Source: an uncultured Solirubrobacterales bacterium (GTDB taxonomy: Bacteria; Actinomycetota; Thermoleophilia; Solirubrobacterales; 70-9). Taken from it: 64,000 nt of DNA. Within the stretch, counting starts at the first letter, position 1; every line of letters starts with the position of its first letter. The notes beneath the pieces are model-generated. The model saw only the letters and a list, made by a program, of their open reading frames with translations. It was not told the DNA's origin and searched no databases. A program made the translations under genes and the position numbers. The stretch is from assembly GCA_963704505.1 (NCBI GenBank), contig OY969912.1, positions 2,294,927 to 2,358,926 on the forward strand. Direction: 5' to 3'. This document shows positions 1 through 64,000 of this stretch, piece after piece.

Positions 1-1
1 C

Positions 2-358
2 CGTGCCCCCCGGGCCGCTGGCCTTGGGCGTCGCCGCCGATTCGGATTCTTCACCGCCGCCGGCTTCGGCTTCTTCAGAGGCTTTGGAGCCTTCGGAGCT
101 TGGTGGGAGAGCCTGCGCCTCGCCCTTTTCGAAGGCCGCGCCGGCCTCCAGGTACTCGGTGCCGCGTTCCTTTTCCTCGTTCTTGCCGTTGAGGACGGCG
201 AAAGTGGTTGCCGCGACGATCAGCCCAAGGAAGACCAGCACGATGACCGGGCCAAATTTGCCGGGGAACTTCTCGAACCGCAGCCCGATGAAGCTCGTAA
301 CCACGGCCAAGCCGGCGAGGGTGCCACCGAGGATGTAGAAGATCGTTGCGTCGCTCAT
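2..358 (-). CDS. Hypothetical small membrane protein; N-terminal part only, because the gene runs off the window start
   Basis: ATG at 356-358 on the minus strand, open to the window edge, so it is absent from the ORF track. My translation is MSDATIFYILGGTLAGLAVVTSFIGLRFEKFPGKFGPVIVLVFLGLIVAATTFAVLNGKNEEKERG..., giving two hydrophobic helices followed by an acidic/Ala-rich tail. This frame has strong G/C third-position bias and is more protein-like than the listed + ORF 3..338. Confidence 0.45.
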   Translation of the reverse strand, partial: MSDATIFYILGGTLAGLAVVTSFIGLRFEKFPGKFGPVIVLVFLGLIVAATTFAVLNGKNEEKERGTEYLEAGAAFEKGEAQALPPSSEGSKASEEAEAGGGEESESAATPKASGPGGT

Positions 359-380
359 TCGCGGCGGAATCCTACCTTTT

Positions 381-403
381 GGGGGCGGCAGCGAGCCGCC
401 CCC
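381..403 (-). terminator. GC-rich hairpin just downstream of recA; possible U-tract-less terminator or attenuator
   Basis: Perfect 9-bp stem GGGGGCGGC / GCCGCCCCC with a 5-nt loop, between the recA stop (417) and the next start (358). No U-run follows on the minus strand, so this is not a canonical intrinsic terminator. Confidence 0.35.
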
Positions 404-416
404 TCGGACCTCGGGG

Positions 417-1520
417 TCAGGCGGCTTTGACCTCCGCCACCGGCGGCTCCGGGCTTTCCTCGACAGCCGGCACCGGGGCGGGTGTCCCGTCGATGCCGAG
501 CGCGACCCGAATCTTCGACTCGATCTCCGCCGCCAGCTCGGGGTTGTCCTTGAGGAACTGCTTGGCGTTGTTGCGCCCCTGACCGAGCCTCGTCTCCCCG
601 TAGGAGAAGAACGAGCCCGATTTCTGAATCAGGTCCTGCTCGATGCCGAAGTCGAGGAGGCCCCCCTCTCGGGAGATCCCCTCCCCATACTCGATGTCGA
701 ACTCGGCCTGGCGGAACGGCGCCGCGACTTTGTTCTTGACGACTTTGACCCGGACCCGGTTTCCGACCGCCTCGGTCCCTTCTTTGAGGGTTTCGATGCG
801 GCGGATGTCGAGCCGCTGCGAGGAGGCGAACTTGAGCGCCCGGCCCCCCGGCTGCGTCTCCGGCGAGCCGAACTGGACGCCGACTTTTTCGCGGATCTGG
901 TTGGTGAAGACGCAGACCGTGTTGGTGCGGTTGAGATTGCCGGCGAGTTTGCGCATCGCCTGCGACATCAGGCGTGCCTGGAGGCCGACCGTCTGGTCGC
1001 CGATCTGGCCTTCGAGCTCGGCTTTCGGGGTCAGCGCGGCGACCGAGTCGATGGCGACGACGTCGACTGCCGTGGAGGCGATCAGGCGGTCTGCGATCTG
1101 CAGCGCCTGCTCGCCGTAGTCGGGCTGGGAGACGAGCAGCTCATCGCAATCGACGCCGATCGCGTTGGCGTAGATCGGGTCCATCGCGTGCTCGGTGTCG
1201 ATGAAGACACAGACCCCGCCGCGGGCCTGCGCCTGGGCGATGATGTGGTAGACCAGCGTCGTCTTCCCTGAGGACTCGGGGCCGAATATCTCGACGATCC
1301 GGCCGCGGGGAACGCCGCCGATGCCAAGCGCCAGGTCGAGCGCCAGCGAACCGGTCGGGATCGAGCCGATCTGGACCTTGCTGTCGGCGCCGAGGCGCAT
1401 CAGCAGGCCCTCGCCGAACTCCTTCTGGATATGGGTGACGGCGTTCTCGAGCGCCGCGTCTTTGGCCTTTGCCTCCTTGGCGGAAGCGTCTTTCAGAGCC
1501 GGTTTCCTATCTGCTGCCAT
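417..1520 (-). CDS. recA: Recombinase RecA
   Basis: Unmistakable RecA sequence: Walker [11 protein letters not shown], then [15 protein letters not shown] and NQIREKVGV. The ORF-track start (1610) is over-extended. The ATG at 1518-1520 ([10 protein letters not shown]...) lies 5 nt after the thpR-like stop. Confidence 0.97.
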
Positions 1521-1525
1521 CTGTC

Positions 1526-2113
1526 TCACCTCAAGTCGATTTGCGCCAAGGGGGTGTACTCCGCACCCTGTGGCTTGAGTTCGGAACGGTAAAGAGCGAC
1601 CCGGACGCAACGGACCGGGCGCGACAGGGGCCGGGTGAGCGCCCCCGGCGGGCTCGTCACCTGCTTCGGGTGGCGTGGGCCCCGCTTCTCCGGGCGCACC
1701 CTGGCGACGGTCAGATGAGGCCAGAATGGCCGCTTCTCGGGCTCGTACAGCCCCTCCGCGGCCAAGCGCGCCACCAGGTCCTCTCGAAGCTTGACGATGC
1801 CGGAGGACTCGACCGGGATCGCGTAGAGCCTCGGCCTCCCCCGCTCCGGCCTGGCGACGGGATCACGCAGCTCGGCCTGCGGTGCCGGCGCGTCGATCGC
1901 CCCGACGATCTCGGCGAGGCGATCGACCTCCTTCTCCGGCCGGTAGCCGAGGAAGACGAGCGTCACGTGGAGCGACACCGGCGACACCGGCCGCAGGGCC
2001 GGGTCGGCGAGCTCCTCCCTCCCCCAGGCGTCGATCGCCGCCCTCGCCCCGGACGGGAGGTCCAGGGCGATGAACAACCGCACCCGCGGGCTCTTGAGGC
2101 GCTCCTTGGCCAT
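1526..2113 (-). CDS. thpR: RNA 2',3'-cyclic phosphodiesterase / 2'-5' RNA ligase family (2H phosphoesterase)
   Basis: Carries the two H-x-T/S-x motifs of the 2H superfamily (LHVTLVFLG and PHLTVARV). Size is about 195 aa. Confidence 0.8.
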
Positions 2114-2180
2114 GGGGGCAAGCTATGCCCGGGCACCGGGCAAGACAACGCCCGATTGCGACAAGAGACGCCGACGGCCG

Positions 2181-3467
2181 TTACAAAGGCGGCTCTCCGC
2201 CCCCGAGCAGAGTCCGCAGCATGTGCAGCCCCACCAGCCCCGAGCGTTCGCGGATGTCCTCACGGCCGCCCGGAATCACCGGATCACGGGCGATCGCCGT
2301 CCCATCCGCCAGCCGGGCGTTGAAGCAGACGTAGCCGACCGGCTTCTCCTCGCTGCCCCCATCGGGCCCGGCGATCCCGGTGATCGAGACGGCGACGTCG
2401 GCGCCGAAGCGGTCCAGCGCCCCCACCGCCATCGCCTCGGCGACCTCGGGGGAGACGGCGCCGTGGCGCTCGATCAGCGCCGGGTCGACCCCGAGCAGCT
2501 CCGACTTGGCCTCGTTGGCGTAGGAGACGATGCTGCCCGCCAGATAGGCAGAGGCGCCGGGGATCCTGGTGATGCGTGCGGCCAGCAGGCCGCCGCTGCA
2601 CGACTCGGCCAGGCCGAGCCGGTGGCCGGCGAGCAGTTTCGCGACCTGCGAGTCGATCGTCTCGCCGTCGAGGCTGAAGAGCTGGGTGCTGTGGCGCTCG
2701 GCGAAGCCCTCGCGGACCGCTTCGGCGGTCGCCGACGCCTCGTCGCGGTAGCGGACGTCGATCTCGATCTCGCCGCGGCGCAGGCAGGTGGTGATCTCGA
2801 CCTCGGAGAGAGCCACGCCTTCCTCCTCCATCTCCCGCAGGCTTTTGGCGATCTCGGACTCGGGGATGCCGAAGAGGCGCAGCGTGTAGCCGCGCAGCGG
2901 GGTCGCCCGCGCGAGGACCTCCTTGACCTCGCCGGTCTCCAGGGCGGCGGGCCACATCGGCTGCAGCTCGCGCGGGGGGCCGGGCAGAACGATCACGGCT
3001 CGGTCGCCGTTCGGCACGACCAGCCCCGGCGCGGTTCCGATCGGGTCGAGCGGAGTCGCCCCCTCCGGCACCATCGCCTGCTTTCGGTTGGCCTCGATCA
3101 CGGCCTCCTCGTCGAATTTGAAGCGGCGCGCAAAGCCGCGCAGGATCTCGGCGATCTTCGCCTCGGTCGCCTCGTCGAGCGCCAGCTCTCGCCCGGTGAA
3201 ACTGCCGACCACCTCGGCCGTGAGATCGTCGGCGGTCGGCCCGAGCCCGCCTGAGGTGACGATCAGGTCCATGCCCTCCCCATCAAGGAAGCGCAGTGCC
3301 GCCTCGAGGTCATCCGGGCGGTCGGCGACGACGATGATGTGGGCGACCTCTACGCCGCGCTCGGCGAGCTGTTCGGACAGCCACGGCCCATTGAGGTCGG
3401 AAATCCGCCCGGTGAGCACCTCGGTGCCGGTGACGACGATCCCGGCCCGGACCGGTCGCTCGCTCAT
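2181..3467 (-). CDS. cinA: CinA family protein (competence/damage-inducible; MoCF-binding N-domain plus nicotinamide-nucleotide amidase PncC domain)
   Basis: N-terminus IVVTGTEVLTGRISDLNGPWL and C-terminal CinA domain AESCSGGLLAARIT...GIAGPDGG. Its ATG overlaps the upstream stop (ATGA). Confidence 0.9.
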   Translation of the reverse strand: MSERPVRAGIVVTGTEVLTGRISDLNGPWLSEQLAERGVEVAHIIVVADRPDDLEAALRFLDGEGMDLIVTSGGLGPTADDLTAEVVGSFTGRELALDEATEAKIAEILRGFARRFKFDEEAVIEANRKQAMVPEGATPLDPIGTAPGLVVPNGDRAVIVLPGPPRELQPMWPAALETGEVKEVLARATPLRGYTLRLFGIPESEIAKSLREMEEEGVALSEVEITTCLRRGEIEIDVRYRDEASATAEAVREGFAERHSTQLFSLDGETIDSQVAKLLAGHRLGLAESCSGGLLAARITRIPGASAYLAGSIVSYANEAKSELLGVDPALIERHGAVSPEVAEAMAVGALDRFGADVAVSITGIAGPDGGSEEKPVGYVCFNARLADGTAIARDPVIPGGREDIRERSGLVGLHMLRTLLGGGEPPL

Positions 3468-4228
3468 GCGCAGGTCGGCCTTTCGGCTTCTGAGAGCTCG
3501 GTCAGCGCGCCATCGCGTCCGATCTCGTACCCGAGCGGGCTCGCGCTTTCCGGTACGCGCTTCTGCTTTCCGTCGATCCTCATCTCCACCTCGCCGTTGC
3601 CGAAGGCGACCGTGAAGGTATCGGAGTGGAACGGCCCTTCCCGCGCCCCGTCGGCGAGGACCTGGCCGTCGACCAGCGCCTTGCCGTCCGAGTTGAGCAC
3701 GCAGACCCAGACTTCGGCGGTCGCCAGGACGCTCAGCTCGACCGAAGAGGAGCGACCGGTCGCAGGCGCCCGGTTAGTTGCCGGGGTGGCCTCAGGCGGA
3801 TTTTGCGCGACTTCCCCCGACCCGCCCGGGGAGTCGCCGCCGATCAGGGCGATCGCGGCGACCGCGACGGCGAGGACGGCGACTACAACGGCGGCGACCA
3901 GCGCCCGCGATCGACCAGAGCCGGGTGAGGCCCGCCGGGACTGCCCGCCGGGCCGGGCCGGCTGGGCCCGTGGGGCGCCGGCCTCGCCCGCTGCCGGTGG
4001 GGCTCCGCCGAATTCGCCCGCCAGCCGGTCGCCGTCGAGGCCGAGGTAGTTGGCATAGGTCCTGATGAAGCTGCGCGTGTAGGAGCCCTCGGGCAGCGCG
4101 TCCCATTCCTCAGCCTCGATCGCGCTCAGGTACCGGACGCGGATCCTGATCTCGGCCTCGATCTCGAAAAGCGGCAGTTTGCGGCGATTCCTCGCCTTGC
4201 GAAGGGTCTCTCCGATTCCGCTCGCCAC
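3464..4228 (-). CDS. RodZ-like helix-turn-helix membrane protein (HTH plus Pro/Ala-rich linker/TM plus DUF4115-like C-domain)
   Basis: N-terminal HTH (IGETLRKARNRRKLPLFEIEAEIRIRVRYLSAIE), a hydrophobic segment (ALVAAVVVAVLAVAVAAIALI) and a beta-rich C-terminus. GTG start. Confidence 0.7.
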   Translation of the reverse strand: MASGIGETLRKARNRRKLPLFEIEAEIRIRVRYLSAIEAEEWDALPEGSYTRSFIRTYANYLGLDGDRLAGEFGGAPPAAGEAGAPRAQPARPGGQSRRASPGSGRSRALVAAVVVAVLAVAVAAIALIGGDSPGGSGEVAQNPPEATPATNRAPATGRSSSVELSVLATAEVWVCVLNSDGKALVDGQVLADGAREGPFHSDTFTVAFGNGEVEMRIDGKQKRVPESASPLGYEIGRDGALTELSEAERPTCA

Positions 4229-4247
4229 GGAATCATTGTGACCCGGG

Positions 4248-6542
4248 TCAGGCTTGGCCGTCTACATCGGCGCCGACGGGAGCGGCTTCGGCACCGGTCA
4301 CGCGGGCGAGATCGGCCTGGGTGATCAGCACCTGGCGGGGCTTGGAGCCCTCGTAACCGGAGATCACGCCGCGCCGCTCGAGCATGTCGATCAACCTGCC
4401 GGCGCGGGTGTAGCCGACTCGCAGTCGGCGCTGGATCATCGATACGGAAGCGGTCTCGGTCTCGACCACGAGGCGAATCGCCTCGTCGAGCAGATCGTCA
4501 CTGTCGGGGTCGAAGTCGCCGCCGGGTTCGACGCCCTCCTCGACCACCTCGCGGGTCTCGAGCAGCTCGGCCTCGAATTCAGGCTCGCCCTGCTTCGCCC
4601 AGTGCCCGGTGATCTTGGCGATCTCGTCCTCGGTGATGAAGGCACCCTGGATCCGGGCAAGCTTCGAGGTGCCGGCGCCGCGCAGCAGCATGTCGCCCTG
4701 TCCGAGCAGCGCCTCCGCCCCGCCCTGGTCCAGGATCACCCTGGAATCGGTCTGCGAGGAGACGGCGAAGGCGATCCGGGCCGGGATATTGACCTTGATC
4801 GTGCCGGTGATGATGTCGGTCGAAGGACGCTGCGTCGCCAGCACAAGATGAATCCCGGTCGCCCGCGACTTCTGGGCCAGGCGGATGATCGAGTCCTCGA
4901 CCTCGGACGGGGCGACCATCATCAGGTCCGCGAGCTCGTCGATCACGCAGAGGATGTGCGGGAGCGGCGCTTCGCCGGCTTTGGTGCGCGCCCGATTCAG
5001 TTCATCGAGGTTGCGGCAGCGGGCCTGGCTCATGATCCCGTAGCGGCTCTCCATCTCAACGATCAGGTTGGCCAGGACGTTGGCGGCCAATCGTGGCGAG
5101 GTGACGACGGGGGTCAGCAGGTGGGGAACGTTCTCGTAGTGATTGAGCTCAACCTGCTTGGGGTCGACGAGAACGAAGCGGACCTCGTTCGGCGAGGCCT
5201 GCATGAGGATCGAGGAGAGAATCGCGTTGACGCAGCCGCTCTTGCCCGAGCCGGTCGTCCCTGCGACGAGGACGTGCGGCATCTTCGCCAGGTCTGCCCA
5301 GACGGCGTTGCCGTCGATCCCCTTACCGAGCCAGGCGACGAGCGGCGAGGTCTTTTTCGGCCGGCCCGCGTAGATGTCGCCGAGGCGGACCATGCGGCGG
5401 CGGGCGTTCGGCACCTCGACGCCGACCGCCTGTTTTCCGGGGATCGGCGCGAGAATGCGGATGTCGGTCGAAGCGAGGGCGTAGGCGAGATCGTTGGCGA
5501 GCTCGGTGACTTTCTTGACTTTCGTTCCCGGCGCCAGGCGCAGCTCGAAACGGGAGACGTGCGGGCCGCTGACCAGGCCGACGATTTTCGCGTCGACGCC
5601 GAAATGACCGAGGGTCTCGACCAGCTTGCGGCCGACGATCTCCTGGTCGCGGGGATCGGGGCCCTTTTCGCTGGTGCTGCCGCGCTCGAGCGAGTTCGCG
5701 GGCGGCGGCCGGTAGTCGACCTGCTCCGATTCCGTGACGCCGCGTTTGTTGCCCTGCGGAGTGAGGGCGGCGGGGACGGCCGCCAGCTCGGTGGTCGGGG
5801 GGTCTGCGGCGGCACCCGCGAGACCCTCTACCTCCGAGGTTCCGGCAGCGTCCGCAACCTTGGCGGTGCCGGCGGGGTCCTCCCCCTCCTCCGAAAGAAT
5901 CAGAGTGCGATCGTCGTCGGACTCGGGCGGGGCTTCGCCGTCAACCGCCGCCTCCTCCGCTTCGCGTCCGGAGGCGGCGGGGTCACCTTGTGCGGCGTCA
6001 CCCTTGGAATCCAGGTCGGCGACGGTCGTGAAGTCGAAGTCGTCGTCCTCGGCGAGGGCCACGGTGGGCTCGAACTCGTCCTCGTCGGGGTAGGTGCTCA
6101 TCACGTCGGTGCGGCCGGCGCGGGTCTCGGCGGTACGTTCGTCGCGGCGGGCCTCGCGGTGCTGGATCGCGGTCTGAGCGGCGTCGCGGCTGCCGAGGAA
6201 AAGACGTCGCGTCGCGCGGCCTGCTGCGCGGACGATCGAGGAGATCGAGGTCCCGGTGACCAGCACCCCGCCGATGATCAGACAGAGAATCGTCGCGATC
6301 CGGGCGCCGACGGTCCCGACCGCGTACTCGAGCGCGGTTTCGATCCCGTAGCCGACCTTGCCGCCCTCCCAACCGAAGAAGAGGACGAAGGTGAGGTAGA
6401 TCCCGGCGGCGATCAGGAAGAGGCCGATCAGGTCGACATGCCGCTGGCCGAGGCTGATCGGCAGCTGTGGGCGTCCTTTGGCCGGTTTGGATTTCCTCGC
6501 TTTGGAGCCGCGTTTGACCGGTCGCTTCTTGCGCACGAACAT
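4248..6542 (-). CDS. ftsK: DNA translocase FtsK/SpoIIIE
   Basis: N-terminal TM helices, an acidic linker, a motor domain with Walker A GTTGSGKS, and a gamma wHTH domain (SVSMIQRRLRVGYTRAGRLIDMLE). The start is taken at ATG 6540-6542 (MFVRKKRP...); the ORF track extends to 6584. Confidence 0.93.
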   Translation of the reverse strand: MFVRKKRPVKRGSKARKSKPAKGRPQLPISLGQRHVDLIGLFLIAAGIYLTFVLFFGWEGGKVGYGIETALEYAVGTVGARIATILCLIIGGVLVTGTSISSIVRAAGRATRRLFLGSRDAAQTAIQHREARRDERTAETRAGRTDVMSTYPDEDEFEPTVALAEDDDFDFTTVADLDSKGDAAQGDPAASGREAEEAAVDGEAPPESDDDRTLILSEEGEDPAGTAKVADAAGTSEVEGLAGAAADPPTTELAAVPAALTPQGNKRGVTESEQVDYRPPPANSLERGSTSEKGPDPRDQEIVGRKLVETLGHFGVDAKIVGLVSGPHVSRFELRLAPGTKVKKVTELANDLAYALASTDIRILAPIPGKQAVGVEVPNARRRMVRLGDIYAGRPKKTSPLVAWLGKGIDGNAVWADLAKMPHVLVAGTTGSGKSGCVNAILSSILMQASPNEVRFVLVDPKQVELNHYENVPHLLTPVVTSPRLAANVLANLIVEMESRYGIMSQARCRNLDELNRARTKAGEAPLPHILCVIDELADLMMVAPSEVEDSIIRLAQKSRATGIHLVLATQRPSTDIITGTIKVNIPARIAFAVSSQTDSRVILDQGGAEALLGQGDMLLRGAGTSKLARIQGAFITEDEIAKITGHWAKQGEPEFEAELLETREVVEEGVEPGGDFDPDSDDLLDEAIRLVVETETASVSMIQRRLRVGYTRAGRLIDMLERRGVISGYEGSKPRQVLITQADLARVTGAEAAPVGADVDGQA

Positions 6543-6647
6543 TTGCACCCGTTCGACACCGTCGCGCCGACACCTTCGCGCCACCGCCTGGGGCCTAAAT
6601 TCACGGTAAAAGCGGGCTGAGCGGCGAGAAGCCGGGTTTAAGATCGG

Positions 6648-7349
6648 GTGCTGATGAACACGACCGAGATAGACAGCGCCGGCGGCAGGGTCCTCGTCGT
6701 CGAGGATGACGTCGAGATTCTCGACGTCCTGCGCCGCTCGCTGCGCAATGAGGGCTACGAGGTGCGCACCTCCGCCGACGGCGTCGACGCGCTCGACGTC
6801 GCCGCCGGCTTCGTGCCCGATCTGGTCGTTCTCGACCTCGGCCTCCCCCGCCTCGACGGGGTCGAGGTCTGTCGCCGGCTACGCGCCGACAGCGACGTGC
6901 CGATCCTGATGCTGACCGCGCGCACCGAGACCGAAGACCGGGTCGACGGACTCGACAGCGGTGCAGACGACTATCTGGTCAAGCCTTTCGAGCGCCGTGA
7001 GCTTCTCGCCCGGATTCGCGCCTTGCTGCGCCGCCGCCCGCCGCGCGGCGCCGCCTCGCTCGAGGTCGGCGATCTCTCCCTCAACCCCGATACCCGCGAG
7101 GTTCGCCGCGGCGAGCGGGAAATCGAGCTGACCAACCGGGAGTTCGAGCTGCTCGAGTTCCTGCTCCGCAACCAGCGCCTCGTCGTCTCCCGGGAGCGCC
7201 TGCTCGATGAGGTCTGGGGCTACGACCCGACCGCCGCCACCAACACGATCGACGTCTTCGTCTCCAACCTGCGGCGCAAGCTGGAGTCGGGCGGCGAGAC
7301 CCGCCTTCTGCACACGAAACGCGGCGCCGGCTACGTGATCAAGGAGTAG
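6648..7349 (+). CDS. OmpR-family two-component response regulator
   Basis: Receiver domain (VLVVEDD...DLVVLDLGLPRLDG) plus winged-helix output (LTNREFELLEFLLRN...RGAGYVI). Start is GTG at 6648 or ATG at 6654. Confidence 0.92.
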   Translation: MLMNTTEIDSAGGRVLVVEDDVEILDVLRRSLRNEGYEVRTSADGVDALDVAAGFVPDLVVLDLGLPRLDGVEVCRRLRADSDVPILMLTARTETEDRVDGLDSGADDYLVKPFERRELLARIRALLRRRPPRGAASLEVGDLSLNPDTREVRRGEREIELTNREFELLEFLLRNQRLVVSRERLLDEVWGYDPTAATNTIDVFVSNLRRKLESGGETRLLHTKRGAGYVIKE

Positions 7350-7351
7350 CC

Positions 7352-8815
7352 GTGCGGCCGGGGAGCAAGCGGCCGAGCGGCGCCGGCGGCCGCCGGCTGA
7401 GACCGCGCAACTGGCCGGTCCGCTGGCGTATCGCGGCGACCTCGGCGAGCCTGACCCTGATCATCCTGCTGGTCTTCGGAGGGGTGATCGGCAAGGTCGC
7501 CACCAACCGGATCCGCGACGACTTCAACCGCGAGGTGCGCGGCGCGACCCAGACCCTTGCGGCTGAACTCGAGATCGCCTACACGCCCTTCGGGGAAATC
7601 GTCCGCGCGCCCCGTTTCAACGACTTCGTACGCCCCGATGAAGCGGAGATCCGCGTCTACGACGTCAACGGGAACCTGATCGGCCACAGCGCAGGCGCCG
7701 CCTCCCTGGGCCCGGCGGAACTCGGGCTGACCACCTTCAACGGCAATCGGGTCGCAACCGGCGAAGTCCACAACGACGAAGGGGTGACCTCCGGGTACGT
7801 CCAGTACGGGCGCAGCACCGCGCACGTCAACTCGACCATCGACCACCTCTGGATCTTCATCGCCGCCGGGGTGTTCGCCGGCGCCCTCCTGGCGAGCCTC
7901 GCCGGGCTCGCGATCGCCGGCCGCGCGATGAGGCCGATCTCATCGCTGACCGCGAGCGCCCGCAAGATCGCCGACACCGGCGACCCCTCCCGCCACATGC
8001 CCCAGCCCAAAGCCGACGACGAGGTCGGCGAGCTGGCCCGCACCCTCGAGCAGATGCTTCGCTCGTTGGACGCGGCGCGCGCCGAGCGCGAGTCGGCGAT
8101 GAAGAAGCAGCGCGAGTTCGTCGCCGACGCCTCGCACGAGCTGCGGACCCCCCTGACCAGCATCCTCGCCAACCTCGAGCTGCTCCAGGAATCGCTGCGC
8201 GAGCCCCAGTACGAGGACGACAGGGCGATGATCGGCTCCGCGCTGCGGTCCTCGCAGCGGATGAGCCGGCTCGTCTCCGACCTGCTGCTGCTCGCCAAGG
8301 CCGACGCGGGCAAGGCCGGCACCCACATGAGCTGCGACCTCGCCGAAGTCGCCGGCAACGCGGCTGTCGAGGCGGCGCCCCTGATGGGCGACCGCCGGCT
8401 CTCGGTGGAGAACGACCACCCCCTGCGGATCGACGGGAATCCGGACGAGCTGCACCGGATGGTCCTCAACCTGCTCGACAACGCAGCCCGACACACGCCT
8501 CCCGGCTCTTCGGTCGACCTCCGGCTCCACGCCGAGGAAGGCGACGCCGTGGTCGAGGTCGCCGACGACGGGCCGGGGATCCCGCCCGCGGTCCGGGGCC
8601 AGGTCTTCGATCGCTTCGTTCGCGGCGACGGGCCCGCCGACACCGCCACCGGCCCAGGCAGCGGCCTCGGGCTGGCGATCGTCAGTGCCGTGGCGGAATC
8701 CCACGGAGGCACGGCCAGCGTCAGCGAGTCCAATCACGGCGGGGCGCTGTTCCGCGTCAGCCTGCCCCTCGCCGGCGCTGAGATACCTATTACGCCCGCT
8801 TTAGATCGCCTTTAG
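7352..8815 (+). CDS. Sensor histidine kinase (TM-HAMP-HisKA-HATPase)
   Basis: H-box ADASHELRTPLTSI, N-box LLDNAARHT, G-boxes DDGPGIP and GSGLGLAIV. Lies 2 nt after the regulator gene. Confidence 0.9.
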   Translation: MRPGSKRPSGAGGRRLRPRNWPVRWRIAATSASLTLIILLVFGGVIGKVATNRIRDDFNREVRGATQTLAAELEIAYTPFGEIVRAPRFNDFVRPDEAEIRVYDVNGNLIGHSAGAASLGPAELGLTTFNGNRVATGEVHNDEGVTSGYVQYGRSTAHVNSTIDHLWIFIAAGVFAGALLASLAGLAIAGRAMRPISSLTASARKIADTGDPSRHMPQPKADDEVGELARTLEQMLRSLDAARAERESAMKKQREFVADASHELRTPLTSILANLELLQESLREPQYEDDRAMIGSALRSSQRMSRLVSDLLLLAKADAGKAGTHMSCDLAEVAGNAAVEAAPLMGDRRLSVENDHPLRIDGNPDELHRMVLNLLDNAARHTPPGSSVDLRLHAEEGDAVVEVADDGPGIPPAVRGQVFDRFVRGDGPADTATGPGSGLGLAIVSAVAESHGGTASVSESNHGGALFRVSLPLAGAEIPITPALDRL

Positions 8816-8848
8816 CGGCCGGCCGTAGGTTTTTTCGCGGACGAGACA

Positions 8849-8889
8849 CGGGGCCCGCCGGGTTCTCCCCAACAGCCTCCGGCGGGCCC
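8849..8889 (+). terminator. Hairpin between the convergent histidine kinase and rnj genes
   Basis: Perfect 12-bp inverted repeat GGGGCCCGCCGG ... CCGGCGGGCCCC with a 17-nt loop, followed by TTTAAA on the + strand. Confidence 0.5.
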
Positions 8890-8891
8890 CT

Positions 8892-10553
8892 TTAAACCTC
8901 GACCACCACCGGCAGCACCATCGGCCGCCTCTTCAGCTTCTCGTAGACGAACTTCGCGACCGCGTCGTGAAGGTCTTCCTGAATCAGGTTCAGCTCGCGG
9001 GTCTTCGCCTTGGCGGCGGCCTCCAGAGCGTCCTCGGCGACGTCCTGAAGGTCTTCGACCAGGTCGCCGGCCTCCTCGAGGAAGGCGACTCCGCGGAAGA
9101 TGACCTCCGGGTCGGCGACAACGGCGCCGTCGTCGGAAGAGATCGTCGCGACGACGATGAAGATGCCGTCGGCGGAGATCGCCCGCCGGTCGCGCAGTGC
9201 GACGTCGTCGGGCTCGCCGACGTTGACCCCGTCGACGAAGATCGTTCCGGCGTGGATGTCCTCGCCGAACCTGGCGCCCTTCTCGTCGAGCTCCAGCGCG
9301 AGGCCGTTGCGACCCTGGAAGACGTTCTTCGCCTCGATCCCGACCGACTGGGCAAGTTCCGAGTGCAGTCGCAGGCGCTTGTAATCGCCGTGGATCGGCA
9401 GCACGTACTTGGGCTTGGTCAGGTTGATCATCAGCTTCAGCTCCTCCTGATAGCCATGACCCGAGGCGTGGATCGGCGCGTCTTTGGCGGTCACGACGGT
9501 GGCGCCGATCTCATAGATGCGATCGATCGTTTCGTTGACGGCGCGCTCGTTGCCGGGCACCGGGCTGGCCGAGAAGACGACCGTGTCGCCGGAGTGCAGC
9601 TCGACGTCGCGGTGGTCGTTGTTGGCCATCCGGCGCAGGGCAGAGAGCGGCTCGCCCTGGCTGCCGGTCGAGATCACCACGACCTTCTCGTCGGGGAAGT
9701 TCTCGATCTCCCGAGGCTGGATGAAGAGTCCCTGCGGCGCGTTGGCGATGCCGAGGTTGGAGGCGATGTTGAAGTTCTTGCGCATCGAGCGGCCGACCAG
9801 GGCCACCCGCCGGTCGAGCTTCACGGCAGCGTCGATCACCTGCTGGACGCGATGGATGTTGGAGGCGAAGGAGGTGACGATGATCCGGCCCTTGCAGTCG
9901 GAGAAGGTCTCCAGCAGCGCCGGCCCGACGCTCGACTCCGACGGGGAGATCCCGGGCCGGTCGGCGTTGGTCGAGTCGCCGCAGAGAAGCAACAGGCCGT
10001 CGCGGCCGATCTCGGCCAGCCTCGAGATGTCGGCCGGACGCCCGTCGACGGGCGTCTGGTCGAACTTGTAATCGCCGGTCATCAGCATCGAGCCGAGCTC
10101 GGTCTTGAGCAGGACCCCGCGCATGTCCGGGATCGAATGCGAGAGGTGGACGAGCTCGAGCTGGAACGGGCCGACTCGAACCGACTCGCCGGCCGGCAGC
10201 TCCTGCAGCGGCGCGTCGCTGAGCTTGTGCTCGTCGAGCTTCGAGCGGACCATGCCGATCGTCAGCAGGCCGCCGTAGATGACCGGCGGCTCGCCGATCT
10301 CCCGGAGCACGTATGGCAGGGCGCCGACGTGATCCTCGTGGCCGTGGGTGAGCACGATCGCCTCGATGTCGTCGGCACGCTCACGCAGGTAGGAGAAGTC
10401 CGGCAGGACGAGGTCGATGCCGAGCATCTCCGGAGTCGGGAAAGCGAGGCCCGTGTCGATGACGACGATGCGGCCGTCGTATTCGACCACGGTCATGTTC
10501 TTGCCGATCTCCCCCAGCCCGCCGAGCGGGATGACGCGAAGTTTCTTGGCCAT
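8892..10553 (-). CDS. rnj: Ribonuclease J
   Basis: Beta-lactamase/beta-CASP RNase with the motif HGHEDHVGA. The N-terminus (LRVIPLGGLGEIGKNMTVVEY) and a size of about 553 aa are typical of RNase J. Confidence 0.93.
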   Translation of the reverse strand: MAKKLRVIPLGGLGEIGKNMTVVEYDGRIVVIDTGLAFPTPEMLGIDLVLPDFSYLRERADDIEAIVLTHGHEDHVGALPYVLREIGEPPVIYGGLLTIGMVRSKLDEHKLSDAPLQELPAGESVRVGPFQLELVHLSHSIPDMRGVLLKTELGSMLMTGDYKFDQTPVDGRPADISRLAEIGRDGLLLLCGDSTNADRPGISPSESSVGPALLETFSDCKGRIIVTSFASNIHRVQQVIDAAVKLDRRVALVGRSMRKNFNIASNLGIANAPQGLFIQPREIENFPDEKVVVISTGSQGEPLSALRRMANNDHRDVELHSGDTVVFSASPVPGNERAVNETIDRIYEIGATVVTAKDAPIHASGHGYQEELKLMINLTKPKYVLPIHGDYKRLRLHSELAQSVGIEAKNVFQGRNGLALELDEKGARFGEDIHAGTIFVDGVNVGEPDDVALRDRRAISADGIFIVVATISSDDGAVVADPEVIFRGVAFLEEAGDLVEDLQDVAEDALEAAAKAKTRELNLIQEDLHDAVAKFVYEKLKRRPMVLPVVVEV

Positions 10554-10558
10554 CAGCC

Positions 10559-11440
10559 CTATCCCGCCGTCACCGCGACGCCGACGGTCTCGAGGGCCGC
10601 CTTGATCGCTTCTCGCTGAGGCTCGCTGACTTCGACCATCGGCAGCCGCAGGACTCCGCAGGGGATCGCCCCGGTCAGCTCGAGGGCCGCCTTCAGGGGC
10701 ATCGGGTTGGTCGTCACCCCGAGCACGTCGTAAAGGGGAGTGAGGCCGGCGTCGATCTCGCGGGCGCGATCGAGGTCTCCGGCCTGGGCCGCGTCCCAGA
10801 TCTCGCGCATCTGCGGGCCGACGAGATGCGAGGCGACCTGGATCCCCCCGGCGAGGCCGAGTTCGAGGGTCCTGAGGAAGATGTCGTCATTGCCGGCGAG
10901 GACCGTCAGACCGTCGATCGGCCCGAGCTCGTCGTTGTTCGCCTGCTTGACCGCGACCACCGAATCGATCTGCGCCAGCTCGGCTAGTTCATCGGGTGAG
11001 ACGTTGACGATCACCCGCGAAGGGATGTTGTAGGCGATCAGCGGCAAGTCGGGAACGGCTTCGGCGATCGCTTCGAAATGGGCGACGATCCCGGCCCGGT
11101 TCGGCTTGTTGTAGTACGGGGTGACGATCAGCGCAGCTTCGGCGCCGGCCTCCGCCGCGGCCCGCGTCGCCTCGATCGAGTGGCGGGTGTCGTTTGTCCC
11201 GGTCCCGCAGACGACCAGCGCCTCGCCGCCGCCGATCTCCTCGACAACCGCTCGCAGCAGGCCTATGTGCTCCTCGTCATCGAGAGTCGCGGCCTCGCCG
11301 GTGGAGCCGGCGACGACGACGCCATGGGACCCGTTCTCGATCAGGGAGGAGGCGAGCGCGCGCGCTGCGCCCTCGTCGACCCTGCCCTCCTCATCGAAGG
11401 GAGTGGCCATCGCCGTCAGTAGTCCACCGATCTCGGTCAT
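10559..11440 (-). CDS. dapA: 4-hydroxy-tetrahydrodipicolinate synthase
   Basis: DapA signature TAMATPFDEEG...GSTGEAATL...TPYYNKP. The true ATG is at 11438-11440 (MTEIGGLL); the 76-aa ORF-track extension is Arg/Ser-rich junk. Confidence 0.93.
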   Translation of the reverse strand: MTEIGGLLTAMATPFDEEGRVDEGAARALASSLIENGSHGVVVAGSTGEAATLDDEEHIGLLRAVVEEIGGGEALVVCGTGTNDTRHSIEATRAAAEAGAEAALIVTPYYNKPNRAGIVAHFEAIAEAVPDLPLIAYNIPSRVIVNVSPDELAELAQIDSVVAVKQANNDELGPIDGLTVLAGNDDIFLRTLELGLAGGIQVASHLVGPQMREIWDAAQAGDLDRAREIDAGLTPLYDVLGVTTNPMPLKAALELTGAIPCGVLRLPMVEVSEPQREAIKAALETVGVAVTAG

Positions 11441-11459
11441 CGCGTCAGCGTACCTTCCC

Positions 11460-12131
11460 CTAGAGGAGGTTCTCCAGCCCGACCGTGAAGCGCTGTGGAA
11501 GGGAGCCGACCTCACGCACCGCGAGCAGCACCCCAGGCATGAACGAACGGCGGTCGATCGAGTCGTGGCGGACGCTGAGCGTCTGCCCCTCGCCGCCGAA
11601 GATGACCTCCTGGTGTGCGACCAGGCCGGGCAGCCGAACCGAGTGGATCGGCTCGTGGACGTCGCCACCGGCGGCGCGGATCAACTCCGCGGTCCGCTTG
11701 GCCGTGCCCGAGGGAGCGTCGAGCTTCTTATCGTGGTGAAGCTCGACGATCTCGCAATCGGGCATGTGGCGGGCGATCGTCTGCGAGACCTCCATCAGCA
11801 GGACCGCGCCGATCGCGAAGTTGGCCGCGACGAAGCACTTGGCCTTGCCCGACGAAGCCTCGGCGGCCTCGCGCAGGGAGTCGACCTCGAAGCCGGTGGT
11901 GCCGACAACGGCGTGCACGCCCGCCTCGAGACAGGCGCGGACGTTGGCGACCGCCGTGTCCGGGGTGGTGAAATCGACGACGACGTCGGCGTCGCCGAGG
12001 GTCTCGGCCAGCTCGACGCCGAGCGCCGGATCCGCCCGCGCGACCAGCTCCAGGTCATCGGCACCGTCGACCGCCTCGCAGACGGCCTCTCCCATGCGCC
12101 CGGCGGCGCCAGACGCGACGACTCGGATCAT
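11460..12131 (-). CDS. dapB: 4-hydroxy-tetrahydrodipicolinate reductase
   Basis: Carries GAAGRMG, VDFTTP and ELHHDKKLDAPSGTA motifs. ATGA overlap with the upstream peptidase gene. Confidence 0.92.
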   Translation of the reverse strand: MIRVVASGAAGRMGEAVCEAVDGADDLELVARADPALGVELAETLGDADVVVDFTTPDTAVANVRACLEAGVHAVVGTTGFEVDSLREAAEASSGKAKCFVAANFAIGAVLLMEVSQTIARHMPDCEIVELHHDKKLDAPSGTAKRTAELIRAAGGDVHEPIHSVRLPGLVAHQEVIFGGEGQTLSVRHDSIDRRSFMPGVLLAVREVGSLPQRFTVGLENLL

Positions 12132-13391
12132 GCAGCCGCGAGGCTCTCGCTGACCGGTGCCAGGGCCTGGCGGAAGCGGTCCTCGGAGCGGCCGACGCAG
12201 GCCGCGGAGAGGCTCTCCTCGCCGTAGAGGGCGGCGGCGAGCGCGGAGAGGTCCTCGACGCCGACGGCATCGACTTTGGAGAGCATTTCGTCGAGGCTGT
12301 CGACGGGCTGGTCGAAGAGCGTTGCCCGCGAGATGCGGGTCATCCGCGCGGCCGTCGACTCGGCGGAGAGGACGAGGCGGCCCTTGACGCTCTCCTTCGC
12401 GCGGTCGAGCTCCTCGGCGGAGACGGGCTCTGAGCGCAGGCGCTCGAGCTCGGCGCCGATGATCGAGCAGGCCTCCTCGACGTTGTCCTCGCGGGTGCCG
12501 ACGTAGGTGGCGACCAGCCCGGAGTCCGTGTACTGCTCGGTGTAGGAGCCGACCGCGTAGGCGAGGCCGCGCTTCTCACGGACCTCGCTGAAGAGCCTTG
12601 ACGAGGTCGAGCCGCCGAAGATCGCGTCGAGGACGGCCAGTGCGTAGCGGCGCTCGTCGTCGCGGACGATGCCCGGAGCGCCGAAGCAGATGTGGTACTG
12701 CTCGGTGTCCTTCTCCTGGAAGCAGAGGCGGGCCGAGTCGTCGGCGGGCGAAGCGACAGCCCCGTTGCCGCCCGAGGCGGGGTTCACAAGGCGTTCGGCG
12801 AGCTCGACGATCCGCCCGTGCTCGAGATGCCCGGCGGCGCCGACGACGACGTTGGCGCCGCTGTAGCGGGCCTGGTGGTAGGCCTCGATGTCGGGAATCG
12901 GGATCGAGGCGATCACGTCCGCCTCGCCGAGCACGCGCCTGCCCAGCGGATGGCCGCCGAAGACGGCCTCGGCCAGATAGTCATGTACACGGTCCTGCGG
13001 CTCGTCCTCGTACATCGCGATCTCCTCGAGCACGACCTCGCGCTCGGAGTCGATTTCGGGATACGTCGGCGCCAGCAGCATTTCGGAGAGCAGCTCGAAG
13101 ACCTCGTCGGTGTGCTCGTCGAGGAAGCGCGCGTGCAGGTGCGTCGTCTCCTTGCCGGTCGCCGCGTTGACCGAGGCGCCGAGCCCGTCGAACCGCTCGG
13201 AGATCTCGATCGCCGAGTAACGGCTGGTGCCCTTGAACAGCAGGTGCTCGAGAAAGTGGGAGACCCCGGCCTGCGCCGGGGTCTCGTCACGGGATCCCGT
13301 CCTGACCCAGAGGCCGAGCGCGACGGAGCGCACCGAAGGAACCTCTTCGGTTACGACCCGTGCGCCCGAGCCGAGCTCGGTTAGCTGATGC

Positions 13392-13399
<8 letters not shown>
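12128..13399 (-). CDS. M16 (pitrilysin/insulinase) family zinc peptidase
   Basis: Inverted zinc motif HFLEHLLFKGT. The start is uncertain. GTG at 13397-13399 gives an 8-nt overlap with the pnp stop, whereas the ORF-track start at 13468 would overlap 77 nt of pnp. Confidence 0.85.
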
Positions 13400-15638
<2,239 letters not shown>

Positions 15639-15681
15639 TTAGTTTTTACCTCCGGCCGCCCGGTTGGCGACCCTTTTCGAT

Positions 15682-16149
15682 TCAGAACTCTCGTTCTCTG
15701 TCGAGTGGAGAGTAGAAGATCGCCGGTGTCGCCGTCACTCCGGCCCGGATTCCCGACTCGAAATCTCCCCGCACGCGTCGCTCGACCTCGGCCGAGCGAC
15801 GATCCGCCTCGAAGCGCTCGAGATCGAGGCCCAGCTCCTCCCCGCGCCGCCACAGGTGAGGGTCGTCGACATGGCCGCGGTCGGCGTAGAGCGAGTCGAC
15901 CATCTCGAAAAAGCGGCCCTGCATCCCGGCCGCCTCGGCCGCGGCGTGCAGAGCGGGCGAGCGCGGGTGCTTGCTGGCAAGAGGGAAGTGGCGGAAGGCG
16001 AGCCGCGCGGGGCGCGCGGCGATCTCGACCCAGGCGGCGGCGCACTGGGCGCAGCCGAGATCGCCGTAGATGATCAGGTCGGTGCCCTCGCCGCGCAGGT
16101 GGTCCCCTGCCCCGAGCGGGGGCACGGACGCACTCGTCAGCTCGGTCAA
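15682..16149 (-). CDS. DsbA-family thioredoxin-fold oxidoreductase (CxxC)
   Basis: CAQC active-site motif in the context YGDLGCAQCAAAW, with a C-terminal GVTATPAIF loop. Start is TTG at 16147-16149 or GTG at 16123-16125. Confidence 0.7.
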   Translation of the reverse strand: MTELTSASVPPLGAGDHLRGEGTDLIIYGDLGCAQCAAAWVEIAARPARLAFRHFPLASKHPRSPALHAAAEAAGMQGRFFEMVDSLYADRGHVDDPHLWRRGEELGLDLERFEADRRSAEVERRVRGDFESGIRAGVTATPAIFYSPLDREREF

Positions 16150-16150
16150 A

Positions 16151-16600
16151 CTAGGCGAGGGCGTCGAAGATGACGTTGGCTCCGGGGGCCTCCCCGGGGC
16201 TGGGCGATTCGTAGGTCCACTCGACCTTGCCGTCCTCGTCGATCAGGACCAGCGTGCGGTTGGCGATTCCGGGGCCGTCGAGGTAGGAGCCGTATGCCCT
16301 GGCGACCTCGCCCTTGGGCTCGAAGTCGGAGAGCAGCGTGATGTCGGTCCCCAGCTTCTCGCGGAACGCCTTGTTGGCGTGGGGCGAATCGACGCTGACG
16401 CCGACCAGATCGACGCCTTTGGCCTCGATCTCGCCTTTGACCTCCTGGTAAACCGAGAACTGGTTCGAGCAGACCCCGCTGAAGGCGGCCGGATAGAAGA
16501 CGAGCATCACCTTCCTGCCGCGGAAGTCGGACAGGGAGACGTCCTCTTTGTCCTGATTGCTCAGGGTGAAGTCCGGCGCTGCCTCGCCGGTGGAGATCAT
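16151..16600 (-). CDS. Peroxiredoxin (AhpC/TSA, AhpE/Bcp-like)
   Basis: [37 protein letters not shown] matches a peroxiredoxin N-terminus with a peroxidatic Cys. Its ATG overlaps the rpsO stop (ATGA). Confidence 0.85.
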
Positions 16601-16866
16601 TTGCGCAGGCCGAGCTCGGCGACCAGGGCGCGGTAGCGCTCCAGGTCACGGCGCTCCAGGTAGCGGAGCATGCGGCGGCGCTTGCCGACGAGCATCAACA
16701 GGCCGCGGCGCGAATGATGGTCTTTCGCGTGCGTGCGCAGGTGCTCGGTGAGCTCGTTGATCCGCTCGGTCGCAAGTGCGATCTGCACCTCGGCGGAACC
16801 GGTGTCGCCATCGGCCCGGCCGTGTTTGCCGATCAGCTCGCTCTTTTTTTCTTTGGTCAGTCCCAT
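16597..16866 (-). CDS. rpsO: 30S ribosomal protein S15
   Basis: The 89-aa sequence [70 protein letters not shown] is canonical S15. The 241-aa ORF-track version is an artefactual extension. Confidence 0.96.
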
Positions 16867-16870
16867 TGCG

Positions 16871-16899
16871 AAAAAACGCCGCGCACATAAGTGCGGCGG
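16871..16899 (-). promoter_or_regulatory. Hairpin plus U6 tract abutting the rpsO start codon; attenuator or S15 autoregulatory leader candidate
   Basis: The minus strand reads CCGCCGCAC-UUAU-GUGCGCGGCG followed by UUUUUU, then CGCA-AUG. The stem is 5+3 bp with one bulge. No Shine-Dalgarno lies between it and the ATG. Confidence 0.4.
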
Positions 16900-16987
16900 C
16901 CGATGGAAGCTAGCACAGACGCAGGGCTGAAACGCCGCGGAATCGCCGCGGAATGCATGCGTCGACAGGCGCAGGTTGAGTGGCGGC

Positions 16988-17350
16988 ATGTGCCGCGCAA
17001 CCGCCCTGATCGCGATCGTCGCCGTCTGCCTGGCCCTGCCGGTGGCCGCCGGTGCCGCCGGGCCTCCGGCCCAGTCAGGGGCGGTGCGCGCGGTGAAGGA
17101 AGAAATCGGCAACCGCTGGCTGTTGCTGGAGACCGTTCCGCACAGCATCCGCAGCCGCGGGGCGAGCGCCACGGTCGACTGCGATGAGGTCACGCGAGAG
17201 AGATTCCTCTGCTCCTGGAGCGCCAGCAACGAAATCCACGGCCAGGCCGCCGAAGGCTTCGCGCTGGTCAGGCCGCGCCCGCAGGCCGACCCCGCGGCAA
17301 GGCTGTTCGCCGAGGTCTGCACCGCTCGCGGCGTCCTGCCCTGCGTCTGA
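16988..17350 (+). CDS. Hypothetical small secreted Cys-containing protein
   Basis: Signal-peptide-like N-terminus [25 protein letters not shown]. This frame has strong G/C third-position bias. I recognise no family. Confidence 0.5.
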
Positions 17351-17355
17351 GCCGA

Positions 17356-18243
17356 TCAGCGGGTGAAGCCGTCGCAGACGCGCTGCGCGTCCTCGACGTC
17401 GACCTTCATCTGGGAGATCAGATCCTCGACCCCGGCGAAGCGCTTCTCGCCGCGCAGCCGCTCGACGAAGGCGACCCTGAGCTCGGTGCCGTAGAGGTCC
17501 TGGTCGTAGTCGATGAGAAAGGTCTCGATCAACACCCCGCGCCCGGTCTCGAAGGTCGGGCGGACGCCGACGTTGACGGCCGCCGGGACCCCGTTGGCGA
17601 AGGCGGCGTAGACGCCGTGCCCGGGGATCACCAGGCTGTCGTCGGGAACGATGTTGGCGGTCGGGAAGCCGAGCTCGCGGCCGCGCTGGTCGCCGGGGAC
17701 GACCGTTCCCTCGACCATGTAGGGCGCGCCGAGGCAATGGCGTGCGCCCTCCATGTCGCCGGCCGCGACCAGCGCCCGGATCCGGGTGGAGGAGACGGTC
17801 TCGCCGTCGACCTCGACCAGCGGCACCACCGTGGTCTCGAACTCCGGATGGGCGCCGAGCATCTCCGGGCCGCCCTTGGCCTTGGCGCCGAAGCGGAAGT
17901 TCTCCCCGACCGAGACACGCTCGGCCCGCAGCTTCTCGACCAGGACCCGCTCGATGAACTCCTCCGCGGTGAGCCGGGCGAACTCCTCGTCGAAGGGGAC
18001 GACGACCAGCTCGCGGACGCCCAGCCCCTCGATCACGTCGCGCTTGACGCTGAAGGGCATGATCAGCTTCGGCAGTGCTTCCGGGTGGATCACCGAGAGC
18101 GGGTGGGGATCGAAGGTGAGGACGGTGTCGGCCCCTTTGATCACGGCCTGGTGACCGCGGTGGACGCCGTCGAAGGTGCCGATCGCGACGTGGCGCGGGC
18201 GCGGCTCTACATCGGGTAGCGAGGTGACCTCGATGTTGGGCAT
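17356..18243 (-). CDS. ribF: Bifunctional riboflavin kinase / FMN adenylyltransferase
   Basis: N-terminus VAIGTFDGVHRGHQ and a C-terminal riboflavin kinase domain (GFPTANI...PTFE). Confidence 0.93.
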   Translation of the reverse strand: MPNIEVTSLPDVEPRPRHVAIGTFDGVHRGHQAVIKGADTVLTFDPHPLSVIHPEALPKLIMPFSVKRDVIEGLGVRELVVVPFDEEFARLTAEEFIERVLVEKLRAERVSVGENFRFGAKAKGGPEMLGAHPEFETTVVPLVEVDGETVSSTRIRALVAAGDMEGARHCLGAPYMVEGTVVPGDQRGRELGFPTANIVPDDSLVIPGHGVYAAFANGVPAAVNVGVRPTFETGRGVLIETFLIDYDQDLYGTELRVAFVERLRGEKRFAGVEDLISQMKVDVEDAQRVCDGFTR

Positions 18244-18893
18244 CAGCGCATCGCCTCGGCGGCGGCCGGGACCAGCTCGCCGACCCGTGCGAGGTCGACC
18301 TCGGTGCCTGCGTCCTCGACGCTGAAGGGGCCGATCGCGGTGCGCCTCAGCTGCTCGCAGTAGGCGTCATCGAGCGTCTCGAGGAGGGTGCGGATGTAGG
18401 TGCCCGCCGAGCATTCGACCTCGTAGGAGGCGTGCTCGGCCTTGTTGTCGAGCAGCTCCGCCCGATAGACCTCGACGTCACGCTCCGGCGTCTCCACCAC
18501 CTCGCCGCGGTGGGCCTTCTTGTAGAGCCGCTCACCCCCGACCCTGACCGCGGAGGTCATCGGCAGGCGCTGGCGGACCGTCCCGGTCGGAAGCTCGAGG
18601 CTCCGCGGCATCCGGCCGGTCTCGGTCAGCTCGCCGTCGGGGTCGCCGGTGCTCGAGCGCCAGCCCAGGCGAGCGGTCGCGCGGTAGGTCTTCGGCAGCC
18701 CGACCAAAAACCTCTGGAGCTTGGTCGCGCGGCCGAGCAGGACGAGAAGGAGGCCGGTCGCGAACGGGTCGAGGGTGCCGGCGTGCCCGGCTTTGCAACC
18801 CCGCTCGCGTCGCACTCTGGCAACCATGTCGTGCGAGGTTATCCCGGCGGGCTTGTCGCAGATGAGCAGGGCGCCCTCGCCACCGCCGGGCAC
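18243..18893 (-). CDS. truB: tRNA pseudouridine(55) synthase TruB, short form
   Basis: Motifs DKPAGITSHD and GHAGTLDPFATGLL (catalytic Asp). Only 216 aa, and the stop shares a nucleotide with the ribF ATG (TGATG), so there is no room for a PUA domain. Confidence 0.88.
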   Translation of the reverse strand: MPGGGEGALLICDKPAGITSHDMVARVRRERGCKAGHAGTLDPFATGLLLVLLGRATKLQRFLVGLPKTYRATARLGWRSSTGDPDGELTETGRMPRSLELPTGTVRQRLPMTSAVRVGGERLYKKAHRGEVVETPERDVEVYRAELLDNKAEHASYEVECSAGTYIRTLLETLDDAYCEQLRRTAIGPFSVEDAGTEVDLARVGELVPAAAEAMR

Positions 18894-18896
18894 GGC

Positions 18897-19895
18897 TCAG
18901 GAACCGAGCTGGGCCCGGACCTCGGCGCAGATGAAGTCGACCAGCTCGTCGAGCTCGAGGTCGGTCGAGAAGCCGGCGGCGCGCTTGTGCCCCCCGCCCC
19001 CGTTGCCGCGGGCGATGGCAGAGACGTCGACCTCGCCCTCGCTCGAGCGCAGGCTGACCTTGCGGGCCGCGCGCCCACGGGAGCCCTGGTCCCGGATCAG
19101 GGCGGCGACCTTGGCGCCGTCGATCGAGCGCAGGTGGTCGATGATCCCCTCGGTCATCTCCTCGCCGGCGCCGCTCGCCTCGTAATCCGCCGCGGTCACG
19201 TAGGTGACGACAAGGCGGCCGTCGCACTCGATCTGGATTTTGTCCAGAGCCCGCGAGATCAGCTTCAACTTCTCGATCGGCACATGCTCGTAGAGGCGCC
19301 TGTAGGTGTCGTCGACGTCGACCCCCGCTTCGATCAGGTCGGCGGCGATCCGGTGGGTGCCGGCGTCGGTGTTCTCGTACATGAACTTGCCGGTGTCTGT
19401 GACCAGGCCCACGTAGAGAGCGGAGGCGATGTCGGGGGTGATCGTCCCGCCGAGCACGGTCGCCAGCTGGTAGACGATCTCCGCGGTGCTCGATGCCGTC
19501 GTGTCGACCAGGTTGGCGTCGCCGAAGCGCGTGTTGTCGTGGTGGTGGTCGATGTTGATGCGGAAGTTGTCGCCTGAGGTGAGGAAGTCGACCGGCATGC
19601 GGTCGACGTTGCCGCAATCGAGGAAGACGATCGTGCGGTCGGCCATGTCGGCGGGGGCCTCGTGGAAGACCTCCTCGAGCGGCAGGAAGCGGTACTCGAT
19701 CGGTAGCGGGAACTCCTTGGCCGCCATGAACATCACCGAGTCCTTGCCGAGCTGGGTCAACAGGTGGTGCATGCCGAGCAGCGAGCCCAGCGCGTCGCCG
19801 TCGGGGCCCTCGTGGGCGGTCAGAAGAAAGCGGTCGCGGTCGCGGAGCTCGGCGGCGACGCGCTCGAGCTCGGTCGCCGTGGCGCCGGCGCTCAC
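18897..19895 (-). CDS. nrnA: DHH/DHHA1 phosphoesterase (NrnA-like oligoribonuclease / pAp phosphatase)
   Basis: Motifs HEGPDGDALGS, NIDHHHDN and GGGGHKRAAG. GTGA overlap with rbfA. Confidence 0.85.
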   Translation of the reverse strand: MSAGATATELERVAAELRDRDRFLLTAHEGPDGDALGSLLGMHHLLTQLGKDSVMFMAAKEFPLPIEYRFLPLEEVFHEAPADMADRTIVFLDCGNVDRMPVDFLTSGDNFRINIDHHHDNTRFGDANLVDTTASSTAEIVYQLATVLGGTITPDIASALYVGLVTDTGKFMYENTDAGTHRIAADLIEAGVDVDDTYRRLYEHVPIEKLKLISRALDKIQIECDGRLVVTYVTAADYEASGAGEEMTEGIIDHLRSIDGAKVAALIRDQGSRGRAARKVSLRSSEGEVDVSAIARGNGGGGHKRAAGFSTDLELDELVDFICAEVRAQLGS

Positions 19896-20242
19896 TCGGC
19901 CGCCTCCCCTTCCTCGTCGAGCAGCTGACTGATCCTCACGCCGGTCTCGACGGTCGGGTCGTAATGGAAGGTCAGCGTCGGCGTCCGCTTCATTCGCGTC
20001 TCGGCCGCGATCCGCTGCTGGATCATGCCGTGCGACGAGCGCAAGCCGACCAGGGTCTCCCCGCGCTGCTCCTCGTCGCCGAGCACGCTGACGTACACCT
20101 TGGCGGCGCGTAGGTCAGGGCTTGTCTCAACCGAAGTCACAGTGACGAAACCGATTCTGGGGTCGCTCAACTCGGTGCTGATCGTCGCGCCGATCACCTC
20201 ACGGAGCACCTCGTTGATGCGGCGCATGCGAGGGGCGGCCAT
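19892..20242 (-). CDS. rbfA: Ribosome-binding factor A
   Basis: RRINEVLREVIGATISTELSDPRIGFVTVTSVETSPDLRAAKVYVSV is canonical RbfA. The start is taken at ATG 20240-20242, 5 nt after the infB stop. Confidence 0.9.
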   Translation of the reverse strand: MAAPRMRRINEVLREVIGATISTELSDPRIGFVTVTSVETSPDLRAAKVYVSVLGDEEQRGETLVGLRSSHGMIQQRIAAETRMKRTPTLTFHYDPTVETGVRISQLLDEEGEAAE

Positions 20243-20247
20243 CCTAC

Positions 20248-22449
20248 TTAGTCCAGGGTCTGCTCGACCTGTTTCGTCTTGTAGAGCTCGAGCACATCGC
20301 CCTCTTTGACGTCGGCGTATCCGTCGAGGACGATTCCGCACTCCTGGCCCTCCTCGACTTCCTGGACGTTGTCTTTGAACCTGCGGAGAGAACCCAGTTT
20401 GCCGTCCCAGATCACGGTCCCTTCCCGGATCAGGCGGACGCTGGCGTCGCGCTGGACCTTGCCCTCGGTGACGATGCAGCCGGCGATGCGACCGACCTTC
20501 GACGCTTTGAAGGTCTGTTTGATCTCGGCCTCGCCGAGTGTCTCCTCGACCTCGACCGACTCGAGCAGGCCCTCCATCGCGTTGCGGAGGTCTTCGGTGA
20601 TTTTGTAGATGACCGAGTAGGTGCGGACGTCGACGCCCTCGCGGTCGGCGGCCCGGCGGGCGTCGGCAAGCGGGCGCACGTTGAAGCCGATGATGATCGC
20701 GTCGGAGGCCGCCGCCAGCATCACGTCGGACTCGTTGATGCCACCGGTCTGCGAGTGGATGATGTTTATTTCCACTTGCTCCTGAGGCACTTTCGCGATC
20801 TCGTCCTGGAGCGCCTCGAGCGAGCCCGAAACATCGGCCTTGAGGACGATGTTGAGCTCCTTGATGTCGCCCTCCTGGACCCGCGAGAAGACCTCCTCGA
20901 GGCTGACCTTGCGGGCATTGCGTCGAGCCAGGGCCTCAGTCTTCAGGCGGTTCGCGCGCTCCTGAGCGAGCTGGCGCGCGCGACGATCGTTCTCGACCGC
21001 CTGGACGAACTCGCCCGCTTCGGTGACGCCGTCGAAGCCGAGGACCTCGACCGGCATTCCTGGCCCGGCGACCTCGACCCGGTCCCCGATGAAGTCGTGC
21101 ATCGCGCGCACCCGGCCCCACTGCGAGCCGGCGACGAGCGCGTCGCCCACCTTCAGCGTGCCGCGACCGACCAGGATGCTGACGATCGGACCTCGACCCG
21201 GATCGAGCTGGGACTCGATCACGGTGCCGGAGGCCGGCGCGTCGGGGTTGGCGCCGAGCTCCTCGAGCTCGGTGACCAGAAGGATCATGTCGAGCAGGCT
21301 GTCGAGCCCCTCATGCGTCTTCGCCGAGACGTCGACGTAGACGGTTTCGCCACCCCAGTCCTCGGGGGTGAGGCCGTCGGCGGCGAGCTCGTTGCGGACC
21401 CGGTCCGGCTGGGCGCCCTCTTTGTCGATCTTGTTGACGGCGATCAGGATCGGCACATCGGCCGCCCGGGCGTGGTCGATCGCCTCTTTGGTCTGCGGCA
21501 TGACGCCGTCGTCGGCGGCGACCACGACAACGGCGATGTCGGTCACCTTGGCGCCGCGGGCGCGCATCGCGGTGAAGGCAGCGTGGCCCGGGGTATCGAG
21601 GAAGGTGATCGTTTTGTCGGCGTGGTGAACCTGGTAAGCGCCGATGTGCTGCGTAATGCCGCCGGCCTCCCCCGCCGCGACCTCGGTCTCGCGGATCGCG
21701 TCGAGCAAGGAAGTCTTGCCGTGGTCGACGTGGCCCATGATCGTGACCACGGGCGGGCGGTCCTCGAGGCTCTCGTCGGAGTCCTCGAACTCAGGCGCCT
21801 CGGGCTCCTCGTCGGCGGTCGTGACGATTTCGATCTTGCGGTCGTACTCGTCCGCGATCGCCTTCACCGAGTCGTCGGTGAGGGTCTGCGTGAGCGTCGC
21901 CATCTCGCCCATCATCATCAGTTTTTTGATCACCTCGGCGCTGCCTAGGCCGAGCAGCTCGGCGACCTCACGCACGGTCGCACCGGACTGGACCTTGGTC
22001 GCCTCGGGCTCCCCCGGCTCGACTCTGGGCGGCGGCTCCTCGAGTAGCGGGCGGCGGCGGCGGCCGCCTCGGCGACGCGGCGGCCGCTGCGGGGGCGGGC
22101 CGCCCATCTGGTCGCGGCGAGCGGCCTGCGAGTCGATGACCACCCGGCGTTTTTTGGTCGAGCCCCCCGCGGGAGCGGGCGCTTTGGGAGCTTTGGCGGG
22201 TTTTTTGGCCGCGGCTTTCGGCGCCTCGCCTTTGGCTTTCGGTTTCGCCTCCGCTTTCGGCTTCGACTCGGTCGACGTCGCGGCGCCCCCGTTGCCCTTG
22301 GCGGCCGAGATGGCCTTGATTGCGTCCGCCTCCTCGACGCTCGAAGCGGCGGCTTTCGCCTCGACGCCGGCGGCTTTCAACGCAGCGAGCAGCTCTTTGC
22401 TGCTCAGCCCCTGAGCTTTGGCGATCTCATGAACCCTTTTCTTAGCCAC
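20248..22449 (-). CDS. infB: Translation initiation factor IF-2
   Basis: Lys/Ala/Pro-rich N-terminus and a G-domain ([21 protein letters not shown]). GTG start, with a 1-nt overlap onto the nusA stop. Confidence 0.97.
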
Positions 22450-24263
22450 TAAGCCTGCTCAGCCTCCTCGATGACATCCGAGGACTGCTCAGCTTCGCTT
22501 CCGCTGTCCTCGGCAGATGCGCCATCGCCCTGGCCACCTTGGTCGGCCTGGTCCGCGACTTCGTCGCTCGTATCAGCGACCCCGTCCTCGGCCACATTGT
22601 CCTGCTCAGTCGCCGCATCCTCGGCGAGAGCCTCAACGGCATCGTCCTGATCCTGCTCAGACTCCGTATTGACCTCGGAGGCCTCCCCCTCAGGAGCCTC
22701 GACATCGGTCGCCTCGTCCGCGGGTGGTGTCGAGGAGGGGACGTCGCCCGCAGCTTGCGAGGACGACGTGTCCTCCTCTGCGACAGGACCCGCGGGCTCG
22801 GCATCTGAGCCCTCGCCGTCCTGACCATCGGCCTCCGGGTCGACGGCGTCGACTTCCTCGACCGTGTCCTCCTCGGCCTCCTCGGCCGGCTCGACGAACT
22901 CGGCATCGGCGCGGGCGACCAGCTCGCTGACCTGGCCCTCGTCGCCCTGCGGGTCGGCGAGGATCGCCACCTCGGCCTCCGAGAGCGGCGAGAGGACCGC
23001 GATCTGGTTCGTGTCGAAACGGCTCAGGGCCTGGTGGGTCGGCAGACCGCAGTAGACCGATTCGGCAATCGCCGCGTTCGGGCAACGGCGGCCATTGGAG
23101 AGCACCGCGAAACAGCGGCCATCGGACTGGTCCTCGCCCTCGTACTCGACGTCCTGGTCCTCCTCCGCGAACTCGCTCTCGGACTTGATGTCGACACGCC
23201 AGCCGGTCAGGCGGGCGGCGAGGCGGGCGTTCTGGCCGTCACGGCCGATTGCCAGCGAGAGCTGGTCGTCGGGGACGATCACGGTCGCCTGCCGCTCCTC
23301 GTCGTCGACGATCACCTCGCGGACGCGGGCCGGCGAAAGCGCCTTGGCGACGAAGCGGGCGGGCTCGTCGTTATGGGGAATGATGTCGATCTTCTCGCCG
23401 CGCAGCTCGGAGACGACCATCCGCACCCGGGAACCGCGCGGGCCGACGCAGGCGCCGACCGGGTCGACGCCATCGGCGTGCGAGATCACGGCGATCTTCG
23501 AGCGGTAGCCCGGCTCACGTGCGACGCCGACGATCTCGACGAGTTTGTCGGCGATCTCCGGGACCTCCATTTCGAAGAGCTTTTTGATCAGCTCGGGACT
23601 GCGGCGCGAGACGACGATCGCCGGGCCTTTGGTCGAGTCGGAGACGTCGGTGATGACCGCCTTGACCCGCATCCCGTGGTCGTATCGCTCGTTGTAGACC
23701 TGCTCGGACTTGGGCAGCAGCGCCTCGACCCGCTCGCGCAACTGGACGAGCGTGTAGCGCTTGTCGGACTGCTGGATGATCCCCGTGATCAGCTCGTTGA
23801 CGCGGTCCTGGTACTCGTCGAACATCATCATCCGTTCGGCCTCGCGGATCCGCTGGAGGATCACCTGCTTCGCGGTCTGCGCGGCGATCCGGCCGAAGTC
23901 TTCGGGGGTGACGTCGTTGGTGCTGATCTGATCCTCGTAGGGGGCGATCATCTCCGGGTCGAGCTCCGGATCCTCGGGCTCTTTGAGCTCACCGGTCTCG
24001 GGGTCGACTTCGCGCTCTTCGTCCTCCTGGGCCTCGGCAGCTTCGGCGAGGAGTTTCTCCTCGAGCTCGGGCGGCAGGATCAGTTCGAAGACGCGGAAGT
24101 CCCCGGTCTCGTGGTCGAGGTCGACCCGCGCGTATTTGGCAGCGCCGGGGGTCTTCTTGTAGGCGGAGAGAAGCGCGTCGGCAAGCGCGTCCATCAGTTT
24201 GTCGGCGGAGATCCCCTTCTCCTGCTCGAGCGCCTTGACTGCGTCGACGATCTCTTTGCTCAC
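22449..24263 (-). CDS. nusA: Transcription termination/antitermination factor NusA with a long atypical C-terminal extension
   Basis: N-terminal domain ([35 protein letters not shown]), an S1 domain and two KH domains ([29 protein letters not shown]). The GTG start at 24261-24263 overlaps the rimP stop (GTGA). The 108-aa ORF-track extension is rejected. Confidence 0.93.
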
Positions 24264-24520
24264 GGCGTCTCCTTGACATCGGTTGCTGGACTGGGGCGGC
24301 TGTACTTCGGGCCCGGCGAGGAGACCTCGAGCGTGTAGTCGGCAAGCAGGTGGTTCAGGTGCAGTGTGACCCGTTCGCAGAGGGCCAGGTCGACGCCTCC
24401 GGGGTGGTCGATGAAGATCCGCAACGCTTCGTTGCCGGGCTGCTCCAGCGCGACGAGATCGAGCGTCGAGTCGAGCTCGCTCAGTTGCGTCTGAATGTCT
24501 TGCTTGAGGTCTGTATTCAT
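24260..24520 (-). CDS. rimP: Ribosome maturation factor RimP, N-terminal domain only (86 aa)
   Basis: [37 protein letters not shown] matches the RimP N-domain. The ORF ends 14 aa after the SSPG motif, where nusA starts. Confidence 0.75.
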
Positions 24521-24530
24521 GGTTTCGGGC

Positions 24531-24556
24531 GAAAAAAAAGTGGGCCAGGCCCACTT
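24531..24556 (-). terminator. Strong intrinsic terminator between coaBC and rimP
   Basis: The minus strand reads AAGUGGGC-CUG-GCCCACUU followed by U-run (8 T). The stem is 8 bp. The T-run ends 11 nt before the rimP ATG. Confidence 0.7.
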
Positions 24557-24605
24557 CTCGAACTACATCGGGAAAAAATCGGGACAAAAAAAGCTTGAGG
24601 CCAGT

Positions 24606-25856
24606 CTAACGCCTCGACGCGCCTGACCTGGCGCGAATCAGATCGACTCGATCGAGGATCGCTTCGGCGATCTCATCCTTGGGCGCCTTTGCGACCTCGG
24701 TCTCCGCCTCGGGCTCGATGAGAGTCACGGCGTTCTGCTCGCTCTCGAAGCCGATCGTCGGGTCGGATACGTCGTTGAGCACGATCATGTCGGCGCCCTT
24801 GCGCTCGAGCTTGCCGCGTGCCCGCTCGATGCCCCCGGAGCCATGCTCGGCAGCGAAACCGATGACGGTCTGAGACTGCCGGCGATCCTCGGCGCACAAC
24901 CCGGCGAGTATGTCCTCGGTCGGCTCCAGTCGCAGCTCGAGCGCCCCCTCCCGGGCGATCTTGCCGGTTGCGACCTCGACGGCGCGGAAGTCCGCCGGCG
25001 CGGCAGCCATCAGGAGGACCTGGCTGTCGGCGAACTCGGCGCGGGTCGCGCCGGCCAGCTCGGCCGCGGTCTCGACGTCGATCCGCATCACCCCGGCGGG
25101 CTCCGTAAGCGAGACGTTGGCGGCGACGAGCGTGACCTGGGCGCCACGGCGAGCCGCGGCGGCGGCCAGGGCGAAGCCCATCCGCCCGCTGGAGCGATTG
25201 CCGAGGAAGCGGACCGGGTCGAGCGGCTCGCGGGTGCCGCCGGCGGTGACGAGGACCTTGAGCCCATCCCAGGGGCGGGCGCCGGTCGGCAGCTGTGCTT
25301 CGACCAGGGCGAGCAGGCGGGCGGGATCGGGAAGGCGGCCCCGCCCGCGCTCTCCGCGGGAGGCGAGGCGCCCCTCATCCGGCTCGATCAGCGCGATGCC
25401 GCGCTCGCGCAGGACGGCGATGTTCGCCTGCGTCGCCGCGTCGGCGTACATGCGGTCGTTCATCGCCGGTGCGACGAGCCTCGGCGCGGCGCAGGCGAGG
25501 AAGGAGGTGGTCAGCATCGAGTCCGCCGAGCCCGAGGCGAGCTTGGCGAGCGTGTTGGCGGAGGCCGGGGCGACGAGGTAGGCGTCGCAGTTGGCGGCCA
25601 ACTCGAGGTGCCCGATCGGGTCGTGCTCGGGGCGCGGGTCACCGGGGAAGGCGCCGCGCAGCGGATCGCGATCGAACTCGGAGGTCAGCACCGGGGCGCC
25701 GACGATGCCCTCGAAGGAGGCGGCGCCGACGAAGCGGGTGGCGCTCTCGGTCATCAGCACACGGACACCGTGTCCGGCGACCGTGGCCAGGCGCGCGAAC
25801 TCGAGCGCCTTGTAGGCAGCTATCCCACCACTGACGCCAAGCAGGATTCTGGCCAT
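24606..25856 (-). CDS. coaBC: Bifunctional phosphopantothenoylcysteine decarboxylase / phosphopantothenate-cysteine ligase
   Basis: N-terminal flavoprotein domain (ILLGVSGGIAAYKALEF) plus a CoaB domain (VTAGGTREPLDPVRFLGNRSSGRMG). True ATG at 25854-25856. Confidence 0.93.
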   Translation of the reverse strand: MARILLGVSGGIAAYKALEFARLATVAGHGVRVLMTESATRFVGAASFEGIVGAPVLTSEFDRDPLRGAFPGDPRPEHDPIGHLELAANCDAYLVAPASANTLAKLASGSADSMLTTSFLACAAPRLVAPAMNDRMYADAATQANIAVLRERGIALIEPDEGRLASRGERGRGRLPDPARLLALVEAQLPTGARPWDGLKVLVTAGGTREPLDPVRFLGNRSSGRMGFALAAAAARRGAQVTLVAANVSLTEPAGVMRIDVETAAELAGATRAEFADSQVLLMAAAPADFRAVEVATGKIAREGALELRLEPTEDILAGLCAEDRRQSQTVIGFAAEHGSGGIERARGKLERKGADMIVLNDVSDPTIGFESEQNAVTLIEPEAETEVAKAPKDEIAEAILDRVDLIRARSGASRR

Positions 25857-25893
25857 CGTTTCCTCCGGGAAGGCGGGCCCGTGCCCGCGCCGG

Positions 25894-26127
25894 CTAGGAG
25901 CGGTACTCGTATTTGAGCTTGCCCTGGGCAAGCTCTTCGAGCGCCACGGAGAGGTAATTCCTCTCGTTGCCGGTCTCGACCATCGGCGGCGGGTACTCAC
26001 CAAAGCTGCCCTCGCCGAGGTTGTGGAAGTAGCTGTTTATCTGTCGCGCCCGCTTGGCCGATACGACGACGGCCGCATAGTGCGAGTCGGCATGGTCAAG
26101 GAGCTTGTCAACGCGTGGTTTGATCAT
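25894..26127 (-). CDS. rpoZ: DNA-directed RNA polymerase subunit omega
   Basis: 77 aa; HYAAVVVSAKRARQI and LSVALEELAQGKL are RpoZ-like. Sits between gmk and coaBC, as in other Actinobacteria. Confidence 0.9.
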   Translation of the reverse strand: MIKPRVDKLLDHADSHYAAVVVSAKRARQINSYFHNLGEGSFGEYPPPMVETGNERNYLSVALEELAQGKLKYEYRS

Positions 26128-26701
26128 CGGCCGGGGAGTCTAGAGGTATGGCGAGCTCGGCGCGCACGATCTGCTCCAGCTCGTCGGCCGCGCCCTCGAG
26201 ATCGTCGTTGACGACGCGGTGGTCGAAGTCCCCCTGAACGGCGAGCTCCTGTTCGGCGGTTTCGAGCCGGGAGTCGATCGCCTCGGCGGAGTCCGTCCCC
26301 CGGCCCTCGAGCCGTCGACGCAGCTGGGTCGGGTCGGGCGGCGCGATGAAGATCTGGACCGACTCCGGCATCGCGGCGCGAACCTGCTGCGCGCCCTGCA
26401 CCTCGATCTCGAGGACGACGGAGAGCCCTCGCTCGACGCAGCGCTCGACCTCCGAGCGCAACGTGCCGTAGCGGTTGCCGCTGTAGGTAGCGAACTCGAG
26501 AAAGTCGTCGGCGTCCATCCGAGCTTCGAATTGCGCCGGCGTGAGGAAGTGGTACTCGCGGCCGTCCTCCTCCCCCTCGCGCGGCTCTCGAGTCGTCGCC
26601 GAAACCGACAGGGTCAGGTTGGGAACCCGGTGCAGGAGCTCCTTGATGAGCGTCCCCTTTCCGACTCCCGAGGGGCCAGTAATCACGAAGACTTTCGACA
26701 T
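26108..26701 (-). CDS. gmk: Guanylate kinase
   Basis: P-loop GPSGVGKGT, then TTREPREGEEDGREYHF. The start is taken at MSKVFVITG (the ORF track gives 26713). Confidence 0.92.
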   Translation of the reverse strand: MSKVFVITGPSGVGKGTLIKELLHRVPNLTLSVSATTREPREGEEDGREYHFLTPAQFEARMDADDFLEFATYSGNRYGTLRSEVERCVERGLSVVLEIEVQGAQQVRAAMPESVQIFIAPPDPTQLRRRLEGRGTDSAEAIDSRLETAEQELAVQGDFDHRVVNDDLEGAADELEQIVRAELAIPLDSPADDQTTR

Positions 26702-26818
26702 TTTCAGGTTCACGAACGGCTGCGAAAACCAAGCAGATCGCCCGGACGCAGGGAGCGAAGCGTGCTCTGCACGTGAGCGACTGAGGACGACGATATGCGC
26801 CGGTTTGCAGCAGCCGCG

Positions 26819-27151
26819 CTAACGGCGCAGCAAACTGACTAGCTCAGTTCGCTGCCGCTCCGACAACCCGCCGATCGTCTTCGAGGGCGAGATCCGGCAC
26901 TGATTGAGGATGCGGTTAGCCTTCACCCGGCCGTACTTGGGAACCGCGAGCAGCATGTCGAAGACCTTGGCCGTCATCACGTAGTCGGGGGGGTCGAGAA
27001 GCAGCGAGTGGATGCTCGCCTTGCTCGCTTTGAGGTCCTTCTTGAGCTTGGCGCGGGCGGTACGAATGTCGTTCGCGCGCTTGAGAGCGTCCATCCTCTG
27101 GTCCAGCGACCTCTCGGGGGCCGCGGCGGAGGTCTTGACAGGGGCGCTCAT
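26819..27151 (-). CDS. mihF: Integration host factor, actinobacterial type (mIHF)
   Basis: RMDALKRANDIRTARAKLKKDLK...VKANRILNQCRISPSKTIGGLSERQRTEL matches mIHF. Conserved position upstream of gmk. Confidence 0.88.
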   Translation of the reverse strand: MSAPVKTSAAAPERSLDQRMDALKRANDIRTARAKLKKDLKASKASIHSLLLDPPDYVMTAKVFDMLLAVPKYGRVKANRILNQCRISPSKTIGGLSERQRTELVSLLRR

Positions 27152-27160
27152 TGGGCGGCG

Positions 27161-27188
27161 AGTATAGCCGCGGCCTGGTCAGGTGCAA
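27161..27188 (-). promoter_or_regulatory. Candidate sigma-70-type promoter for mihF, giving a near-leaderless transcript
   Basis: The minus strand reads TTGCAC-16 nt-TATACT. The -10 element ends 9 nt before the mihF ATG, and there is no Shine-Dalgarno. Confidence 0.35.
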
Positions 27189-27254
27189 GGCCATTTTCCC
27201 GAATTCCCGTGAAATTCACCTAGACCTCGAGTCGAGGTCGAGTATCGGATCGAA

Positions 27255-28124
27255 CTAGGTCCTCGGCGCCGCCGACTCGGCGAGCTCTTCGGCCACCCGA
27301 CGACCGGCGAGCGGGTCGCGGAAGCTCTCGGTACCGACCGCCACGGCGACCGCCCCCGCGTCGAGGAATTCGCGCGCCGAGGGCCCGTCGCACACCCCTC
27401 CCATGCCGACGATCGGCAGCCGGGTGGCCGCGGCGACGGAACGCACCTGGGCGATCGCCACGGGACGCACCGCGGGGCCCGAGAGACCGCCATGGCCGGC
27501 GGCGATCCCGGGCCCGCCGGTCCGCGGATCGATCGCGCCGGCCTTCAGCGTGTTGATCAGCGAGACCGCATCGGCGCCGCCGGCCTGGGCGGCCACCGCG
27601 ACCGCGGCGGGGTCGGCCACGTTGGGCGTCAGCTTCACGATCAGCGGCTTGTCGGTCAGTGGGCGGATGGCTTCCAGCAGCGATGCCGTCTCCGCCGGCT
27701 GCTCGCCGACGATCAGGCCGGAGTGGACGTTGGGGCAGGAGACGTTGAGCTCGATCCCGGCGACCTCGGCGCGGCCCCCGACCCCCTCGAGCAGCGCCGT
27801 GAACTCCTCATGGCTGGTGCCCATCACCGAGACGATCAGCGGCACCGGAAGCTCGGCGAGCTGCGGCAGGTCGTGCTCGACGAACCCGGCCAGTCCCTTG
27901 TTCGGGAGGCCGATCGAGTTGATCATCCCGCCGGGGGTCTCCCAGATCCGCCGCGGCTCGTTGCCGACCCGCGGCTCGGGGGTGATCGTCTTCGAGACGA
28001 AGGCGGCGAAGGGGAAGCTCTCGAGCAGGGCGTCGCCGTAGACGCGCCGCGCCGCGATCGCGTCGAAGGTCCCCGAGGCATTGAGCACCGGATGGGCGAG
28101 CTCGATCCCGCAGAGGTCAGGCAT
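27255..28124 (-). CDS. pyrD: Dihydroorotate dehydrogenase, catalytic subunit (class 1B)
   Basis: N-terminus LAHPVLNASGTF, active-site region NVSCPN and C-terminal GMGGV. Follows pyrK with an 8-nt overlap. Confidence 0.92.
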   Translation of the reverse strand: MPDLCGIELAHPVLNASGTFDAIAARRVYGDALLESFPFAAFVSKTITPEPRVGNEPRRIWETPGGMINSIGLPNKGLAGFVEHDLPQLAELPVPLIVSVMGTSHEEFTALLEGVGGRAEVAGIELNVSCPNVHSGLIVGEQPAETASLLEAIRPLTDKPLIVKLTPNVADPAAVAVAAQAGGADAVSLINTLKAGAIDPRTGGPGIAAGHGGLSGPAVRPVAIAQVRSVAAATRLPIVGMGGVCDGPSAREFLDAGAVAVAVGTESFRDPLAGRRVAEELAESAAPRT

Positions 28125-28940
28125 CGGTGACCGCCGCTATCCGCTCGCCGGCGACGACCGGGCCGTCGACGCAGAGGCGCATGTAGCCGCCCTCGACGAG
28201 GGGGACCGCGCAGCCGAAGCAGGCGCCGAACCCGCAGGCCATCGGCGACTCGAGCGCCAGCTCGCAGGCGGCGCCGCGCGCCGCGCACATCGCCCGGACC
28301 GCCTCGAGCATCGCCGGCGGGCCGCAGGCGTAGACGGCGGCGCTGGCCGCGTCGTCGCCCTCGAGCATCGCCGCCAGCAGGTCGGTGACGTAGCCGCGCT
28401 CGCCGCGGTGGCCGTCGTCGGATGCGAGCCCGATCTGACAATTGGAGAAGAGGTCGTCGAGGCCGCCGCTGTGCTCGGCGTCGCGGAAGCCGAGCAGGAT
28501 CTGGGCAGGGGTCCCCCGCTCGGAGAAGCGCCGCCGAAGGAGGGCCAGTGGGGCGATGCCGATCCCGCCGCCGACCAGAATCGCCCCGGCGGCTCCCGGC
28601 GCGAGCTCCTTCGGTTCGGAGAAGGAGTTGCCGAGCGGCCCGTTGACCCAGACCCCCTCCCCCTCCTCGAGCAGACAGAGCCGCTCGGTCCCCGGGCCGA
28701 CGCCGTCGATCAGGAAGTCGAGGCGGACGCCGCCGCTTTCGGGCCCGGCGTCGGCGACCGAGAGCGCACGGGGCAGGTACGGGCGTCCTCCCCCCTCCCC
28801 CCAGCCGCGCTCGGTGGCGAGCATGTAGAACTGCCCGGCCTGAGGGGTCGGGCCCTCCTCGTCGAGCAGCGAGAAGACGCGATAGCCGCCCGAGGCCCTG
28901 TTTGCGCTCACCGAGAGCAGCCGCCGGCCCAGCGGAGCGC

Positions 28941-28944
<4 letters not shown>
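28117..28944 (-). CDS. pyrK: Dihydroorotate dehydrogenase electron-transfer subunit (FAD/[2Fe-2S])
   Basis: FNR-like fold with a C-terminal Cys cluster [11 protein letters not shown]...LCVDGP. ATGA overlap with carB. Confidence 0.9.
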
Positions 28945-32051
<3,107 letters not shown>

Positions 32052-32054
32052 CGC

Positions 32055-33176
32055 TCACGCCGCCATTCCCAGGAAGGAGTCGAAGAGGTGGCGGGCATCG
32101 TGCGGGCCGGGGCCGGCCTCGGGGTGGTACTGCACGGTCGCCGCGGGAACGTCGCGCAGGGCGAGCCCCTCGACCGTGCGGTCGTAGAGGTTGAGGTGGG
32201 TCAGCTCGGCGACCCCGAAGTCGGTCTCCCAGCGCACCGGCTCGTCGGACTCGATCCGCGGCTCGCCGCCCGGCCCCTCGACCGCGAAGCCGTGGTTCTG
32301 CGAGGTGATGTCGATGCGGCCGCTCGCCAGATCCTTGACCGGGTGGTTGGCGCCGCGGTGGCCGAAGGGCAGCTTGAAGGTCTCGAGGCCGACCGCGCGA
32401 CAGAGCAGCTGGTGGCCGAGGCAGATCCCGAACACCGGCCGCTTGCCGATCAGCTCGCGCACCGTGTCGACGACGTAGCCGAGCGCCGCCGGGTCGCCAG
32501 GGCCGTTGGCGAGGAAGACGAGGTCCGGGTCCTCGGCGAGCACCGCCTCGGCCGAGGTCGAGCAGGGCAGCAGGGTCACGCGGCAGTCGCGCTCGCGCAG
32601 CTGCCTGACGATGTTCATCTTCACGCCGGTGTCGACGCCGACCACGTGCGGGCCGGCTCCCTCGAAGCGCACGGGCTCGGGCGGCGTCACCTCGCGGGCC
32701 AGGTCGGCGCCCTCCATCGAGGGCTCCGCCGCCACCTGCGCGCGGGCCTCGGACTCGGACATCTCAGCCGGAAAGATCCCGCCCCGCATCGCCCCGCGGT
32801 CGCGGATGTGGCGGACCAGGGCACGGGTGTCGACCCCGTCGACCCCCGGGACGCCGGAGTCGGCCAGCCAGTCGAGCCAGCCGCCCTCGGCAGTGAAAGA
32901 GTCCTCGCTGTTGCGGGCGTCGCGCATGACCACGCCGCGGGCGTTGGCGCGCTCGGACTCCATGGCCGCTGCCGAGACTCCGTAGTTGCCGATCAGCGGA
33001 TAGGTGAAGACGATGATCTGACCGGCGTAGGAGGGGTCGGTCACCGACTCTTGGTAGCCGGTCATCGCGGTGTTGAAGACGACCTCGCCGGTTACCGCGC
33101 GCTCGTCGCCGCAGAGCCGCGCCCCGTCGAAACGGGCGCCGTCCTCGAGCAGGACGTAGGCGCCGGCGCCGCTCAC
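32055..33176 (-). CDS. carA: Carbamoyl-phosphate synthase small (glutaminase) subunit
   Basis: N-domain (FNTAMTGYQESVTDPSYAGQI) and GATase triad region (GICLGHQ). The GTG at 33174-33176 overlaps the pyrC stop (GTGA). Confidence 0.95.
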   Translation of the reverse strand: MSGAGAYVLLEDGARFDGARLCGDERAVTGEVVFNTAMTGYQESVTDPSYAGQIIVFTYPLIGNYGVSAAAMESERANARGVVMRDARNSEDSFTAEGGWLDWLADSGVPGVDGVDTRALVRHIRDRGAMRGGIFPAEMSESEARAQVAAEPSMEGADLAREVTPPEPVRFEGAGPHVVGVDTGVKMNIVRQLRERDCRVTLLPCSTSAEAVLAEDPDLVFLANGPGDPAALGYVVDTVRELIGKRPVFGICLGHQLLCRAVGLETFKLPFGHRGANHPVKDLASGRIDITSQNHGFAVEGPGGEPRIESDEPVRWETDFGVAELTHLNLYDRTVEGLALRDVPAATVQYHPEAGPGPHDARHLFDSFLGMAA

Positions 33177-34546
33177 GGCGCGACCCCCATCGAGAAGGAG
33201 CGCAGGCGGAAGGCGACGTTGCCGCCGGCGACCGTCACCACGACCCGGCCGGTCAGCGTCCGCCCGGCGCACCAGGAATTCGACGAGCGGCTCTCGTAGC
33301 CGTCCTCGCCCACGGTCCACTCGGCCCCCAGGTCGCAGAGTGCGACGTTGGCCTCGCTGCCCGGCTCGAGCGTCGGGCGCCGCAGGCCGAAGGGCTCGGC
33401 ACCGCCGGCCAGCCGCTCGACCAGCAGCCCGAGCTCGATCGTTCCGGGCAGGACCAGGTCGGTGTGGACCGAAGCGAAGGCGGTCTCGAGCCCGGTCACC
33501 CCCATCGAGGCACTCTCGAACGGGACTTCCTTTTCCTCGGCGGCGTGCGGGGCGTGATCGGTGGCGATGCAGTCGATCGTGCCGTCGCGCAGCCCCTCGA
33601 TCAGCGCCTGGCGGTCGGGCTCGGAGCGCAGCGGCGGGTTCATCTTGAAGCGCACCGGGTCGAGGCTGCGCACCTCCTCGTCGTTTAAGCAGAGATGGTG
33701 GGGCGTCGCCTCGCAGCTGATCAGGACCCCCGCCGCGCGCGCCGCGCGGACCGCATCGACGGACTCGGCCGCGGATAGGTGCTGGACGTGGATCCTGCCC
33801 CCCTCGTAGGCGGCGATCGCGGCGTCGCGGGCGATCATCGTCGACTCCGAGATCGCCGGAACCCCGGCGAGCCCGAGCGCCGCCGAGACCGCGCCCTCGT
33901 GCATGACGCCCGCCCCGGAGAGCTCCGGATCCTCCTCGTGCAGGGCGATCGTGCCGCCGCTGAGGCGCTGGTACTGGAGCGCCCGGCGCATGATCCCGGC
34001 GCTCCGGATCGGGAGCCCGTCGTCGGAGAAGCCGAGTGCGCCGGCGCCGCGCAGCTCCGACATCTCGGTCAGCTCAGCACCGGCCATCCCCTTGGTGACC
34101 GTCGCCAGGAAGCCGGTCGGGACCGAGGCGCTCTCACGGGCCGCCTCGCGCAGCGCCTCGACGTCGGCGGCGTTGGAGACCGGCGGTTCGGTGTTCGCCA
34201 TCGCGATCACCCCGCAGAAGCCGCCGGCGGCGGCCGATCGGGTTCCGGTTTCGACGTCCTCCTTGTGCTCCTGCCCGGGGACCCGCAGGTGGACGTGCGG
34301 GTCGAAGAAGGCGGGGAATGCGTGCAGGCCGGCGGCGTCGATGACCTCCGAGTCACCCGCCTCGGCGGAGCCGGGCGCCGCCAGTTCGGCGATACGTCCC
34401 TCGCGGATGACGACGTCGTGGGTTCCCTCGATGCCGGCGACCGGGTCGAGCACGCTCGCTTCGCGCAGGATCAGGTCGGCGGCCGGTGCCGAGCGCGAGT
34501 CGAGGGCGTCGCCGAGCTCGGCCGCCGTGCTGGTGTCCGCGCTCAC
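33173..34546 (-). CDS. pyrC: Dihydroorotase
   Basis: Metal-binding DPHVHLR, plus ATDHAPH. The GTG at 34544-34546 overlaps the pyrB stop (GTGA). Confidence 0.93.
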   Translation of the reverse strand: MSADTSTAAELGDALDSRSAPAADLILREASVLDPVAGIEGTHDVVIREGRIAELAAPGSAEAGDSEVIDAAGLHAFPAFFDPHVHLRVPGQEHKEDVETGTRSAAAGGFCGVIAMANTEPPVSNAADVEALREAARESASVPTGFLATVTKGMAGAELTEMSELRGAGALGFSDDGLPIRSAGIMRRALQYQRLSGGTIALHEEDPELSGAGVMHEGAVSAALGLAGVPAISESTMIARDAAIAAYEGGRIHVQHLSAAESVDAVRAARAAGVLISCEATPHHLCLNDEEVRSLDPVRFKMNPPLRSEPDRQALIEGLRDGTIDCIATDHAPHAAEEKEVPFESASMGVTGLETAFASVHTDLVLPGTIELGLLVERLAGGAEPFGLRRPTLEPGSEANVALCDLGAEWTVGEDGYESRSSNSWCAGRTLTGRVVVTVAGGNVAFRLRSFSMGVAP

Positions 34547-35511
34547 GCCGAGGTGCCGATCGGGGTCGGGTCCGCCGGGGCGCCGTCGTCGTGGCCGGCA
34601 GGCTCGGTGCGGCCGGCACTCGCGGCCAGCAGCTCGTAGAGGATCGCCATCCGCACGACCAGCCCCGAGGCAACCTGCTCGGTGATCAGGCACTGGGGCG
34701 AGTCGATCACCTCGCCGGAGAGCTCGACTCCGCGGTTGACCGGCCCTGGGTGCATCAGCAGCTGCCGCGGCCCGAGCCGCCGCGAGTCGATCTGGAAGCA
34801 GGCCGCGTACTCGCGCAGCGAGGGCACGAAGCTCTCCTCCATGCGCTCGAGCTGCATCCGCAGGGCGTAGACGACGTCGGCCTCCTCGAGCCGGTCGAGC
34901 GAGTGGGTCACCTCGCAGCCGAGCTGCTCGATCCCGCGCGGGATCAGGGTCGGGGGGCCGCAGACGGTGACCTCGGCGCCCATCGCCCGGAAGGCCATCA
35001 GGTTGGAGCGGGCGACCCTGCTGTGCAGGACGTCGCCGACGATCCAGATTCGCCTGCCCTCCAGCGAGCCGAGCCGGCGGCGCAGCGTGTAGACGTCGAG
35101 CAGGGCCTGGCTCGGATGCTCGTGCTTGCCGTCGCCCGCGTTGATGACCGATGCCTCGCTCCAGCCGGCGACCAGCTGGGCGGCGCCGGCGTGCGGATGA
35201 CGGATCACGATCGCCGCCGGGTCATAGGCGGAGAGGGTGGCGACCGTGTCCTTCAGCGACTCGCCCTTGTCGACCGAGGAGCCGGCCGCCTTGACCGAGA
35301 CCAGGTCGGCGGAGAGGCGCTTGGCTGCGAGCTCGAAGGAGGAGCTGGTCCGGGTGCTCGACTCGTAGAAGAGCGTGACGATCGTGCGACCCCGCAGGGT
35401 CGGCACCTTCTTGATGTCGCGGCGGCCGACCTCGGCGAAGCTCTCGGCGCGATCGAGGATCTCCTCGATCTGCTCGCGGCTGAGCTGGTCGATCGCGAGC
35501 AGGTGCTTCAC
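34543..35511 (-). CDS. pyrB: Aspartate carbamoyltransferase catalytic subunit
   Basis: Motifs STRTSSSFE, HPSQAL and HPGPVNRG. The GTG start overlaps the pyrR stop (GTGA). Confidence 0.96.
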   Translation of the reverse strand: MKHLLAIDQLSREQIEEILDRAESFAEVGRRDIKKVPTLRGRTIVTLFYESSTRTSSSFELAAKRLSADLVSVKAAGSSVDKGESLKDTVATLSAYDPAAIVIRHPHAGAAQLVAGWSEASVINAGDGKHEHPSQALLDVYTLRRRLGSLEGRRIWIVGDVLHSRVARSNLMAFRAMGAEVTVCGPPTLIPRGIEQLGCEVTHSLDRLEEADVVYALRMQLERMEESFVPSLREYAACFQIDSRRLGPRQLLMHPGPVNRGVELSGEVIDSPQCLITEQVASGLVVRMAILYELLAASAGRTEPAGHDDGAPADPTPIGTSA

Positions 35512-36062
35512 GCGGCCACCCCGGCGGCCTCGGAAATCGTCACCTCGTCGACGCCGTCGCTCTCCTCGAGCCTGACGTTGACCCGCTCGTCCTGGGCGGT
35601 CGGCAGGTTTTTGCCGACGTAGTCCGGGCGCAGCGGCAGCTCGCGGTGGCCGCGGTCGCAGAGGACCGCCAGCTGCACCCGCGGCGGCCTGCCGTAGTCG
35701 AAGAGCGCGTCGATCGCCGCCCGCACCGTGCGCCCGGTGAAGAGGACATCGTCGACCAGGATCACCGTCCGGTCGCTGAGGTCGAAATCGATGTGCGAAG
35801 CGTGGACGACCGGCTGCGCGGCCGGGGACTTGGCGCCGACGTCGTCGCGGTAGAAGGAGATGTCGATGTCGCCGATCGGCAATTCGACCCCGGTCAGCTC
35901 ACCGAGCAGCGCGTGCAGGCGGCGGGCCAGGATGGCGCCCCGTGTGTGAATGCCGACGATCGCCAGGGCCCCGGAATCGGGATGCTTCTCGGCGATCTCG
36001 TGGGCGATCCGCTTCAGCGTTCGCCGCAGGTCGTCGCGCTTGAGCACGACAGTCTCACTCAC
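35508..36062 (-). CDS. pyrR: Bifunctional pyrimidine operon regulator / uracil phosphoribosyltransferase PyrR
   Basis: PRPP motif VILVDDVLFTGRTVRAA and N-terminus RTLKRIAHEI. GTG start preceded by a GGAAGGAG Shine-Dalgarno. Confidence 0.93.
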   Translation of the reverse strand: MSETVVLKRDDLRRTLKRIAHEIAEKHPDSGALAIVGIHTRGAILARRLHALLGELTGVELPIGDIDISFYRDDVGAKSPAAQPVVHASHIDFDLSDRTVILVDDVLFTGRTVRAAIDALFDYGRPPRVQLAVLCDRGHRELPLRPDYVGKNLPTAQDERVNVRLEESDGVDEVTISEAAGVAA

Positions 36063-36073
36063 TTCGTTTTGCT

Positions 36074-36104
36074 CCTTCCTGGCCTCGCGGGACCGGGTTA
36101 AAGG
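36074..36104 (-). promoter_or_regulatory. Candidate PyrR-binding stem-loop that sequesters the pyrR Shine-Dalgarno
   Basis: The minus strand reads CCUUUAACCCGGUCCCGCGAGGCCAGGAAGG. The core GUCC-CGCGA-GGCC resembles the PyrR box consensus as I recall it (RUCC-AGAGA-GGYU). The outer CCUU/AAGG pairing would include the Shine-Dalgarno. Confidence 0.35.
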
Positions 36105-36116
36105 ACGATTCGCAGG

Positions 36117-37076
36117 CTAGCAGTCCTCGCGGCGCTCGCGGGTGCCATTGGGGACCAGAACGGGGCCTCCCCGCTCGGAAAATGGGACCTCGACAAGGTC
36201 GAAGTCGCGCGGGGCGACGCAGCCCTCGAAAACCTCCCGCGCCTCCTCGAGAACGGCGCCGACGTGGTAGCGGGAGGAGATGTGGACGAGCGCGAGCATC
36301 TCGACCTCGGCCTCACGGGCGACCGCGGCGGCCTGTCCCACGGTCGAGTGCCCGGTGTCGAGCGCGCGCTGGACCTCCTCCTCGGAGAAGCTGGCGTCGT
36401 GAACCAACAGCTCGGCGCCATGGGCGGCCTCGACGGTCGCCTGGCAGGGGCCGGTGTCGCCGGTGATCACGATCGTGCGGCCCGGACGAGCCTCGCCGAC
36501 CACCTCGGCGGCGCTCACGGGCCCCCCCGCGCCCTGGACCGTCTCGCCGCGCTGCAGGGCGGCGAAGTCCGGCCCTTCCGGGACGCCCAGGCTCTTGGCG
36601 GCCTCGAGGTCGAAGCGACCGGGTCGCTCGTCCTCGACCAGCGCATAGCCGTGCGCCCTGACGCTGTGCTCGACCGCGAAGGGGCGGACCTCACCCTCCT
36701 CGACCGGGATCGCCTCGCCGGGGTCCAACTCGACCAGCTCGAGCTTGAACCCGATCCGCCCGATCAGCCTCCCGAGGGTCTTGAAGAGGTCGGTCAGCCC
36801 GCGCGGGCCGTAGACGGTGAGCGGCCGCTCGCGGTCGGTGAGGTCATACGTTTTGAGCAGCCCCGGCAGGCCGAGAAAATGATCGGCGTGGAAGTGGGTC
36901 AGGTAGATCGCGTCGACCTGAACGAGGCCGAGCGACTTCTGCAGCTGGCGCTGCGTCCCCTCGCCGCAATCGAAGAGCAGGCGTTCGCCACCGCGGCTGA
37001 CCAGCACGCTCGCGGTCGAGCGCCGCGCCGAGGGCACCGCGCCGCCGGTGCCGAGGAATGCGACCGAGAGATCCAT
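36117..37076 (-). CDS. rnz: Ribonuclease Z (tRNA 3' endonuclease, MBL fold)
   Basis: N-terminus FLGTGGAVPSARRSTASVLV and motif HFHADH, with a C-terminal His. Size about 319 aa. Confidence 0.88.
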   Translation of the reverse strand: MDLSVAFLGTGGAVPSARRSTASVLVSRGGERLLFDCGEGTQRQLQKSLGLVQVDAIYLTHFHADHFLGLPGLLKTYDLTDRERPLTVYGPRGLTDLFKTLGRLIGRIGFKLELVELDPGEAIPVEEGEVRPFAVEHSVRAHGYALVEDERPGRFDLEAAKSLGVPEGPDFAALQRGETVQGAGGPVSAAEVVGEARPGRTIVITGDTGPCQATVEAAHGAELLVHDASFSEEEVQRALDTGHSTVGQAAAVAREAEVEMLALVHISSRYHVGAVLEEAREVFEGCVAPRDFDLVEVPFSERGGPVLVPNGTRERREDC

Positions 37077-37113
37077 CGGCCGCGAGCCTACGCGAAGCTA
37101 GACTGGCCGCTCG

Positions 37114-37187
37114 GCGCCCGTAGCTCAGCTGGATAGAGCGCTTCCCTCCGGAGGAAGAGGTCACAGGTTCGAATCCTGTCGGGCGCG
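37114..37187 (+). tRNA. tRNA-Arg (anticodon CCG), with no encoded CCA
   Basis: I folded the cloverleaf by hand. Acceptor stem GCGCCCG/CGGGCGC, D-arm GCTC-AGCTGGATA-GAGC and anticodon arm CTTCC-CTCCGGA-GGAAG (anticodon CCG). The variable loop is AGGTC, the T-arm is ACAGG-TTCGAAT-CCTGT and the discriminator is G. It is followed by TCT rather than CCA. Confidence 0.93.
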
Positions 37188-37396
37188 TCTCGAGCAGAGC
37201 TCTATACGGGCAGGTTCTCGTGCCCGGGGCTGTACTCGGAGTAGATCGGGTGGCGCCCGAGTGCTCTTCCGAGCGGAGCTAGCACCGCAAAAAGGGCACG
37301 CTGGACGACGACCGGAGGCTTGACCAGGGCCCCCGGCCGCGACCCAAATCTAAGTTCTGCCTAAAGATCGCTCGGGTGGCTGCCGATATCCGGTTC

Positions 37397-37834
37397 ATGA
37401 AGAGCCGGATACAAAACCTTCGATCGAGCGAGGCCGGGTTCACGCTGATCGAGCTCCTCGTAGTCATGCTCATCCTCGGCATCCTTGCCGCGATCGCCCT
37501 GCCGGCGTTCTTCAACCAGAGGAACAAGGCCGGCGACGCGAAGGCCAAGGAGTACGCGCACAGCGCCCAGGTGGCGATCGAGACCTACGCCACCGAAAAC
37601 GGCGGCAGCTACAAAGAAGCCTCGCTTGAAGCGCTGCAAAAAATCGAGCCGACCTTGAACAGCGCAAAAATCACAGTGGTCAAAGGTGAACCGAAGGAAT
37701 ATGAACTCTCTTCGGAATCGACCACCGGCAACAAATTCAACATCAAAGATGTCAGCGGAACGATCACATTCCCCTGCACCACCAAGGGAACTGGTGGCTG
37801 CCCTGAAGTTGCGGGCGCAGGGAAGTGGGGCTGA
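37397..37834 (+). CDS. Type IV pilin / pseudopilin with a prepilin N-terminal cleavage-methylation motif
   Basis: MKSRIQNLRSSEAG|FTLIELLVVMLILGILAAIALPAF is a class III signal peptide (G-1, F+1, E+5). The C-terminal half is visibly lower in GC, with a Cys pair (CTTKGTGGC). Confidence 0.85.
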   Translation: MKSRIQNLRSSEAGFTLIELLVVMLILGILAAIALPAFFNQRNKAGDAKAKEYAHSAQVAIETYATENGGSYKEASLEALQKIEPTLNSAKITVVKGEPKEYELSSESTTGNKFNIKDVSGTITFPCTTKGTGGCPEVAGAGKWG

Positions 37835-37839
37835 GTCGA

Positions 37840-37864
37840 CCTCCTGGCCCCAGAGGCCATGAGG
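37840..37864 (+). terminator. Hairpin immediately after the pilin stop
   Basis: CCTCCTGGCC-CCAGA-GGCCATGAGG forms a 10-bp stem with one mismatch. No T-run follows. Confidence 0.3.
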
Positions 37865-37937
37865 ATCGCTCGCCCTAGCACGACCGATCAAGAAGTAAAA
37901 CCGCAACTAGACAAGGGTTGTACGGTTTTTTGGTCAA

Positions 37938-39086
37938 ATGAATCGAACCGTGCTGATGGGAGGCGCAGCGCTGTTCACGATCGTGATCGCGATCGGGGCA
38001 TTCGTCGCCATGCCCGCGAGCGGCGCGCCGGGCGACGCGCCTGACACCGTCATCGACTCCGGGCCGAGCGGTCCGACCAACGTTTCGACTCCCTCCTTCG
38101 GCTTCCACTCGACCCAGTCCGAATCGACCTTCGAATGCTCGGTCGACACGGGGACAGCCGCATTCGGGCCCTGTGTCGAGCCGACCCCGGCCCTCGCCGA
38201 CGGCTCATACACGTTCCGCGTCCGCGCGATCAACGCCGAAGCGATCGTCGACGACACCCCGGCAACCCGGGACTTCACGGTCGACACGACCCCTCCGGAG
38301 ACGATCATCGACTCGGCGCCGAGTGGAACGACGGAAGCCTCGGAACTCATGTTCTCCTTCCACTCGAGCGAGCCCGGATCGACCTTCGAATGCTCGACCG
38401 ACACCGGCACACCCGCGTTCAAGGGATGCGTGAAGGACGGCGAAGACCTCGAAGACGGCCCCTACACCTACCGCGTGCGTGCCACCGACCGGGCCGGGAA
38501 CGTCGATCCGACACCGGCGACCAGCGCCTTCACCTTGGTCGAGCCGCCGCCGGTCTACGGGAAGACCGTCAACCTCCAGTCCGTCTCAGGGACCGTCCGG
38601 GTGAAAATCCCGGGCAGCAACAAATTCGTCGTCCTCGGCCACGAAGCGCACGTCAAAGTCGGCTCGGTGCTGGACGCCAGCGCCGGCCGCGTCCACATCG
38701 TCTCCGCCAAATCGAAACACGGCAGCCTGCAGGGCGCCGATTTCTACTCGGGCCGATTCATCGTGCTGCAGCCGGCGAAGGGCACGCCGGTGACGATCCT
38801 GAAGCTGGCCTCCGAGCTTGCCTGCGGCGACGCCCGGCGCAGTGGCGCTTCAGCTTCCCGCTCGAAGAAGAAGGGGAACGGGCTGTGGGGCAGCGGCCAC
38901 GGCAACTACAAGACGGTAGGCAGCTACGGCTCGGCAACCGTCCGGGGCACGGTCTGGTTCACCCAGGACCTCTGCGACGGGACGTTCTTCCACGTCACCC
39001 TTCACGACATCGTCGTCAAGGACTTCACGCGGCATCGCACGGTGACGGTCAAGCAGGGCTCGACCTACTTCGCGCCCGCGCCCTAG
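37938..39086 (+). CDS. Secreted/anchored protein with two tandem Ig-like-type domains and a beta-rich C-terminal domain; hypothetical
   Basis: N-terminal signal/TM (GAALFTIVIAIGAFVAMPASG), two 85-aa repeats, then a C-domain with the motifs LWGSGHGNYKTVG and VRGTVWFTQDLCDGT. Confidence 0.75.
   Translation: MNRTVLMGGAALFTIVIAIGAFVAMPASGAPGDAPDTVIDSGPSGPTNVSTPSFGFHSTQSESTFECSVDTGTAAFGPCVEPTPALADGSYTFRVRAINAEAIVDDTPATRDFTVDTTPPETIIDSAPSGTTEASELMFSFHSSEPGSTFECSTDTGTPAFKGCVKDGEDLEDGPYTYRVRATDRAGNVDPTPATSAFTLVEPPPVYGKTVNLQSVSGTVRVKIPGSNKFVVLGHEAHVKVGSVLDASAGRVHIVSAKSKHGSLQGADFYSGRFIVLQPAKGTPVTILKLASELACGDARRSGASASRSKKKGNGLWGSGHGNYKTVGSYGSATVRGTVWFTQDLCDGTFFHVTLHDIVVKDFTRHRTVTVKQGSTYFAPAP
38043..38552 (+). 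repeat. Tandem 85-aa coding repeat (x2) within the secreted protein
   Basis: Unit 1 is DTVIDSGPSG..STFECSVDTGTAAFGPCV..LADGSYTFRVRAINAE..DDTPATRDFTVDTTPP. Unit 2 is ETIIDSAPSG..STFECSTDTGTPAFKGCV..LEDGPYTYRVRATDRAGNVDPTPATSAFTLVEPPP. Confidence 0.7.
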
Positions 39087-39373
39087 TCCGTCAGGGCGTG
39101 GCGACCGCGGCCGTCGAGACGCGCGGTATGCGGAATCCGTAAAGGAACAGCTTTCTCATCGGGCAATTCTCCTGGTATCGGCAGAGGTTGAGCTCTGTGT
39201 TCACCAAGCCGGCGGCCGAGCCATCTCCGCTTTGGAGACCTCTTGCTTTGCGTCCCCGCCTCACGACGGGTTTGCCCTTGTTCAGCTGAGTACTTCTGCC
39301 CTAATCGGCACCGGCCGGCCGACCTTGATCGAACAAACGTCCAGATTCCCCGGATCTGGCCTTCTGTTGGGCG

Positions 39374-40267
39374 TCAGGCGGTGCGGAAACGGGCGCGCCA
39401 CTCGTCCGAATCGAACTCGGCCGGCTCGGTCTCGGCGAGGAAGCGCTGGAGCGCGATCACGAACCGGCCGGGGGCCTCGACCTGCGGCAGGTGCCCGACC
39501 TCCTCGAAGACGACAAGGCTGCTGTTGGGCAAGGAGTCGTGGGCTTCGCGGCCGTGGCTGACGGGGATGATCGAGTCCTCCTCGCCCCAGACGATCAGCA
39601 GGGGCAAGCCACCCGCCAGGTAGAGGCGGTCCTCCGCCGCGATCCGCTGACCCTCGGTGCCGACGACCGCGCGCACGGTCGCCAGGAAGGCCGCTCGGCG
39701 CTCGCTGTCGCCGAGGGATGCGTAGCTGCGCGCCACCTCGGCGAGGTCGGCGTTCGGCTGCAGGCCGAGCAGGCCGAGCCCGCGACCGACCACCGAGCCG
39801 GCAACCCGGCCGACCCCGGCCGTCGCCCCGATGAAGAGGTCGGCCCCGGGCAGCGACGCGGCGCGCAGCACGAGGCTCACCTCGGAGCCGAGCCCGCCGC
39901 TGGAGACGAGGACCATGCGCTCGACCATCTCGGGGAACTGGTAGGTGAACTGCATCGCGATGCCGCCGCCGAGCGAGTGCCCCACCAGGGTCGCCCGCTC
40001 ATGGCCGAGGGCGAGAAGGAGGTCGCGGAGGCCCGACGCAAGCGAGCCGAGCGAGTAGTCGCCGCCGCCGGGCTCCGAGCCGCCGTGCCCGGGCAGGTCG
40101 ACGGCGATCACCGTGTGTTCGCGACCGAGCATCTCGCGCACCGGCTCCCAGTGAAGCGAGTTGCCCGCCATGCCGTGGATCAGGAGGAGCACGGGCCCGG
40201 AGCCGGCTTCCGTGTAGGAGACCGTGCGCCCGTGGATCGTCACGTAACGGGGTTCGATGCCGTCCAC
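39374..40267 (-). CDS. Alpha/beta-fold hydrolase
   Basis: Oxyanion region LLLIHGMAGNS, nucleophile elbow GHSLGGG and a C-terminal His (VGHLPQVE). The GTG start at 40265-40267 lies 1 nt after the mgtC-like stop. Confidence 0.85.
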   Translation of the reverse strand: MDGIEPRYVTIHGRTVSYTEAGSGPVLLLIHGMAGNSLHWEPVREMLGREHTVIAVDLPGHGGSEPGGGDYSLGSLASGLRDLLLALGHERATLVGHSLGGGIAMQFTYQFPEMVERMVLVSSGGLGSEVSLVLRAASLPGADLFIGATAGVGRVAGSVVGRGLGLLGLQPNADLAEVARSYASLGDSERRAAFLATVRAVVGTEGQRIAAEDRLYLAGGLPLLIVWGEEDSIIPVSHGREAHDSLPNSSLVVFEEVGHLPQVEAPGRFVIALQRFLAETEPAEFDSDEWRARFRTA

Positions 40268-40268
40268 G

Positions 40269-40964
40269 CTAGTCGAACATCTCGTTGACGTCTCCGGCGG
40301 CGACGCTGAGGACTCCGTCGATCTCCCCCAGCTCGCCGGCCAGCAGCGCAACGGCACCGCTGCCGTGGATCTCGAGGGCCACCGAGACCGCACCGGGGTG
40401 CCCCTCCTCCGCCCGGTCGACGTTGACGTCGGCGACCTTGAAGTCCCGCGCGGTGCAGGCGGCGAGGACCCGGCGCAGCACGCCGCGGCCGTCCTCGTAG
40501 ACGACGCGCAGCGCCGAGGGCGCATACGGGGAGGCCGGCAGGCGCCGGGCCAGCGGCGCAAGGCCGAAGACGACGCCGAAGTAGGCGAGGGTCGTGGCAA
40601 TCGCCAGGACCGGCAGCGAGGCGCCGCAGGCGGCCCCGACGGCAGCGGTCAGCCATACACCCGCCGCGGTGGTCAGGCCGCGGACCGAGTCGCGGCGGAC
40701 GAAGATCAGACCGGCGCCGATGAAGCCGATGCCGGAGACGATCTGGGCAGCGACGCGCGACGGGTCGAGGATCACGTCCCGCCCGATCACGTCGAAGAAG
40801 CCGTACTTGCTGATCAGCATGAACAGGGCCGAGCCGAGGCCGACCAGCGTGTAGGTGCGCAGGCCGGCACTTTTCTGGCGCAGCTCTCGCTCCAGGCCGA
40901 TCGCCGATGAAAGCGCGAGGGCCAGGGCAAGGCGCCAGATCAGGTCCCACTCATTGACGGACAT
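40269..40964 (-). CDS. mgtC: MgtC/SapB family membrane protein
   Basis: WDLIWRLALALALSSAIGLERELRQKSAGLRTYTLVGLGSALFMLIS is the canonical MgtC N-domain. An ACT-like C-domain follows. Confidence 0.88.
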   Translation of the reverse strand: MSVNEWDLIWRLALALALSSAIGLERELRQKSAGLRTYTLVGLGSALFMLISKYGFFDVIGRDVILDPSRVAAQIVSGIGFIGAGLIFVRRDSVRGLTTAAGVWLTAAVGAACGASLPVLAIATTLAYFGVVFGLAPLARRLPASPYAPSALRVVYEDGRGVLRRVLAACTARDFKVADVNVDRAEEGHPGAVSVALEIHGSGAVALLAGELGEIDGVLSVAAGDVNEMFD

Positions 40965-41000
40965 TATTCCTAACCAATCTAGTCAAGAAAGCTCGGCGGC

Positions 41001-41798
41001 GTGATCGATACTGTGCCCGCCGTGGCCGAGAGCCAAACGAGCGGAGCGGCGAGCCCGGGAAACCGGCCCCCACGGGGCGCGGTCGCCGTGGTCATCGTCG
41101 GCCTGGTCGCGACGCTCGCCGCCGCGGCCCTGGCCAACGAAAACCTGACCGGCCCCAGCGCCCGTCTGGAATGGGTTCAGTTCAAAAGGCTTCCTGACTC
41201 CAAATCTGTCCGCGTGCCGGGCGGCGCCGGCGAGATGCAGTTGACCAAGGTCGGCCTGCGCACCACGGGGACGAACATCAGCGGCTACTCCCTCTTCCAC
41301 AGCTCCGCACAGCTGAACATCGATGCCGGATCGCCGATCGGCGGGGGGCGGATCGAATGCTCGATGCGTGCCGGGGGCGGCGCCGAAGCCGCCCAGACCC
41401 CCGGCTCGCGCGCCACCTATCCCCGCTCGAGCGAAGACCTCGCCGAACAGGAAGTCCCGACCACGGTCCTGCTCGAATTCTCATCGCACGACAACAACCT
41501 GGCGAGCGTCGAAGTCGAAGACTTCGACAAGCCGTGGGCCTCGGAGCCTGGGATCAAACTCGAATGGCCCACTTACAAGCAGGGTGAAGAGCGCTGGCAG
41601 TGGTTCCTGCCCGCCGGCAAGCCGGCCAAGGACCTCGTGCTGCCCTTCTACGTGATCTGGAAGGCGACGAAGCCGCCCGCGTTCAAGGTCTCCTGCACGG
41701 TCACCACCAGCGCCGGGACGGCGACGACCGGTAGCGGCGGGGCCCTCGCGACGATCGGCGAACCGATCGCCGAAGAAGAAGGCGAAGAAGAAGAATAG
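41001..41798 (+). CDS. Hypothetical membrane-anchored protein with a poly-Glu C-terminus
   Basis: One N-terminal TM (AVAVVIVGLVATLAAAALA), a beta-rich ectodomain and a tail ending EEEGEEEE. GTG start. I recognise no family. Confidence 0.55.
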   Translation: MIDTVPAVAESQTSGAASPGNRPPRGAVAVVIVGLVATLAAAALANENLTGPSARLEWVQFKRLPDSKSVRVPGGAGEMQLTKVGLRTTGTNISGYSLFHSSAQLNIDAGSPIGGGRIECSMRAGGGAEAAQTPGSRATYPRSSEDLAEQEVPTTVLLEFSSHDNNLASVEVEDFDKPWASEPGIKLEWPTYKQGEERWQWFLPAGKPAKDLVLPFYVIWKATKPPAFKVSCTVTTSAGTATTGSGGALATIGEPIAEEEGEEEE

Positions 41799-41807
41799 AA
41801 GCGCCCT

Positions 41808-42605
41808 CTAGGGGGCGACCAGGAGGTCCGGCCCTTCTTCCGTGCCTTTGCCGACCTTGTTGAGCTTCGGGTTGGCCGGCGCCCCCTCCATGCGACCCGC
41901 GGCAAGCGGACCGCACATCTCGACCGCATCCTCAGCCGCCAGGTCCGGCCGCAGCCAGGCCGCCTCCGCCTCCGGGCTGCCGAGGATCACGGGCATCCGG
42001 TCGTGGACTTTGGCGACCACGTCGTTCGGCGTCGTCGTGACGATCGTGCAGGTGTAGAGCCAGCCGTCGTCGAACCCGCGGTCCTCCCCGTCATCCCACT
42101 CCTTGCGGGTGCAGAGGCCGGCGAAGGCGAAGGGCTCGCCGCCGTCGACGGTGAAGCGCCACGGCTGGCGCGGCTGCTTGGGGTCCTCGGCCTTCATCCA
42201 CTCGTAGAAGCCGTCGGCGACGATCAGACAGCGGTGGCGGAACTTGCCGACCAGCGGGCTGTAGGCGCGGCTGGAGGTGAGGTTCTCGGCTTTGGCGTTG
42301 ATCATCCGGTAGCCGACCTTGAGGTCCTTGGCCCAGCGCGGGACCAGGCCCCAGCGCATCAGGCGCGCCTCGCGCTCACCCCGAGCCGCCTCGTCGGTGT
42401 CGGGCGAGGAGCGCACGGTGAGGATCTCCTGGGTCGGGGCCACGTTGAAGCGCTCGAGGCCCTGGGCGACCTTCTTCGCGCGCTCCTTGGAGGGCGGCGG
42501 AGCCTCGCCCGCGGCGTTTCGCTCAAGCGCCTTCTCCAGCTCGACCTGGAACCGGTCGGCGATCTTCTTCGTGTCCTTCGTGGTGACCGTGAAGCGCCCG
42601 CACAT
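41808..42605 (-). CDS. yedK: SOS response-associated peptidase (SRAP/YedK family; abasic-site DNA-protein crosslinking)
   Basis: The true start MCGRF gives the catalytic Cys2. Conserved motifs are INAKAENL, FYEW and TIVTT. The 99-aa ORF-track extension is rejected. Confidence 0.88.
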   Translation of the reverse strand: MCGRFTVTTKDTKKIADRFQVELEKALERNAAGEAPPPSKERAKKVAQGLERFNVAPTQEILTVRSSPDTDEAARGEREARLMRWGLVPRWAKDLKVGYRMINAKAENLTSSRAYSPLVGKFRHRCLIVADGFYEWMKAEDPKQPRQPWRFTVDGGEPFAFAGLCTRKEWDDGEDRGFDDGWLYTCTIVTTTPNDVVAKVHDRMPVILGSPEAEAAWLRPDLAAEDAVEMCGPLAAGRMEGAPANPKLNKVGKGTEEGPDLLVAP

Positions 42606-42606
42606 C

Positions 42607-43572
42607 TCAGCTCCTCGCATCCGGGTTGTCGCGATACCACTCCAGCGTACGGCGCATGCCGTCGCGCAGATCGACCCCAGCCGTCCAGCCGGTCGCCTCG
42701 CGCAGCTTCGAGGAATCGACGAACTGGCGGTCGATCTCGCCCGCCGGGCTGCCGCTGCCCAGGTATTCGGGCTCGATCTCGCGGTCGCTGACCGCGGCGA
42801 TCGTGTCGAGCACCTCGGCGACCGAGTGCGGCCGCTCGCCGCCGGCGTTGAAGGCCTCCCCCGCCCCCGGCCCGCCGGCGCCCGTCGCCCCTTCGACCGC
42901 AAGGTAGGCGGCGACAGCGTCGTCGACGTAGAGGAAGTCGCGCTCGGGGCTGCCGTCGGAGCGGATCGCCGGGCGGCGGTCCTCGAGAACCGCCCGGATC
43001 GCCTCCGGGACCAGGCGCGAGTAGTTGAGGTCCCCTCCCCCGTAGACGTTGGCGAAGCGGGTCACGGCAACCGGCAGGCCGAAGGCCGGGCGGTAGCTGA
43101 GCGCGATCGCGTCGGCCGCCGCCTTGCTCGCCTCATAGGGAGACGCCGGGCGCAGCTGGGCGCCCTCGCGGTAGGGCAGCTCGTCCTGGGGACCGTAGGC
43201 CTTGTCGGAGGAGGCGACGACCACGGCGGGGACATCGGCGCGCCGGCAGGCCTCGAGCAGGACCCAGGTGCCGCGCACGTTGGCCTCGAAGGTCGCCGCG
43301 GGATCCTCCATCGCCGGGCCGACCAGGGTCTGCGCGGCGAGATGGAAGACCGAGTCGAACTCGCCCGCCGCCAGGGTCGCCCCGACCGCCTCGCCGTCAC
43401 GCACGTCGGCCTCGACCAGCTCGACCTCGGCCTCGATTCCCTGCAGGGAGAGCCCGGAGAGGGCGGTGCGCGGAAGATCGAGCACCGTCACCGTGTCGCC
43501 GCGACCGAGCAGGGCCCGGGCAAGGTGGGAGGCGATGAACCCGTGCCCGCCGGTGACCAGGGAGCGCTTCAC
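42607..43572 (-). CDS. NAD-dependent epimerase/dehydratase (extended SDR; NDP-sugar modifying)
   Basis: Rossmann motif VTGGHGFIASHL, catalytic YEASK, and ERDFLYVDD. The GTG start overlaps the upstream stop (GTGA). Confidence 0.88.
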   Translation of the reverse strand: MKRSLVTGGHGFIASHLARALLGRGDTVTVLDLPRTALSGLSLQGIEAEVELVEADVRDGEAVGATLAAGEFDSVFHLAAQTLVGPAMEDPAATFEANVRGTWVLLEACRRADVPAVVVASSDKAYGPQDELPYREGAQLRPASPYEASKAAADAIALSYRPAFGLPVAVTRFANVYGGGDLNYSRLVPEAIRAVLEDRRPAIRSDGSPERDFLYVDDAVAAYLAVEGATGAGGPGAGEAFNAGGERPHSVAEVLDTIAAVSDREIEPEYLGSGSPAGEIDRQFVDSSKLREATGWTAGVDLRDGMRRTLEWYRDNPDARS

Positions 43573-44318
43573 GGTGACCCGGCGGGGGACGGGGCCCAGG
43601 GATCCCAGGGTGCCTCCCCCGCGGCCCAGAGGTCGTCGAGGACGACGGCGTCCTTGTAGGTGTCCATGCAGTCCCAGAAGCCGGCGTGGCGATAGCCGCG
43701 GAGCTCGCCCGCGGCGGCGAGCCGGGCGAGCGGCTGGCGCTCGAGGACGCTCTGCTCGTCGAGGTAGTTGAAGACGCCCGGCTCGAAGCAGAAGAAGCCG
43801 CCGTTGATCCAGTGCTCGCTGCGTGGCTTCTCGACGAAGCCGTCGACCCGACCCTCCTCGTCCACCTCGGCCACCCCCCACTGCAGATGGGGCCGGACGA
43901 CGGTCATCGTCGCCAGGGCGCCCTCGTCACCGTGGAAGCCGAGCAGCCCGGCGAGGTCGACGTCGGCGACGCCGTCGGCATAGGTGGCGCAGAAGGGCTC
44001 CCCGCCGAGGCGCTCGGAGAGCTTGGCGATCCGCCCTCCGGTGGGCGTGTCGACGCCGGTGTCGACGCACTCGACCTCGATCGGCGTCGGCCAGTCCGCC
44101 TCGGCGACGAACCGCTCGACCATCTCCCCCAAATAGCCGGTCGCGAGCAGGAAGTGCTCGAACCCCTGCGCCGCATAGATCCCGATCACGTGCCAGAGGA
44201 TCGGCCGGCCGCCGATCTCGACCAGCGCCTTCGGCATCGTCTCGGTCCTCTCCCGCAGCCGCGTCCCGCGGCCCCCACAGAGGATTACGACCGGAGGCCT
44301 ACTGGCCAGGCCCGTCAA
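43569..44318 (-). CDS. rfbF: Sugar-1-phosphate nucleotidyltransferase, glucose-1-phosphate cytidylyltransferase (RfbF)-like
   Basis: VVILCGGRGTRLRERTETMPKALVEIGGRPILWHVIGIYAAQGF and WINGGFFCFEP are RfbF-like. The TTG start overlaps the MoaD-like stop (TTGA). Confidence 0.85.
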   Translation of the reverse strand: MTGLASRPPVVILCGGRGTRLRERTETMPKALVEIGGRPILWHVIGIYAAQGFEHFLLATGYLGEMVERFVAEADWPTPIEVECVDTGVDTPTGGRIAKLSERLGGEPFCATYADGVADVDLAGLLGFHGDEGALATMTVVRPHLQWGVAEVDEEGRVDGFVEKPRSEHWINGGFFCFEPGVFNYLDEQSVLERQPLARLAAAGELRGYRHAGFWDCMDTYKDAVVLDDLWAAGEAPWDPWAPSPAGSP

Positions 44319-44587
44319 CCCCCGGCGACGGCGGGCAGAATGGTCACCTCGTCGCCGTCGTTGATGTCGGTCTCGAGGCCCTGCTGGAAGCGGATGTCCT
44401 CGCCCTCGACGTAGACGTTGACGAAGCGGCGCAGGTCGCCGTCCTGGGTGATCCGCTCGCGGAGGTCGCCGTAGGTCTCGAAGACCGCGTCGAGAACCTC
44501 GCCGACGGTGCCGCCGGCGACCTCGACCTCGCCCTCGCCGCCCGTCGCGGCGCGGAGCTGGGTCGGGATCTTCACGGTGACACTCAT
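44315..44587 (-). CDS. MoaD/ThiS-family sulfur-carrier protein (C-terminal Gly-Gly)
   Basis: 90 aa with a beta-grasp-like sequence ending ...DGDEVTILPAVAGG-stop. ATGA overlap with the ThrC-like gene. Confidence 0.85.
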   Translation of the reverse strand: MSVTVKIPTQLRAATGGEGEVEVAGGTVGEVLDAVFETYGDLRERITQDGDLRRFVNVYVEGEDIRFQQGLETDINDGDEVTILPAVAGG

Positions 44588-45822
44588 CTGACCGCTACCT
44601 CCTGGGACTCGAACACGGACTGAAAGCTGTCGAGATCTGGGTCGATCTCGTGCATGTGGAATTTATCGCGGGTCGCGTCGAGGGTCTTCAGCCCCTCCCC
44701 GGTCAGGTAGACCACGACCCGTTCGCCGTCGTTCAGGTCGCCGCGTTCGGCGAGCTTGCGCAGGACGCCGACGGTCACCCCGCCGGCGGTCTCGGTGAAG
44801 ATCCCGGTGGTCTCGGCCAGCAGCCGGATCGCGTCGCGGATCTCGTCGTCGTCAACCGAGTCGATGCTCCCTTCGGTGCGGCGCGCGTGCTCGACCGCGT
44901 AGGGGCCGTCGGCAGGGTCGCCGATCGCCAGGCTTTTGGCGATCGTGTCGGGCTTCTGCGGCTTGCAGACGTCGGTGCCATCCGCGAAGGCGGTCGCGAC
45001 CGGGCTGCAGCCCTGGGCCTGGGCGCCGTTGAAGACCGGCTGGACGCCCTCGACCAGGCCGATGTCCAGCCACTCCTGGAAGCCCCGCCCCAGTTTCGTG
45101 AACAACGACCCGGAGGCGATCGGGCAGACGACGCGGTCGGGTAGCTCCCAGCCGAGCTGCTCGACGGTCTCATAGGCGAGCGTCTTCGAGCCCTCGGCGT
45201 AATACGGGCGCAGGTTGACGTTGACGAAGGCCCAGGGGTGGGTGTCGGCGAGCTGCGTGCAGAGCCGGTTGACGTCGTCGTAATTGCCCCGCACGCCGAC
45301 CAGGTTGGTGCCGTAGACGGCGGTCGCGAGCAGCTTCTGCTCCTCCAGATTGGCCGGGACGAATACGTAGGAGTCCAGGCCGGCGGCGGCCGCGTGGGCG
45401 GCGACCGCGTTGGCGAGGTTGCCGGTCGAGGCGCAGGCGACGGTGTCGTAGCCGAGCTCCTGCGCCTTGGCGACGGCGACCGCGACGACCCTGTCCTTGA
45501 ACGAGTGGGTCGGGTTTGCCGCGTCGTTCTTGATCCAGAGCTCCGCCTCGATCCCGAGCCGCTCGGCGAGCCGGTCGGCCCGCAGCAGGGGCGTCAACCC
45601 CGGCTCGAGCGGGTCGCCCGGCCGGCCCTCGAAGGGCAGGAAGTCGGCATAGCGCCAGATTCCCTGCGAGCCCGCCTGGATCCGCCGCTTGGCCTCAGCC
45701 GGTTCGAGCCCGGAATGGTCGTAGTGGACCTCGAGTGGCCCGAAGCACTTCTCACAGAAATAGTGGGCGCCGAGCTCGTAGGCGGTGCCGCACTCCTTAC
45801 ATCTCAAGCTGTCGATTGACAT
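44584..45822 (-). CDS. Threonine synthase-like PLP enzyme with an N-terminal Zn-ribbon
   Basis: CKECGTAYELGAHYFCEKC is a four-Cys ribbon. PLP-lysine motif NPTHSFKDR, plus ASTGN. The true ATG is at 45820-45822, preceded by a GGAAAGGA Shine-Dalgarno. The ORF-track start at 45981 runs through the riboswitch. Confidence 0.9.
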   Translation of the reverse strand: MSIDSLRCKECGTAYELGAHYFCEKCFGPLEVHYDHSGLEPAEAKRRIQAGSQGIWRYADFLPFEGRPGDPLEPGLTPLLRADRLAERLGIEAELWIKNDAANPTHSFKDRVVAVAVAKAQELGYDTVACASTGNLANAVAAHAAAAGLDSYVFVPANLEEQKLLATAVYGTNLVGVRGNYDDVNRLCTQLADTHPWAFVNVNLRPYYAEGSKTLAYETVEQLGWELPDRVVCPIASGSLFTKLGRGFQEWLDIGLVEGVQPVFNGAQAQGCSPVATAFADGTDVCKPQKPDTIAKSLAIGDPADGPYAVEHARRTEGSIDSVDDDEIRDAIRLLAETTGIFTETAGGVTVGVLRKLAERGDLNDGERVVVYLTGEGLKTLDATRDKFHMHEIDPDLDSFQSVFESQEVAVR

Positions 45823-45839
45823 CCGATCGAATCCTTTCC

Positions 45840-45877
45840 AAAACAGAAAAACCTCCGCCAAACTGTGGGGCAGAGGT
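45840..45877 (-). terminator. Intrinsic terminator forming the expression platform of the SAM-I riboswitch
   Basis: The minus strand reads ACCUCUGCC-CCACAGUUU-GGCGGAGGU followed by UUUUCUGUUUU. The loop and 5' arm (CCCCACA) can alternatively pair with the 3' strand of P1 (UGUGGGG), forming an anti-terminator. Confidence 0.75.
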
Positions 45878-45892
45878 CCGATCGGACATTCC

Positions 45893-46012
45893 CCACATCT
45901 TCCAGGCCCTGAACTGCTCGACCTGCTGGAGTTGGCACCTGTTCCGGACCTCTCGGTCCGACGTGGTTGCCGGGGCTTCACTGGGCCAGTCCCTCCACCC
46001 CTCTAGATGTGG
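45893..46012 (-). promoter_or_regulatory. SAM-I (S-box) riboswitch aptamer
   Basis: The minus strand reads CCACAUCUAGAGGGGUGGAGGGACUGGCCCAGUGAAGCCCCGGCAACC...CAGGUGCCAACUCCAGCAGG...CCUGGAAGAUGUGG. It matches the conserved SAM-I core (AGAG.GGUGGAGGGACUGGCCC..UGAA.CC.GGCAACC ... GGUGCCAA.UCC.GCAG ... GAAAGAUG). The P1 helix is 8 bp (CCACAUCU/AGAUGUGG). Confidence 0.9.
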
Positions 46013-46127
46013 CGCTTATGTGCAGGGGATCCTACCAGGGGCGAATTCCTTCAGTTTCGGCACCCGCCTGCGTTTAACCTAAGGCTGCCGATGCCCGACG
46101 AGACCGACACACAGATGAGCGCGAGCG

Positions 46128-47138
46128 ATGCCGAACCTGCCGAAGCCAAGGCTGCGCCGTCTTTCGGGACGCCGCGGCGAGCTCATCCACTCGGCTCAAC
46201 AGGCTGAGCCGCAGAAGCCCGACGTCGAGCAGATCGACGCCGCCGGCCTCCGCTGGGTGAACATCGAGCATCCCGGTGCCCTGGAGCGCGCCTGGCTCGA
46301 GGAGAACTTCGACTTCCACGCGCTCGACCTCGAGGACGTGCTCTCGCGCAACCAGCGGCCGAAGATCGACGTCTACGACGACTACCTCTTCATCGTCCTC
46401 CACTTCCCCGTCTTCGACCGCGCCGCCGGTCGCCTGGGCACCGGCGAGCTCGACGTCTTCGTCGGCCCCGGCTACCTCGTCACGATCCCGAACCAGCCGT
46501 TGCAGCCGGTCGAGTACCTGTTCGAGCGCTGCCGGGCGAAAGAGGAGATGCGCGACCAGCTCTTCACCCGCGGCTCGGGATACCTGCTCTACCGCCTGGT
46601 CGACGACAGCTTCGACTACTGCTTCCCGATGCTGCGCAAGATCGGCAACAAACTCGACGCGCTCGAGGACGACATCTTCGAGGGCCGCTCGGAGGAAGTC
46701 GTGCGTGACATCTCCAACGTCAAGCAGGAGATCATCAACTTCCGCAAAGTCATCCGCCCGCAGCGCCCCGTCCTCCAGGAACTCGAGAAAGTCAAGCAGC
46801 GCTACCTGGCGCCCGACCTCGACCTCGAGATCTACTTCGACGACATCGTCGACGCCCACGAGCGGATCTGGGACATGCTCGAGAACTACAAGGAGGTGGT
46901 CGAGGCGCTCGCAGAGACCAACGAGTCGGTGATCTCCCACCGTGTCAACGACATCCTGCGCGTGCTGACCTCGATCAGCGTCATCGTCCTCCCCCTCACC
47001 CTGATCGCCAGCATCTGGGGCATGAACTCCCACGTGCCGGGCGAGCAGAGCACCACCGGGTTCTGGATCGTGATCGGCTGCATGGCCGCGATCCTGATCG
47101 CGATGGTCGCCTACTTCCGCCGCCGCGGCTGGCTCTGA
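46128..47138 (+). CDS. corA: CorA-family magnesium/cobalt transporter
   Basis: Cytoplasmic domain plus two C-terminal TM helices with the GMN motif (IWGMNSHVPGE). Confidence 0.9.
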   Translation: MPNLPKPRLRRLSGRRGELIHSAQQAEPQKPDVEQIDAAGLRWVNIEHPGALERAWLEENFDFHALDLEDVLSRNQRPKIDVYDDYLFIVLHFPVFDRAAGRLGTGELDVFVGPGYLVTIPNQPLQPVEYLFERCRAKEEMRDQLFTRGSGYLLYRLVDDSFDYCFPMLRKIGNKLDALEDDIFEGRSEEVVRDISNVKQEIINFRKVIRPQRPVLQELEKVKQRYLAPDLDLEIYFDDIVDAHERIWDMLENYKEVVEALAETNESVISHRVNDILRVLTSISVIVLPLTLIASIWGMNSHVPGEQSTTGFWIVIGCMAAILIAMVAYFRRRGWL

Positions 47139-47234
47139 GCCGACCTAGGTACTAGAAAAGTCGCGGTCGGAAAAAGGTCCCATTGCGGACCGATCTGCCC
47201 CCCACCTAATGGTTTGTGCGCCTACTGTCGCTGC

Positions 47235-47702
47235 ATGGCTCGCTCCTGGAAGAACCTCGCTGTCGTGGTCGCCTGTCTTGCGGTCCTCGCCGGCGGCACG
47301 GCTCTCGCGGTTGCAGCCAAAGGCGGCGACACGAAAGGGAACGCGGCGACCACCCAGTACACCGGTGGGACGGGCTGCTCGCACGGCTACTGGAAGAACC
47401 ACTCGAAATCTTGGCCCGCGACCGGCTACTCGCTCACCGACAACTTCGACGCGGTCTTCGGCATCACCCACTACGGGACGCTGACCCTCGACCAGGCGCT
47501 GAACCTCAACGGCGGCGGCTTCAACGCCCTGGCCCGCGAGGCGACGGCGGCACTGCTCAACTCGAAAACGTCGACGATCAACTTCAAATACTCGAACGCG
47601 CAGGTGATCAAATTGGTCCAGGACTCCGTAGCGGCGAACGATCCCGAGCCGACCAAGGATGCGCTCGAGTCCGGCAACACCTCCGGCTGCAAACTGAGCT
47701 GA
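47235..47702 (+). CDS. Hypothetical secreted protein
   Basis: Signal peptide MARSWKNLAVVVACLAVLAGGTALAVAA, a motif GCSHGYWKNHSKSW and a C-terminal Cys. I recognise no family. Confidence 0.6.
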   Translation: MARSWKNLAVVVACLAVLAGGTALAVAAKGGDTKGNAATTQYTGGTGCSHGYWKNHSKSWPATGYSLTDNFDAVFGITHYGTLTLDQALNLNGGGFNALAREATAALLNSKTSTINFKYSNAQVIKLVQDSVAANDPEPTKDALESGNTSGCKLS

Positions 47703-47764
47703 CCCGCCGACCTTAGGTCGGCACCGTCTCTTCCGAGCCGCTCGTCGCCTAGCATGCCGACGAC

Positions 47765-48253
47765 GTGGCCAATTTCCGAATCTGGGCGCCCGATCGCTTC
47801 AAGTACGTGAAGGACGCGTCCAAGGACAACGAGGAGGAGTGCGTCTTCTGCGCCAAGCAGGCGGAGGATGACGACGAGGCGAACCTGATCGTCCACCGCG
47901 GCGAGCGCAGCTTCGTGATCCTCAACCTCTACCCGTACACGAACGGCCACCTGATGGTCACTCCTTACGAGCACATCGCCCGCCTCCAGGACATCGAGCC
48001 GGAGACGACGGCGGAGATGATGGCGCTCGCGCAGACGGCGATGGCGCGGCTCGAGCAGGTCTATGAGCCCCACGGCTTCAATGTCGGCCTCAACCAGGGC
48101 CGGGTCGCCGGCGCCGGGGTCGAGCACCACATCCACCTCCACATCGTCCCGCGCTGGGGCGGCGACACCAACTTCATGCCGGTGATCGCCGACACCAAGG
48201 TGATGCCCCAGACCCTTCAACAGAGCTACGAGGCACTCAAGGAGGCATTTTGA
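47765..48253 (+). CDS. HIT-family nucleotide hydrolase/transferase (Ap4A phosphorylase / GalT-like branch)
   Basis: CVFC zinc-type motif, LNLYPYTNGHLMV and the histidine triad HHIHLHIVPRW. GTG start. Confidence 0.85.
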   Translation: MANFRIWAPDRFKYVKDASKDNEEECVFCAKQAEDDDEANLIVHRGERSFVILNLYPYTNGHLMVTPYEHIARLQDIEPETTAEMMALAQTAMARLEQVYEPHGFNVGLNQGRVAGAGVEHHIHLHIVPRWGGDTNFMPVIADTKVMPQTLQQSYEALKEAF

Positions 48254-49635
48254 GCGAGCGACCCCTCTCCCCTCCCTCGATCTTCAAGGCCTACGACATT
48301 CGCGGTCTCTACGGGTCGGAGATGGACGAGACGACCGCGAACGCGATCGGCCGTGCATTTGCCCGGGTCCTCGGCCGCCTGCGCGGCAAGGAGCCGGGTG
48401 ACCTCAGGATCGGCCTCGGCCGCGATATGCGGCTCACCGCGCCGGCGATGGCGGCCGCGGTGCGGGACGGGCTCCTCTCCGAAGGCGTGGCGGTCCTCGA
48501 CGCCGGCATGGTCGCTACCGAGATGCTCTACCACCTGGTCGGCTCCCGTGAGCTCGACGGCGGCGCGATGGTGACCGCCTCGCACAACCCGAAGGCCTAC
48601 ACCGGGATCAAGCTGGTCCGCGAGGGAGCGCTGCCGCTCTCCGGCGACGCCGGGATCGGCGACGTCCAGGCGGAGATCGAGCGACTCGGCGCGGACTCGG
48701 GGCCGGGCGGTGGCTCGGTCGAGGACGTCGACATCTGGGATGAATACCACCAGCACGCCCTTTCCTTCATCGATCCGTCCGCGATCAAACCGATGAAGGT
48801 GGTGGTCGACGGGGGCAACGGCATGGGCGGCCCGATGGCCGGGCCGGTCCTGACCGGGCTGGGCCTCGAACTCGACGAGATGTACTTCAAGCCCGATGGC
48901 GAGTTCCCAGACCACGAACCGAATCCACTCCTCGAGGAGAACCGGCGGCTGATCATCGACCGCGTCCGCGGGACGGGCGCAGACCTCGGGATCGCCTGGG
49001 ACGGCGACGCCGACCGCTGCTTCTTCATCGACGGCACCGGTGAGTTCTGCGACGGGGACTTCATTTGCGCCCTGCTGGCGCGGGCGGCGCTTGCCAAGGA
49101 CCCGGGCGGGATGATCCTCTACGACCCCCGCTCGAGCCGGGCAGTGCCCGACCTGGTAGCCGCCGAGGGTGGCCGTTCGGCCCTCTCACGGGTGGGCCAT
49201 GCCTTCTTCAAGGCAAGGATGCGCGAGGAGCAGGCGGTCTTCGGCGGCGAGGTCTCCGGCCACTACTACTTCCGTGACTTCTGGAATGCCGACTCGGGGA
49301 CGATCCCGGCGCTGCTGGTGCTCGAGCTGCTCTCGGTCGACGGCCGCACCCTGGCCGAGCTGATGGCCGACTTCCGTTCGCGCTACTTCATCTCCGGCGA
49401 GATCAACTCCGAGGTCGACGACCAGGAGGCGAAGATGGAGGAGATCCTCGCGCGCTACGGCGAGGGCGCCGAGGTGACCCGGCTCGACGGCATCTCGATC
49501 GACCACCCCGACTGGCACTTCAACGTCAGGCCCTCCAACACCGAGCCACTGCTCAGACTCAACCTCGAGTCGCTGATCTCCCGCGAGGACATGGAGGCAA
49601 AACGCGACGAGGTCCTCGGGCTGATCAGAGCGTGA
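48250..49635 (+). CDS. manB: Phosphomannomutase/phosphoglucomutase
   Basis: N-terminus IFKAYDIRG, phosphoserine loop TASHNP, Mg loop WDGDADRC and sugar loop GGEVSGH. The TTG start overlaps the HIT stop. Confidence 0.93.
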   Translation: MSERPLSPPSIFKAYDIRGLYGSEMDETTANAIGRAFARVLGRLRGKEPGDLRIGLGRDMRLTAPAMAAAVRDGLLSEGVAVLDAGMVATEMLYHLVGSRELDGGAMVTASHNPKAYTGIKLVREGALPLSGDAGIGDVQAEIERLGADSGPGGGSVEDVDIWDEYHQHALSFIDPSAIKPMKVVVDGGNGMGGPMAGPVLTGLGLELDEMYFKPDGEFPDHEPNPLLEENRRLIIDRVRGTGADLGIAWDGDADRCFFIDGTGEFCDGDFICALLARAALAKDPGGMILYDPRSSRAVPDLVAAEGGRSALSRVGHAFFKARMREEQAVFGGEVSGHYYFRDFWNADSGTIPALLVLELLSVDGRTLAELMADFRSRYFISGEINSEVDDQEAKMEEILARYGEGAEVTRLDGISIDHPDWHFNVRPSNTEPLLRLNLESLISREDMEAKRDEVLGLIRA

Positions 49636-50636
49636 CCCTGACCCCTGAGCAGGCCCTCGAGCAGGCGGCGCTCGCCGGCGTCCACTGCCTCCCGATCCCC
49701 ACTCCGTTCGCCGTCGGCAGGGTCAACTGCTACCTGATCGAGGATCAGCCCCTGACCCTCATCGATCCCGGGCCCAATTCCGGCAAGGCCCTCGACGAGC
49801 TCCAGACCCAGCTCCGCGAGCGCGGCCACTCGATCGACGACATCGAGCTGATCATCGTCACCCACCAGCACATCGACCACCTCGGCCTGGTCGAGATCGT
49901 CGCCGGGCACTCGGGCGCCGACGTCGCGGCGATCGGGGTCGCCGCCCGGCGATTCGCCAACTTCGACGAGGACGCCGACGCCGACGACCGCTTCGCGGTC
50001 GAGCTGATGCTGCGCAGTGGAATCCCCGAGGAAACCGCGCAGGCCCTGCAGAGCGTCTCGCGAAGCTTCCGCAGCTGGGGCTCGGAGTTCGAGGTGACCC
50101 GGCCCCTCGACGACGGCGAGGAGATCGCCTTCGGCGACCGCACGCTTCAAGCCCTCCACCGCCCCGGCCACAGTCCGTCCGACACTGTCTTCTGGGACGC
50201 CGAGCGACGAATCCTGATCGCCGCCGACCACCTGCTCTCCCACATTTCCTCCAACCCCCTGGTCGCCCGCCCGCTCGACGGCTCCGACAAGCGCACCCAA
50301 GCGCTCGTCACCTACCTCGACTCGCTTCGCAAGACGCGTGAAATGCCGGCCGAGTTCGTCCTCGGCGGGCACGGTGAGCCGGTCGTCGACCACGTGGCGC
50401 TGATCGACCAGCGGATCGCCAAGCACGATCAGCGCAAGGAGAAGATCTTCGGCCTGATCGAGGAGCGCCCTCGCACCGGCCACGAGATCGCCCAGGCGAT
50501 CTGGGGCAACGTCGCCGTGACCCAGGCATACCTGACCCTCTCAGAGGTGATCGGGCATGCCGACCTGCTCGTCAACGAAGGCCGGGTGCGCGAAGTGGCC
50601 GACGGTGACGTGCTCCACTACGAGACGATCGCTTAG
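49632..50636 (+). CDS. MBL-fold metallo-hydrolase with a C-terminal winged-helix-like domain
   Basis: HxHxDH motif (THQHIDHLG) and HRPGHSPSD. GTGA overlap with manB. Confidence 0.85.
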   Translation: MTLTPEQALEQAALAGVHCLPIPTPFAVGRVNCYLIEDQPLTLIDPGPNSGKALDELQTQLRERGHSIDDIELIIVTHQHIDHLGLVEIVAGHSGADVAAIGVAARRFANFDEDADADDRFAVELMLRSGIPEETAQALQSVSRSFRSWGSEFEVTRPLDDGEEIAFGDRTLQALHRPGHSPSDTVFWDAERRILIAADHLLSHISSNPLVARPLDGSDKRTQALVTYLDSLRKTREMPAEFVLGGHGEPVVDHVALIDQRIAKHDQRKEKIFGLIEERPRTGHEIAQAIWGNVAVTQAYLTLSEVIGHADLLVNEGRVREVADGDVLHYETIA

Positions 50637-51310
50637 CGGCGAAGTCGTTTGAGCCGTCGCGCCTGCCGTCGCGCGAACGCCCGGGCGGACCAACGCTCCT
50701 CGGCCACCCAGCTGCGGGCCCAGTGGTGGGCGCCGTACGCGCCGGGGAACGGCCCGTCACGCAGGTCCGGGCGGTCCCAGGGGTAGGGAAAGAACAGCTC
50801 GGGCTCGATTATCGCCACGCCCTCGAGCAACTCCGGTCGGGCCCTCAGCACGCCGGTAAGGAACTGCGGCCCGGTCGCCTCGTTGGACGGCCCGCCACGA
50901 TGGGCTGCGGCAGAAGCGGGCAACGCCTCGATGATGGCGTCGAGCATCGGGTGTCCTTTCACGGCGCCGAAGATCGCGCTGGCGAAGTTGACGGAGTCCT
51001 CGCGGACCAGAAACGCGTCGGCTCCCTCGAACAGCGGAGCGATCGGCTTCAAGCACTCGAAATCGGTGTCGAGGTAGACGCCGCCGTGCCGTTGGACCAC
51101 CTCGTATCGGACGAAATCCGATTTCTGCGAGAAGTTCGGCGAGCGGTCGAACTCAGCTTGGTTCTGGAGGGTCGGGAGATCGGCGTCGGTCCATAGGCGG
51201 TCGGTCCAGCCGGGGTTGAGCCGAACCCAGGACTCCCCGTAGGCCTCTTCCGCGGGGGGAATCGGGCGGTCGCCCATCCAGATGCGGTGAAATGTTTTCG
51301 GAATCGTCAT
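50633..51310 (-). CDS. Glycosyltransferase with a DXD sugar-binding motif (GT32 / Och1-TcdA-like)
   Basis: FHRIWMG..PIP at the N-terminus, SDFVRYEVVQRHGGVYLDTDFECLKP (DxD) and WDRP near the C-terminus. Confidence 0.8.
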   Translation of the reverse strand: MTIPKTFHRIWMGDRPIPPAEEAYGESWVRLNPGWTDRLWTDADLPTLQNQAEFDRSPNFSQKSDFVRYEVVQRHGGVYLDTDFECLKPIAPLFEGADAFLVREDSVNFASAIFGAVKGHPMLDAIIEALPASAAAHRGGPSNEATGPQFLTGVLRARPELLEGVAIIEPELFFPYPWDRPDLRDGPFPGAYGAHHWARSWVAEERWSARAFARRQARRLKRLRR

Positions 51311-51408
51311 TTGGGAGCACCCGCTCGAGTCGAGGATCCCAGGTCTGACGGAGTCACGAGAAGTCGACGGGGCTGAACCTCATACGCTGCACGAATGCTG
51401 CCTCCACG

Positions 51409-52410
51409 ATGCCACCGAGCGCAGGGAATCAGATGCCGCTGATGGGACCGCGAAAAGCCCGAGGGCGCGGGAAGAAGCGGATGCTGATCATCGTCAACCC
51501 TTACGCGACGACGGTCTCCGATCGGCTCAAGAACCTCGTCGTCTACGCGCTGCAGGGTCGCTTCGAGGTCGAGACCGTCGCAACCGAGGCGCAGAACCAC
51601 GCGACCGAGATCGGCCGCGAGGTCCGCGACCACGGCTACGACGTGGTCGTCGCCTTCGGCGGCGACGGGACCCTGAACGAGGTCGCAAACGGCCTGGCCG
51701 GGACCGACGTCCCTGTCTCGGTACTGCCGGGCGGCTCGACCAACGTCGTCTGCCGCACTCTGGGAATCCCCAACGACGTCGTCGACGCGACCGAGCACCT
51801 GCTTTCGCTGGCGGACGACTGGGCACCCAGGAAAATCGATCTCGGGCGCGCCGATGAGCGCCACTTCGTCTTCTCCTGCGGGGTCGGCATCGACGCCACC
51901 GTGGTCAAGCGGGTCGACGCACACCCGAAGCTGAAGTCCCGCGCCGGCCCCTACTACTACACCTGGGCGGCGATCTCGAGCTTCTACCGCAACTACCTGC
52001 GTAACCCCGTGCGTCTGCGGGTGGAGACCGATGCCGGGGACCCGGTCGACGGGGTCACGGCGCTGGCCCAGAACTCCGATCCCTTCACGTACTTCGCCAG
52101 CCGCCCGATCCGGGTCTGCGAGGGCGTCGCCATCGACGACGGAACCCTCTCGCTGGGGGTCCTCGAACGGGCCACCCAGCGCGACATGCCGACCCTGATC
52201 CCCAGGCTCTTCAGCGAGACGAAACCTGGAGCGCGCCACCGGAGGATCGAGCACTTCGACGACGTCACCCAGGCCAGCGTCACCTCCACCTCGCTCGACG
52301 ACGACGGCACCCCCCGACCATTCCCTGTCCAGGTCGACGGTGACTACATCGGCGAGTCGACCCGGCTCGAGCTGAGAGCTGAGCCGGGTGCTCTGACGAT
52401 CGTCGCCTGA
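51409..52410 (+). CDS. Diacylglycerol/lipid kinase family protein (DAGK catalytic domain, YegS-like)
   Basis: IIVNPYATT, GGDGTLNEV, LPGGSTN and the C-terminus DGDYIGE. The start could instead be the ATG at 51481 (MLIIVNP). Confidence 0.88.
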   Translation: MPPSAGNQMPLMGPRKARGRGKKRMLIIVNPYATTVSDRLKNLVVYALQGRFEVETVATEAQNHATEIGREVRDHGYDVVVAFGGDGTLNEVANGLAGTDVPVSVLPGGSTNVVCRTLGIPNDVVDATEHLLSLADDWAPRKIDLGRADERHFVFSCGVGIDATVVKRVDAHPKLKSRAGPYYYTWAAISSFYRNYLRNPVRLRVETDAGDPVDGVTALAQNSDPFTYFASRPIRVCEGVAIDDGTLSLGVLERATQRDMPTLIPRLFSETKPGARHRRIEHFDDVTQASVTSTSLDDDGTPRPFPVQVDGDYIGESTRLELRAEPGALTIVA

Positions 52411-52429
52411 GGCGAGGACGGTCGCCGCG

Positions 52430-53359
52430 TTAAGCGGCGATCGCCTCTACAGCGACGCTGCTGGTCGAAGTCGGGACGGTGCAGCCCATCTTCTTGGCTT
52501 CTTCCGCCTTCTTCTTCGACGAGGCTGACTTGGTATCGGCTTCGCCTTCCTTCTTCTTCGCTTCTTCGCAAAGCTTCTTGGCTTCCACGTTCAGCGTTTT
52601 CGCTTCGGCGTTCAGTTTGTCGGCCGCTTCCCTGAGGAGTTTGGCTTCTTTCATCAGGTTTTTGTAGGAAGTCGAAGAGGTCGAGTATTTTTTGGCCGAT
52701 TTTTCCTTGCCGGCGGCCTGCGCGTCCTTGTAGTCGGCCGAGTCTTCCTTGTCGTCGGCGGCGTTTTCCTTGCTCTTCGCCAGGTTGCGCTTGCCGGAGG
52801 CGTCGGAATCGAGTGCCTTGGCTTCGTCGGACAGCTTCTTGGCTTCTTCGCCGAGCTTCTTGCCGTTGTCCGGGCACTTCGGCTGGCAGTTGTCGTCTTT
52901 GCCCGACGAGCCACCGTAGGTCGAGTAGTGATGCTCACAATCGCTGTCGCAATTGTCGTCGTGACCTGAGGAGCCACCGTAGGTGGAGTAGTGGTGCTCG
53001 CAGTCGTTGTCACAGTCGTCGTCGTAGCCGCCGCCGTAGGAGCCGCCGGTGAGGTCGAAGGAGCTGTAGTGATTCTTCGGGCATTCCGGCGGGCAGTCTT
53101 TCGAGTCGTTGCCGACGAAGACCGAGACCAGCGCGGCACCGGCGGACGTGCCGTCCGCGGCGGTGTAGTGGTGGTCAGGCGGGCACGGATCGTCCGGGTG
53201 GTACTGGTCGTAGCCACCGTTGCCTCCATCGGAGCCGCCGCCGCAGTAGACGGCCAGTGCCGTTCCACCGCCGACGAAGGCGACCAGGGCCAGCGCCACG
53301 AGGGCGATTTTGCGGAGCGCGGCGAATCCGTGACCATTCATGCCGACCACCCTAGGCAT
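52430..53359 (-). CDS. Hypothetical exported protein: Cys/His/Asp-rich repeats followed by a Lys/Glu/Ala-rich coiled-coil-like region
   Basis: N-terminal hydrophobic signal/anchor (IALVALALVAFVGGGTALA). Five D-x-C-x3-C-x-(H/N)HY-type units follow, then a low-complexity segment EEAKKLSDEAKAL...AEAKTLNVEAKKLCEEAKKKEGE with visibly lower GC. An alternative ATG lies at 53341. Confidence 0.65.
   Translation of the reverse strand: MPRVVGMNGHGFAALRKIALVALALVAFVGGGTALAVYCGGGSDGGNGGYDQYHPDDPCPPDHHYTAADGTSAGAALVSVFVGNDSKDCPPECPKNHYSSFDLTGGSYGGGYDDDCDNDCEHHYSTYGGSSGHDDNCDSDCEHHYSTYGGSSGKDDNCQPKCPDNGKKLGEEAKKLSDEAKALDSDASGKRNLAKSKENAADDKEDSADYKDAQAAGKEKSAKKYSTSSTSYKNLMKEAKLLREAADKLNAEAKTLNVEAKKLCEEAKKKEGEADTKSASSKKKAEEAKKMGCTVPTSTSSVAVEAIAA
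52901..53020 (-). repeat. 60-bp tandem coding repeat (x2) encoding DDxCDxDCEHHYSTYGGSSG
   Basis: The two units translate as DDCDNDCEHHYSTYGGSSGH and DDNCDSDCEHHYSTYGGSSG. The flanking units PCPPDHHY, DCPPECPKNHY and NCQPKCPDNG are degenerate copies. Confidence 0.8.
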
Positions 53360-53412
53360 AGATAGGCGTCGTTTAAACAGGAAAGCCGTCGCAACGGCAC
53401 GATTTTCCTCCC

Positions 53413-53442
53413 AGACGAAACTCGCACCGCAACGGTTGCGAG
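53413..53442 (-). terminator. Hairpin plus U-rich tract after the LPXTG-protein gene
   Basis: The minus strand reads CUCGCA-ACCGUUGCGG-UGCGAG followed by UUUCGUCU. A second hairpin, GCCGU-UGCG-ACGGC followed by UUUCCUGUUU, lies at 53375-53398. Confidence 0.4.
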
Positions 53443-53467
53443 AGCGACTTTGGAAAGGAGCTCGGCG

Positions 53468-53920
53468 CTAGGCGGTGCGACGCCGGCCGGAAAGGCGGCG
53501 CTGACCGAAGCCGATCGCCACCATCAGGAGGCCGATCGCGGCGAGCACGAGAACGTCGAAGCCGGTGAAGGGAAGGCCGCTGGAACCGCTTGAGGGACCG
53601 GCCGAAGCTGTGGAGATGGGCTCGATTTCGCTGGAGCCGCCAGGTCCGTTGCCGCCGTTGGGATTACCACCACCACCGCCGTTTTCATTGGCGGGTTCGT
53701 TGCCGTGTTCATTGGGATGGTTGTTGTGGTGCTTGCTTTTGTGTTCCGTTTCGCCTTCAGGCGGCGTGACGGGAGGCGTCACGGGCGGGGTCGGCGTGTA
53801 CTGGGTGACCGCGGCGTTGCCGGTGGTCCCGGTCGAGCCTCCGCCGGTCGATGCGAAGGCGAGGGTCGCGCCAAAGACGAGAATCGCGGTCATTGCGATC
53901 CCGATGACCCGCGCGATCAT
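53468..53920 (-). CDS. Small LPXTG-type cell-wall-anchored protein, His/Asn/Gly-rich
   Basis: Signal peptide MIARVIGIAMTAILVFGATLAFA. The C-terminal sorting signal is LPFTG plus a hydrophobic helix plus RRLSGRRR. The middle reads TEHKSKHHNNHPNEHGNEPANENGGGGGNPNGG. Its ATG overlaps the upstream stop (ATGA). Confidence 0.7.
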   Translation of the reverse strand: MIARVIGIAMTAILVFGATLAFASTGGGSTGTTGNAAVTQYTPTPPVTPPVTPPEGETEHKSKHHNNHPNEHGNEPANENGGGGGNPNGGNGPGGSSEIEPISTASAGPSSGSSGLPFTGFDVLVLAAIGLLMVAIGFGQRRLSGRRRTA

Positions 53921-55986
53921 GGTTCCCCCTGCGTGGGAGGAAGGATCGGGGCGGTTTTGGCGGCTTGTTCCCATTCGTTCTTATTGTGGCCCTGAAAGCG
54001 GAACGGTGCTGAGCGGGCCAAACTTTCTTCGGGATTCAGGATTGCAGCCCTCGCGGCGGCTTTCCTGGGGTCGAGGCCGGCACCAGCTCGGGCGACGGCA
54101 AGGTCGTAATAGTCTACCCAGTTATCAGGATCTCGCTGCCTCGCCCTTTCCAGAGCGACCGCCGCGGTCCCATAGCGGCCGATCTGCATGTCACAGAAGG
54201 CCAGGACAAGGTACGGCGTCGGTCTCTGGCTGACGACGGAAAGCGAGCTGTTGGCATCCGACTGCGCGGTCCTGCAGTCCCCACGTCCTGTGGCGTCGAT
54301 GGCAGAGTCGAGCCGGGCCTGCGAGAGCGCCAGGCGAGCAGGGACTATGGCGATAGCGATGCAGATGATCGCCCCTCCCGCCCGGATCAGCGTCCGTTTC
54401 AACTCGCTGCTGCGTTGACGCCGCCTCCAGCGCAGCGAGCGCGCAAGGGCTGCCCCGCCAAAGGCGAAGAACCAGATCGTCACGGCCGGCATCTGCCAAT
54501 CCCAGTCCACTCCGGCGTGGATCGCCCAGGCAACCCCGGCCGCCAGCAACGCGGCGAACAGCGCCCGATCGGGGCCACGAGCGCGGAAGGCAAAGGCACC
54601 CAGGATCAAGCCGATCGCGATCACGAGGAGGGCGAGGCCGACAACGCCGAGCTCCCCCAGGGTCTCCAGATACAGGGAATGGGCGTTCTCGACGTGCTTG
54701 TCGGTTTCCCGATCCCGCTCCCAGTCGAGCGCGAAGGTTCCGGCGCCGGTGCCGTGGAAGCGGTTTTCGCGATAGGCGTCGAGGGCGACGTCCCAGAGTT
54801 CGAAGCGCCCCTCGGGACGGGCGCTGAGCAGCCTTCCTTCACCGCGTGAGGCAGGCCCGGTGTTGGTCCGGTCGGTGAACTCGTGGTACTTGTTCGAAAC
54901 GACGTGCGGGACGTTGGCCGCCGCGGCACCGCCGACGACCAGGACCAGGCCGGCGATGATCGAGAGCACGATCACCGGCTCGCGAGCACGTTCCGGAAGA
55001 CGCACGCGGTCCAGCCATCCGTCGAGGGGAAGAAGGCAGGCGCGCAGAACGGCGGCGCCCAGAATGCACGCACCCAGCACCAGGGCGACGTGCTTGCCTT
55101 CGGCGACCATGTGAAACGGGTAGCCCTCGGTGACCGAGGAGGACGGGCTGGCCACCATGAGAATGACCGCGGTCGCCGGGACGATCGCGATCGCGCCACT
55201 CAGCAGAGCGCGTGGCCTCCCGATCAACGCGTAAACGACAAGTGCGGCGGGCGCGGCCCAGATGCCCCCTCGGGACAGCGTGTAATAGAGAGTGAGGATC
55301 AGCGCCGGAACGGCCGCCGCACCGAGGATCCTGGCCACCGGGTGGTCCCGGGTGCTGCAGGCCAGATGGGCGCAGAGAACGGTTCCGACGCAGGCGATGA
55401 TCCCCAACGTGTTCCAGTAGGTCAGCGGGTAGCCCAGCCGGCTCTCGGTGATCAAGGCGGTGTCGAGGATCGTGTGCGGCAGAAGTCGGGCCGTCAGCGC
55501 CGCGCCGCAGATGATCACAATCGCGGTGGCGACCCCATAGAGCATCCACTTGACCCGCCGAACGTCGAAGGGCATCGAGCCGAAGAAGGCAAGCACCAGG
55601 CCGCAGAGCAGGACGCGGGTATACGCCGGGAAGGCGCGGCTGACCGAATCCGACCAATCGGCAGAGAGCAGGGTCCAGACGCCGAGCAGCGCCATCGCCA
55701 CGACCGCGACGATCAGCGCCGGGCTCACCCCCTGCAGTGGTCGACGGGCGACAACGAAACGGACCCCGAGGATGAGCGCCATCTCGGCGGCGGCAAGGCT
55801 GGTCGCTCCGAGGTAGAAGCCGCCGGCGCGGAAGCCGAGGTAAACGGTGAAGAGACCCGGAAGAAGGGCTGCTGCCAGCCAGCCGGTTTCGGCGTTCCAA
55901 CCGATTCCCGCTTTTTCCTTTTTGACCGGCTTGGGAGTCCGCGCGAGCGGGCCCGACCCGCTTTTCAGGCTCAATTCGCTCTCCAT
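53917..55986 (-). CDS. O-antigen ligase/polymerase family (Wzy_C) membrane protein fused to C-terminal TPR repeats
   Basis: About 10 or more TM helices, the Wzy_C loop motif ENAHSLYLETLGELGVVG and a C-terminal TPR-like region (RYGTAAVALERARQRDPDNWVDYYDLAVA). The start is taken at ATG 55984-55986, because the ORF-track start would overlap the divergent gene. Confidence 0.85.
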   Translation of the reverse strand: MESELSLKSGSGPLARTPKPVKKEKAGIGWNAETGWLAAALLPGLFTVYLGFRAGGFYLGATSLAAAEMALILGVRFVVARRPLQGVSPALIVAVVAMALLGVWTLLSADWSDSVSRAFPAYTRVLLCGLVLAFFGSMPFDVRRVKWMLYGVATAIVIICGAALTARLLPHTILDTALITESRLGYPLTYWNTLGIIACVGTVLCAHLACSTRDHPVARILGAAAVPALILTLYYTLSRGGIWAAPAALVVYALIGRPRALLSGAIAIVPATAVILMVASPSSSVTEGYPFHMVAEGKHVALVLGACILGAAVLRACLLPLDGWLDRVRLPERAREPVIVLSIIAGLVLVVGGAAAANVPHVVSNKYHEFTDRTNTGPASRGEGRLLSARPEGRFELWDVALDAYRENRFHGTGAGTFALDWERDRETDKHVENAHSLYLETLGELGVVGLALLVIAIGLILGAFAFRARGPDRALFAALLAAGVAWAIHAGVDWDWQMPAVTIWFFAFGGAALARSLRWRRRQRSSELKRTLIRAGGAIICIAIAIVPARLALSQARLDSAIDATGRGDCRTAQSDANSSLSVVSQRPTPYLVLAFCDMQIGRYGTAAVALERARQRDPDNWVDYYDLAVARAGAGLDPRKAAARAAILNPEESLARSAPFRFQGHNKNEWEQAAKTAPILPPTQGEP

Positions 55987-56043
55987 CGGCAAAACAACGA
56001 TCCTGCAGGTCATTTCGTGCGCGGGCCCACCTATCATGCACCG

Positions 56044-56985
56044 ATGGACGAGCGGGAACGCATGCACAACGCTTTTCGCCTCGCCGCCTTCAGCTTCAAG
56101 GTCGATGCGGTGACCGCCGAGGCCACCGCCGCACTGAGCGAGGCGTCCATACCGAGCATCCTGCTCAAGGGGCCGGGAATCACGACCTGGCTGTACGCCG
56201 GCGAAGAAGCCCGCATCTACGGCGACTCCGACCTCTTGATTCGCAAGGCGGACTGGGACCGGGCCGCCGGAGTGCTGGAGGAACTCGGCTTCGAGGACGA
56301 TCTCGGCCCACTCGATCACCCGAGGATGGAGTCCGGCGCGGGCTTCCCGTGGGCACGGGAGTCAGATGGGTCAGGAGTCGACATGCACTGCACCCTCTTC
56401 GGGATAGGCGCGACCCCTGATGACCTCTGGGCCGCATTCTCTGCTGACGCCGTGGCCGAGCAGGTCGGTGGAGCTGAAGTGATGCTGCCGTCGCATCCCG
56501 CGCGCCTCCTGCACATTGCGCTGCACGCCCTTCAGCACGGCGGCGAGACCTGGGACAAGCCGATGAAGGACCTCAGCCGGGGCATCGAGAAGGCGGAGGT
56601 GACCGAGTGGCGGCAGGCCCTCGCCCTTTCCGAGCGGCTGGACGCGGCCGAGAACTTCTCCACCGGTCTGCGGCTCCTGCCCCAGGGAGAGCAGCTCGCA
56701 GCCGAGATCGGGGCTCAGCGCGTCGAGACGACGAAGGCGGCCCTGCGGCTGGCGCAGGTGCCGATGGCGGAGGGCTTCGAGGAGCTCGCGGACGCGCCCG
56801 GTCTGCGGGCCAAGGCGATGATCGTCTTTCGCGAGCTTTTCCCGAACGCCGAATTCATGCGCTGGTGGAGCCCGCTGGCGAGGCGCGGACGGCTGGGGCT
56901 TGCCTTTGCCTACCTCGGCCGGCCCTTCTGGCTCGCCTTTCACGCGCCGGCCGGATTGCTCGCCTGGTGGCGAGCCCGGCACTAG
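56044..56985 (+). CDS. Uncharacterised nucleotidyltransferase family protein (NTP_transf_5-like)
   Basis: IPSILLKGPGITTWLYAGEEARIYGDSDLLIRKADWDRAAGVLEELGF matches the family pattern LKG...Y....R...D.D.L. Only the C-terminal 313 aa of the 700-aa ORF-track entry is credible. Confidence 0.75.
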   Translation: MDERERMHNAFRLAAFSFKVDAVTAEATAALSEASIPSILLKGPGITTWLYAGEEARIYGDSDLLIRKADWDRAAGVLEELGFEDDLGPLDHPRMESGAGFPWARESDGSGVDMHCTLFGIGATPDDLWAAFSADAVAEQVGGAEVMLPSHPARLLHIALHALQHGGETWDKPMKDLSRGIEKAEVTEWRQALALSERLDAAENFSTGLRLLPQGEQLAAEIGAQRVETTKAALRLAQVPMAEGFEELADAPGLRAKAMIVFRELFPNAEFMRWWSPLARRGRLGLAFAYLGRPFWLAFHAPAGLLAWWRARH

Positions 56986-57788
56986 CCGGACACCGCCGCC
57001 AGGCGGCCTGCGAGGACCGGGGCCAGCAGATCTGCAATCCGCCTGTGCCCCTCCTGATTCGGATGGAAATGATCGGCGCAGAAATCCGACCAAGGCCGGG
57101 GTGCATCCCAGATCTCGACGAAAGTGGCACCGGTTCGGTCGGCCACCGTTCGGGCGATGCTCGAGTACTCCCTCACCTGGACATCCGAGCCGGGGAAGAA
57201 TCGGGTGTCGACCGGTAGCGCGCCGATGACCACTACGCGCTCGGCGCCAAGGTTTTCGACCAAATCCGACAGCGACGCCGCGTAGTCATCCGGCCCTGTG
57301 TTCGGGACCGCCCCGAAGAGCCTCATCCAGAGCACCTTCACCCGCCAGCGGATGCCCGACTCGAGCCGCTGCACGAGACGCACCCGACGACGGGAGGAAA
57401 AGTAGGGACGGGGGTCGATCCAGCCGGGCTTCCGCCAGCGCCCCGGAAGCCAGCGAAGTGACGAGGCCGGTGGCCGCAGCAGCGCCTCGGTGGCGTTGTG
57501 GGCGATCACGATCAGGTCGCAGTCACGCGCCGCGTCCGCCCTGCCGGCCGATTCGCCGATTTGAGATGACGTGCCGGATAGATCGCGAAGGTCGACGCCG
57601 AGTCGCTCCGCGATCAGGATCGGGAAGGCACGGCCCCTCGCACCCATCCCCGCGGCAATCGAATCGCCGAAGACGGCGATTCGCGCCGGTTTCTCGCTTG
57701 TCGCCACCTTGAAGAACGTTCCGCCGCGACGGGGGCTTGCAGCCATGGATGCTCCGCCGACTCCACATAACACAGGGGCAAGCGCCAT
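56982..57788 (-). CDS. SGNH/GDSL hydrolase family protein (possible glycan O-acetylesterase or acyltransferase helper)
   Basis: Block I IAVFGDSIAAG and block V DHFHPNQEGH. The start may be the ATG at 57746. Confidence 0.85.
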   Translation of the reverse strand: MALAPVLCGVGGASMAASPRRGGTFFKVATSEKPARIAVFGDSIAAGMGARGRAFPILIAERLGVDLRDLSGTSSQIGESAGRADAARDCDLIVIAHNATEALLRPPASSLRWLPGRWRKPGWIDPRPYFSSRRRVRLVQRLESGIRWRVKVLWMRLFGAVPNTGPDDYAASLSDLVENLGAERVVVIGALPVDTRFFPGSDVQVREYSSIARTVADRTGATFVEIWDAPRPWSDFCADHFHPNQEGHRRIADLLAPVLAGRLAAVSG

Positions 57789-57862
57789 TTAAATCGTCCA
57801 AACGTCCGGATAGGCAGGTCCGGTCGCAAGGAGCCCCGGGCCGGACCCGATGAAGCGCTTCA

Positions 57863-60481
57863 ATGACTCTCGGCGCCAAACCATTTTCAAAGGCACCTCA
57901 CAGTGGCTTTCTCGCGGTAATACTGGCGATCTTCGTGGCCGGCGTCTTCTGCTCGTCTGCGGCCGCCGGCGGCGAGCCGGTGACCGTCACCAAGTACACC
58001 GATCCGTCGCAAGTGATCAAGGAGAACGCCAAGTCGAACTGGAAGCAGCCGTGGCGCTCATATATGGACACGGTGCCTGCGACGACCCTTCTCAAGGCCG
58101 TCGGGATCAACTTCAATGTCTATCCGCAGTACGCGGAGCAGACCTCGACGCTGCTCGAGCACAGTGGATTCACCCGCGCCCGGGTCGAGTTCGGCTGGAA
58201 CTCCCTGAGCTACGACAATCCGAGCCAGTTGACCGTGAGCGCAAAAACGGCGCTCGTCACGGACCTGACCGCGATGAAGGAACACGGGATCCGGCCACTG
58301 ATACTTCTCAACGCGAACAGCGGCGAACCCTGCCCGGTGAAGAAAGCGACGATCAGCCTGCTCGCGCCGGTCGAGGAAGGGGCCACCGAACTCCACATCA
58401 GTCCGAGCGACGTCGACGAGATCGTCCCGGGCAAGACGGGAATCAGAAGCGGCGGCACCTCGGCGAACTACCTCTTCTCCAGCGTCTCCCCCCAGGGGAC
58501 CGTGAAGCTCTCCGCCCCGCTCGGATCGCTCTGGCAGAACACCGCCCGAGGCGTCGTCAAGAGCCTCCCCGCCGGACCGCTCGAAATCGAAACTCTTCGA
58601 TACGAACCTTTCCACCCCGAAAAGCTGGCAAACGGGAGCCCCAACCCCGCGTTTGAGCCGACGATGCAGGGATGGCTCAACTACGTCGGCGTGATCACCC
58701 GCGAAGCCAAGGCCGTACTCGGGTCGGAAGCATTCGACGTCGAGGTCTGGAACGAGCTCAGCTTCGGTTCGCGCTTCCTCGAAGTCCGGGCCTACTACAG
58801 CCCGCCGGTCGAGGAAAACCGGTACTGGAACGAGGACGCGATCCTGGCTCGGACGATCAACTACCTCCGGGACCCCGCCCACGGCGTCGCTAACGTCGGA
58901 ATCGGCAACGGCTTCGCCAACCAGTCGCCTGGTTGGGGCCCCGAAGACTCCCCGGCCGGACTGACGGCGCAGGACAAGCATCCCTACGCCGGGTGGAGGC
59001 ACTTCCCGGCTGCCGAAAAGACCGATGGGCTCCGCCCGCTCGACGGCCAGGGTGCGGAATCCGGTACCCAGGCGAACAACTACACGGCCGGCTTCACCCC
59101 GACCTATGACTCCTTCTTCCCCGAGTATTTCCTCTCGGGGATCCTCAACCAGACACTGATCCGGGACCTGTCACCGACGCGGAATTGGTACGCCGGGTCC
59201 TGGCACGGCCGCGATGTCCCGACTCCGGGCGGCGGCGCCCTCCAGCACTGGACCACGGAGGTCAATCTGGATCCGAAAGCCGGCCCGGCAACCGGGATGA
59301 GCGCTGCGGACTCGCGCCACGTAGAGAGCAAGGAGATCCTTCGTTACCTCGTCTCCTTCGTCAACAAGGGCATGACGGCGATCGATTTCTATGCCGCTAC
59401 CGGTGGCGGCCTGGCATTGGTCGACAACGGCTTCTTCGAAGCCCTCAAGAAACACCCGTCTGCCTACCCCGGGGACGACGTGGGTGGAGAAACGATGACG
59501 GCGGTCGGCCGCCTCGCCGACGCGTTCTCCGGTGCGACAGCCGGCGTCGACAGGTCGCTGAGCCTGGATGCGCTGACGGATTTCAAGGGCAACGTCCAGT
59601 TCGAGGGCAACGGGACCGCGAAATACCCGCCCCTCTACAACCGAGACGTCTTTGCCTTCCTTCCCTTCCAGGTGACGGACAGTCGGTTCGTGATCCCGGT
59701 CTACGTCATGACCCGGAACGTCGTCAAGGAATACAAATCCGGAAGCGACCCGTCCCGCTTCGACCTACCCCCCGAACCGTACGAAATGACAATCGGCGGG
59801 ATCAACGGCGAAGGGGCCCACGTCGAAGCGTCCGATCCCCTGACCGGGGCGTCCGTCCCGGTGGAGGTCGTCTCCGGCTCCGCGAGCCAGATCGTCCTGA
59901 AAATGCCGGTGACGGACTCGCCGCGGACGCTGACGATTCAGGAAGCGGCCGGCGCCGAACCCCCAGAAGAACCGGAAGTGCCGGAAGAACCGGAAGAACC
60001 GGAACCCGAAGAACCGGAAGAAGAAAACCCCCTCGAAGAAGAAGCGGAAGAAAGTGAACTGCCTCCTCCTGGCGGAGGTAGGCCGACCGCGCCCGCGCCC
60101 ACAGTCCCGGTCGAGGTCAAGGCCTCGGCCGACGAGAACGGGCCGGGGGTCAGGTTGATTCTGCGCGGTGGCTCCGGGCTGCTCGAGAAGCACCGATTGA
60201 CCGCGATCGCCAGCTGCGATGAGTCCTGCTTCGTCCACTTCAGCGGCTACCTACAGATCGGCGGGCACACCTACAGGATGCGCGCACCGAAGCGGGGGCC
60301 CCAAGCCAGCTCGACGGGGGCAGCGGCCACGATCCAGCTGCGGATCAACTCCGGGGCGGTCAAGGCGGCGCGGGCCGCCCTCAAGCAGGACGACGAGATC
60401 GAAGCGATCGTCAGCGCCGCCGCGCGTGGCTCCACAGGCAAGCTCGCCGTGGCCAAGCGCGCCCTCGCGATCACTCGCTGA
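57863..60481 (+). CDS. Large secreted protein with a probable clan GH-A (TIM-barrel) glycoside-hydrolase-like domain, an acidic PE-repeat linker and a C-terminal beta domain
   Basis: Signal/anchor GFLAVILAIFVAGVFCSSAAAGG. The motif FDVEVWNELS is an NE(P/L)-type acid/base motif. The linker reads PPEEPEVPEEPEEPEPEEPEEENPLEEEAEE (about 59950-60060). Family assignment is tentative. Confidence 0.65.
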   Translation: MTLGAKPFSKAPHSGFLAVILAIFVAGVFCSSAAAGGEPVTVTKYTDPSQVIKENAKSNWKQPWRSYMDTVPATTLLKAVGINFNVYPQYAEQTSTLLEHSGFTRARVEFGWNSLSYDNPSQLTVSAKTALVTDLTAMKEHGIRPLILLNANSGEPCPVKKATISLLAPVEEGATELHISPSDVDEIVPGKTGIRSGGTSANYLFSSVSPQGTVKLSAPLGSLWQNTARGVVKSLPAGPLEIETLRYEPFHPEKLANGSPNPAFEPTMQGWLNYVGVITREAKAVLGSEAFDVEVWNELSFGSRFLEVRAYYSPPVEENRYWNEDAILARTINYLRDPAHGVANVGIGNGFANQSPGWGPEDSPAGLTAQDKHPYAGWRHFPAAEKTDGLRPLDGQGAESGTQANNYTAGFTPTYDSFFPEYFLSGILNQTLIRDLSPTRNWYAGSWHGRDVPTPGGGALQHWTTEVNLDPKAGPATGMSAADSRHVESKEILRYLVSFVNKGMTAIDFYAATGGGLALVDNGFFEALKKHPSAYPGDDVGGETMTAVGRLADAFSGATAGVDRSLSLDALTDFKGNVQFEGNGTAKYPPLYNRDVFAFLPFQVTDSRFVIPVYVMTRNVVKEYKSGSDPSRFDLPPEPYEMTIGGINGEGAHVEASDPLTGASVPVEVVSGSASQIVLKMPVTDSPRTLTIQEAAGAEPPEEPEVPEEPEEPEPEEPEEENPLEEEAEESELPPPGGGRPTAPAPTVPVEVKASADENGPGVRLILRGGSGLLEKHRLTAIASCDESCFVHFSGYLQIGGHTYRMRAPKRGPQASSTGAAATIQLRINSGAVKAARAALKQDDEIEAIVSAAARGSTGKLAVAKRALAITR

Positions 60482-60541
60482 TCGCACCAATTTCCTACTC
60501 GGCGACGAAAGCAAAAGTTTTTCGACCCGTTGCTTTCGTAA

Positions 60542-61354
60542 ATGGACTCCGACGGCAGACGGATCTATCACTTCCACGTGCGCAAGACCGCCGGCTCCAG
60601 CCTGAACGCGTCTTTCTGGCGGCTCGGCGGCCCGGAGGTCGAGGCAACGATGACGCAGGGCGACACATCGGCCGAAGGCAACGGGCTGAGGTTCACCGAC
60701 GAGCTCGAGCCGATGGCGGCCGGCAACTTCTTCTTCGCAAGCTCGCACCGCCCCTACGGCGAGGTGCGACTGCCGCCCGGGACCTTCAAGCTGACGATTC
60801 TTCGCGACCCGATCGCCCGCGTGAAGTCCTACTACCGCTACGTCCAGTGGGTCTGCACCGATCCCGATTCGCACATTTACGAACCCTTCGCCGACCGAGT
60901 CAAGCGGGAGAGTTGGTTCCTCGACGGGGGAGTCCACTACCTGCGGACACAACTCTCGCCGAGGCGCCTGCGAACCGAAGGTGAGATCAGGAACCTCGGC
61001 CCGGGACAGCTTGCGAGGAGGCTGACCCGCCTCAGGCACCGAGGGGCCTTCTCGGACCTGGTCCAGAGGCTCCCTCCGAGGCGCCTCTCGGCGCAGCTCT
61101 ACATGTTCTCGGAGAGCCTCGACCCGGTCGAGGCCTCAAATCGAATCCTCGATTGCGACGCGGTTCTCTTCACCGAAACCTTCCCAGCGGACCTGGCGAA
61201 GGTCGCCGACCGCCTAGACCTCAAGCTCGACGAGCGCCACGAGCGTCGCTTCGGCGATCCGGTCGAGCCGACCGAGCGTGACCTAATGACACTCCGCAAG
61301 CGCCTTTCTCGCGAGTACGAGATGATCGAAAGAGTCCGCGATCGGCTGGCTTGA
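60542..61354 (+). CDS. Sulfotransferase family protein (Sulfotransfer_2/3-like)
   Basis: 5'-PSB-like motif YHFHVRKTAGSSL and 3'-PB-like motif ILRDPIARVKSYYRY. Confidence 0.72.
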   Translation: MDSDGRRIYHFHVRKTAGSSLNASFWRLGGPEVEATMTQGDTSAEGNGLRFTDELEPMAAGNFFFASSHRPYGEVRLPPGTFKLTILRDPIARVKSYYRYVQWVCTDPDSHIYEPFADRVKRESWFLDGGVHYLRTQLSPRRLRTEGEIRNLGPGQLARRLTRLRHRGAFSDLVQRLPPRRLSAQLYMFSESLDPVEASNRILDCDAVLFTETFPADLAKVADRLDLKLDERHERRFGDPVEPTERDLMTLRKRLSREYEMIERVRDRLA

Positions 61355-61432
61355 CGGCCCGCTTCCGCTTGCAAGAACGACACCGCGCGGCCGTTGTCTT
61401 GGAGAGGTGCACAGCCCCCCGAGAACCCCAAG

Positions 61433-63250
61433 ATGACCACCGAACCCTCAGCCTCCGCCGCGAGCGAAACGAACGCCGAGTCGAACCGGGCAGATCTCCG
61501 GTTCCTGGTCGGCGGCCACACGGGGACCGTCGGCGCGATCGCCTTCAGCGCCGTCATCGCCGGCTTCGCCGAAGCCGCGGTGCTGGCGACAGTGGCGCAG
61601 GTAGCCGCCGCGCTGCTCTCCGGCGCGGACAGCATCCACATCGGCGTCGGGCCCCTTGACCTGACGGCAGGCATGAGTACCTTGATCTGGGCCTCCGCCG
61701 CTCTCGTGTTGGTCAGGCTGGCGCTTCTCGGCCTCAACCTCGTCCTCCAGGCCCAGCTCAGCGCGAAGGTCCAGGCCGAAATCCGCGACAGGCTCTTCGG
61801 CGCGTTCACCCACGCATCGTGGGGCGTGCAGTCCCGGGATGCCGAGGGTCATCTCCAGGAGATGCTGACCAGCCAGGCGCTGCAGGCGAGCTGGGGGACG
61901 ATCCAGGTCGGGGCGCTGATCAGCGCTGTCTTCACCTTCGTCGTGCTGCTCATCTCCGCCATGCTGCTGAACGTCATCGCCGCCGCTCTGGTCATCGTCG
62001 TCTCGGGCGTGATCTGGGCCCTGCTGAGACCGCTCAGCGCGCTCGGCCAACGACGCTCGAAAGAACTCTCTCAGGCCCAGATGAACTACGCCGGGGGTGT
62101 CGGGGAGGCCGTGCGCCTGGCGGAAGAGAGCCATGTGTTCGGCGTCACCTTCCGCCAACGGGAGGCGCTCGAAAGGCTGGTGAAGGCGACCGAGGGGCTG
62201 GTCTTCCGCTCGGGACTCGTCAACCGCTTTGCCCCGATGCTCTTCCAGAGCTTGATCTACCTGACCGTAGTGGCGGGCCTCGGGGCGCTCTACTGGACCG
62301 GCGCCGGTGCGGTCGCCTCGCTTGGCGCCGTCGTGCTGCTTCTGATCAGGGCAGGGACCTACGGGCAGCAGATCCAGGGTTGCTACCAGCTGATCCGCCA
62401 GGCGCTTCCATTCGTCGAGCGGCTTCGCGAGGCAACCGGACGCTACGAGGACAACCGGGTCGAGCCCGGCTCCGAGCATCTTCCCGCGATCAGCCGACTT
62501 GAATTCAAGGATGTCTCATACGCCTACCAGCCGGGCCAGCCGGTCCTACAGGGGATCGACTTCCATGTGGCCCACGGAGAGGTGGTCGGGATCATCGGTC
62601 CATCGGGAGCCGGCAAGTCGACGATGGTCCAGCTCCTGCTCCAACTGCGCACCCCCGACGACGGCGAGTACCGACTGAACGGAGTCCGGGCGGGCTCCTT
62701 CGCCCCGGAGGACTGGCACCGCGAGGTCGCCTACGTTCCGCAGGAGCCCCGCCTGCTCCACGCCTCCGTCGCCGACAACATCCGGTACTTCCGCGAGATC
62801 GACGACGCGACGATCGAAAAGGCGGCGAAGATGGCCCGGGTCCACGACGAGATCGTCGGCTGGGAGAACGGCTACGAGACGAAAGTCGGGCCTCGCGCGG
62901 ACTCCGTGTCGGGCGGCCAACAGCAACGCATCTGCCTAGCCCGCGCGCTCGCGTCCAATCCGACGCTGCTCGTCCTCGACGAGCCGACGAGCGCCCTCGA
63001 TCCACGCTCCGAGTCGCTGATTCAGGATTCGCTCCACGAGCTCGCCGGCGAGATCACCGTGTTCATCGTGACCCACCGGATGTCGACCCTGACGGTGTGC
63101 GACCGGGTGATGGTGGTCGCGAACCATCAGCTCGAGGGGTTCGGGACACCCGAGGAGTTGAAAGCCACGAACCCATACTTCCGCGCCGCCCTTGACTTCA
63201 GCACGGGGGCGCAGCCCTTCTCAGAAGCGCCCCTCAGCCCCCGGAACTGA
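61433..63250 (+). CDS. ABC exporter, fused permease/ATPase (MsbA-like)
   Basis: Six-TM domain, Walker A GPSGAGKST, signature VSGGQQQR and Walker B LLVLDEPTSALD. The start is taken at MTTEPSAS. Confidence 0.92.
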   Translation: MTTEPSASAASETNAESNRADLRFLVGGHTGTVGAIAFSAVIAGFAEAAVLATVAQVAAALLSGADSIHIGVGPLDLTAGMSTLIWASAALVLVRLALLGLNLVLQAQLSAKVQAEIRDRLFGAFTHASWGVQSRDAEGHLQEMLTSQALQASWGTIQVGALISAVFTFVVLLISAMLLNVIAAALVIVVSGVIWALLRPLSALGQRRSKELSQAQMNYAGGVGEAVRLAEESHVFGVTFRQREALERLVKATEGLVFRSGLVNRFAPMLFQSLIYLTVVAGLGALYWTGAGAVASLGAVVLLLIRAGTYGQQIQGCYQLIRQALPFVERLREATGRYEDNRVEPGSEHLPAISRLEFKDVSYAYQPGQPVLQGIDFHVAHGEVVGIIGPSGAGKSTMVQLLLQLRTPDDGEYRLNGVRAGSFAPEDWHREVAYVPQEPRLLHASVADNIRYFREIDDATIEKAAKMARVHDEIVGWENGYETKVGPRADSVSGGQQQRICLARALASNPTLLVLDEPTSALDPRSESLIQDSLHELAGEITVFIVTHRMSTLTVCDRVMVVANHQLEGFGTPEELKATNPYFRAALDFSTGAQPFSEAPLSPRN

Positions 63251-63256
63251 CCCCCG

Positions 63257-64000
63257 ATGGCAGCCCCCTCCCGCATCTTCGACTGCTTCACGTTCTACGA
63301 CGAGCTCGACCTGCTCGAACTTCGGCTCGAGGTCATGGCCCCCTACGTCGACGCGATCGTTCTCGTCGAGGCGGACAAGACGTTCAGCGGCCTGAGTAAG
63401 CCGCTCACGTTCGCGGAAAACCGGGGCCGCTTCTCAGAGTGGAGCGACAAGATCAGGCACATCGTCGTCAACGACCCGCCTCCGTCCAGCGGCGATCGCT
63501 GGGCTGCCGAGATCCATCAGCGCAACGCCATGGTCCGCGGGCTCGAGGACGCCCAGGATCGGGATGTCATCCTCGTCTCCGACGTCGACGAAATCGTTCA
63601 CCCGGAGGTGCTTCTCACCCTGCATGACGGCTGCCGGGGCCTCACCGCCCTGGAGATGCCGAGGACGTTCCGCTATGCCAACTGGCAGCTCGACATCGAT
63701 CCCTACGACAGGCTGGCCCGCGCGATTCCGTTCGGCCTCCTGTCCAGCCCCCACTACCAGCGCTGCCACGCAATGCCCGAACGGGTGATCAAAAACAGCG
63801 GCTGCCACTTCACCACCCTCGGCGACGCCAAGGCACTGCGAGCGAAGTTCGAAAGCTACGCGCACGACAACATGGACGATGAGCGCTACAAGTCAGGGAC
63901 CTACCTCGGACTGACGCACCGAATGGGGCTCGATGTGTTCTCGCGCCGCCTGATCAGCCCGCTCAGCGCTTCGCAGTTGAACTCGATCCAGCGCGAGTTC
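63257..64000 (+). CDS. Glycosyltransferase family 17-like (bisecting GlcNAc-transferase-type fold); partial, runs off the window end
   Basis: Not in the ORF track because no stop falls in the window. My translation from ATG 63257 is open for 248 codons: MAAPSRIFDCFTFYDELDLLELRLEVMAPYVDAIVLVEADKTFSGLSKPLTF...VSDVDEI. This matches the GT17 N-terminal pattern F.FFNELDLLE.RL...VD.FV.VE...TF.G..KPL. Confidence 0.78.
   Translation, partial: MAAPSRIFDCFTFYDELDLLELRLEVMAPYVDAIVLVEADKTFSGLSKPLTFAENRGRFSEWSDKIRHIVVNDPPPSSGDRWAAEIHQRNAMVRGLEDAQDRDVILVSDVDEIVHPEVLLTLHDGCRGLTALEMPRTFRYANWQLDIDPYDRLARAIPFGLLSSPHYQRCHAMPERVIKNSGCHFTTLGDAKALRAKFESYAHDNMDDERYKSGTYLGLTHRMGLDVFSRRLISPLSASQLNSIQREF

Follow-up and report, generated by a model that had tools for sequence, protein, structure and literature searches.

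A probable MetM/MetO-type homocysteine route behind a SAM-I riboswitch in a Solirubrobacterales bacterium

We find that a short minus-strand locus in a Solirubrobacterales genome, in which a SAM-I riboswitch precedes a threonine synthase (ThrC)-family PLP enzyme gene and a sulfur-carrier gene, is very probably (about 0.85) the Solirubrobacterales version of the MetM/MetO homocysteine route. The locus is not a new kind of system; it re-reads a gene that databases name "threonine synthase". MetM/MetO was described in Streptomyces albulus (Hasebe et al, 2024, Appl Environ Microbiol 90:e01247-24), work to which the preliminary description of this DNA had already pointed. According to papers citing it, MetM makes homocysteine from O-phospho-homoserine in a MetO-thiocarboxylate-dependent reaction, the pathway requires Mec and MoeZ, and the enzyme is "often misannotated" as a threonine synthase. 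The same published pathway includes a "[MetO]-L-cysteine hydrolase", GapMind 2026 enters it as the "thiocarboxylate pathway", and a SAM riboswitch is reported upstream of S. albulus metM (PMC12172450). The experimental record of the route is so far known to cover one Streptomyces strain.

The enzyme and carrier genes and their riboswitch leader

The features below lie in the window, meaning the whole 64-kb stretch of DNA that was analysed.

45892..46013, minus strand: SAM-I (S-box) riboswitch aptamer (Rfam RF00162, 79.5 bits)
45840..45876, minus strand: expression platform, terminator hairpin plus U-run (sequence reading, MFE fold, consensus fold)
45832..45839, minus strand: Shine-Dalgarno-like GGAAAGGA, 9 nt 5' of the ATG (sequence reading; presumed role)
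44584..45822, minus strand: MetM-like ThrC-family PLP enzyme, 412 aa (PALP E=3.3e-73; TIGR00260, 281 bits)
45745-45801, minus strand: N-terminal four-Cys ribbon of the enzyme, residues 8-26
44315..44587, minus strand: MetO-like sulfur-carrier protein, 90 aa, C-terminal ...PAVAGG (Pfam ThiS, 2.7e-16)
42607..44318, minus strand: possibly co-transcribed genes, membership uncertain (Pfam; NCBIfam matches below cutoff)
43569-44318, minus strand: glucose-1-phosphate cytidylyltransferase-like gene, its TTG start overlapping the carrier stop
within 42607..44318, minus strand: NDP-sugar 4,6-dehydratase/epimerase-like gene (Pfam; NCBIfam below cutoff)

The enzyme reading frame runs from an ATG at 45822 to a stop at 44584-44586. 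A mechanical ORF call begins at a GTG at 45981; we rejected this start, which lies inside the riboswitch, and homologues align with the ATG form from its first residue. The preliminary description had recognised a ThrC-fold protein with its PLP lysine in HSFKDR, and we identify that lysine as K109 in THSFKDRV (codon 45496-45498). The folds of both proteins are already clear because their sequences match solved ThrC and CysO structures: the best ThrC match to the enzyme in the PDB has an E-value of 9.5e-59 and is aligned from residue 55, and the best solved relatives of the carrier are CysO of Amycolatopsis (4n6e_B, 1.3e-25) and CysO of Mycobacterium tuberculosis (3dwg_C, 7.2e-23).

The N-terminal four-Cys motif, a predicted Zn-ribbon, had been described as an extra element. 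The four cysteines (C8, C11, C23 and C26) are invariant across 20 diverse homologues, and the motif is indeed extra relative to solved bacterial and plant ThrC structures, because these align to the enzyme only from residue 55-74. Haloarchaeal thrC genes, however, align from residue 3, and three proteins (P0229, P0249 and P0265) carry the four cysteines yet branch on the same side of the tree as canonical ThrC, so the ribbon is not special to the MetM-like clade.

The carrier gene is translationally coupled to the enzyme gene as first reported, its start codon overlapping the enzyme stop in an ATGA at 44584-44587 (...GTC AGA TGA / ATG AGT GTC). The Gly-Gly terminus is conserved: among the best 80 related loci, 69 of the 73 complete carrier copies end in GG, and PAVAGG is almost invariant. 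Two close relatives terminate in GGC.

The riboswitch does lie upstream of the pair, where the preliminary description had put it, but at coordinates outside the span given there. The match covers the full RF00162 model (positions 1-108) with a score well above the gathering score of 44.4 (E=4.7e-17). Downstream of the aptamer we read an 8-bp terminator hairpin, CCUCUGCC (45869-45876) paired with GGCGGAGG (45852-45859), followed by the U-run UUUUUCUGUUUU (45840-45851). The hairpin is present in the MFE fold of the leader, and a consensus fold of 17 related leaders keeps it, with stem pairs retained through two-sided changes at three positions. A simple consensus terminator scan reported no site anywhere on the minus strand; it missed this hairpin because the 9-nt loop is outside its limit. 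We infer an antiterminator alternative in which the P1 3' strand UGUGGGG (45891-45897) pairs with CCCCACA (45864-45870).

Separation of the enzyme from housekeeping threonine synthase

The phylogeny proposed at the outset places the window enzyme away from canonical ThrC. In a neighbour-joining tree, canonical ThrCs form a clade with 99-100% bootstrap support and the window enzyme falls outside it; the enzyme neither groups with ThrCs from hom-thrC(-thrB) operons nor shares their fixed residues. The identity matrix gives the same picture, with 32-40% identity between MetM-like proteins and canonical ThrCs, 52-77% within each clade and 53-70% within the MetM-like group across phyla. The window enzyme itself is 53-59% identical to MetM-like proteins and 35-39% identical to canonical ThrCs. 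These values parallel the published 51.6% identity between a Microcystis homologue and S. albulus MetM (PMC12172450) and the 33% between B. subtilis ThrC and MetM (given in a paper citing Hasebe et al, 2024). At the level of single residues, 23 positions hold one residue throughout 77 MetM-like sequences and another throughout 9 canonical ThrCs, and 72 positions, the PLP lysine motif included, are common to both sets. The clade-specific residues include FKDR-VV in place of FKDR-GM, STGN-LA in place of STGN-TS and ASGS in place of GNAGN.

Some genomes carry both types. In Nonomuraea, where the order is SAM riboswitch, MetM-like gene, MetO-like gene, the second paralogue is a canonical ThrC that is 77% identical to a Streptomyces ThrC, and two Nostoc loci (L042 and L043) likewise have both paralogues. 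Searching for homologues of the Nonomuraea protein gave Streptosporangiales only, among the matches listed, and plasmid records yielded canonical Streptomyces ThrCs only, with no Streptomyces MetM-type match.

Could the enzyme nonetheless be an ordinary threonine synthase with a Zn-ribbon, standing beside an unrelated MoaD/ThiS-family carrier? Its homologues are all named "threonine synthase" among the matches listed, its best solved relatives are ThrCs, and it scores 281.5 bits against the NCBIfam thrC equivalog TIGR00260, above the cutoff of 167.1; this model does not tell ThrC and the MetM clade apart. The Microcystis "ThrC" is described in PMC12172450 as acting in vitro chiefly as a threonine synthase/deaminase and as not clearly forming homocysteine from sulfide, so function may not be uniform across the clade. 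Against this reading stand the separate clade and its 23 fixed differences, which fall partly within the FKDRGM, STGNTS and GNAGN motifs, the coexistence of canonical ThrC in Nonomuraea and Nostoc, the SAM-riboswitch control conserved across Actinomycetota and the near-universal link to a carrier gene. Pfam scans also found neither hom nor thrB in the 64-kb window. We consider this reading very unlikely, the least probable of those weighed here. A methionine-precursor role in preference to threonine, as originally argued from the riboswitch, is supported, with every sequence-level MetM/MetO hallmark open to a check present in the window.

Conservation of the unit and the genes around it

The related loci are the best 80 from a genome scan and come from Solirubrobacterales, Miltoncostaeaceae, Acidimicrobiia, Actinomycetes and cyanobacteria, with none from Streptomyces. 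The carrier gene lies directly 3' of the enzyme gene in 74 of these 80, in Actinomycetota and cyanobacteria alike, and clustering of locus ORFs shows the two to be the sole genes conserved in all lineages sampled. A SAM-I element is found upstream in 48 of the 49 non-cyanobacterial loci, among the best 80, that have upstream sequence. No SAM riboswitch was found at the cyanobacterial loci, and the Microcystis homologue is likewise without one in the account of PMC12172450. Other neighbours are conserved within single lineages and are housekeeping genes, for example those for CorA, GroEL, glycerate kinase and DUF2996.

The preliminary description had noted that an E1-like activase and a JAMM protease are missing from the window, and Pfam scans of 70 ORFs across the 64 kb agree. 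Clustering of ORFs from all loci revealed no conserved activase or hydrolase neighbour, and queries for MoeB of E. coli and Mec of M. tuberculosis gave no tblastn match in the window or the loci, a weak negative from a search with no positive control. Since neither an E1 nor a JAMM gene turned up in the window or at the related loci, activation would have to come in trans.

That no activase is linked at any of the loci, together with three loci (L016, L060 and L073) that have the enzyme gene and no carrier gene within the available flank, could suggest that homocysteine is made from O-phosphohomoserine with free sulfide, the carrier being dispensable or serving another pathway. The adjacency of the two genes in the great majority of loci and their 4-nt overlap in the window argue otherwise, as do the nearly unvarying carrier C-terminus and the published pathway, which is reported to use a MetO thiocarboxylate with MoeZ and Mec. 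We regard the free-sulfide scheme as highly improbable.

A further reading is that the pair forms a carrier-dependent PLP enzyme system for another sulfur compound, such as cysteine from O-phosphoserine, cysteate, or a thio-sugar or thio-metabolite, the last variant tying the enzyme to the downstream CDP-sugar-type genes. Its basis is that the closest solved relatives of the carrier are CysO proteins, one of which was crystallised with the thiosugar synthase BexX, and that sugar-nucleotide genes adjoin the carrier gene. The enzyme, however, scores far below the cutoffs for the CysK/CysM subfamily (TIGR01136, 42.7 bits against 344; PRK11761, 42.2 against 413) and for cysteate synthase (TIGR03844, 75.1 against 324.9), and the SAM riboswitch points to methionine. 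The window also holds no ThiG/BexX-like gene, and the sugar genes follow the pair in this order only in Solirubrobacterales (20 loci; gap -20 to +123 nt), while the enzyme and carrier genes occur together in more than one phylum. Taken as a whole, with its thio-sugar variant included, this reading strikes us as very unlikely, if less so than free sulfide or an ordinary ThrC.

No terminator-like site was detected between these genes by the terminator scan. The riboswitch transcript of Solirubrobacterales may conceivably continue into the cytidylyltransferase-like and dehydratase-like genes; more speculatively, the carrier may have two roles, donating sulfur to homocysteine and also to some product derived from a sugar, in the way that CysO serves the thiosugar synthase BexX. 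We hold this extension to be improbable, though slightly less so than the alternatives above. If the transcript does read into the sugar genes, a nucleotide-sugar pathway would come under the control of SAM or methionine status as well.

The proposed pathway, its relatives and its significance

Under the MetM/MetO reading, a MoeZ-type E1-like enzyme encoded elsewhere would adenylate and thiocarboxylate the 90-aa carrier at its terminal Gly-Gly. The ThrC-family PLP enzyme would eliminate phosphate from O-phospho-L-homoserine, and the carrier thiocarboxylate sulfur would then be added at C-gamma, in place of the water that is added at C-beta to make threonine. Homocysteine would be released, probably with the aid of a Mec-type hydrolase, and methylated to methionine. 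When SAM is plentiful, the aptamer would be bound and helix P1 stabilised, so that the hairpin and U-run would end transcription short of the start codon; at low SAM, the 5' side of the hairpin would instead be taken up by the P1 3' strand and the operon would be read through.

What the sequences show directly is the anatomy of the locus, the conservation of enzyme, carrier and riboswitch as a unit, and the distance of the enzyme from housekeeping ThrC; the scheme takes its substrate, its sulfur donor and the roles of MoeZ and Mec in trans from the literature and from analogy with CysM/CysO. In the CysM/CysO/Mec/MoeZ cysteine pathway of M. tuberculosis, a PLP enzyme acts on a phosphorylated amino acid and takes its sulfur from a protein thiocarboxylate. 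The window locus appears to follow the same pathway logic, and its carrier is clearly CysO-like, but its PLP enzyme belongs to the ThrC and not the CysK/CysM subfamily, the locus is SAM-regulated, and the expected substrate and product are O-phosphohomoserine and homocysteine. A protein-thiocarboxylate route to homocysteine has reportedly also been found in Wolinella succinogenes by Krishnamoorthy and Begley (HcyS/HcyD/HcyF/MetY), and is said to use a MetY-type (fold-type I) O-acetylhomoserine sulfhydrylase with a linked activase and protease. The sulfur donor for homocysteine would in both cases be the thiocarboxylate of a ThiS/MoaD-type carrier, whereas the window enzyme is ThrC-type (fold-type II) and has no linked activase.

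With canonical ThrC (TIGR00260; PDB 6cgq, 2zsj, 1uim and 2d1f), the window enzyme shares the fold, the PLP lysine motif SFKDR and, presumably, the substrate O-phosphohomoserine. It differs in an insertion of about 8 residues near residues 279-286, in the N-terminal four-Cys ribbon, and in genomic context, which is hom/thrB for canonical ThrC and a carrier gene with a SAM riboswitch here.

The closest counterpart is S. albulus MetM/MetO, with which the window locus shares a PLP enzyme homologous to ThrC, a small sulfur carrier encoded next to it, an upstream SAM riboswitch, MoeZ and Mec functions that would be encoded elsewhere, and pipeline annotation of the enzyme as threonine synthase. The two hosts belong to Actinomycetes and to Thermoleophilia/Solirubrobacterales, respectively. 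In the window, the carrier ends exactly at Gly-Gly, the riboswitch acts through a predicted terminator, and the sugar-nucleotide genes come immediately after the pair. Judged by architecture, by regulation and by transitive identity values, the enzyme is a probable orthologue of S. albulus MetM.

These data suggest that the unit of enzyme, carrier and SAM riboswitch is a conserved module of Actinomycetota, and that cyanobacteria share its enzyme-carrier pair. Annotation pipelines and family models still label the MetM-like enzyme "threonine synthase", and the 23 clade-specific positions can serve in practice as a signature by which to rename it. In metabolic models of the Solirubrobacterales, an abundant soil order, it is probably this locus that supplies the homocysteine step. 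The same 23 positions offer an entry point to how a threonine synthase scaffold may have become a gamma-replacement enzyme.

A riboswitch-led enzyme and carrier gene pair

The preliminary description of this locus noted a 412-aa ThrC-like PLP enzyme coupled through ATGA to a 90-aa Gly-Gly carrier, both behind a SAM-I riboswitch, and pointed to a Streptomyces MetM/MetO study. That study exists: as cited by later papers, Hasebe et al. (2024, Appl Environ Microbiol 90:e01247-24) described MetM and MetO, a thiocarboxylate-dependent homocysteine route in Streptomyces albulus. We recovered both genes and the riboswitch in the window (68% G+C); the aptamer is real but lies outside the coordinates that had been given for the locus. 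The features of the locus are as follows.

46013-45892 (-), SAM-I riboswitch aptamer (Rfam RF00162, 79.5 bits against a gathering score of 44.4, E = 4.7e-17, full model)
45876-45852 (-), hairpin CCUCUGCC-N9-GGCGGAGG, from sequence reading and a minimum-free-energy fold
45851-45840 (-), UUUUUCUGUUUU, directly 3' of the leader hairpin, from sequence reading
Between the UUUUUCUGUUUU run and the ATG at 45822 (-), Shine-Dalgarno-like element GGAAAGGA
45822 (ATG) to 44584 (-), MetM-like ORF, 412 aa
44587-44315 (-), carrier ORF, 90 aa, whose own ATG overlaps the TGA of the enzyme gene (ATGA)
From TTG 44318 (-), glucose-1-phosphate cytidylyltransferase-like gene, just downstream of the carrier
Next after it (-), NDP-sugar 4,6-dehydratase/epimerase-like gene, both within 42607-44318

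The 412-aa protein belongs to the fold-type II PLP enzymes (Pfam PALP, 3.3e-73). Among family models it matches NCBIfam thrC best (TIGR00260, 281 bits; cutoff 167), and its nearest solved structures are threonine synthases, with E values down to 9.5e-59. These structures match it solely from residue 55 onwards; residues 1-54 contain a CxxC...CxxC motif, and C8, C11, C23, C26 and the PLP lysine K109 are invariant among 20 diverse homologues. The four-Cys ribbon, first described as an extra element, is present at the N-terminus but is not special to the carrier-linked group, since haloarchaeal thrC genes align with the window enzyme from residue 3 and the four Cys also occur in P0229, P0249 and P0265, homologues that our tree places on the canonical ThrC side. 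The 90-aa carrier belongs to the ThiS/MoaD family (2.7e-16), ends in PAVAGG, and is closest to CysO of Amycolatopsis (1.3e-25) and M. tuberculosis (7.2e-23).

The leader hairpin and its U-run are kept in the window's close relatives, with both-sided changes preserving pairing at three stem positions. The 3' strand of aptamer helix P1 (UGUGGGG) is complementary to CCCCACA in the 5' side and loop of the hairpin, a pairing that we infer would form the classic S-box terminator/antiterminator alternative. Around the hairpin, GUCCGAUC, just after the aptamer, can pair with GAUCGGAU, which ends at the A of the AUG (45820-45887, -). This outer helix appears in both the single-sequence and consensus folds and is kept in 15 of 17 close leaders; with almost no covariation it is a prediction only, and might provide a further, translational layer of control. 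The expression platform joined to the SAM-I aptamer differs by lineage (leaders of loci L018, L024 and L027-L031, and of L045, L076 and L080): the terminator is distant from the ATG in the window's clade, a GGAGG-containing hairpin with a U-run abuts the ATG in Conexibacter-like loci, and the P1 3' strand adjoins the ribosome-binding site in Actinomycetes and Acidimicrobiia.

Pfam scans of 70 ORFs across the whole 64 kb mark the window as a core chromosomal region, with recA, ftsK, RNase J, dapA/dapB, pnp, rpsO, ribF, truB, infB, nusA, coaBC, gmk, a pyrimidine operon, CorA, a HIT protein, phosphomannomutase and cell-envelope genes. These scans found no ThiF/E1-like or JAMM gene, in agreement with the preliminary description, and no hom, thrB or metX/metY. 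Five ORFs matched no Pfam family (41001-41798, +; 47214-47702, +; 52430-53359, -; 57863-60481, +; 60542-61354, +), the first two likewise no NCBIfam family; they are sizeable, one of 872 aa, with coding-like GC3. Elsewhere in the window, a type IV pilin-like gene with an N-terminal methylation motif (37376-37834, +) precedes a gene for a 382-aa secreted protein with repeated Ig-like motifs (37938-39086, +), whose 3' end is faced by a c-di-GMP-I riboswitch (39208-39286, -; 53.4 bits). We found no convincing same-strand ORF downstream of this riboswitch. The element is possibly an orphan or lies antisense, unless a short ORF escaped notice.

Conservation of the pair

We scanned one genome per species and took the best 80 loci. 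These comprise Solirubrobacterales, at 65-92% identity to the window enzyme, along with Miltoncostaeaceae, Acidimicrobiia, other Actinomycetes, one Verrucomicrobiia MAG and many cyanobacteria (54-59%). In 74 of the 80, the gene immediately 3' of the enzyme gene encodes a carrier homologue; three of the six exceptions are contig ends. A sulfide-dependent enzyme for which the carrier is dispensable is very unlikely, given this near-universal linkage and the enzyme/carrier gene overlap. Three MetM-like genes have no carrier in the available downstream flank: L016, L060 and L073, in listing order a Solirubrobacterales, a Pseudanabaena and a Verrucomicrobiia MAG, the last with a SAM-I core motif upstream nonetheless.

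Gly-Gly is the exact C-terminus in 69 of 73 complete carriers, nearly all with PAVAGG. The other four extend past it (GGC in L001, 11233-11505, and L004, 7980-8252; GGR in L015; GGSR in L076), so that the extra residues would have to come off before Gly-Gly became terminal. The '[MetO]-L-cysteine hydrolase Mec' step that GapMind's entry includes in the MetM/MetO route is consistent with this. A second ThiS-family ORF of ~89 aa lies ~1.1 kb upstream of the MetM-like gene in eight cyanobacterial loci that also have the downstream carrier (L039, L054, L064, L066, L069, L071, L072, L075); the L069 copy has no direct Gly-Gly end at its Pfam-aligned end.

Clustering of all ORFs showed that enzyme and carrier are the sole genes conserved across lineages and revealed no linked activase or hydrolase at any fetched locus. 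Twenty Solirubrobacterales loci (among L001-L021, L050 and L055) repeat the order metM-metO-transferase-dehydratase, their gaps running from -20 to +123 nt; in the window, TTG 44318 is the only plausible start of the cytidylyltransferase-like gene and overlaps the carrier stop codon (TTGA). That the pair makes a different sulfur product is very unlikely: the enzyme is neither CysM-type nor a cysteate synthase, and the sugar genes are neighbours confined to one lineage. Of 49 non-cyanobacterial loci having upstream sequence, 48 carry a SAM-I core motif or Rfam match ahead of the enzyme gene; a pattern search found no core motif in 30 cyanobacterial-type loci, one of which, L048, was also negative with Rfam.

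Separation from canonical threonine synthase

In Nonomuraea gerenzanensis, a SAM riboswitch is followed by MetM-like, MetO-like and groEL genes. The MetM-like protein is 53% identical to the window protein, and the genome also encodes a canonical ThrC that shares 77% identity with one from Streptomyces. Its PLSDB record, 'Nonomuraea gerenzanensis plasmid I' (NZ_LT559118.1; L081/L085), has only 10 annotated features at a length of 11.85 Mb; with groEL, thrC and the metM-like operon on it, it is evidently the chromosome. Both paralogues also occur in two Nostoc loci.

The preliminary description had called for a phylogeny. In a neighbour-joining tree (200 bootstraps), the canonical ThrCs of Nonomuraea, Streptomyces and Brevibacillus (the last from a hom-thrC-thrB operon) and the Nostoc paralogues are united with 99-100% support; the window protein stands outside this clade and falls among carrier-linked proteins. 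Identity is 53-70% within the carrier-linked group across phyla and 52-77% within canonical ThrC, versus 32-40% between them. We compared 77 carrier-linked sequences with nine canonical ThrCs, five of which adjoin hom and/or thrB. The groups share 72 conserved positions, including N-P-T-x-S-F-K-D-R and S-T-G-N, and differ at 23 fixed ones (carrier-linked versus ThrC: FKDR-VV/FKDR-GM, STGN-LA/STGN-TS, R205 and Y208/N and R, ASGS/GNAGN, GAQAxGC/GFQAAGA, ETAGG/EPASA); the carrier-linked group also has a ~8-residue insertion near positions 279-286. Regulation, paralogy and these signature residues all speak against an ordinary ThrC, a reading we consider very unlikely. Several of the differing positions presumably line the substrate/product phosphate site of Thermus ThrC structures. 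ThrC uses this phosphate to direct water addition; if the placement is right, the changes fit a shift from beta-addition of water to gamma-replacement by sulfur.

Relation to MetM/MetO and proposed function

PMC12172450 places a SAM riboswitch upstream of S. albulus metM, as in the window, and MetM homologues among cyanobacteria. A Microcystis homologue adjoining a metO-like gene is there reported as 51.6% identical to MetM, as lacking a riboswitch and as not behaving clearly like MetM either in vitro or in vivo. The function of the MetM-like protein may thus differ in riboswitch-less cyanobacteria. A 2026 preprint gives 33% identity between B. subtilis ThrC and MetM.

Judging from sequence, we put the probability that the window pair is an orthologue of MetM/MetO at roughly 85%. 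Regulation, paralogy, signature residues and carrier linkage argue for the methionine-precursor role, with homocysteine as product, first suggested for it. The carrier would be thiocarboxylated by a MoeZ-type E1 encoded in trans, and the PLP enzyme would exchange the phosphate of O-phosphohomoserine for carrier sulfur to give homocysteine, with release probably aided by a Mec-type hydrolase; SAM would shut the operon off through transcription termination. The finding is real; rather than a system of a new kind, the locus is probably a Solirubrobacterales member of one described in 2024 and already in GapMind. Its practical value lies in re-annotation and in a residue signature that tells MetM from ThrC.

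What the first reader, a model, noticed from the sequence alone, without database searches (positions are those of the whole stretch)
45840..46012. Unannotated SAM-I riboswitch with an OFF-type terminator, hidden inside an over-extended ORF
Seen directly: reverse-complementing 45893-46012 gives a leader that carries the conserved SAM-I core almost base for base (GGUGGAGGGACUGGCCC, GUGAAGCCCCGGCAACC, GGUGCCAACUCCAGCAGG, GGAAGAUG). It closes with an 8-bp P1 helix (CCACAUCU/AGAUGUGG).

The 3' strand of P1 (UGUGGGG) can alternatively pair with CCCCACA, which sits in the 5' part of a 9-bp terminator hairpin. A U-rich tract follows that hairpin at 45840-45877. This is the classical SAM-bound = terminate architecture.

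The six-frame ORF 44584..45981 reads straight through this RNA, so a pure ORF-based annotation would both miss the riboswitch and mis-start the gene. The element assigns the downstream operon to sulfur/methionine/SAM metabolism independently of protein homology.
Basis: partly seen in the sequence, partly recalled or inferred. Interest (0 to 1): 0.6.

Follow-up and report, generated by a model that had tools for sequence, protein, structure and literature searches.

The report
SAM-I riboswitch before metM–metO operon
This is a genuine but ordinary SAM-sensing RNA switch that most likely stops transcription of a two-gene operon for the methionine precursor homocysteine when SAM is plentiful; the one unusual feature is a predicted second lock that hides the start codon.

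Summary
Rfam's SAM-I model (RF00162) matches window 45892-46013 (minus strand) over its full length at 79.5 bits (gathering score 44.4). It is the only SAM-I element in this 3.09 Mb Solirubrobacterales genome.

Covariation across six families of the order supports all of them.

The switch precedes a ThrC-like PLP enzyme (412 aa, ATG 45822) and a GG-tailed MoaD/ThiS carrier. This is the MetM/MetO homocysteine route described in Streptomyces in 2024. The genome has a separate thrC-thrB pair. MetA, MetX, MetB/C/Y/Z and MetE were not found.

Two claims weaken. Public gene calls already use the correct 412-aa start, and "unannotated" cannot be tested here.

This scan has already logged the same riboswitch-MetM/MetO link in at least 110 other genomes, and on this same window.

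New here: a helix that encloses the terminator pairs GUCCGAUCG (45887-45879) with CGAUCGGAU (45829-45821, covering the AU of the AUG). Other families keep this pairing with different sequences. It suggests two-tier control (transcription plus translation), which is predicted, not shown.

Verdict: a new member of a known kind, of low interest.

The parts
46029..46037 (-). Candidate promoter: extended -10 element TGgTAGGAT. The predicted transcription start is about 7 nt downstream, just before the conserved leader start ACATAAGCGCC.
   Evidence: Seen in the sequence. TGGTAnnnT and the following ACATAAGCGCC are conserved in 64 genus-level leaders while the flanks vary. The promoter role is an inference; no transcript data were available.
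45892..46013 (-). SAM-I (S-box) aptamer, a four-way junction P1-P4. P1 is 46012-46005 paired with 45900-45893.
   Evidence: RF00162 at 79.5 bits vs gathering score 44.4, full model. The MFE fold reproduces P1-P4. Both-side changes occur in 3 P1 pairs, 1 P2 pair and 4 P4 pairs across 31 leaders.
45864..45897 (-). Antiterminator: UGUGGGG (45897-45891, the 3' strand of P1) pairs with CCCCACA (45870-45864). It encloses the local hairpin GUCC-GAUC-GGAC (45887-45876).
   Evidence: Fold with the antiterminator enforced. Swap test over 12 representatives: own pairs -13.0 vs swapped -9.3 kcal/mol, 0 of 20,000 permutations reached the observed value.
45851..45877 (-). Intrinsic terminator hairpin ACCUCUGCC / GGCGGAGGU, 9 bp (10 with a closing G-U), 9-nt loop.
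   Evidence: -15.5 kcal/mol. 94% of cells are paired, and 5 of 9 pairs show changes on both sides, in 31 leaders.
45840..45850 (-). U-tract UUUUCUGUUUU after the terminator stem.
   Evidence: A run of at least 4 U follows the hairpin in 27 of 31 related leaders.
45879..45887 (-). Anti-start segment GUCCGAUCG, the 5' strand of a long-range helix that encloses the terminator.
   Evidence: 9-bp duplex with 45829-45821 at -15.5 kcal/mol. It is part of the MFE of the full leader. Only 0.32% of random 26-nt genome windows pair as well. Swap test -12.9 vs -7.5 kcal/mol, 0 of 20,000 permutations.
45821..45829 (-). Start-region strand CGAUCGGAU (positions -7 to +2 of the AUG at 45822-45820), the 3' strand of the long-range helix.
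   Evidence: GATCGGATG is near-invariant in the genus while the spacer upstream varies. There are two compensated variants (CCGACC/GGUCGG, CCGGCC/GGUCGG) and one uncompensated variant shared by three leaders.
45832..45839 (-). Shine-Dalgarno-like GGAAAGGA, 9 nt upstream of the AUG.
   Evidence: Sequence. Purine-rich boxes occupy the same place in relatives.
44584..45822 (-). metM-like gene: ThrC-family PLP enzyme, 412 aa, with an N-terminal CxxC...CxxC zinc-ribbon-like segment. Candidate O-phosphohomoserine-dependent homocysteine synthase.
   Evidence: TIGR00260 281 bits, PALP 247 bits. The start is set by homology beginning at residue 1 in all 30 related loci and by the public gene call. It is distinct from the thrC next to thrB.
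44315..44587 (-). metO-like gene: 90-aa MoaD/ThiS-family sulfur-carrier protein ending in Gly-Gly. Its start overlaps the metM stop (ATGA).
   Evidence: SAMP1/MoaD family, 73.6 and 61.7 bits; ThiS, 60.3 bits. It follows the metM homologue in 28 of the 30 order-level loci (L002 ends inside metM, L025 gave no hit) and in 89 of 90 further loci.
45823..45981 (-). Spurious in-frame 53-codon ORF extension (GTG 45981) that overlaps the riboswitch.
   Evidence: One search lists the ORF. No homology extends upstream of residue 1. The 465-aa product is not on record.

Best explanation
Window 46013-45840 (minus strand) is the 5' leader of a metM-metO operon. It holds a canonical SAM-I riboswitch with OFF logic.

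High SAM: SAM stabilises the four-way junction and closes P1 (46012-46005 with 45900-45893). The 3' strand of P1 is then unavailable, the terminator hairpin (45877-45851) forms, and RNA polymerase releases the transcript at the U-tract (45850-45840).

Low SAM: the 3' strand of P1 pairs with CCCCACA (45870-45864) instead. Together with the local hairpin GUCC-GAUC-GGAC, this occupies both ends of the terminator's 5' arm. Transcription then continues into metM (a ThrC-like homocysteine synthase) and metO (a thiocarboxylate sulfur carrier).

Second tier (inferred): in any transcript that passes the terminator while P1 is closed, the freed segment GUCCGAUCG (45887-45879) pairs with CGAUCGGAU (45829-45821). 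That buries the AU of the start codon and the 7 nt before it, and blocks initiation.

This is the only SAM-I element found in the genome, and no alternative homocysteine route was found. The switch therefore probably gates de novo methionine synthesis as a whole.

Shown here: aptamer family membership, the helices with their covariation, and gene identities at family level. Inferred: SAM binding, termination, the translational tier, the promoter, and the enzyme activities.
For: Aptamer: RF00162 at 79.5 bits vs 44.4, full length. It is the only match in the own genome.

Conservation: 39 of 41 genomes of the same order have the element; the two without are 51% and 73% complete. All 30 fetched loci place it directly upstream of the P0001 homologue, and a P0002 homologue follows in 28 of them.

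Structure: 91% of cells are paired against 34-48% for slid controls, and 20 pairs show both-side changes (8.6 in shuffles, 0 of 500 shuffles as high). This includes 5 terminator pairs.

Antiterminator: own pairing -13.0 vs swapped -9.3 kcal/mol.

Terminator: about -15.5 kcal/mol plus a U-tract, one of only 3 such sites in 128 kb of sequence counting both strands.

Nested helix: it appears in the full-leader MFE and recurs with different sequences in other families. Swap test: -12.9 vs -7.5 kcal/mol, 0 of 20,000 permutations reached it. Random-window control: 0.32%.

Operon function: ThrC-family enzyme plus a GG-tailed ThiS/MoaD carrier. A separate thrC lies adjacent to thrB. No full-length Cys/Met-gamma enzyme, MetX, MetA or MetE was found. 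MetH, one Prok-JAB (Mec-like) and one ThiF (MoeZ-like) are present.

Literature: MetM, MetO, Mec and MoeZ are listed with experimental evidence in PMC13759103. S. albulus metM is stated to have an upstream SAM riboswitch in PMC12172450.

Phylum level: 80 of 151 Actinomycetota genomes carry SAM-I, and 16 of the 29 best loci have a P0001-like gene downstream.
Against: Nearest-neighbour energies favour P1 + terminator over the antiterminator even without ligand: -72.1 vs -66.2 kcal/mol to the U-tract, and -86.0 vs -78.8 for the full leader. The ON state therefore needs kinetic control, or a ligand-free junction weaker than the model assumes.

The antiterminator has only 7 contiguous pairs and overlaps just 2 nt of the terminator stem.

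The whole-leader MFE is not unusual compared with shuffles (z = -1.4).

For the nested helix, within-genus evidence is mixed: two compensated variants and one uncompensated variant shared by three leaders. The 5' strand is part of a palindrome, so conservation could also reflect the local hairpin.

Confidence: 0.88

Rival explanations
1. The element is a SAM-I riboswitch, but it acts mainly on translation. The long-range helix that hides the start region is the real effector, and the hairpin plus U-tract terminates poorly in this high-GC actinobacterium.
For: The SD/start-sequestering helix is present in all six families, whereas four leaders (L015, L017, L024, L026) lack a U-run of 4 or more. 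More distant actinobacterial metM leaders (L142-L147) show no U-tract at all. Barrick & Breaker 2007 report that translational control is frequent in Actinobacteria (PMC2258182).
Against: 27 of 31 leaders, including this one, keep a strong GC-rich hairpin followed directly by 5-7 U. Such sites are very rare in this genome (3 in 128 kb counting both strands). The terminator stem covaries. The antiterminator competes with the terminator, not with the start helix.
Confidence: 0.1
2. The aptamer is a decayed or chance match, or it senses a ligand other than SAM, with no regulatory role.
For: None beyond the unremarkable MFE z-score.
Against: The score is 35 bits above the gathering score and every strongly conserved core position matches. 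The element is conserved with covariation across 11 genera. It always precedes a methionine-pathway operon.
Confidence: 0.01
3. The switch also controls the sugar-nucleotide genes P0003/P0004 (glucose-1-phosphate cytidylyltransferase-like and 4,6-dehydratase-like). They would form one SAM-regulated transcription unit with metM-metO.
For: In this window the TTG start of P0003 overlaps the metO stop (GGTTGA), with no room for a terminator. P0003/P0004 homologues follow metO on the same strand in 78 of 80 genus loci and in some other families.
Against: The gap between metO and P0003 varies from -16 to more than 1,000 nt. In four of the eight out-of-genus loci with enough flank, neither gene follows metO. 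There is no functional logic for SAM-repressed CDP-sugar synthesis. An earlier follow-up on this window read the arrangement as tight packing of unrelated modules.
Confidence: 0.3

Closest known systems
SAM-I / S-box riboswitches of Bacillota (e.g. Bacillus subtilis yitJ and metE leaders; Rfam RF00162)
   Same: Same aptamer family (full-length model match), same four-way junction, same OFF logic with a P1 / antiterminator / terminator trade-off, and the same kind of regulon (methionine and sulfur genes).
   Different: The host is an uncultured Solirubrobacterales actinobacterium. The regulated genes are metM-metO rather than metE, metI/C or yitJ. The antiterminator overlaps mostly the terminator loop. 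An additional helix encloses the terminator.
SAM riboswitch upstream of metM in Streptomyces albulus (Hasebe et al. 2024, Appl Environ Microbiol 90:e01247-24; cited in PMC12172450 and PMC13759103)
   Same: A SAM riboswitch precedes a ThrC-like homocysteine synthase, with a ThiS-like carrier MetO in the pathway. Mec-like and MoeZ-like genes lie elsewhere in the genome.
   Different: The primary paper was not available, so neither sequence identity to S. albulus MetM nor its expression platform could be compared. More distant actinobacterial metM leaders examined here often lack a U-tract.
Dual expression platforms (Barrick & Breaker 2007, PMC2258182): a terminator whose 3' arm contains the RBS
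   Same: One ligand-binding event is predicted to repress both transcription elongation and, for read-through RNA, translation initiation.
   Different: Here the RBS and start codon lie 12-28 nt beyond the terminator stem and are not part of it. They are instead paired by a separate segment upstream of the terminator, so the terminator is nested inside the sequestering helix. The published distance criterion (10 nt or less) is not met.
Xanthomonas campestris SAM-I riboswitch of the met operon (PMC7270179)
   Same: A SAM-I aptamer reported to control a methionine-synthesis operon at the translational level.
   Different: That element is described as primarily translational and as also sensing uncharged initiator tRNA. 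Nothing here suggests a second input.

Membership tests
SAM-I riboswitch (Rfam RF00162, clan CL00012) | Covariance-model score at or above the curated gathering score, over the full model | tested here: met
   79.5 bits vs 44.4, model positions 1-108 of 108, E 4.7e-17. It is the only clan member kept in a permissive rescan. The tool does not report the separate SAM-IV and SAM-I/IV scores.
SAM-I riboswitch (Rfam RF00162, clan CL00012) | Four-way junction P1-P4 maintained by compensatory changes | tested here: met
   Searches give the fold. P1 94% paired with 3 covarying pairs, P2 100%, proximal P3 100% (invariant), P4 99% with 4 covarying pairs. Distal P3 is only about 60% paired because MAFFT misaligns a stem of variable length.
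SAM-I riboswitch (Rfam RF00162, clan CL00012) | Conserved core: kink-turn nucleotides in P2 and a pseudoknot between the P2 loop (CUGG) and J3/4 (CCAG) | tested here: met
   All upper-case consensus positions match in the cmscan alignment. GGGA-TGGCCC and TCCA are invariant in 31 of 31 leaders, so the complementarity is kept but there is no covariation to prove it. Tertiary structure is not testable here.
SAM-I riboswitch (Rfam RF00162, clan CL00012) | Binds SAM and discriminates against SAH | not testable with these tools
   Needs in-line probing, ITC or equilibrium dialysis.
SAM-I riboswitch (Rfam RF00162, clan CL00012) | Located in the 5' leader of methionine, SAM or sulfur metabolism genes, with an expression platform of mutually exclusive helices | tested here: met
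MetM/MetO homocysteine pathway (Hasebe et al. 2024) | A ThrC-family PLP enzyme that is a paralogue of, and additional to, the housekeeping threonine synthase | tested here: met
   Three TIGR00260 hits score above the cut-off. One (303.6 bits) is adjacent to thrB. P0001 is 41% identical to it over 341 aa.
MetM/MetO homocysteine pathway (Hasebe et al. 2024) | An adjacent small ThiS/MoaD-fold carrier with a C-terminal Gly-Gly | tested here: met
   P0002 is 90 aa and ends ...AVAGG. ThiS 60.3 bits, MoaD family 61.7 bits.
MetM/MetO homocysteine pathway (Hasebe et al. 2024) | Carrier-loading and supply enzymes (MoeZ-like E1, Mec-like JAMM protease, homoserine kinase) present in the genome | tested here: met
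   One ThiF hit (265.6 bits, 393-aa frame), one Prok-JAB hit (87.2 bits) and thrB (206.5 bits). These are family-level assignments only.
MetM/MetO homocysteine pathway (Hasebe et al. 2024) | Catalytic activity: O-phosphohomoserine + MetO-thiocarboxylate gives homocysteine | not testable with these tools
   Indirect support only. No full-length MetA, MetX, MetB/C/Y/Z or MetE was found in a single-contig genome rated 93% complete, while MetH is present.
MetM/MetO homocysteine pathway (Hasebe et al. 2024) | Close sequence relationship to the characterised S. albulus MetM (A0A059WBP2) | not tested
Dual expression platform sensu Barrick & Breaker 2007 | RBS inside the 3' arm of the terminator, or a start codon within 10 nt of the terminator | tested here: not met
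   The terminator stem ends at 45851, the SD is at 45839-45832 and the AUG at 45822, so 28 nt lie between stem and start codon. The element may work like a dual platform but has a different geometry.

The most novel reading that the evidence does not exclude
The expression platform is a nested two-tier switch that is conserved across the order Solirubrobacterales. The intrinsic terminator sits inside a long-range helix whose 5' strand is locked away in the antiterminator when SAM is low. When SAM is high, that strand is freed to bury the SD or start codon of any transcript that escapes termination. This geometry differs from the published 'RBS inside the terminator arm' dual platforms. It would make the switch tighter than termination alone, for what appears to be the organism's only homocysteine route.
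Probability: 0.5. Interest if true: 0.35.

Novelty: new member of a known kind. Interest (0 to 1): 0.2.

Why it matters
The practical value is for annotation. The switch marks a gene that family models name 'threonine synthase' (TIGR00260) as a methionine-pathway enzyme (MetM). It also fixes the start codon of that gene.

In this lineage it appears to be the only SAM-I sensor and to gate the only homocysteine route found. It is therefore probably the main control point of methionine synthesis in a widespread group of uncultured soil actinobacteria.

The riboswitch class has been known for over two decades. Its link to metM has been published, and this scan has logged it in more than 100 genomes, so the finding changes no open question.

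The nested terminator / start-sequestering helix is a small, testable addition to the catalogue of expression-platform designs.

Tried and rejected
- The consensus promoter/terminator scan on 45500-46500 found nothing. The 9-nt loop exceeds its limit, so the terminator was verified by folding and by a custom scan instead.
- The primary MetM/MetO paper (PMC11497804) is not held. The pathway is cited through PMC13759103 and PMC12172450.
- PMC12452182 contained nothing on SAM riboswitches upstream of thrC-like genes in Actinomycetota.
- The MAFFT alignment is unreliable for distal P3 and for the spacer between the terminator and the AUG across families. Alignment-free swap tests were therefore used for the antiterminator and the nested helix, rather than pair counts.
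- The whole-leader MFE z-score is uninformative in this 65% GC sequence.
- Thermodynamic comparison of the ON and OFF folds does not favour the ON fold. It is recorded as a caveat, not as support.
- The idea that the 53-codon N-terminal extension is real was rejected.
- Separate SAM-IV and SAM-I/IV scores could not be obtained, because the tool keeps only the best family of a clan.
- 28 of 80 genus leaders were not parsed by the motif heuristics.

Full report
OBSERVATION. The four SAM-I core motifs are present. P1 is CCACAUCU (46012-46005) paired with AGAUGUGG (45900-45893). The 3' strand of P1 (UGUGGGG, 45897-45891) is complementary to CCCCACA (45870-45864). A hairpin ACCUCUGCC / GGCGGAGGU (45877-45869 / 45859-45851, 9-nt loop) is followed by UUUUCUGUUUU (45850-45840).

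Infernal against Rfam 15 gives RF00162 (SAM) at 45892-46013, minus strand, 79.5 bits against a gathering score of 44.4, E 4.7e-17, covering model positions 1-108 of 108. A permissive rescan of 45780-46080 finds no competing family. The tool keeps only the best member of a clan, so separate SAM-IV and SAM-I/IV scores cannot be quoted. The consensus terminator scan reported nothing because it allows loops of 3-8 nt. A custom scan shows that a perfect 8-bp stem followed by at least 6 U in 9 nt occurs only three times on both strands of the 64-kb window, and one of these is this site.

ORGANISM AND CONSERVATION. The window lies in a single-contig 3.09 Mb genome (93% complete by marker genes) that carries exactly one SAM-I element. 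The closest public relatives of the downstream protein are soil metagenome-assembled genomes labelled Solirubrobacterales (Thermoleophilia, Actinomycetota).

RF00162 is found in 39 of 41 genomes sampled from the same order. The two without a match are only 51% and 73% complete. In all 30 loci fetched (11 genera, 6 families) the aptamer lies directly upstream of a homologue of the same protein, and a homologue of the small carrier protein follows in 28 of them. Across the phylum, 80 of 151 sampled genomes carry SAM-I, and 16 of the 29 best-scoring loci have a 50-75% identical homologue immediately downstream.

STRUCTURE AND COVARIATION. An alignment of 31 leaders was scored against the OFF-state structure (aptamer plus terminator).
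- 91% of cells are paired, against 34-48% when partners are slid by 1-3 columns.
- 20 pairs change on both sides, against 8.6 in shuffles; no shuffle out of 500 reached the observed value.
- Both-side changes occur in 3 pairs of P1, 1 of P2, 4 of P4 and 5 of the 9 terminator pairs.
- Distal P3 scores poorly only because MAFFT misaligns a stem of variable length.

The antiterminator was tested without an alignment. Each leader's P1 3' strand pairs better with its own terminator 5' arm and loop than with those of other families (-13.0 vs -9.3 kcal/mol; none of 20,000 permutations reached it). Clear sequence switches are visible, such as GUGUG/CACAC, GUGACG/CGUCAC and GGGUC/GACCC. A U-run of at least 4 follows the hairpin in 27 of 31 leaders.

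WHAT IT CONTROLS. The gene after the leader starts at ATG 45822, preceded by GGAAAGGA nine nt upstream, and encodes a 412-aa ThrC-family PLP enzyme (TIGR00260 281 bits; PALP 247 bits). Its stop overlaps the start (ATGA) of a 90-aa MoaD/ThiS-family protein that ends in Gly-Gly.

The rest of the genome gives this picture:
- A second thrC (303.6 bits) lies directly next to thrB and is therefore the housekeeping threonine synthase. P0001 is only 41% identical to it.
- No full-length Cys/Met-gamma-family enzyme (MetB/C/Y/Z), MetX, MetA or MetE was found.
- MetH, a single Prok-JAB (Mec-like) protein and a single ThiF-family E1 in a 393-aa frame (MoeZ-like) are present.

This is the component list of the MetM/MetO route. 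GapMind 2026 lists those components as experimentally supported in Streptomyces (PMC13759103). PMC12172450 states that S. albulus metM has an upstream SAM riboswitch. Both cite Hasebe et al. 2024, which was not available to read. The enzyme activities are inferred.

THE OVER-EXTENDED ORF. The six-frame ORF 44584..45981 exists and is an in-frame 53-codon extension. Homology in all 30 relatives begins at residue 1 of the 412-aa form. The exact 412-aa sequence is already the gene call on record for this contig, and the 465-aa form is not on record. The worry about a mis-started gene therefore applies only to naive ORF listing. Whether the riboswitch is annotated in the public record cannot be determined here.

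MECHANISM. The best-supported model is classical: SAM closes P1, the terminator forms and transcription stops.

Two details qualify it. First, the antiterminator overlaps only the last two nucleotides of the terminator's 5' arm plus five loop nucleotides. The local hairpin GUCC-GAUC-GGAC (45887-45876) inside the antiterminator takes up the first two nucleotides of that arm, so together they leave only 5 nt free. Second, nearest-neighbour energies favour P1 + terminator even without ligand (-72.1 vs -66.2 kcal/mol up to the U-tract). The ON state must therefore be kinetic, or must depend on the unliganded junction being less stable than the model assumes. Barrick & Breaker 2007 (PMC2258182) describe kinetic control in some riboswitches, but it is untested here.

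The minimum-free-energy fold of the full leader contains a 9-bp helix between GUCCGAUCG (45887-45879, between P1 and the terminator) and CGAUCGGAU (45829-45821, positions -7 to +2 of the AUG). The terminator is nested inside this helix.
- GATCGGATG is nearly invariant in the genus, while the spacer just upstream of it is highly variable.
- In the other five families the equivalent segment pairs with the SD itself, using unrelated sequences: CCCUUCA/UGAAGGG, GAAGCCUCG/CGAGGUUUC, GUCCACC/GGUGGAC and GGUCC..UCCCA/UGGGA..GGACC.
- A swap test over 11 representatives gives -12.9 kcal/mol for own pairs against -7.5 for swapped pairs; none of 20,000 permutations reached it.
- Only 0.32% of random 26-nt windows of this genome pair as well with the 13-nt segment.
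- Within the genus there are two compensated variants (CCGACC/GGUCGG, CCGGCC/GGUCGG) and one uncompensated variant shared by three leaders.

The most economical reading is a second tier of repression. Read-through RNA with P1 closed has its start region sequestered, whereas in the antiterminator state the anti-start segment is locked in the local hairpin. This resembles the 'dual expression platforms' of Barrick & Breaker 2007. It does not meet their definition, because the RBS is not in the terminator arm and the AUG lies 28 nt beyond the stem. I put this reading at about 50-55%. It is prediction only. The same energy caveat applies: the full-leader OFF fold is -86.0 against -78.8 kcal/mol with the antiterminator enforced.

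PROMOTER AND OPERON END. An extended -10 (TGgTAGGAT, 46037-46029) and the leader start ACATAAGCGCC are conserved in 64 genus-level sequences; the promoter role is inferred. Downstream, the TTG start of a glucose-1-phosphate cytidylyltransferase-like gene overlaps the metO stop (GGTTGA), leaving no room for a terminator. In relatives the gap ranges from -16 to more than 1,000 nt. Four of the eight out-of-genus loci with enough flank lack these sugar genes after metO. Co-regulation is therefore possible in this genome but is not a conserved feature.

COMPARISON AND VERDICT. The element is a member of SAM-I by every criterion that can be tested in silico. The regulated operon fits MetM/MetO at family and context level. 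Earlier notes of this scan reached the same reading of the operon on this window. They have also logged SAM-I in front of MetM/MetO in at least 110 other genomes. The finding is correct but ordinary: a new member of a known kind. The nested start-sequestering helix is a modest, testable refinement.

Noticed in passing
window 39208-39286 (-) and 39091-39158 (-): A c-di-GMP-I riboswitch (RF01051, 53.4 bits vs gathering score 35). The only thing following it on its own strand is a 22-aa ORF (MRKLFLYGFRIPRVSTAAVATP, with SD GGAG 9 nt upstream). It then runs head-on into the 3' end (39086) of a + strand 382-aa secreted Big_13-like protein gene. It may control a micro-ORF or an antisense RNA.
   Followed up: partly
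window 43569-44318 (-) and 42607-43881 (-): Genes resembling glucose-1-phosphate cytidylyltransferase and NDP-sugar 4,6-dehydratase sit flush against metO; the TTG start overlaps the metO stop. They follow metO in 78 of 80 genus loci with very variable gaps, and are absent after metO in four of the eight out-of-genus loci with enough flank.
   Followed up: partly
window 46074-46079 and 46128-47138 (+): A divergent corA gene (TIGR00383, 216 bits). The genus-conserved AGGTTA on the minus strand reads TAACCT on the plus strand, a plausible -10 for corA. The 114-bp intergenic region therefore appears to hold two back-to-back promoters.
   Followed up: partly
G000:C1:2475093-2476079 (-), outside the window: A third ThrC-family paralogue (231.5 bits), with an N-terminal CxxC...CxxC zinc-ribbon-like segment like that of P0001 and 42% identity to it. 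Its function and context were not examined.
   Followed up: no
G000:C1:2737538-2746160 (-), outside the window: The single Prok-JAB (Mec-like) gene, a PALP/CysM-like hit (2742127-2742435) and the single ThiF/MoeZ-like gene lie within 9 kb of each other. This resembles the mycobacterial CysO-CysM-Mec neighbourhood and is the likely source of carrier loading for MetO.
   Followed up: no
loci L015, L017, L024 (family f4) and L026 (family f6): These related metM leaders keep the aptamer, the antiterminator-like pairing and the SD-sequestering helix, but they lack a U-run of 4 or more after the hairpin. This suggests a purely translational platform in those families.
   Followed up: partly
window 41808-42902 (-): An SRAP/YedK-family gene (196 bits) lies at the end of the same-strand gene array that begins with the riboswitch.
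   Followed up: no
window 44315-45822 (-): No NIL-domain gene accompanies metM-metO here. Earlier notes of this scan report a NIL-domain gene next to the MetM/MetO pair in several other phyla.
   Followed up: no
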